In this document: one piece after another, positions 1 through 64,000 of the stretch
Layout: each line of letters opens with the position of its first letter
Numbering within the stretch: position 1 is the first letter of the stretch
Made by a program: the position numbers and the translations under genes
Assembly: GCA_951406725.2 (NCBI GenBank)
Contig: OX597832.1
Location: 23,188,001-23,252,000, forward strand
Length of the DNA stretch: 64,000 nt
Reading direction: 5' to 3'
Source: Octopus vulgaris
Taxonomy: Eukaryota
The notes under the pieces: model-generated
The model's input: the letters and a program-made list of their open reading frames with translations, nothing else
The model's database searches: none
What the model was told of the DNA's origin: nothing

Positions 1-484
1 TATATATATATATATATATTTAAACAAATGTGTGCGATTACTCATGGATGCGTTCATGCGTATGTTTGTTTGTGCGTTACCCTTTTAACAAGGCGAATAA
101 GTGTGTTTTCTTTCTTTATATTCAGGAAGAAGAATAGAAGAGAATTAGGCAATAACAAAACATTAAAAATTCAAACAAGCTGCGGAATGAAAAGAAGAAC
201 ATAAACTTATTTATGTTGATTCAACCAGAGTGTGTAAGGTAATGCAATGTGACAGAGTCTTTCATAGCTTATATGAAGGAACTACAAATTTTCACCGCTT
301 TTTTGGTTTTTATATAACATTTCCAATTGTATATTGTCTTATAGTGCGGATTTACAACGTGTTTGCAAAAGCTCTGTGTGACATCTGAATCAGTTCTCAA
401 AAGAAACATAGTACCTATTTTCGTTCTCAAGTTAGTTTAAATCTCGGGTGGGGAAAAGAATTGGTGTTCGTTCGGTAGATTTCA

Positions 485-613
485 GTGATACTTCTGATCA
501 ATTGGTTGGCCCGCTTTTGGGGCGTAGGCAGAGATAATTGTAGCTGTGCTGTTCTGCAGGACTAGCCTAAGCTTAATCACTCTATCACATACCCTGATAA
601 ACTCTATGATGTT
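485..613 (-). pseudogene. RTE-type LINE APE endonuclease fragment
   Basis: Manual minus-strand translation gives NIIEFIRVCDRVIKLRLVLQNSTATIISAYAPKAGQPIDQKYH, matching the 'RVSDRI..LRL...IISAYAP' block of RTE APE domains. Confidence 0.7.
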
Positions 614-620
614 TATCTAC

Positions 621-1005
621 CCATGAGATAAGACAGAGAGACAAAATAAACTAGCAATATGGCGCGATATAAACATTTAAGGTGGTTCTTGGAGTCGGGG
701 TCTTGACTGCTATTTCGGCATGGTGGTATCTCTCAGATACCACCATGGCGGCGAGCTGGCAGAAACGTTAGCACGCCGGGCGAAATGCGCAGCCGTATTT
801 CGTCTGCCGTTACGTTGTGAGTTCAAATTCCGCCGAGGTCGACTTTGCCTTTCATCCTTTCGGGGTCGATAAATAAAGTACCAGTTACGCACTGGGGTCG
901 ATGTAATCGACTTAATACCTATGTCTGTCCTTGTTTTTCCTTTCTATGTTTAGCCCCTTGTGGGTAATAAAGAAATAGGTATCTCTCAGATACCCTTATT
1001 TATAG
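621..1005 (+). repeat. Rearranged partial copy of the 1275-1503 module, interrupted by a SINE
   Basis: 621-657 is an approximate reverse complement of ~1376-1412. 660-741 plus 978-1005 match ~1410-1503 in direct orientation. Confidence 0.7.
747..977 (+). mobile_element. SINE family A (tRNA-like head, Nin-like central domain), full length, 17-bp TSD
   Basis: GGCGGCGAGCTGGCAGAAACGTTAGC...GAGTTCAAATTCC (B-box-like)...GCCTTTCATCCTTTCGGGGTCGATAAA...AAAGAAATA. TSD GGTATCTCTCAGATACC at 725-741 and 978-994. Confidence 0.9.
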
Positions 1006-1298
1006 TTTTAAATAATTATTACCTTTGTATGGCACTTATTCCCATGCTGGCCACTTGATAAGATCGATATTTAAATATCGATATTAACCTTATTTATAAA
1101 TTTATATAATTCGTCAATGTATTCACTGCGGTGTTTACTTTTGACCATATAGCGCTTGTGAGGTGGTTGGCAGACATTTTGGACTGGTCCTGTACATACG
1201 TGCATATATATGTATGTAAGGACGTTCGTATATGTAAGTATAACGTGTGTTCTGTATATATATATATATATATTTGTATTTATGTACCCATCTAGTAT

Positions 1299-1357
1299 AT
1301 TCAACTGACGAAGGCAGAGCTTATTAGAAGCAAAGTCAGAAATCCAGGATCTTGAAT
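1299..1357 (+). ncRNA. Type I hammerhead ribozyme
   Basis: ATTCAA-CTGACGA-stem II-GAAA-TCCAGGA-TC-TTGAAT. Stem I is ATTCAA/TTGAAT, stem III is near-palindromic, stem II is imperfect. Confidence 0.7.
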
Positions 1358-1621
1358 TATCCAGTAAAATCTTTTTTGCTGTTTTATTTTGTCTCTCTGT
1401 CTTATCTCATGGTGCGATATGAACATTTAAGGTGGTTTTTGGAGTCGAGGTATTGACTGCTATTTCGGCATAGTGGTATCTCTCAGATACCTTTATTTAT
1501 AGTTATATATATATATTTATATATATATGGAGAAGCTTCTTTCAGTATCCGTCAATCAAATACAGTCACAAAGATGTCACACATTGGGACTCAATCAGGA
1601 ACTATGCGATTAGGAACCATG

Positions 1622-1680
<59 letters not shown>

Positions 1681-1683
<3 letters not shown>

Positions 1684-1890
1684 AATGTGACCGCCTGTGT
1701 ACCGTTGGCGATTTTTTTTCCTCTGTCTTCCCTTCTCTAGATCTTTCCTTTTCCTATGTTTCCGACGAAGAGCTCCGCTCGAAACGTTAAACCCTCCTTC
1801 TTTCCTTCTTTCCTGAGCGTCCAATAATACTATATTTGTTCCACGTCCTCGCGTTGTTGTGTTTTTTTGTACTTTTTTGTTTGGATTAAC
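1681..1890 (+). repeat. Short PLE pLTR-like module in (TA)n with degenerate minimal hammerhead (1758-1792)
   Basis: GTTT-CCGACGA-A-GAGC TCC GCTC-GAAAC GTT-AAAC, with the core U4 changed to C. TA repeats on both sides. Confidence 0.55.
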
Positions 1891-1939
1891 TTTATATTTA
1901 TATATATATATATATATATATACAGACACACATATATAT

Positions 1940-2145
1940 TCTTTTATCCTTTTACTTGTTTCAGTCATTTAAGTGTGGCCATAGTCGAGTGATCGGACTC
2001 CAAGACTTATTCTTTATAAGCCTAGTAGTTATTCTATCGGGCTGTTTTGCAGAACTGCTAAGTTACGGGGACGTAAACACACTAGCATCGGTTATCGAGT
2101 GATGTTGGAGGACAAACCCCCACACGCAAACACATACACATACAC

Positions 2146-2202
<57 letters not shown>

Positions 2203-2428
2203 TAAGAGAGTAACCACCATGTGGTCTACTTGAATTATTAGTTGATTATATATATATATATATATACGACGAGCTCCTTTCAATTTCCATCTACCAAATC
2301 CACTCACAGGGCTTTGGTCGAACTGAGGCTAATAGTAGAAGACACTTGCGCAAGATGACATGCATTGGGACTGAACCCAGAACCATGTGGTTGGTATGCA
2401 AGCTACTTACCGCACGGCCACTCCTACA
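1940..2428 (-). mobile_element. SINE family B (tRNA head, CORE-like domain, internal microsatellite, LINE-like tail)
   Basis: Reverse complement of GGAGTGGC(C/T)GTG(C/T)GGTAAGTAGCTTGC...GGGTTCAGTCCC...TGACTGAAACAAGTAAAAG. Homologous to copies at 18143, 40744 and 52765. Confidence 0.85.
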
Positions 2429-2523
2429 CGTATATACGAAACGTTGTAAAAATAAATAAGAAGCTTTCTCCATCTAATGAGAGTCTAATATTACTTTGAA
2501 TGCTTCATACTCCATGCATTATA

Positions 2524-2574
2524 TGCACTACGAATAGTTTCACGTACATACAGTACGTACGTTCATCAGGTGCA
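2524..2574 (-). ncRNA. Type I hammerhead ribozyme
   Basis: Minus strand reads TGCAC-CTGATGA-ACGTAC..GTACGT-GAAA-C TATTC G-TA-GTGCA. Stems I and II are perfect and the core is intact. Confidence 0.85.
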
Positions 2575-3757
2575 GAGTGAACTATGCAACCAGGATTTTA
2601 CGTTTAAATAGAGAACAAGTGTGAAGCGATGCAAATGCAGAACGTACCTAATTAAAGATCCCAAGATGGGTGAATGAATAATAAAAACAAAAAAACACCA
2701 GAACAAAAGGATTTCAAATAAAAATTATATATATAATATTCAAATTTATATTCAATATATATTTTGAAATGTAATTTTGAAAACTTATATATGCGCGAAT
2801 GAATAGGTAAAGTAAGAAGAAAAATACAAAATAAAAATATATATATAAAAGAAAAACTGAAATTATATTATATGTACGAAGCCTTCATACATACACAAAG
2901 CCACACACAGTATACACACTATGCAAAATATATTAAATATACAATGTAAATAAATATACAAAAATGATGTACATACAAGGGGAAAAATTTGGTAGAGAAT
3001 ATATAATCGTGTATATATAATTGGTAAAATTTAAAGGTCGATAATATGAAACAAAAATGAAATGAAAAGATGGAGAAATTGTAAATGTTGATATAACTCG
3101 ACGCTACTCTCTTTGTATTCCAAACGTTATGGAAAATGCAAAAAGGTGAAATAAAATTAGAAAAATTCGAAAACATAGAACAAACCTAGAAAAAATATTT
3201 AAAAATTATAGTGAGATAATAAGTTTAAGTAAAATGTGGGTCATCCACTTTCGGTGAAATCTTTCAATTTTTTCAGAATATACTTACGCCTATGTCTACA
3301 CTCACTGAATATCTCTGATCTTCAGTTCAAAATTGAGTTCGGAATTTTAGATCTGAATAGAATTTGCCCCTTTTCAGCCAAGTAAAACCCACATTTATTG
3401 GATCCTTTCATGTATGGCTTTGACTTTTCTGTTAATTTTCATTTAATAGTATATGGAATATCACTCATTTTCAGCGCCCAAATGTGGATCGCAAACTTTA
3501 TAGCTTTGTTCTCCTCACTATGGCGGAAGGATGCCATATGATAGTTATATCGTTTTTAAAATTTCCTTTCGCGTAGACCAATGTGGGTTTTCGTATCAGT
3601 TAAATCGCTGTTACTAATGTTTGCCGAGGACTCTGCTTCGTATACGATGGAATTAGTTAAACACTATTGGTCTAGCAGACAGGATTCCACATTACGACAG
3701 TGACAGCCTGGGTTCGCTTCTTGCTGGATCCTGTGTTTGATAATATTTTTTGTGTTA

Positions 3758-4016
3758 GAGCATTGAGATAAGCTGTTTAATATATATAGACCTACCAGAG
3801 ATACGTTATGGCTGCTGTGTTTCATTACAGGAGAATAGATTTTCCTTTACGACAAATACGACCAAGACACACTCTATTTAATATGTGCACGACGAGCACA
3901 CATTCTACTTTCTGGTGTTATAAAAAAAACATCTTCAAACTCTTCCTAGATTCAATAGACGCGTGTGCCTTTGGCTGACGAGAGACAACGTTGTCGAAAC
4001 ACCGGGTGTCACAGAG
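3758..4016 (+). repeat. Direct repeat copy 1 (pLTR-like) ending in a hammerhead-like motif (3969-4016)
   Basis: Matches 5622-5924. Contains CTGACGA-GA-GACAACGTTGTC-GAAACAC CGG GTGTC. Confidence 0.7.
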
Positions 4017-4949
4017 TCTCTTGCATTAATAGATGATCGGTTTGATTGTCGCTACTCACTGTGAATGTCGCAACATAATTTTATGAAATATTGATAGAAA
4101 TGTTTTCCTTCGTTTACTCCTATTTATTTCTACATTGTACAATAATATTTAGACGATTATATAGAACGTTGTAGTAATATGCTAAATTATTTATTTGATT
4201 AATAAAATATCGAATAATGTATCAAGTTTGAAATTTAAAAGTTTTGAAGCTTTTAAAGTTCTGCATACGCATTTCATGAGTAATTAAAAACGAAGTATAA
4301 TTAGCATTGATTGATTTCAGTTAAACAAACAAGTGAGTATAATCATAATAGAAACAGAAGTTTGAATACAAAAAAATAATTACCTATCACTCAATTGTTT
4401 ACCGGATTAACGAAGACTGTTGCTGGAGATAAGTTTTAAGATGATTTTATGTATCATGATCTCAAAGTGAATCTGTTCAAATGAAGAAAAATGGCGACGA
4501 TGAATATCACAATGAATAAACTATTCATTTAATCAACAAAATGATTTTAGAAATGAAAATAAACCAAATTAGAGAGCGTAAGTGAATGCAGTATGAATGT
4601 ATAATGTACTTGAAAATAAATGCTTTATACGAACTGTCAAATCTACTAAGATAGATAAATAAAGAGCGAAACGATGTTTAGGTGAATATGTCGTATTCGC
4701 AGATATTTATCTGGTACTGCTTCCAAGTGGAAAGTTGTAACATTTATCATTTGCCGATCATTAATTTGGAAAGAACGTCATGTTGTATTTTCGACATCGG
4801 TAGTTCGTGGGTATTTTTACAATATTTATTGCAACAAATAAAGATTAATTTTTTATTCTTATTATTCCACCTTTATTTACGGATTATTCTATAAATCTGT
4901 GGTTAAACACGTATTGATTTTTAGCCTTTTAAAATGGATTCACACCTGA

Positions 4950-5480
4950 CATATATCAGTCATTACATTCTGTATGAATTCAAAAAGGGTTCTTTAGCAA
5001 TCGAGCTAGAACGAAATATCCTATTATATTCTGCTATTTTAAAATGATGTTAGATAAGATCCAACGAAATTTGTTACCACCCAATGAAAAAAGGAGAATC
5101 CAACCCCAGCGTTAAGAAGATATAAACCGCGTTTGGTGCGATATGTAGTGTGTCGTCTATCGTAAATCTTTAAACCAAGACGAGGCAGTTAATAGAGCCA
5201 AGTATTGTCGTCAGCTGGAAGCATTGCACAAACATTTGCAGAAAAAGCATTTGTCAGTCATGAAGGCGCGATGCTCTCACATAATAAGGCAAAACAACAC
5301 GTCGACCAAGTCACTCAGGGAATAGAATACGGCACTAAATATCGACATTTTGCCTCAATCTCTTTATTCGCCCAGCCATCATCTTTTCAGATCATTAAAA
5401 CGTTGTTTAGAGGGAAAACAATTAGTTGTGAAGAGGATAGAAATCATACTGTGTATTGATTTGTTTCGAAAACTACCTGA
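4950..5480 (+). pseudogene. Highly decayed mariner transposase remnant
   Basis: LYEFKKG near 4970, an 'AVNRAKYCRQLEAL' block, and HNKAKQH resembling HDNARPH, with many frameshifts. Confidence 0.55.
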
Positions 5481-5621
5481 AGAGGTTTTATATATAGATA
5501 TGTAAATTTCTCATTAATTTTATGGTACGGCTTATATGAAAAGGTATCAAGATCTAATGAAACATCCAAATACTCAACTGTTGAAAGATTTATAACAACT
5601 CATTTTCAAGCCTAACTGGTT

Positions 5622-5924
5622 GAGCGTTGAGATAAGCTGTTTTCGATAGACGATACATACCAGCATCATGAGATGGGTATATATTCTTCAATATGTTTAA
5701 TATACATAGGCCGACTAGAGATACGTTATGGCTGCTGTGTTTCGTTACAGGAGAATAATTTCTCCTTTACGACAAATACGGTCATGACACTATTTATTAA
5801 GTGCACGACCAGCACACATTCTGCTTGCTGGTGTTAAAAAGATCTTCAAACTCTTCCTAGATTCAATAGATGCGCGTACCTTTCGCTGACGAGAGACAAC
5901 GTTGTCGAAACACTGGGTGTCACA
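5622..5924 (+). repeat. Direct repeat copy 2 with hammerhead-like motif (5881-5924)
   Basis: Homologous to 3758-4013. Similarity stops 3 nt after the GTC cleavage triplet at 5919-5921. Confidence 0.7.
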
Positions 5925-6202
5925 ATACGACTGAGGGTTTAACAATTTGCCAAATATATGGAGTTATATTATGAATAATGAAGACAATTATATTATCTTC
6001 ATTACTATATAATTTAAGACCATATGAGCATTTGTTTCTTTTCAACCTTGAAATGCGACTGGTGTTTCTTACCAAACTAATTAATAAGGAAGCATAAAAT
6101 TGTATTTACAACCCCAACGACTGGTTATAAATTTAGTAGTTTTATACTAATATATGGATATGGAAAAGTAGAAATATCGTTAAAATATATGGGTAAATAT
6201 AA

Positions 6203-6406
6203 AGGCGGCGAGCTGTCAGAAACGGGCGAAATGCGTAGCCGTATTTCGTCTGCCGTTACGTTCTGGATTCAAATGCCGCCGAGGTCGACTTTGCCTGTCA
6301 TCCTTTCGGGGTCGATTAAATAAGTACTAGTTATGCACTGGGGTCGATGTAATCGAATTAATCCGTTTGTCTGTCCTTGTTTAGCCCCTTGTGGGTTGTA
6401 AAGAAG
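6203..6406 (+). mobile_element. SINE family A
   Basis: Homologous to 747-977 with small deletions. Confidence 0.85.
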
Positions 6407-6535
6407 TATATATAGGTAGGAGATAAGACTACGTTGACTTAACATCTTATACTAAAATTTTATACTAAAAGTCTCGTTCTTATACCAGAAATTATAAATA
6501 TATATACATACGGAGGAGACAGACAGACAGAGAGA

Positions 6536-6573
6536 TCAATAAATAAATAAATAAATAAATAGATAGATATATT

Positions 6574-6604
<31 letters not shown>

Positions 6605-6641
6605 GATAGATAAATAGATAGATAGATAGATAGATAAATAA

Positions 6642-6733
<92 letters not shown>

Positions 6734-6765
6734 TTAGATAGATAGTTAGATAGATAGATAGATTG
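6536..6765. repeat. (TAAA)n/(TAGA)n microsatellite
   Basis: Read directly. Confidence 0.95.
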
Positions 6766-7749
6766 ACACGTATATAAAAACTTGAATTTTACTGCGAAAT
6801 TTTAACCACTACTACAAATATCTATATAAATATGTACGGGTGTATACTGATATATACATACATATACACACATGTACATATGCACACTCACTCGCCCCAG
6901 ACACACTCACACACAAAAGCGTACTTATGCAAATATATGTGAGCGTAGCTGCGAGTGTATGTTCTTTGCATCTACTTTCATCTGTTGCATTGCCTTAATC
7001 TATTAGTTTCTCTAACTAGAAAAAAAAAATCAATGAAGAAAATGTAGCAGGACTGATGATTTCATAAGAGATTATTCTGTTTGGTTCTCGATTATATAAA
7101 TAAAATATCTTGAAAGAAAAAAAACTATTATCAAGCGAGCAGTGGCAGCACTTTCGTAAGAATATACCTGTTCAATATCTGGTAAGGAAATTGATTTCTC
7201 TGAAGCTCGAAATTCTAACCATTTCACACCAACAATTATCTAACGTCAAAATTATCTAATTCCAGATTATATTAAGATTAACAATTGCAAACAAAAATCT
7301 TTAAAACTCTATTAGAACAGAAATTATATAAGAGGAAATGTCTGTATTTTGTGGCATAAGTACTAAATATGTATTTATTTCTGTTTGTTACATTTAATAT
7401 TAGATATGCTTTCTAAAATGGTATATTTTTTAACCAAACAAAATAGTTCGCCTTTTAAATACTATGACGTGTGTCTGGCGCTAAGAGCTGGCACTTGTAT
7501 CATGTTCATAATCTAGAAGATAACAAAAATCAAAGAGTATTCGAGAAATACGAAGATGAATTCGAAGGAAGCCACGAGGAAATTGAAATATTCTATTAGC
7601 AGTAATGCAGTATAAAATTTTGAGTATGCATGTATATATATACACACATATATGCATGCGTGTATGAGTGTATGTGTCTGTCTACCTCATCTCTCTGTCT
7701 CTGTCTCCTCCTTCTCCCTCTCTCTCTATATATATATAAAGAGTGACAG

Positions 7750-8073
<324 letters not shown>

Positions 8074-8890
8074 GGGCATACATATGAGTAAAGATAAATA
8101 TGAATATGTACATATATGATACGATTTATATATATATATATATATACACATACATACATACATATATATATATATGCATGTATGTATGCATGTATGTATG
8201 TGTGTGTGTGTTTATTGATGTATGCATCTATGTATGTATAAATATACATATTGACATATATGTAGTTATTATTATAAGCGAAGATATATATTCATGTATA
8301 CTTATACACATATCTAAGTGAATATACATGTGTAATGCACAGTACATATCGCATACACACAGTCATATATATTTGCATACGCGTACTCACATACATTTAC
8401 ATATTTATATACATGCTTATATAAATAAATACTAAATATCTATTTATTTCTATTTGTTATTATCATTATATTATATTTGCTTCATAAAATATCATAAGTA
8501 TCATAGCAATCATTACGGAACAGAGATATCAAATTTTCAAAAAAATATTTTATTAATTCGCTTAGATTTCAAACATTTAAAGTCACGTCGTGAATATAAT
8601 TAGGTTTTGGCAGCCATTGCAGTGTCTGGTCTTTACGCGCTAATCTTTCTCTAATTAGTGAAATTTTCGGGTTTCCCTAATAAAAGTGACGAGGAATAGA
8701 TTTGGCAATAAGTATGTCTATCAATGATAATACTTTTTGTTCAATAGAATTTGTTTTAAAATCTATATCTGTATCTAGCAATCTCTTCCCTTCTCTATTT
8801 GTATGTGTCTCTATACATATATGTACGTGTGTATGGTGAGAGAGTATATGTATGTATACACACACACTCATACACAGACGCACACGCATA

Positions 8891-8946
<56 letters not shown>

Positions 8947-9002
8947 CATAAATATTTATGTATACGAATGCGTTTATCTACCAATCTATCTTTCTTTATA
9001 TA

Positions 9003-9079
<77 letters not shown>

Positions 9080-9442
9080 GCATATATATATACATACATA
9101 CATACATACATACATACATACATACATACATACATACATACATACATGATATTGATTTCTCCAGTAGAACTGCTTATAGCGATTTAAAAATAAATAACGT
9201 GTTGAAGATTTTCAGAGATGAATTAGCTGTCTAGATGTAGAATTATTTCAGCTAAGGATTGGAAAAATATTTAATATGTTGTGCATTTAGTAATCTTCAC
9301 AGTTACTGGATATTAATAATACTAAAGCAATATTAACAACTTATGACAGCTGCATCGCGGAAATATACATTTTTGGACATGTATATGCATTCATATATAC
9401 CTAAATATATACAGTGTAAATATATACAGTGTATATATATAT

Positions 9443-9630
9443 GAGTCGCCATGATAGATCGTTAGCCACTACACACATGTTTTTCTCTCCTTGTTTTTTT
9501 CTGTGTCCCTTTCTGTAGAAGAGCATAGGCTCGAAACATAAGACTTTTTCTATGTCTGAGCGTTATACTAATACTTCTGTTTGTTTTGTACACCACCTGT
9601 CTTCGTCTTTTGTTTTTTTTCGTAAACTCT

Positions 9631-9635
<5 letters not shown>
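9443..9635 (+). repeat. Short pLTR-like module in (TA)n with degenerate hammerhead-like motif (9509-9544)
   Basis: Homologous to 50875-51037. Contains CTTT-CTGTAGA-A-GAGC ATAG GCTC-GAAAC. Confidence 0.6.
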
Positions 9636-9719
<84 letters not shown>

Positions 9720-10193
9720 GTGAGTGTGTGCGCACGCATGTGGGCGTGTGTAAATTTATCAATATACTACAAAGAATAATCAAAAGCAACTTCTATATCA
9801 AAATTACATAGTTACAATATATAACACGAGATACCTAATCACTGCCTTCTCAAAGCCAGATATCTAGACCTACTTCCGTGTAAGTTGAGCACATACATTG
9901 AAAAGATAAAGGAGAAGTGGAGCCGTGGTGGGTATCGAAATTTACTTCTCAATTAAAAATGTTCGCTTTAGTCTGAATTTTCTACAAAACAAAATGTTAC
10001 CTTATAATCATATTTCTTTCCTCGAATAATGGTTATCTATTTTACATTATCAACAAGAACTTGTGTATACTGCGATTCCTAAGTGTTAACTGTTTAATGT
10101 CAGCGTGACGAATATGAGAATATGATATCCATTCTTTGGAAAAAATGGTTCGCCTCATTAACAAAGGCTTTCAGTGCGTCTTATCTTCTTACC

Positions 10194-10520
<327 letters not shown>

Positions 10521-10682
10521 TTGTTTCATGTCTATATGCACATGTGTGTGTATGTGCGTGTATGTGTGTTTGTGTGTGAGATATGTACAGAAATATCTAT
10601 CGACTTATCATTCTTGCTCGCTCTCTCTTTTCACACTCATAAGCACACACACACATACACGCACGCACATAGACACACACAG

Positions 10683-10713
<31 letters not shown>

Positions 10714-11616
10714 CGCACGCACAGATAGATATATGGAAATTTAGGAATAACAATTTTACATTCAATATTGAGAGCACGCCTATATGTATATGAGTGAGCC
10801 TGCATGTATATGAGTATATGTATTTGAATAAGTCTGTGTGTATATGTAGAAATTGCAGCAGTATTCGGCCATTAACGTGTCCCTTATATCTACATATTCT
10901 GCGAAATTTCAACACTTAAAAAAAATGCCAAGCATTAATTTACATGGAACTTCAGAAAAACAAATCTGTTTTAGCGTTTTCCTTTCCATCATTTGTATTC
11001 ATTTCTCCATTCTGAATGTGTTGATGTATATTTATAAATGTTGAAGGATTTCATTTCTTCTATTTCTATCTTTATGTTCTTTTTATGTGTGAGCTTGCGT
11101 GCATAAACATGCGCGCACACACTACCCACACAATTACATGCACAATACACAGGCACACACAGTTCTAAGATAGACAGTCAGATAAATCCATGTATACATA
11201 GATATATACATACGTACATACATAAAGAATTTAGGCGTCTCAAAAACCAGAAAGGAGAAAGCAAATTCGAAAACTACTGATCCAATCATCACTGAAACTA
11301 TAAAAAATCGCTAAAACTTTGCAGATCTTTATCAGTTAAATATATATGAGCATGTCTGTATATGGAACTATATGCATGAGAACAATTAATATAAAGTAGA
11401 ACATACAAATCTGCACATATACATACATACATACATACATACATACATACATACAAAAATAGGCTGTTGTTGATGTTGAAATTCCAATGAAGGAGCCTGA
11501 ATCTAGGTTAGAAACCGGTCCTTTCTCTATTGGCGAGAAATCTTGAAATAAAACTGAACAATGACATACATACATATGTAACTATCTCTCAATCTCTCTG
11601 ACATACCATATATATG

Positions 11617-11693
<77 letters not shown>

Positions 11694-11735
11694 GGTTAAG
11701 TAATTGAGATTCAAGTGAATTCTAATGAATTCACA

Positions 11736-11844
<109 letters not shown>

Positions 11845-11856
11845 GTATATATATTT

Positions 11857-12260
11857 AGGCGTGACTTTGAGGTAGGAACCTTGATTCTCAACCACACGGT
11901 TCTGGGTTCAGTCCCACTGTGCGGCACTTGTGCAAGTGTCTTGTATAGCCTCCGGCCGACCAGACTTTTGCAAGTAGATTTTGCATGCAGAAACCGAGAG
12001 ACCTGTATGGGGGTGCGCGCATATATGTGTGGGTGTGTGTATTTATGCGTCTGTCTGTGTTTGTCCCCCTGCCATTGCATGACAATTGATGCTGGTGTGT
12101 TTACGTCCCCATAACTAGCGGTTCGACAAAATTTCGACCGATAGAATAAGTTCTAGGCTTAAAAAAATAAATTCTGGGGCCGATTTCTTCGACTGAAAAC
12201 CCTTGAAGGCAGTGCTCCAGCATGGCCGCAATCAAATGACTTCTACAAGTAGAAGAATAA
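11857..12260 (+). mobile_element. SINE family B, diverged
   Basis: GGGTTCAGTCCCACTG head, GCTGGTGTGTTTACGTCCCC body and GGCAGTGCTCCAGCATGGCCGCA tail. Confidence 0.8.
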
Positions 12261-12920
12261 AGGAACACACTCGTATATTTCTACAAACATATCAGCGTGT
12301 GTAATTGCTTCCGAGCGTCTGTGTATAATTACCGTCTGCTTAATCAATGATAAACTTGAATGTCCTGCCATAGCTGTACATATATGGCAGGCGTAATTAT
12401 TAAATTGAGAAATCATGAAGTTTAATCAATACATCCGAAGGCTAAATAATGTAATACACATCATTAAGTCATTAATAATAATGAGAAGAAAAAAACCCAG
12501 AAATTATTTGACTTTTATCCAGAAATCTCAGCTGTGAAAATACTGGCAGTGTTTTTTCTAGCTTTTAGAGACGTAACTGAATTGTTCGATCGTCTGTATA
12601 TGTGTGGCTTCCCAACCTTTTGTCTGTCCCTCACTCATAGGAAATGCTTGATTAATTTTTGCACCTCCTACTGAAGTGTTATCACAGTTGAAGTCGAAAA
12701 AGTCAATTTTCTTTATAACGAATTTTTTTAAAAAAGGAAAAATTGAACTACGAATAATAAATCTGGGTGAAAAATTTAAAGTGAACCAACAAGGTCTTGA
12801 CGCAGTGTGTAAAAATTTAAATGAACAAGATAATGGGTAAAATCTATAAACAGTGAAATTAATAATAATTCTGAATATAAAAGGTTAAACGTACTTGCAG
12901 AGAGTAATAAACGTTTTGAA

Positions 12921-13150
12921 GCGGCGAGCTGGCAGAAACGTTAGAACATCGGGCGAAATGCGTAGCCGCATTTCGTCTACCGTTACGTTCTGAGTTCAAA
13001 TTCCGCCGAGGTCGACTTTGCCTTTCATCTTTTCGGGGTCGATTAAATAAGTACCAGTTACGCACTGGGGTCGATATAATCGACTTAATCCGTTTGTCTG
13101 TCCTTGTTCGTCCTCTCTGTGTTTAGCCCCTTGTGGGTAGTAAAGAAATA
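12921..13150 (+). mobile_element. SINE family A with probable TSD AGTAATAAACGT
   Basis: Near-identical to 747-977. AGTAATAAACGT occurs at ~12903 and ~13151. Confidence 0.9.
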
Positions 13151-13214
13151 AGTAATAAACGTGTTGATGTGCTTAAAAAAATAAAGGCATTAAAAAATCA
13201 AATAATAGAACATT

Positions 13215-13455
13215 CTAAGGCGTTGCGGTGTCAGAATCACTGGCACGCCGGACAACATGTTTAGCAGCATTTTATCCGTCTTTATGTTCTGAGTTCGAAT
13301 TCCACCAAGGTTTATTTTTCATCCTTTCGAGATCGGTGAAATAAAGGGCATAACGCACCGCCGGTGATTGAACTTACGTTGTTACGATCGCACTGGAGTC
13401 GATATAATTGATTTACCCCATCTCTCAAAATTGCTGGCCTCGTGCCGAAATTTGA
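13215..13455 (+). mobile_element. Diverged SINE family A-like copy
   Basis: GAGTTCGAATTCCACCAAGG...TTCATCCTTTCG...CACTGGAGTCGATATAAT. Confidence 0.6.
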
Positions 13456-13479
13456 AATCATTATTAGAACATTCGTGGT

Positions 13480-13776
13480 GGTTCCCAGTAAGGGTCTCTG
13501 GAGCAATGTTACTTCACTGGGAAGTCTCAGCTGTTCGAGGTGCTATTTCTCCTCATTCACAGCTCACAACTCCAGTACTATGAATATATGATGTGAAGGC
13601 CGGAGTATTCGAGCGGTTCCAAGCAGTGCTGTTTTCTGCAAGTGATCCACCCTTATTGCAGCCTCTCTTTGCTCTTTGTACTTCTCAAGATTTTTACTCA
13701 TTGTTTCCAGGGCTCCAACAATTATTGGTACTACTACCACCTTTTTCATCGACCACAACTGCTTAACCTCCCAAGC
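13480..13776 (-). pseudogene. 5'-truncated R4/Dong-like RLE element (C-terminus and 3' UTR) next to (AAT)n
   Basis: AWEVKQLWSMKKVVVVPIIVGALE...LQKTALLGTARILR parallels the C-terminus of ORF 59137-61308 (KMWKLKTKTIPVVIGALG...VQKIVLMGTAHILR). Confidence 0.85.
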
Positions 13777-13831
<55 letters not shown>

Positions 13832-28282: not shown

Positions 28283-28497
28283 GTTCTAGTTATATACATA
28301 TATATACCTTCGTAACGCGGAGTAGATAAAATAGGGGACAACTGATGAGGGGAATGTTCTTTCTGTTGCATGTCCCGTTTCTCTGTTTGTTTGTTTTTCC
28401 CGTTGTTCGAAAATGAGTCCGTTCTATGTTTTTCTATTTTTGTTCTCCTTTCTCAGTTTGTCTACGTTTTTTGATGTCCTGTACTCATATATGCATG

Positions 28498-28589
<92 letters not shown>

Positions 28590-28771
28590 TATGTACATAT
28601 ATGTATGTATATATGCATATATTTATATAGTATTTATTTTATATTATATATATATATATATATTTATACACGCACACACACACATATATGTGTGTGTGTG
28701 TATTGTGTCTGTGTTTCTGTGTTTATGTATTTAATCACACTTGTATATATATATATATATATATATATATA

Positions 28772-28837
28772 CAAAAAGCAATAAAGATTCAAGTTAATTT
28801 AAATGAATTTACTTGAATATGGTACCTAACTTAGATG
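28772..28837 (-). repeat. Inverted 66-bp copy of PLE 29256-29321
   Basis: Reverse complement of CATCTAAGTTAGGTACC...GCTTTTTG. It overlaps the pLTR start by 3 nt (ATG). Confidence 0.9.
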
Positions 28838-29207
28838 GATAAATTTGTCGTCTGTGAGTATGTAATCCCTCCTCATATCTCTGGAAATTCATATGTACAC
28901 TATGGATTAAGTTACCTTCCCTGTGATGCTATTAAAACCTTTTTAAAATTCTGTGATAAGACTGTACACCATCTTTAAAGAACTTTAATGAACTTTGGAA
29001 ATCTGTTTATGTTACTTAATTATCTACATTACTTCATGAGTATAGCCTCAACCACTAGGATGTCTAGAGAACTCACATGTATTTTAGCTGATGAGTACGG
29101 GACACGTTTATATGCTGCAATTTTTGCAACTTTTAATAAAGCCTGTCCTTGTATGAAACGATTGTACTAAAAACCTATCCATTCTTGTTGCTTCTTTCTC
29201 GCTTATA
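28835..29207 (+). repeat. 5' pseudo-LTR (373 bp)
   Basis: Direct repeat of 33485-33857 (offset 4650) with only a few substitutions. The same 60-aa spurious ORF appears in both copies. Confidence 0.95.
29082..29172 (+). ncRNA. Type I hammerhead ribozyme in the 5' pLTR
   Basis: TTTTAG-CTGATGA-long stem II (GTACGGGACA...TGTCCTTGTAT)-GAAAC GATT GTA-CTAAAA. Predicted cut after 29166. Confidence 0.85.
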
Positions 29208-29375
29208 ATCACCCCACATTACTGTATTGTTAAAACCGTATAGTTTGTTTTGGTGCATCTAAGTTAGGTACCATATTCAAGTAAATTCATTTAAATTAAC
29301 TTGAATCTTTATTGCTTTTTGAATATATTCCCATACAGTCTGTATGTTTTTCTGGTACTTAATTTCTCAACAAGA

Positions 29376-32249
29376 ATGGAAAAAGTAAACATTGAGTTCT
29401 CCCCTAAAGACATCCCCTTACATAGTATAGATGAATATAATTGGCTTCTCATTCATAGGATTAACGATTTCATTAGAAGAATCAGGTGGAAAACGTACCA
29501 TTTTGATGTCAAACAGAAGAAGAAACCACAGGAAAAGAATACCGAAAAGAATTTTGGAAGAATTTTTAAAAGTAGAAAAAGTCCACCTCAGAACCCATTC
29601 CTGGAGAACTTTGAGAAAGACTTGCTGAATCTTATAGATGATATTAGCTTCAAGGAACACCCGTTGAGATACAACCCTCACCTTAGACACCTTAGGAACT
29701 TTATTCAGTCAACCAGGTGCAAACATGGAATCCTAGTACCAGCAGATAAAACGGGTAATATGTATAGAGTTGATTACGATCTTTATAGCAAATTAATTAG
29801 GAAGGAACTAAATTCCAAATATAAAATTACGACTAAGAACAATTTGAAAAAAGTAAACCTGGAAATGAAAGAGATCATGGAGAAACTAAATTTAACGGAT
29901 AGAACAGAGCCGCTTAAACCGTGTGAGCCCAGGATCAACCTTAAAGACCACAAAAAGAATTTCTTGGAAAACCCTTCGGTAAGGCTGATCTGTCCAACTA
30001 AGTCGGACATTGGCCGACTTAGTAAATCTATCCTGGATACTGTTCTACCCCAAATAACCCCTCTTCTCCCCTTAAACCTATGGCTAAGTACGGACGAAGT
30101 TCTAAAATGGTTTAACTCTCTAACTAATACTAGTAGTCTGTCCTTTATTCAGTTCGATATTAATAGTTATTACTCTAGTATTTCCCCTATCTTACTCAAT
30201 AAATCACTAATATTTGCCATGAATCGCTCCCTCATATCTAGAGAAGAAATCAATATTGTGCTACTAGCTAGGAAGACATTTATAGAATTTGAAGATAAAT
30301 TATGGACTAGAGCAGATACACCTAATTATTTTGATATACCAATGGGTTCCAGTGATTCGGCTGAGGTAACCAACCTAGTAGGCGCATATCTATTAAAATG
30401 CATAAGCAAGGATATCCCAGAAATACAGGGGGGTCTATATAGGGATGATGCTCTGTTTGTTATCCCTAGTAATAATAAATCTGTTATAGAAAGGATTAGA
30501 AAGAAAATTAATAAGTTCTTTAAGGATTTCAACCTCAGTATAACGTATGAACCGGGCACTAAAATAGTTAACTTCCTAGATATTACGCTAGACCTTAACT
30601 CCAAGCTGCATTACCCATTTAGAAAGGAAGGCGAAATCACGAATTACGTAAATAAATTATCAAATCATCCCCCAAATATAATTGAATCTTTAGTAAGAAA
30701 TATTTCATTAATAATTTCAAAATTATCATCCAATAAGGATATATTTAACTCCCATTCTGAGCATTATAATGCGGCGTTAACTAAGGCTGGATACAACCAA
30801 AAGATTACATTCGTTGATAAGGAGAACTCACGTATTCCTAATAAGGAAGTTATCAGTAATCACGTAAGCAGCAATACAGACCAAGCCCGAAATAAAAGTA
30901 GAATTAAATTAACGGTAAACGCTAATCTAACGTACAGGCCCAACAATTCAAATAGAAGCATTGACCAGAACATAGGTAACTCGGATAATATCGAAGTAGA
31001 TAAACCAAAGATGCACACAAATAAAAATAAAAATAATGGTAATAAATACAATAGCTCCGGTGAGATGAATAGTAATAATTCTACGAACCCTAAATTTAAT
31101 AAAAAAGATATAATATGGCTGAATATTCCTTTCAACTGTGCGATACAATCGGATATACAGAACAAATTCAAAGTAATTCTGGAAAAAAATTTCCCAATCT
31201 CTCATAGATATCATAGAATTATTTCTAGGAAAACAGTTAGGATTTCTTATTCAACCCTCCCAAATATGTCCACTTTAATAGCTAAGATTAATAATAACAA
31301 CATTAAACTAGCCAGGAAAAATAGAAATAAAAATAATAATATCAGCATGAATACCAATAGCAATTATAATAATACTACCAACAATAAAAACAGCAATAGT
31401 AACTATCAAAACATGGGTGAAATTAGTTACCACAGAATGACTAATAACATTAACATTAATAGTAATAATAACAATACCGATATTAATAGAAGTAATAATG
31501 TTAATAATAGAAATAATAGAAATAAGGCTAATGGAGAAAATAAGGAGAATGAAAATATCAGTGATATCTATAACAACAATATGCAGTCGGATAAAAAGAC
31601 TAACAATAATAGTAACATTACCAATAATATAAGAAATCATGGTAGGACTTTAGACCTAAAAGATGAAACAGAAGGATCAATAAATAATAGCAATACTTTA
31701 GATATCAGCACCAACTATAGAAATATTAATAACAATAAGGACAATTATACTCATGATAATCAAAATAATAGGAACCTAAGACATCTACCCAAGAATAATC
31801 CAAAACCTGAAGTTGTTCCTCCTGTGTGTAAGTGTAGAATAAAATCAAAATGCCCGGCACCTGGTCTATGCGGGGAAAATAATGTAATCTATAAATGTAC
31901 CATATCCACGGAGAATAACAAATATTTTTACATTGGATGTACAATTAATTTTCTAGCCAGAGTTAGAAATCACATCTCGTCTTTTAAATTACGTCATAAA
32001 GCTGGTACCACCACACTTTCAAACAAAATCTGGGAACTCAAAAATAATAATAATAATTATAACCTTAATTGGGAAATAGTTAGGAGAGCAATTCCGTATA
32101 AAAATAGCAGGGTTGGTTGCCAACTATGCTCCATGGAGACGTATGAAATTCTAAAGCATAGAAAACATAGAAACTTATTGAATAACCATATCGAACTAGG
32201 TCAAGTTTGTGTCCACGCTAAATTGAAGACTTTAAAATATTTTAAATGA
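29376..32249 (+). CDS. PLE reverse transcriptase + GIY-YIG endonuclease (957 aa from first ATG; frame open from 29301)
   Basis: PADKT, LKDHK..RLICP, motif A FDINSYYSSI, B PMGS, C YRDD, E NFLDITL, Cys linker CKCRIKSKCP..LC, VIY..YIG, R..NH and CQLC. No stops. Confidence 0.95.
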   Translation: MEKVNIEFSPKDIPLHSIDEYNWLLIHRINDFIRRIRWKTYHFDVKQKKKPQEKNTEKNFGRIFKSRKSPPQNPFLENFEKDLLNLIDDISFKEHPLRYNPHLRHLRNFIQSTRCKHGILVPADKTGNMYRVDYDLYSKLIRKELNSKYKITTKNNLKKVNLEMKEIMEKLNLTDRTEPLKPCEPRINLKDHKKNFLENPSVRLICPTKSDIGRLSKSILDTVLPQITPLLPLNLWLSTDEVLKWFNSLTNTSSLSFIQFDINSYYSSISPILLNKSLIFAMNRSLISREEINIVLLARKTFIEFEDKLWTRADTPNYFDIPMGSSDSAEVTNLVGAYLLKCISKDIPEIQGGLYRDDALFVIPSNNKSVIERIRKKINKFFKDFNLSITYEPGTKIVNFLDITLDLNSKLHYPFRKEGEITNYVNKLSNHPPNIIESLVRNISLIISKLSSNKDIFNSHSEHYNAALTKAGYNQKITFVDKENSRIPNKEVISNHVSSNTDQARNKSRIKLTVNANLTYRPNNSNRSIDQNIGNSDNIEVDKPKMHTNKNKNNGNKYNSSGEMNSNNSTNPKFNKKDIIWLNIPFNCAIQSDIQNKFKVILEKNFPISHRYHRIISRKTVRISYSTLPNMSTLIAKINNNNIKLARKNRNKNNNISMNTNSNYNNTTNNKNSNSNYQNMGEISYHRMTNNININSNNNNTDINRSNNVNNRNNRNKANGENKENENISDIYNNNMQSDKKTNNNSNITNNIRNHGRTLDLKDETEGSINNSNTLDISTNYRNINNNKDNYTHDNQNNRNLRHLPKNNPKPEVVPPVCKCRIKSKCPAPGLCGENNVIYKCTISTENNKYFYIGCTINFLARVRNHISSFKLRHKAGTTTLSNKIWELKNNNNNYNLNWEIVRRAIPYKNSRVGCQLCSMETYEILKHRKHRNLLNNHIELGQVCVHAKLKTLKYFK

Positions 32250-33292
32250 TTAGAATATTCGTAACTAGATAGATAGATAGATATAACTTGATTTTTACTA
32301 GTATAGCACTGCTTTAAGTAGATAACTAAGAGTTCTCACACTACAGTTATCTTTTTCCTTATATCTGCATCAGTTTTTTGAGAACAGGGAAATGAATAGT
32401 ACTTATACGCTGCTTAATTGAGGCTTTATTTAATTTCAAACTCATAATTTTAAATTTTTAAATCTTAATTTTAAATCTTAATTTTAATTTTTAATTTTAA
32501 TTCTTAACTTAATCTAATTTAAGTAGCATAACTTTAATAAAATAAAATGAGTTACTAAAGCCCCATAATTCTATTTCAAAATTAAATAAATAAGGCTACT
32601 CCCTCGGTGATAATATGATTATCTTCATTATGATAGACAATTCCCTAACACCTTGTAAATGATCTTCTAAGATTTGACCTGTAGTCCGTCAATGTATGAA
32701 TAATAACGGCAACTCCTTAAGACAGTAAAATGAATAAATTAAATAAATAAATTTTAATGACTTTTTGATAAGATTATACTTAGATTTTCCTAATGTATTT
32801 TCTTTTGATTTTAGCCTTTGACCCCTAAACCCCTAAACCCCTGACCGTGTTATCTCTTTAGATTCTCTTTAAATTCATAGCTGCTTTCGACAGCAATAAA
32901 TTAGCTGTTTTACTGGTCAAAGAATAATATTCTCCTCTAGTTCCTAGATGCCTGTAAATTAAAACCAGACTTGCCGTCTACTAATTCTTCTGTATAACTA
33001 GAACCCTCTTTTTTTCTTTTTCTTTTTTCCCTTCTTTCCCTATTTCTTTCTCTTTTCTTTTTTTCTTTTTCTTCTTCTTATTCTCTTTTTCTTTTTTTCT
33101 TTTTCCTTTTCTCTTCTCTTCTAGCCCCCCCCTTTTGCTCCCTCCCCCTTTATTTTCTCTCTTTCCTTCTCTTTCCTTCCCTTTTCTGTTCTTTGCCTCT
33201 CTAGAAAGCCCTTCAGCCTTTAAAAGTTAAATAGCTACAGTCTCTTGAAAATAGCAGTAATGTGATTAATGTGGCAAATACCTAATCATATA

Positions 33293-33586
33293 GCAAGAAT
33301 TGATACCCACCTCATTGTGTTCAACCATTGATAAATTTATCGCCTGTGAATATGAAATTCCTCTTCATTTCTCTGGAAATTTACATCTACACCATTGGAA
33401 ATTGTGCATCTATACAAAGGATTAATTCACCCTCTCTGTAATGCTAATAAGCAGGAATTGAAACCCACCTCGTTGTGATTAGCAATGGATAAATTTGTCG
33501 TCTGTGAGTATGTAATCCCTCCTCATATCTCTGGAAATTCATATGTACACTATGGATTAAGTCACCTTCTCTGTGATGCTATTAAA
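33293..33586 (+). repeat. Diverged tandem duplication in the PLE 3' UTR
   Basis: GCA(A/G)GAATTGA.ACCCACCTC.TTGTG...CTCTGGAAATT...GGATTAA.TCACC.TCTCTGT.ATGCTA at ~33293 and ~33451. Confidence 0.75.
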
Positions 33587-33851
33587 ACTTTTTTAAAATT
33601 CTGTGATAAGACTGTACATCATCTTTAAAGAACTTTAATGAACTTTGGAAATCTGTTTATGTTACTTAATTATCTACATTACTTCATGAGTATAGCCTCA
33701 ACCACTAGGATGTCTAGAGAACTCACATGTATTTTAGCTGATGAGTACGGGACACGTTTATATGCTGCAATTTTTGCAACTTTTAATAAAGCCTGTCCTT
33801 GTATGAAACGATTGTACTAAAAACCTATCCATTCTTGTTGCTTCTTTCTCG

Positions 33852-33857
<6 letters not shown>
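33485..33857 (+). repeat. 3' pseudo-LTR
   Basis: Direct repeat of 28835-29207, running into (TA)n. Confidence 0.95.
33732..33822 (+). ncRNA. Type I hammerhead ribozyme in the 3' pLTR
   Basis: Identical to 29082-29172. Confidence 0.85.
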
Positions 33858-33912
<55 letters not shown>

Positions 33913-33969
33913 GTGCGACTTAATTTGACCTTAAAATTGTATAGTTTGCTTTCACTTGCGTCTATCTAA

Positions 33970-34016
<47 letters not shown>

Positions 34017-34430
34017 TCTTCAACAAGTGAAAAAAGATACGTATCCAGACTAATGCACACGTATGTACAATGGTCTGCAACAATCCGCTTGAAGCGAAAA
34101 TATCACACATATTCCAAAAAATACCATGGTGGATCCAACAAATTATGCTGCCTCTTCCGTCCGTTTTGACTAATCGACTTTAGCTTGTTCGTCTTAACAT
34201 TCTCTCTGTTTTATATTCCGATATTCCACTCCACTAAATCTTTAGGTCTAAGCATATTTTTGTCTAGAAGCATTGAGTTGCTTTTTCCGTTTGACTTTAT
34301 TTTTTTTACTTTAAAAGCAGTTTTGGATTTTACGCTATCTGTATAGTATTCATAAATACTTACATAGCTTGCTTTGTCTATTTTAGCCTCACTCCCACTC
34401 TCTCATTTTATATGTCTTTGGGGCCGTATG

Positions 34431-34528
<98 letters not shown>

Positions 34529-34731
34529 TGTGTGTGAATAAAGATATAATAATGTTTGTATTCACATACACACACATGTGTATGTATATGTATATGAATA
34601 TGTGTGTTGCAATCTATGTATGATATGTATATGCATATAAGTATACTTGTATATTTATAGACATGTGTGTGTGCGTGCACGTATGTATAAACATATGTAG
34701 ACGTGTCTAACTTTCATTAGACCTGAGTATG

Positions 34732-34769
<38 letters not shown>

Positions 34770-34797
34770 CGTGTGTGTGTATGTATGTGTATGCATG

Positions 34798-34845
<48 letters not shown>

Positions 34846-34966
34846 TATATGTATGTATGTATGTATGTATGTATATATGTATGTATGTATGCCTGTGTAT
34901 GTGTGTAAGAGAGAGAGTGTGTGTGTGTGTATGTATGTAAGGATGATGCATGTATATATATATGTG

Positions 34967-34999
<33 letters not shown>

Positions 35000-35805
35000 G
35001 CCTGTGTACTTGCGTGAGCCTCTGTGTATGTGTGCAAGAGAGAGAGTGTGTGTGCGTGTGTGTTTGTGTTTGTATTTGTGTGTGTGCTCGTTTCTCTGTG
35101 TGTGTGTGTGTGTCTGTGTGCCGTAAGCATCACATACATATCTTGTACATTTTGGGTATTTATTCAAAGTTAATCAGCTAAAATGCTTCACTTCGTTAAA
35201 TCTCACATTATATATATATTCCATATGAATATACATGGGATGAGCATAGGAGAAGAGCCATACGCTTCAAGACAAAGTAGAAGAGAGAGAGAGATAGAAA
35301 GAGAAAAAGAAGACAGAGGAAAAACAGTGGGATTTATTGGACAGAACGAAATATATTGTAACTAAGCCAGATAAAATTTTGTTTGCAGCATCGTTTGAGC
35401 GGGATGGGCAATGTTAATGACCTTTGTGCAGAGCAGCCAAAGTAAAGAAGAGGGGAAGCTACAACTTAAGCGTAAATATCAGGCTGGTTACATGATGAGA
35501 ATGTCTGCCGTTGAGAGTTCACCGTTTAAGCTATCGAAGGGTCAGTTTGCAGCGGTATGTAACGAGACGATGGGTGGTGAGTAATTTAAAAGAAAAAGGA
35601 AAAGTAAAAATGAAAAATGAATTTATAGATGATAAAGTAAAAAAACTTGTGTATAAGGAATAAAAAAAAAGAAAGAGTTTATAAGTGGGAAGCAACAAGG
35701 TGAGAAAGTGGTTTGGAAATATGAAATTTGAAACAAATAAGAGCTGAAAGAATATAAGGCTGAAACGGGGATGGATAGAAAGAGTGTTTGTGAGAAATGA
35801 GTGTT

Positions 35806-35811
35806 AAGAAA

Positions 35812-35888
<77 letters not shown>

Positions 35889-36024
35889 GAAGGAAGAAAA
35901 GCAAAGAAAGAAAGAAAGAAAATAAAAAAAGAAAGAAAAAGGGAAAGTAAGAAAGACAGAAATAAATAAATAAAGAAAGAAAGAATGAAAGAATGAATGA
36001 ATGAATGAATGAATGAATGAATGA

Positions 36025-36068
<44 letters not shown>

Positions 36069-36122
36069 ATGAGAGAAAGAAAGAAAGAAAGAAAAGAGGA
36101 AGGAAAGAAAGAAAGAAAGAAG
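35806..36122. repeat. (AAAG)n/(GAAT)n microsatellite
   Basis: Read directly. Confidence 0.95.
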
Positions 36123-36243
36123 GGGAGATAGAGAGGCAAAATTTAAGTGTTTGTGAAGAAGGTAAGAGAGAAAGTGTTGAGGATTTTGGAGAACACCGAA
36201 ATAAAAATGTAGATCATACACAACAGAAGAGCGTAAAGAGAAA

Positions 36244-36274
<31 letters not shown>

Positions 36275-36352
36275 GAGAGGGAGAGAGAGAGAGAGAAATA
36301 GGAGGAAGGTAATAGGGATAGGTGTTTCGAAGGAAAGAAAAAGAACACATAC

Positions 36353-37422
36353 ATACGAGGAGGTACCTAAAAGTATCCGGAAACTTTCTCTGTGAGAAAG
36401 CCTGTTATAGTTCAGACTTTCGCCACGAGAAGTCATTTGTCGTCTGCTAACGTTGTACCGGAGTCGTCTGCTGACGTTGTACTACCACTTCGTGTGTCTT
36501 TGGTAGTGCGTCTCCTCTCTTTGTCGATTTTTGCAATGGCTGAATCGAAGGAACAGTGTGTTCTCGTGAAATTTTGTTTTCTGTCGAGGAAAACGGCGAC
36601 CGAAACAGTTGTCATGCCTCAAACAGCTTATAAGGACGCTACTATGAGCAAAGCATAAGTTTACGAGTAGTTTCTACGGTTCAGCAATGGTCACTTGTCG
36701 CTTGAAAACCAACCTCGTTCAAGGCGATTGTCGACCTCCCGAACGAATGCAAGCATGAAGAAAATTTATGAACTGATGTTGGGAGGCGTTCACCGAAAAA
36801 TTGACGCACGTTTTGAAATGACTGATGTGTCCTGGAGCTCCTGTCAAAGATTTTTAAGGAACAAATTGCGTTTGAAAAGAGTTGTGGCAAAATTTGTGTC
36901 TGAATGCGTGTCGTAAACTGAAAGAATGTTTTAAGCAGATACGGACCTTTATTGAAAATTCATCAATGGTAACGAAACTGTTGCTACGGCTACGACAGGG
37001 AAACGAAACAGCTGTCAAGTCAATGGAAGTATTCAATGTCACCATGTCCCAAAATATTAAACGTCAAGTGAAGTCCAGTGTCAAGACGATGATGAATTGT
37101 TTCAGGAATTGTCCACACGGAATTTGTTACTTCTGGCTAAACTGTTAACCAGACATTTTACTTCGTGGGTCTGAAGCATTTACAAGACACTGTGAGACGA
37201 ATTCTCCCCTACCCCAGCCTGTAGCAAAGTGTCGAGTGGTGATTTCATCACGACAATGCGCTTGTGTACACCGCCTTGACTATGAGAGATTTTGACCCAA
37301 AATGGCATGACCCCCACTTATCCATCCACCCGATTCGCCCGGTCTTGCCCCCTGGGATTTTTTATTGTTCCCCCGAATGAGAAAAAAATCCTCAAAGGAA
37401 AACATTTTGTAAATATGGAAGA
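36353..37422 (+). mobile_element. Decayed mariner transposon, 3' end lost
   Basis: TA-CGAGG...AAAAGTATCCGGAA TIR-like start. MAESKEQCVLVKFCF..KTATET..AYKD, PRS.R.STS, HHDNA and LKGKHF, with stops and frameshifts. Confidence 0.85.
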
Positions 37423-37424
37423 TT

Positions 37425-37497
<73 letters not shown>

Positions 37498-37504
37498 GTA
37501 TATA

Positions 37505-38090
37505 TGAATGAATGAATGAATGAATGTTCGTCCTTCGGTTCAAAGATGACCAACTGACATCATCTGATAGAACTGCCGCCATGAGACCTGAGGTGGCTGG
37601 TGAGGCCAATCCGGGCAAGGAAGCCCCTCCCACAGGTGGGGCAGAAGTGGGTAGGGGCCGTGCTACTGGTGCAGGCGGCTCTGGCTTTACGCATCTGACG
37701 TTTCTGCTCCGCTGACCGAATCCGTCCCTCCTCGGCTGTCCCTGCTCCCACGGTGATTGCGCTGCGCCAGGATGAGCGGTTGGCAGCAAGTGTCTCCCAG
37801 GTCTCTGTTCCGATGGAGAAGTCTTTGAGAGAGACCTTGAGACTATCCTTGTAGCGCTTCTTCTGCCTCCGACTTTGCGCCTGCCCTGGCCGAGTTCACC
37901 GTAGAAGAGCTGTTTTGGGATGCGAGTGTCGGACATGCGGGAGACGTGGCCCGCCCATCTCAGCTGGGCCTTGCGCATGATTGTGATGGTGCTAGGGAGA
38001 TCTGCTTGCTTCAGAACTTCCGTGTCTGGGACTTTGTCCTGCCAGCGGATGTGAAGGGGGTTCCGAAGACACCTGAGATGGAAGTGGTTT
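37505..38090 (-). pseudogene. RTE (BovB-like) LINE 3' fragment
   Basis: QLRWAGHVSRMSDTRIPKQLFYGEL and CPTCGRGFLARIGLTSHLRSH. (ATTC)n tail, one frameshift near 37860, GC-rich relative to flanks. Confidence 0.9.
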
Positions 38091-38105
38091 ATATGGAAGA
38101 TGGAA

Positions 38106-38170
<65 letters not shown>

Positions 38171-38557
38171 AATATATATAAGATATTACTTTATATAATT
38201 AAGGGCTCAGTAAAATAATTTACTTTACAACATACTGAAAGTTTTAGAAATAGCAGCCAAAACAATTTTTTCTTTAGCCATTTCTACTACTTTAAGAAGA
38301 ATCTCCCTGAAAGTGCTTACTCAAAAATATTAATATATATATATATGTCTTTCTCTTTTTTTCTCTCTCCTTCTGTCTCCGTCTTTCTCTCTGTCTGTCT
38401 GTCTCTCCCTCTCTATCTCCTTCTCCTCTCTCTCTCTCTCTCTCTCTATCTATCTCTCTCCTCTTTATCTACATATTTAGTTCGTTAAGATAAAGACGGC
38501 ATTAAGGCAAACGCAAATGTAAATTAAACTTACTGACGTGTCTGTAAGGACTTGTGC

Positions 38558-38559
<2 letters not shown>

Positions 38560-38650
<91 letters not shown>

Positions 38651-38741
38651 CATCATCATTATTATTATTATTATTATTATTTTATTATTATTATCATTAT
38701 TATTATTATTATTACTTATTATTACTATTATTATTATTATT
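38560..38741. repeat. (ATT)n microsatellite
   Basis: Read directly. Confidence 0.95.
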
Positions 38742-38742
38742 A

Positions 38743-38880
38743 AGGCGGCGACCTGGCGGAATCGTTATCACGCCGGGCGAAATACTTAGCGGCATTTTAC
38801 CCGTCGCTATGTTCTGGTTTCGAATTACCCTTGTACATACACTTATTGTATTGACTCCTTTCGGGGTCAATACAATAAGT
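38743..38880 (+). mobile_element. SINE family A fragment with internal inversion
   Basis: AGGCGGCGACCTGGCGGAATCG head, then the palindrome CCTTGTACATACACTTATTGTATTGAC/GTCAATACAATAAGTGTATGTACAAGG. Confidence 0.6.
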
Positions 38881-39378
38881 GTATGTACAAGGGGCTTCTT
38901 TCTGATGCCGCCTAGGGCTTTTGTCGGCCCGATGCTATAGTACAAGGCTCTTGTCCAAAAGTCAGAAAAGGGCGGGGCGAGACACGCAGTCATGTTGTTG
39001 ACAAGCTAACTTCTAACCACATTGTAACGCTCGTGGCCAGAAAAGTTATATCGACCAGAACATGATGACGTTCTCCGACTACGCAGAGAATGACATATGG
39101 TTTAAACATGGCGTATGAATTTTTGCAGCGATGTACACAGCGTCTTATGCCTTTTGAAGCTTCTAAGCGCAGCTTCTTTTGCCTCTTCTTTCATCTCTGT
39201 TTATCTTAACGAAGATATTAATTAGCTTAAAGTTCCCGAAGTTTCTACAACAGTTATGAGAATTAGGGCAAGCGATTTTTGTTTTCCTCCAGGTTGCGTT
39301 CTTTAAATAGTTATTAGCTTTATTTACACCTCTTTGTTTCTCTCTGTCTCTCTCTGTCTCTCTGTCTCTCTCTCTCTG

Positions 39379-39430
<52 letters not shown>

Positions 39431-39460
39431 GTATACATGTGTGTGTATGTGCATAAAATA

Positions 39461-39514
<54 letters not shown>

Positions 39515-39530
39515 ATTTTATTTTATAGAG

Positions 39531-39585
39531 GGAGCTTCTACAGGACTAGGACTGTTTCATTCAAAAGAAATCATCAGGAAGCTTC
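39531..39585 (-). ncRNA. Hammerhead ribozyme, antisense arm of a palindrome
   Basis: Minus strand reads AGCTTC-CTGATGA-TTTC TTTT GAAT-GAAA-CAG TCCTAGTC CTG-TA-GAAGCT. Confidence 0.75.
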
Positions 39586-39628
39586 CTGATGATTTCTTTT
39601 GAATGAAACAGTTCTAGTCCTGTAGAAC
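39578..39628 (+). ncRNA. Hammerhead ribozyme, sense arm of a palindrome
   Basis: CTTC-CTGATGA(39586)-TTTC TTTT GAAT-GAAA-CAG TTCTAGTC CTG-TA-GAA. Stem I has a 1-nt deletion. Confidence 0.65.
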
Positions 39629-39711
39629 TCCTTCTATAAAATAAATTAATTTACTCTGCTATGTATTGAGTACCTTATTTACTGTGGTTAACCCCGACTC
39701 AACCCGGGACC

Positions 39712-39784
<73 letters not shown>

Positions 39785-39966
39785 TTGTTATTGTGTTAAA
39801 ATGTCGTATGTCCAAATTTGACCAAATTCGATTTTTTTTTTCTTTTTCAATATTTATTCTTGCTTCTATTAGTCAGTTCTTTTGGTCAAAGTATCCTATC
39901 CTCAGCTGCTTCCAATGCCCTGCTATCAAAAATTGTCAAAGTGTCGCACAACTGTTTTGCTATTGC

Positions 39967-64000: not shown

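Follow-up and report, generated by a model that had tools for sequence, protein, structure and literature searches.

Two questions about Penelope-like elements (PLEs) are still open, namely how their reverse transcriptase (RT) selects its start site and what the hammerhead motif contributes (PMC8557442 section 15; PMC11167929). A locus in Octopus vulgaris bears on both. Our window, a 64,000-nucleotide stretch of contig OX597832.1, contains at 28772–33857 a PLE that encodes an RT and a GIY-YIG endonuclease in one open frame and lies in (TA)n. We consider it likely that this is a full-length, open-frame PLE of the Hydra clade, belonging to a multi-copy (TA)n family, and that the two fixed sites at which its copies stop are internal priming sites placed by RNA hairpins.

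An open-frame element in a (TA)n run

The features of the locus, in window coordinates, are as follows.

28744..28771, no strand: left (TA)n flank, the target
28772..28837, minus: 3' end of a second, short copy in inverted orientation, the reverse complement of 29256–29328
28835..29207, plus: 5' pseudo-LTR (pLTR), the upstream, 5'-truncated copy of a direct repeat, 373 bp
29082..29172, plus: type I hammerhead motif with a long stem II, predicted cut after 29166
29208..29328, plus: 121-nt "tail" from the short end (29207) to the long end (29328), bounded by loose (TA)n ends in public runs
29210..29255, plus: predicted bulged hairpin with a CACC/GGUG outer stem, starting 3 nt past the short end
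29332..29346, plus: small hairpin, weakly predicted by folding (z -0.6), starting 4 nt past the long end
29180..29378, plus: predicted 11-bp long-range stem, 29180–29190 with 29368–29378, which would hide the start codon
29376..32249, plus: single ORF of 957 aa (stop-to-stop 29295–32249, Met at 29376)
32250..33484, plus: long 3' untranslated region
33485..33857, plus: 3' pLTR, which ends at the short site and carries the second hammerhead (cut predicted after 33816)
33854..33911, no strand: right (TA)n flank, whose first TATA is common to the flank and the element end

Much of what the initial annotation had read here was confirmed: the RT–GIY-YIG frame is uninterrupted, with no internal stop in its 957 aa; direct repeats of 373 bp lie 4650 bp apart (28835–29207 and 33485–33857) with few mismatches, of which we found 4; both pLTRs carry a hammerhead; and (TA)n lies on both sides, at 28744–28771 and 33854–33911. 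Identification as a PLE was likewise supported, by a telomerase-like RT and a GIY-YIG domain in one ORF and by the pLTR layout with its inverted copy and tail. Runs of (TA)6 or longer make up 5.5% of the window (121 runs), so that finding TA on either side of the element greatly exceeds chance expectation, though the host is TA-rich. The inverted left tip, the 60-nt span of stem II and a second fragment of the family near 62 kb had escaped the initial annotation. The 3' untranslated region contains a pyrimidine tract (33011–33120) and a diverged tandem duplication of ~158 bp (33288–33399 and 33447–33556, 81% identity).

The four pLTR mismatches (28913, 28920, 28939 and 28969) are all C/T and fall within 57 bp of the 5' copy, a span with a probability of about 0.011. 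The variants of the 5' pLTR are absent both from the 3' pLTR and from a second fragment of the same family, a foldback at 62024–62992. Because the differences are clustered and confined to one copy, they provide no clean clock, and we rejected dating by pLTR divergence. At its left tip, the element begins with an inverted segment (28772–28837) whose reverse complement is 98.6% identical to 29256–29328 over 73 nt, including the TA overlap. On the outside this tip ends at the long start site, and on the inside at the base of the predicted hairpin 1; a 3-nt ATG overlap (28835–28837) connects it to the 5' pLTR.

The protein carries the motifs of the Hydra clade

The 957-aa protein (P0001) consists, in order, of an N-terminal region, a telomerase-like RT, a thumb, two inserts, a CxCx5C linker and lastly the C-terminal GIY-YIG domain. 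The RT catalytic motif is YRDD (aa 355–358). The best Foldseek match of the modeled RT was the telomerase TERT structure 3du5 (E 7e-9), and PLE RTs are the closest relatives of telomerase. The C-terminal domain aligned with I-TevI (Z 10.3, rmsd 2.4, 90 aligned residues) and matched the Pfam GIY-YIG family with an E value of 0.002, which falls short of the curated cut-off. Nothing useful came from Pfam when the entire protein was used, nor from comparing its sequence with solved structures, and viral contigs yielded no relative. The two Asn-rich, disordered inserts span about aa 487–570 and 665–813; low-complexity inserts occur at the same linkers in P0073, P0075 and P0083, so these positions are not unique to P0001.

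The initial annotation had suggested the Hydra clade, and the motifs of Craig et al. 2021 support this assignment. RWK is present (RIRWK, W38), DKG is replaced by DKT (PADKT, D124-K125), and the CxCx5C linker (C818, C820, C826) is invariant in 40 sequences. The endonuclease carries C915xxC918, E921, N936 and C945xH947, with no CCHH, and has no CxxC before YIG, a point in which Neptune-like ORFs from the fetched loci differ. The CX2-5CxxC linker and CCHH endonuclease of Neptune and Nematis are lacking, and the C-terminal position of GIY-YIG is not that of the N-terminal endonuclease of Naiad and Chlamys. For 76 ORFs from the fetched related loci, the RT core gave scores of more than 100 bits, but it matched two Neptune-like ORFs from the same loci with E values of only 0.019 and 2.4. 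An RT tree, built by a quick method and without labelled reference sequences, nested P0001 among Hydra-like homologues; by eye, its neighbours resemble published Hydra proteins.

P0001 has no insertion in the RT columns relative to its homologues, and it has Ile at residue 446, where 39 of 39 aligned homologues, and nearly all contig depth from public runs, have Arg. A rare Ile at a nearly invariant RT position suggests that this copy may be impaired.

Copies of the family end at two places

Thousands of near-identical contigs of the family are present in public runs, although their summed depth is not a copy number. Among 36 ORF rows in the best 40 of 207, the listed differences in the RT half were synonymous at 18 of 23 sites, compared with 27% expected. 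The family looks young, yet this particular copy is perhaps impaired, and the earlier reading of "recently active" suits the family, with its abundant near-identical contigs and mostly synonymous RT differences, better than this copy with its Ile446.

Other copies in public runs are joined to (TA)n, which agrees with the TA targeting proposed earlier. Among the matches listed, loose ends to (TA)n fell at 29207 in at least 20 contigs of run X1 and at least 2 of X6, and at 29328 in at least 35 contigs of X1, at least 21 of X3 and at least 1 of X18; all of these counts are lower bounds. Both ends fall on TA-like words, 121 nt apart, and they lie 41 and 162 nt beyond the predicted hammerhead cut, neither of them at the cut. 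The layout of the start sites is an indirect argument for a circle.

A twin bulged hairpin in related loci

Across 78 related loci, we found a stem-loop made up of an outer GCUC/GAGC stem, a bulge of 2 nt and an inner stem that covaries, typically present twice between the hammerhead and the ATG. The pattern matched 89 times in the sense orientation and 4 times in antisense in 252,639 bases, and did not match in 41 upstream control windows. The outer stem of 4 bp is nearly invariant and the pyrimidine bulge is one-sided, making the motif asymmetric. The first inner pair, which was not part of the search pattern, is Watson-Crick in all 72 distinct inner sequences at the 2-nt bulge (C-G in 48, T-A in 24). 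Overall, 98.4% of cells were paired compared with 82.8% after shuffling, in an alignment fitted to the model. When 19 insertion ends were scored, 12 lay 0–6 nt before a hairpin (background 7.2%); the ends were hand-chosen and the loci are related, hence not independent. The other 7 comprise 2 at hairpins that are variant by eye, 1 at 12 nt and 4 with no hairpin. The hairpin probably directs the reverse transcriptase to its starting point, and it constitutes a short, conserved candidate cis signal. We found no published description of the twin hairpin, although the anole start-site fold (PMC11167929 Supplementary Fig. S2) may be comparable.

The exact motif is missing from the window element, whose spacer instead holds different predicted hairpins. 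A model of the clade hairpin, derived from 11 hairpins of equal length, had no match in 29208–29375; therefore, we link ends to hairpins here by folding and position alone. The whole spacer from hammerhead to ATG folds at a z of about -6. The predicted structure at 29210–29255 is a possible diverged hairpin 1 and that at 29332–29346 a possible diverged hairpin 2. In 16 relatives, pairing between the segment after the hammerhead and the start-codon region exceeded permutation only weakly (mean 5.75 versus 5.02 nt), and we do not claim it as a conserved trait.

Inverted segments were checked in 8 cases among the relatives. Locus L016 has the layout of the window, with TA, an inverted tip that begins at the long site and reaches back into hairpin 1, and a pLTR. 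In L016, and probably in L030, the segment starts near a start site, and in the other 6 it comes from inside the ORF.

The hammerhead is not of the minimal form

Each hammerhead has a CUGAUGA core, a stem I of 6 bp and a stem III, ACGAUUGU, of 2 bp with a self-complementary loop. The predicted cuts fall after GUA at 29166 and 33816, 4650 nt apart. The minimal hammerhead of PLEs is defined by a stem II of 7–8 bp or less and no stem III; here, stem II spans 60 nt, compared with 10–25 nt in 59 hammerheads from 48 related loci. The ribozyme motif is therefore not the "minimal type I hammerhead" of the initial annotation. No hammerhead was among 65 Rfam matches with E ≤ 1 in window positions 27000–36000, and Rfam assigned no family to the element or to any of 5 loci drawn from the 78. 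Hydra hammerheads can thus escape both Rfam and short-stem descriptors. A sense-strand hammerhead is present in 48 of the 78 loci and an antisense one in 1. A circular RNA of 4650 nt is plausible.

A model for priming, and its rivals

We propose that the GIY-YIG domain would nick a (TA)n run on both strands, and each DNA 3' end would pair with a UAUA-like word in the spacer RNA, just 5' of a protein-bound hairpin. From the short site, the RT would produce the long arm, passing over from the spacer to the unit's 3' end and copying all 4650 nt plus a further 373 nt, which would become the pLTR. From the long site, it would copy about 70 nt and stop at hairpin 1, giving the inverted tip, and the arms would be joined through the 3-nt overlap. 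Priming just 5' of a protein-bound hairpin is probable for the clade as a whole; whether the different hairpins of the window element do the same job is an evenly balanced matter. As the template, we prefer an RNA formed at the hammerhead cuts, either circular or end-joined, because the only spacer of this copy sits upstream of the ORF, and we put this at slightly below an even chance. The fullest version is a tentative and, taken whole, doubtful proposal: twin hairpins would each load one RT beside a TA-pairing word; both ends of the (TA)n break would prime on one hammerhead-made circular RNA, with one RT going round the circle more than once and the other halting at the first hairpin; and the octopus family would have rebuilt its protein linkers, ribozyme and both hairpins while keeping both start sites. 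If true, a single mechanism would account for pLTR, tail, inverted tip and hammerhead alike.

The same element and start sites could instead be served by an uncut linear RNA, with the RT getting to the unit's 3' end through a jump between near-identical pLTRs or through full tandem arrays, and the hammerhead acting later or being a passenger. We regard this as a serious possibility, though one that we would not bet on. For the anole element, the one PLE examined in vitro, insertion was unchanged by hammerhead mutants, so that cleavage was dispensable, and none of the RNA reads stopped at the cut (PMC11167929); that assay used short RNAs, however, placing full-length copying outside its scope. 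PLE hammerheads are poor cleavers in vitro, and the insertion ends listed above are not at the predicted cut. The four clustered differences in the 5' pLTR run counter to a second lap around one circle and could reflect a switch to another template, and locus L015 carries two full tandem units, which may be an assembly effect. Against an uncut template stand the sense hammerhead in 48 of 78 loci and the self-complementary stem III, which suits pairing between the two hammerheads of one transcript.

Two further explanations, both of which we consider improbable, dispense with hairpin-placed priming. If ends were set on DNA, the endonuclease would act on an intermediate and resolve it where the GCTC/GAGC inverted repeat forms a cruciform or a recognition site. 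Craig et al. attribute the tail to endonuclease-mediated resolution (PMC8557442), the D. virilis nuclease is cited in PMC11167929 as needing the tail for recognition, and the outer 4 bp vary so little that they could act as a signal in the DNA sequence. But the motif is asymmetric, with its one-sided pyrimidine bulge, covarying inner stem and strand bias of 89 to 4; it lies outside the copied end; and the tail ends of the anole element coincide with RT start sites (PMC11167929). TA micro-pairing by itself, in which any UAUA-like word would prime and the hairpins would control transcription or translation, fits the 12 of 19 ends that finish on a TA-like word, the two sharp ends of the window element without a consensus hairpin, and the predicted spacer stem that hides the ATG. 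Yet TA-like words are common in AT-rich elements while the listed TA-joined ends fall at two places, and the ends of relatives lie 0–6 nt before the motif far above background. We thus retain hairpin-placed priming as the best explanation.

Comparison with known systems

Hydra-clade PLEs were described by Craig et al. 2021 (PMC8557442), including Hydra-1_Obim of Octopus bimaculoides, so a Hydra element in octopus as such is already published. Hydra-1_Obim is 2507 bp long; since its hammerhead and protein differ from those of the window element, the latter is a different, longer family. It shares with the clade RWK, DKT, CxCx5C, the CxxC and CxH of an endonuclease without CCHH, a C-terminal GIY-YIG, a hammerhead close to the 3' end, insertion into (TA)n and RT blocks that look alike by eye. 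In contrast to a clade generally under 3 kb, with complete families of 2.1–2.7 kb (File S1, PMC8557442), its unit is 4650 bp; Hydra families thus reach nearly twice the published length. Its ORF has 957 aa, compared with about 700, through the two Asn-rich inserts, and it has a 1.6-kb 3' region unlike that of published Hydra families. Its stem II of 60 nt compares with loops of 10 nt or less in published Hydra hammerheads, and its tail of 121 nt with the 30–40 bp given for PLEs.

Neptune PLEs similarly have a C-terminal GIY-YIG, a Cys linker and microsatellite targets, but their CX2-5CxxC and CCHH are absent from P0001, to which the two such fetched ORFs barely align. Non-LTR retrozymes (PMC4209133; bioRxiv 10.64898/2026.07.22.740005) share type I hammerheads, a self-complementary stem III and direct repeats; they are non-coding tandem units, whereas the window element is autonomous and its hammerhead is not of the minimal form. 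A circle model for PLEs has already been proposed (Cervera and de la Pena 2014, PMC4209133; bioRxiv 10.64898/2026.07.22.740005). In vitro work on the green anole's Poseidon element, PAc (Frangieh et al. 2024, PMC11167929), has shown that it starts internally at two sites and extends both strands, and has also shown the tail. Similar to the window element, PAc has two internal RT starts downstream of the hammerhead with the tail between them, AT-rich targets and extension of both strands. PAc belongs to the Penelope/Poseidon clade and starts within its ORF, in an AC-rich stem-loop, at sites described as lacking homology to the target (PMC11167929), whereas the starts of the window element lie upstream of the ATG, 121 nt apart, on TA-like words that match the target.

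Layout of the element

The initial annotation had described a long ORF, 373-bp repeats 4650 bp apart with a hammerhead in each, and (TA)n flanks; our analysis recovered every one of these. The features of this Penelope-like element (PLE), and of two other elements in the window, are as follows.

~28772–33857: PLE, with (TA)n at its left and right flanks
First 66 nt of the element: reverse complement of 29256–29328, joined to the pseudo-LTR (pLTR) by a shared ATG
28835–29207 and 33485–33857: pLTRs, 373-bp direct repeats with 4 mismatches, offset 4650
29166 and 33816: predicted cuts, after GUA, of the type I hammerhead motif in each pLTR
29208–29328: 121-nt tail
29376–32249: single long ORF, Met to stop, 957 aa (protein P0001)
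33288–33556: diverged ~158-bp tandem duplication running into the first part of the 3′ pLTR; the 5′ pLTR begins within its second unit
37448–38185, minus strand: short decayed LINE-like fragment with a WAGHV-type C-terminal block, flanked by TA runs
57365–61308: non-LTR retrotransposon whose two frames (537 and 801 aa; RVT_1 E 7e-28) overlap, with a restriction-like nuclease motif at its C-terminus, followed by (AAT)n; presumably it resembles Dong/R4

An Rfam search did not report the hammerhead of the window element.

Clade and protein

Assignment to the Hydra clade, also proposed in the initial annotation, was supported. The defining traits of the clade, in the portion of the source available, are RWK and DKT motifs, a CxCX5C linker, a nuclease that has lost CCHH and carries CxxC and CxH, the presence of a hammerhead, and insertion into (TA)n (Craig et al. 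2021, PMC8557442). Every one of these was found in the element or P0001. The RT core scored above 100 bits for 76 ORFs, versus E values of 0.019 and 2.4 for two Neptune-like ORFs of the fetched loci. A quick tree of 36 rows, built without labelled references, placed P0001 within the Hydra-like set, grouped with the homologues P0002, P0136, P0148, P0083 and P0092 (SH-aLRT 99). Neptune-like PLE ORFs lie immediately upstream of Hydra copies in two related loci (L008:27–2387 and L056:182–2683); in L008 the Hydra copy begins at its second hairpin, after the (TA)n that terminates the Neptune-like element.

The AlphaFold model of P0001 is confident in the RT and C-terminal parts and disordered at aa 487–570 and 665–813. 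Telomerase TERT was its top structural match, and the C-terminal domain, folded separately, matched I-TevI (Z 10.3, rmsd 2.4, 90 aligned), with further GIY-YIG nucleases ranking next. Homologues share 29–44% identity and are mostly ~700 aa long; the two linkers of P0001 span 150 and 239 aa, versus medians of 68.5 and 76 in the 54 of 202 stored proteins possessing all anchors. The sole named matches were two Octopus sinensis gene models in which parts of a related element are embedded (one 70% over aa 1–202, the other 104/120 identical over aa 323–442). By inference from these matches, the element probably comes from an octopus. The O. sinensis models with related Hydra pieces, P0037 and P0053, are named as an ankyrin-repeat protein and a Ser/Thr kinase; they are likely mis-annotations, and may include an exonised piece of the element.

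Two insertion ends and a twin hairpin

Contigs from public sequencing runs enter (TA)n at two positions. The short end, 29207, was reached by at least 20 contigs in X1 and at least 2 in X6, and the long end, 29328, by at least 35 in X1, at least 21 in X3 and at least 1 in X18. These ends lie 41 and 162 nt beyond the predicted cut. The window copy has the short end on its right side and the long end, inverted, on its left. The ends of relatives likewise form two classes, roughly 30–70 and 100–120 nt beyond the cut.

Sense-strand hammerheads were present in 48 of 78 related loci (59 in total, a few from neighbouring elements), with a stem II span of 10–25 nt versus 60 in the window element. Downstream of them sits a hairpin motif, GCUC-Y...R-UY-GAGC-ACU, which matched 89 times in sense and 4 in antisense across the 78 loci, and not once in 41 upstream windows. 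Among 46 hammerheads with at least 200 nt downstream, 17 had two or more matches, 17 had one and 12 had none; many motif-less hammerheads belong to 3′ repeats ending ahead of the motif, or bear variants. At a 2-nt bulge the first inner pair was Watson-Crick in 72/72 distinct inner sequences, and at bulges of 0, 1, 3 and 4 nt in 0, 0, 8 and 19 of 72. Paired cells made up 98.4% in 100 distinct model-aligned matches versus 82.8% when shuffled, a figure inflated by relatedness and drawn from an alignment biased toward the model. Twelve of 19 hand-picked informative ends were located 0–6 nt ahead of the motif, compared with 7.2% of spacer positions. By eye, the motif is also visible in the published consensuses Hydra-1_Ajap (two copies), Hydra-2_Amil, Hydra-2_Ajap and Hydra-1_Crog (a GCCC/GGGC variant).

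The window element stands out here: the clade hairpin model, run on its own spacer between hammerhead and ATG, found no such hairpin. Fold prediction gives this spacer strong structure (z about −6), with predicted hairpins beginning 3 and 4 nt past the short and long ends and a predicted 11-bp stem covering the ATG. The inverted tip ends at the base of hairpin 1 in the window and within hairpin 1 in the related locus L016; 6 of 8 inverted segments of relatives depart from this pattern, deriving from within the ORF.

A probable route to insertion

The likely route is one in which both strands would be nicked within (TA)n and each DNA end would prime on a UAUA-like word immediately 5′ of a protein-bound hairpin; the short site would yield the long arm and the long site the short arm, and microhomology would join the two. 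The hairpin sits 3′ to the start and does not enter the copied end, and hairpin 2 never occurs within any tail. Therefore a full-length daughter of the window copy, or any long-end full-length daughter, needs a template with the spacer after the ORF. Such templates could arise by joining at the hammerhead cuts, into a circle or end to end, by a jump between pLTRs, or from full tandem arrays.

We tentatively read the template as a circular RNA, a judgement close to evenly balanced, following a model that originates with Cervera and de la Pena 2014 (PMC4209133, seen in part). Stem III is self-complementary (computed duplex −5.8 kcal/mol), which suits pairing between one transcript's two hammerheads, and a loose end in X6 displays a fully paired stem III variant, ACAAUUGU. 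An uncut linear RNA is only slightly less likely; for the Poseidon-clade anole element in vitro, the portion of the report available describes hammerhead cleavage as dispensable and no reads ending at the cut (PMC11167929). Further literature consulted, also available in part, comprises bioRxiv 10.64898/2026.07.22.740005 and PMC8969392. Two Hydra copies (L048:973–1020 and L008:2994–3055) have a 5′ boundary at a start site directly after (TA)n and are almost exactly one unit; TA microhomology or a stop after one lap could explain them.

Family size, selection and age

Family contigs were taken from 4 of 24 listed public runs. Two large runs matched 6267 and 3334 contigs, of which 2041 and 1172 were at least 99% alike, figures that are not a copy number, and summed depth climbs steeply toward the 3′ end; the pattern is that of a multi-copy, 5′-truncated family. 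In 36 ORF differences among the 40 rows listed of 207, 18/23 were synonymous up to aa 446 and 4/13 beyond it (27% expected). The RT is under selection; for the C-terminal part, chiefly its inserts, this small sample suggests near neutrality. At position 446 the window copy carries Ile, whereas Arg occurs in 39/39 homologues, in the octopus relative P0053 and in >99% of contig depth in X1 and X3.

Comparison with the 62-kb fragment places all 4 pLTR changes in the 5′ copy alone, within 57 bp (P about 0.011). This same-family foldback fragment (62024–62992) has two arms ~99% alike flanking a 60-bp palindrome, in which element 32902–32932 is fused to 33225 onward; its left arm ends within the hammerhead core and its right arm enters an assembly gap. 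A ~80-nt match (85%) to the family's TA-joined long end, at 11665–11742, is probably an older short insertion.

Comparison with known elements

The window element is a real, long variant family within a known clade. Hydra-1_Obim of O. bimaculoides (2507 bp) is already in File S1 of Craig et al. 2021 (PMC8557442, available in part), with a hammerhead unlike that of the window element. A 2026 O. vulgaris annotation counts 31 families and 336 recently active Penelope-like insertions, and the words Hydra and hammerhead do not occur in the portion of its main text available (PMC13282606). A search of the openly accessible literature found no description of the twin hairpin. What is added here is the two-end map and a clade-wide hairpin, by which the start-site question becomes testable. 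In vitro, the anole element has been shown to have two internal start sites and a tail, in the part of the report available (PMC11167929), and these match the two-end pattern of the window family and its relatives.
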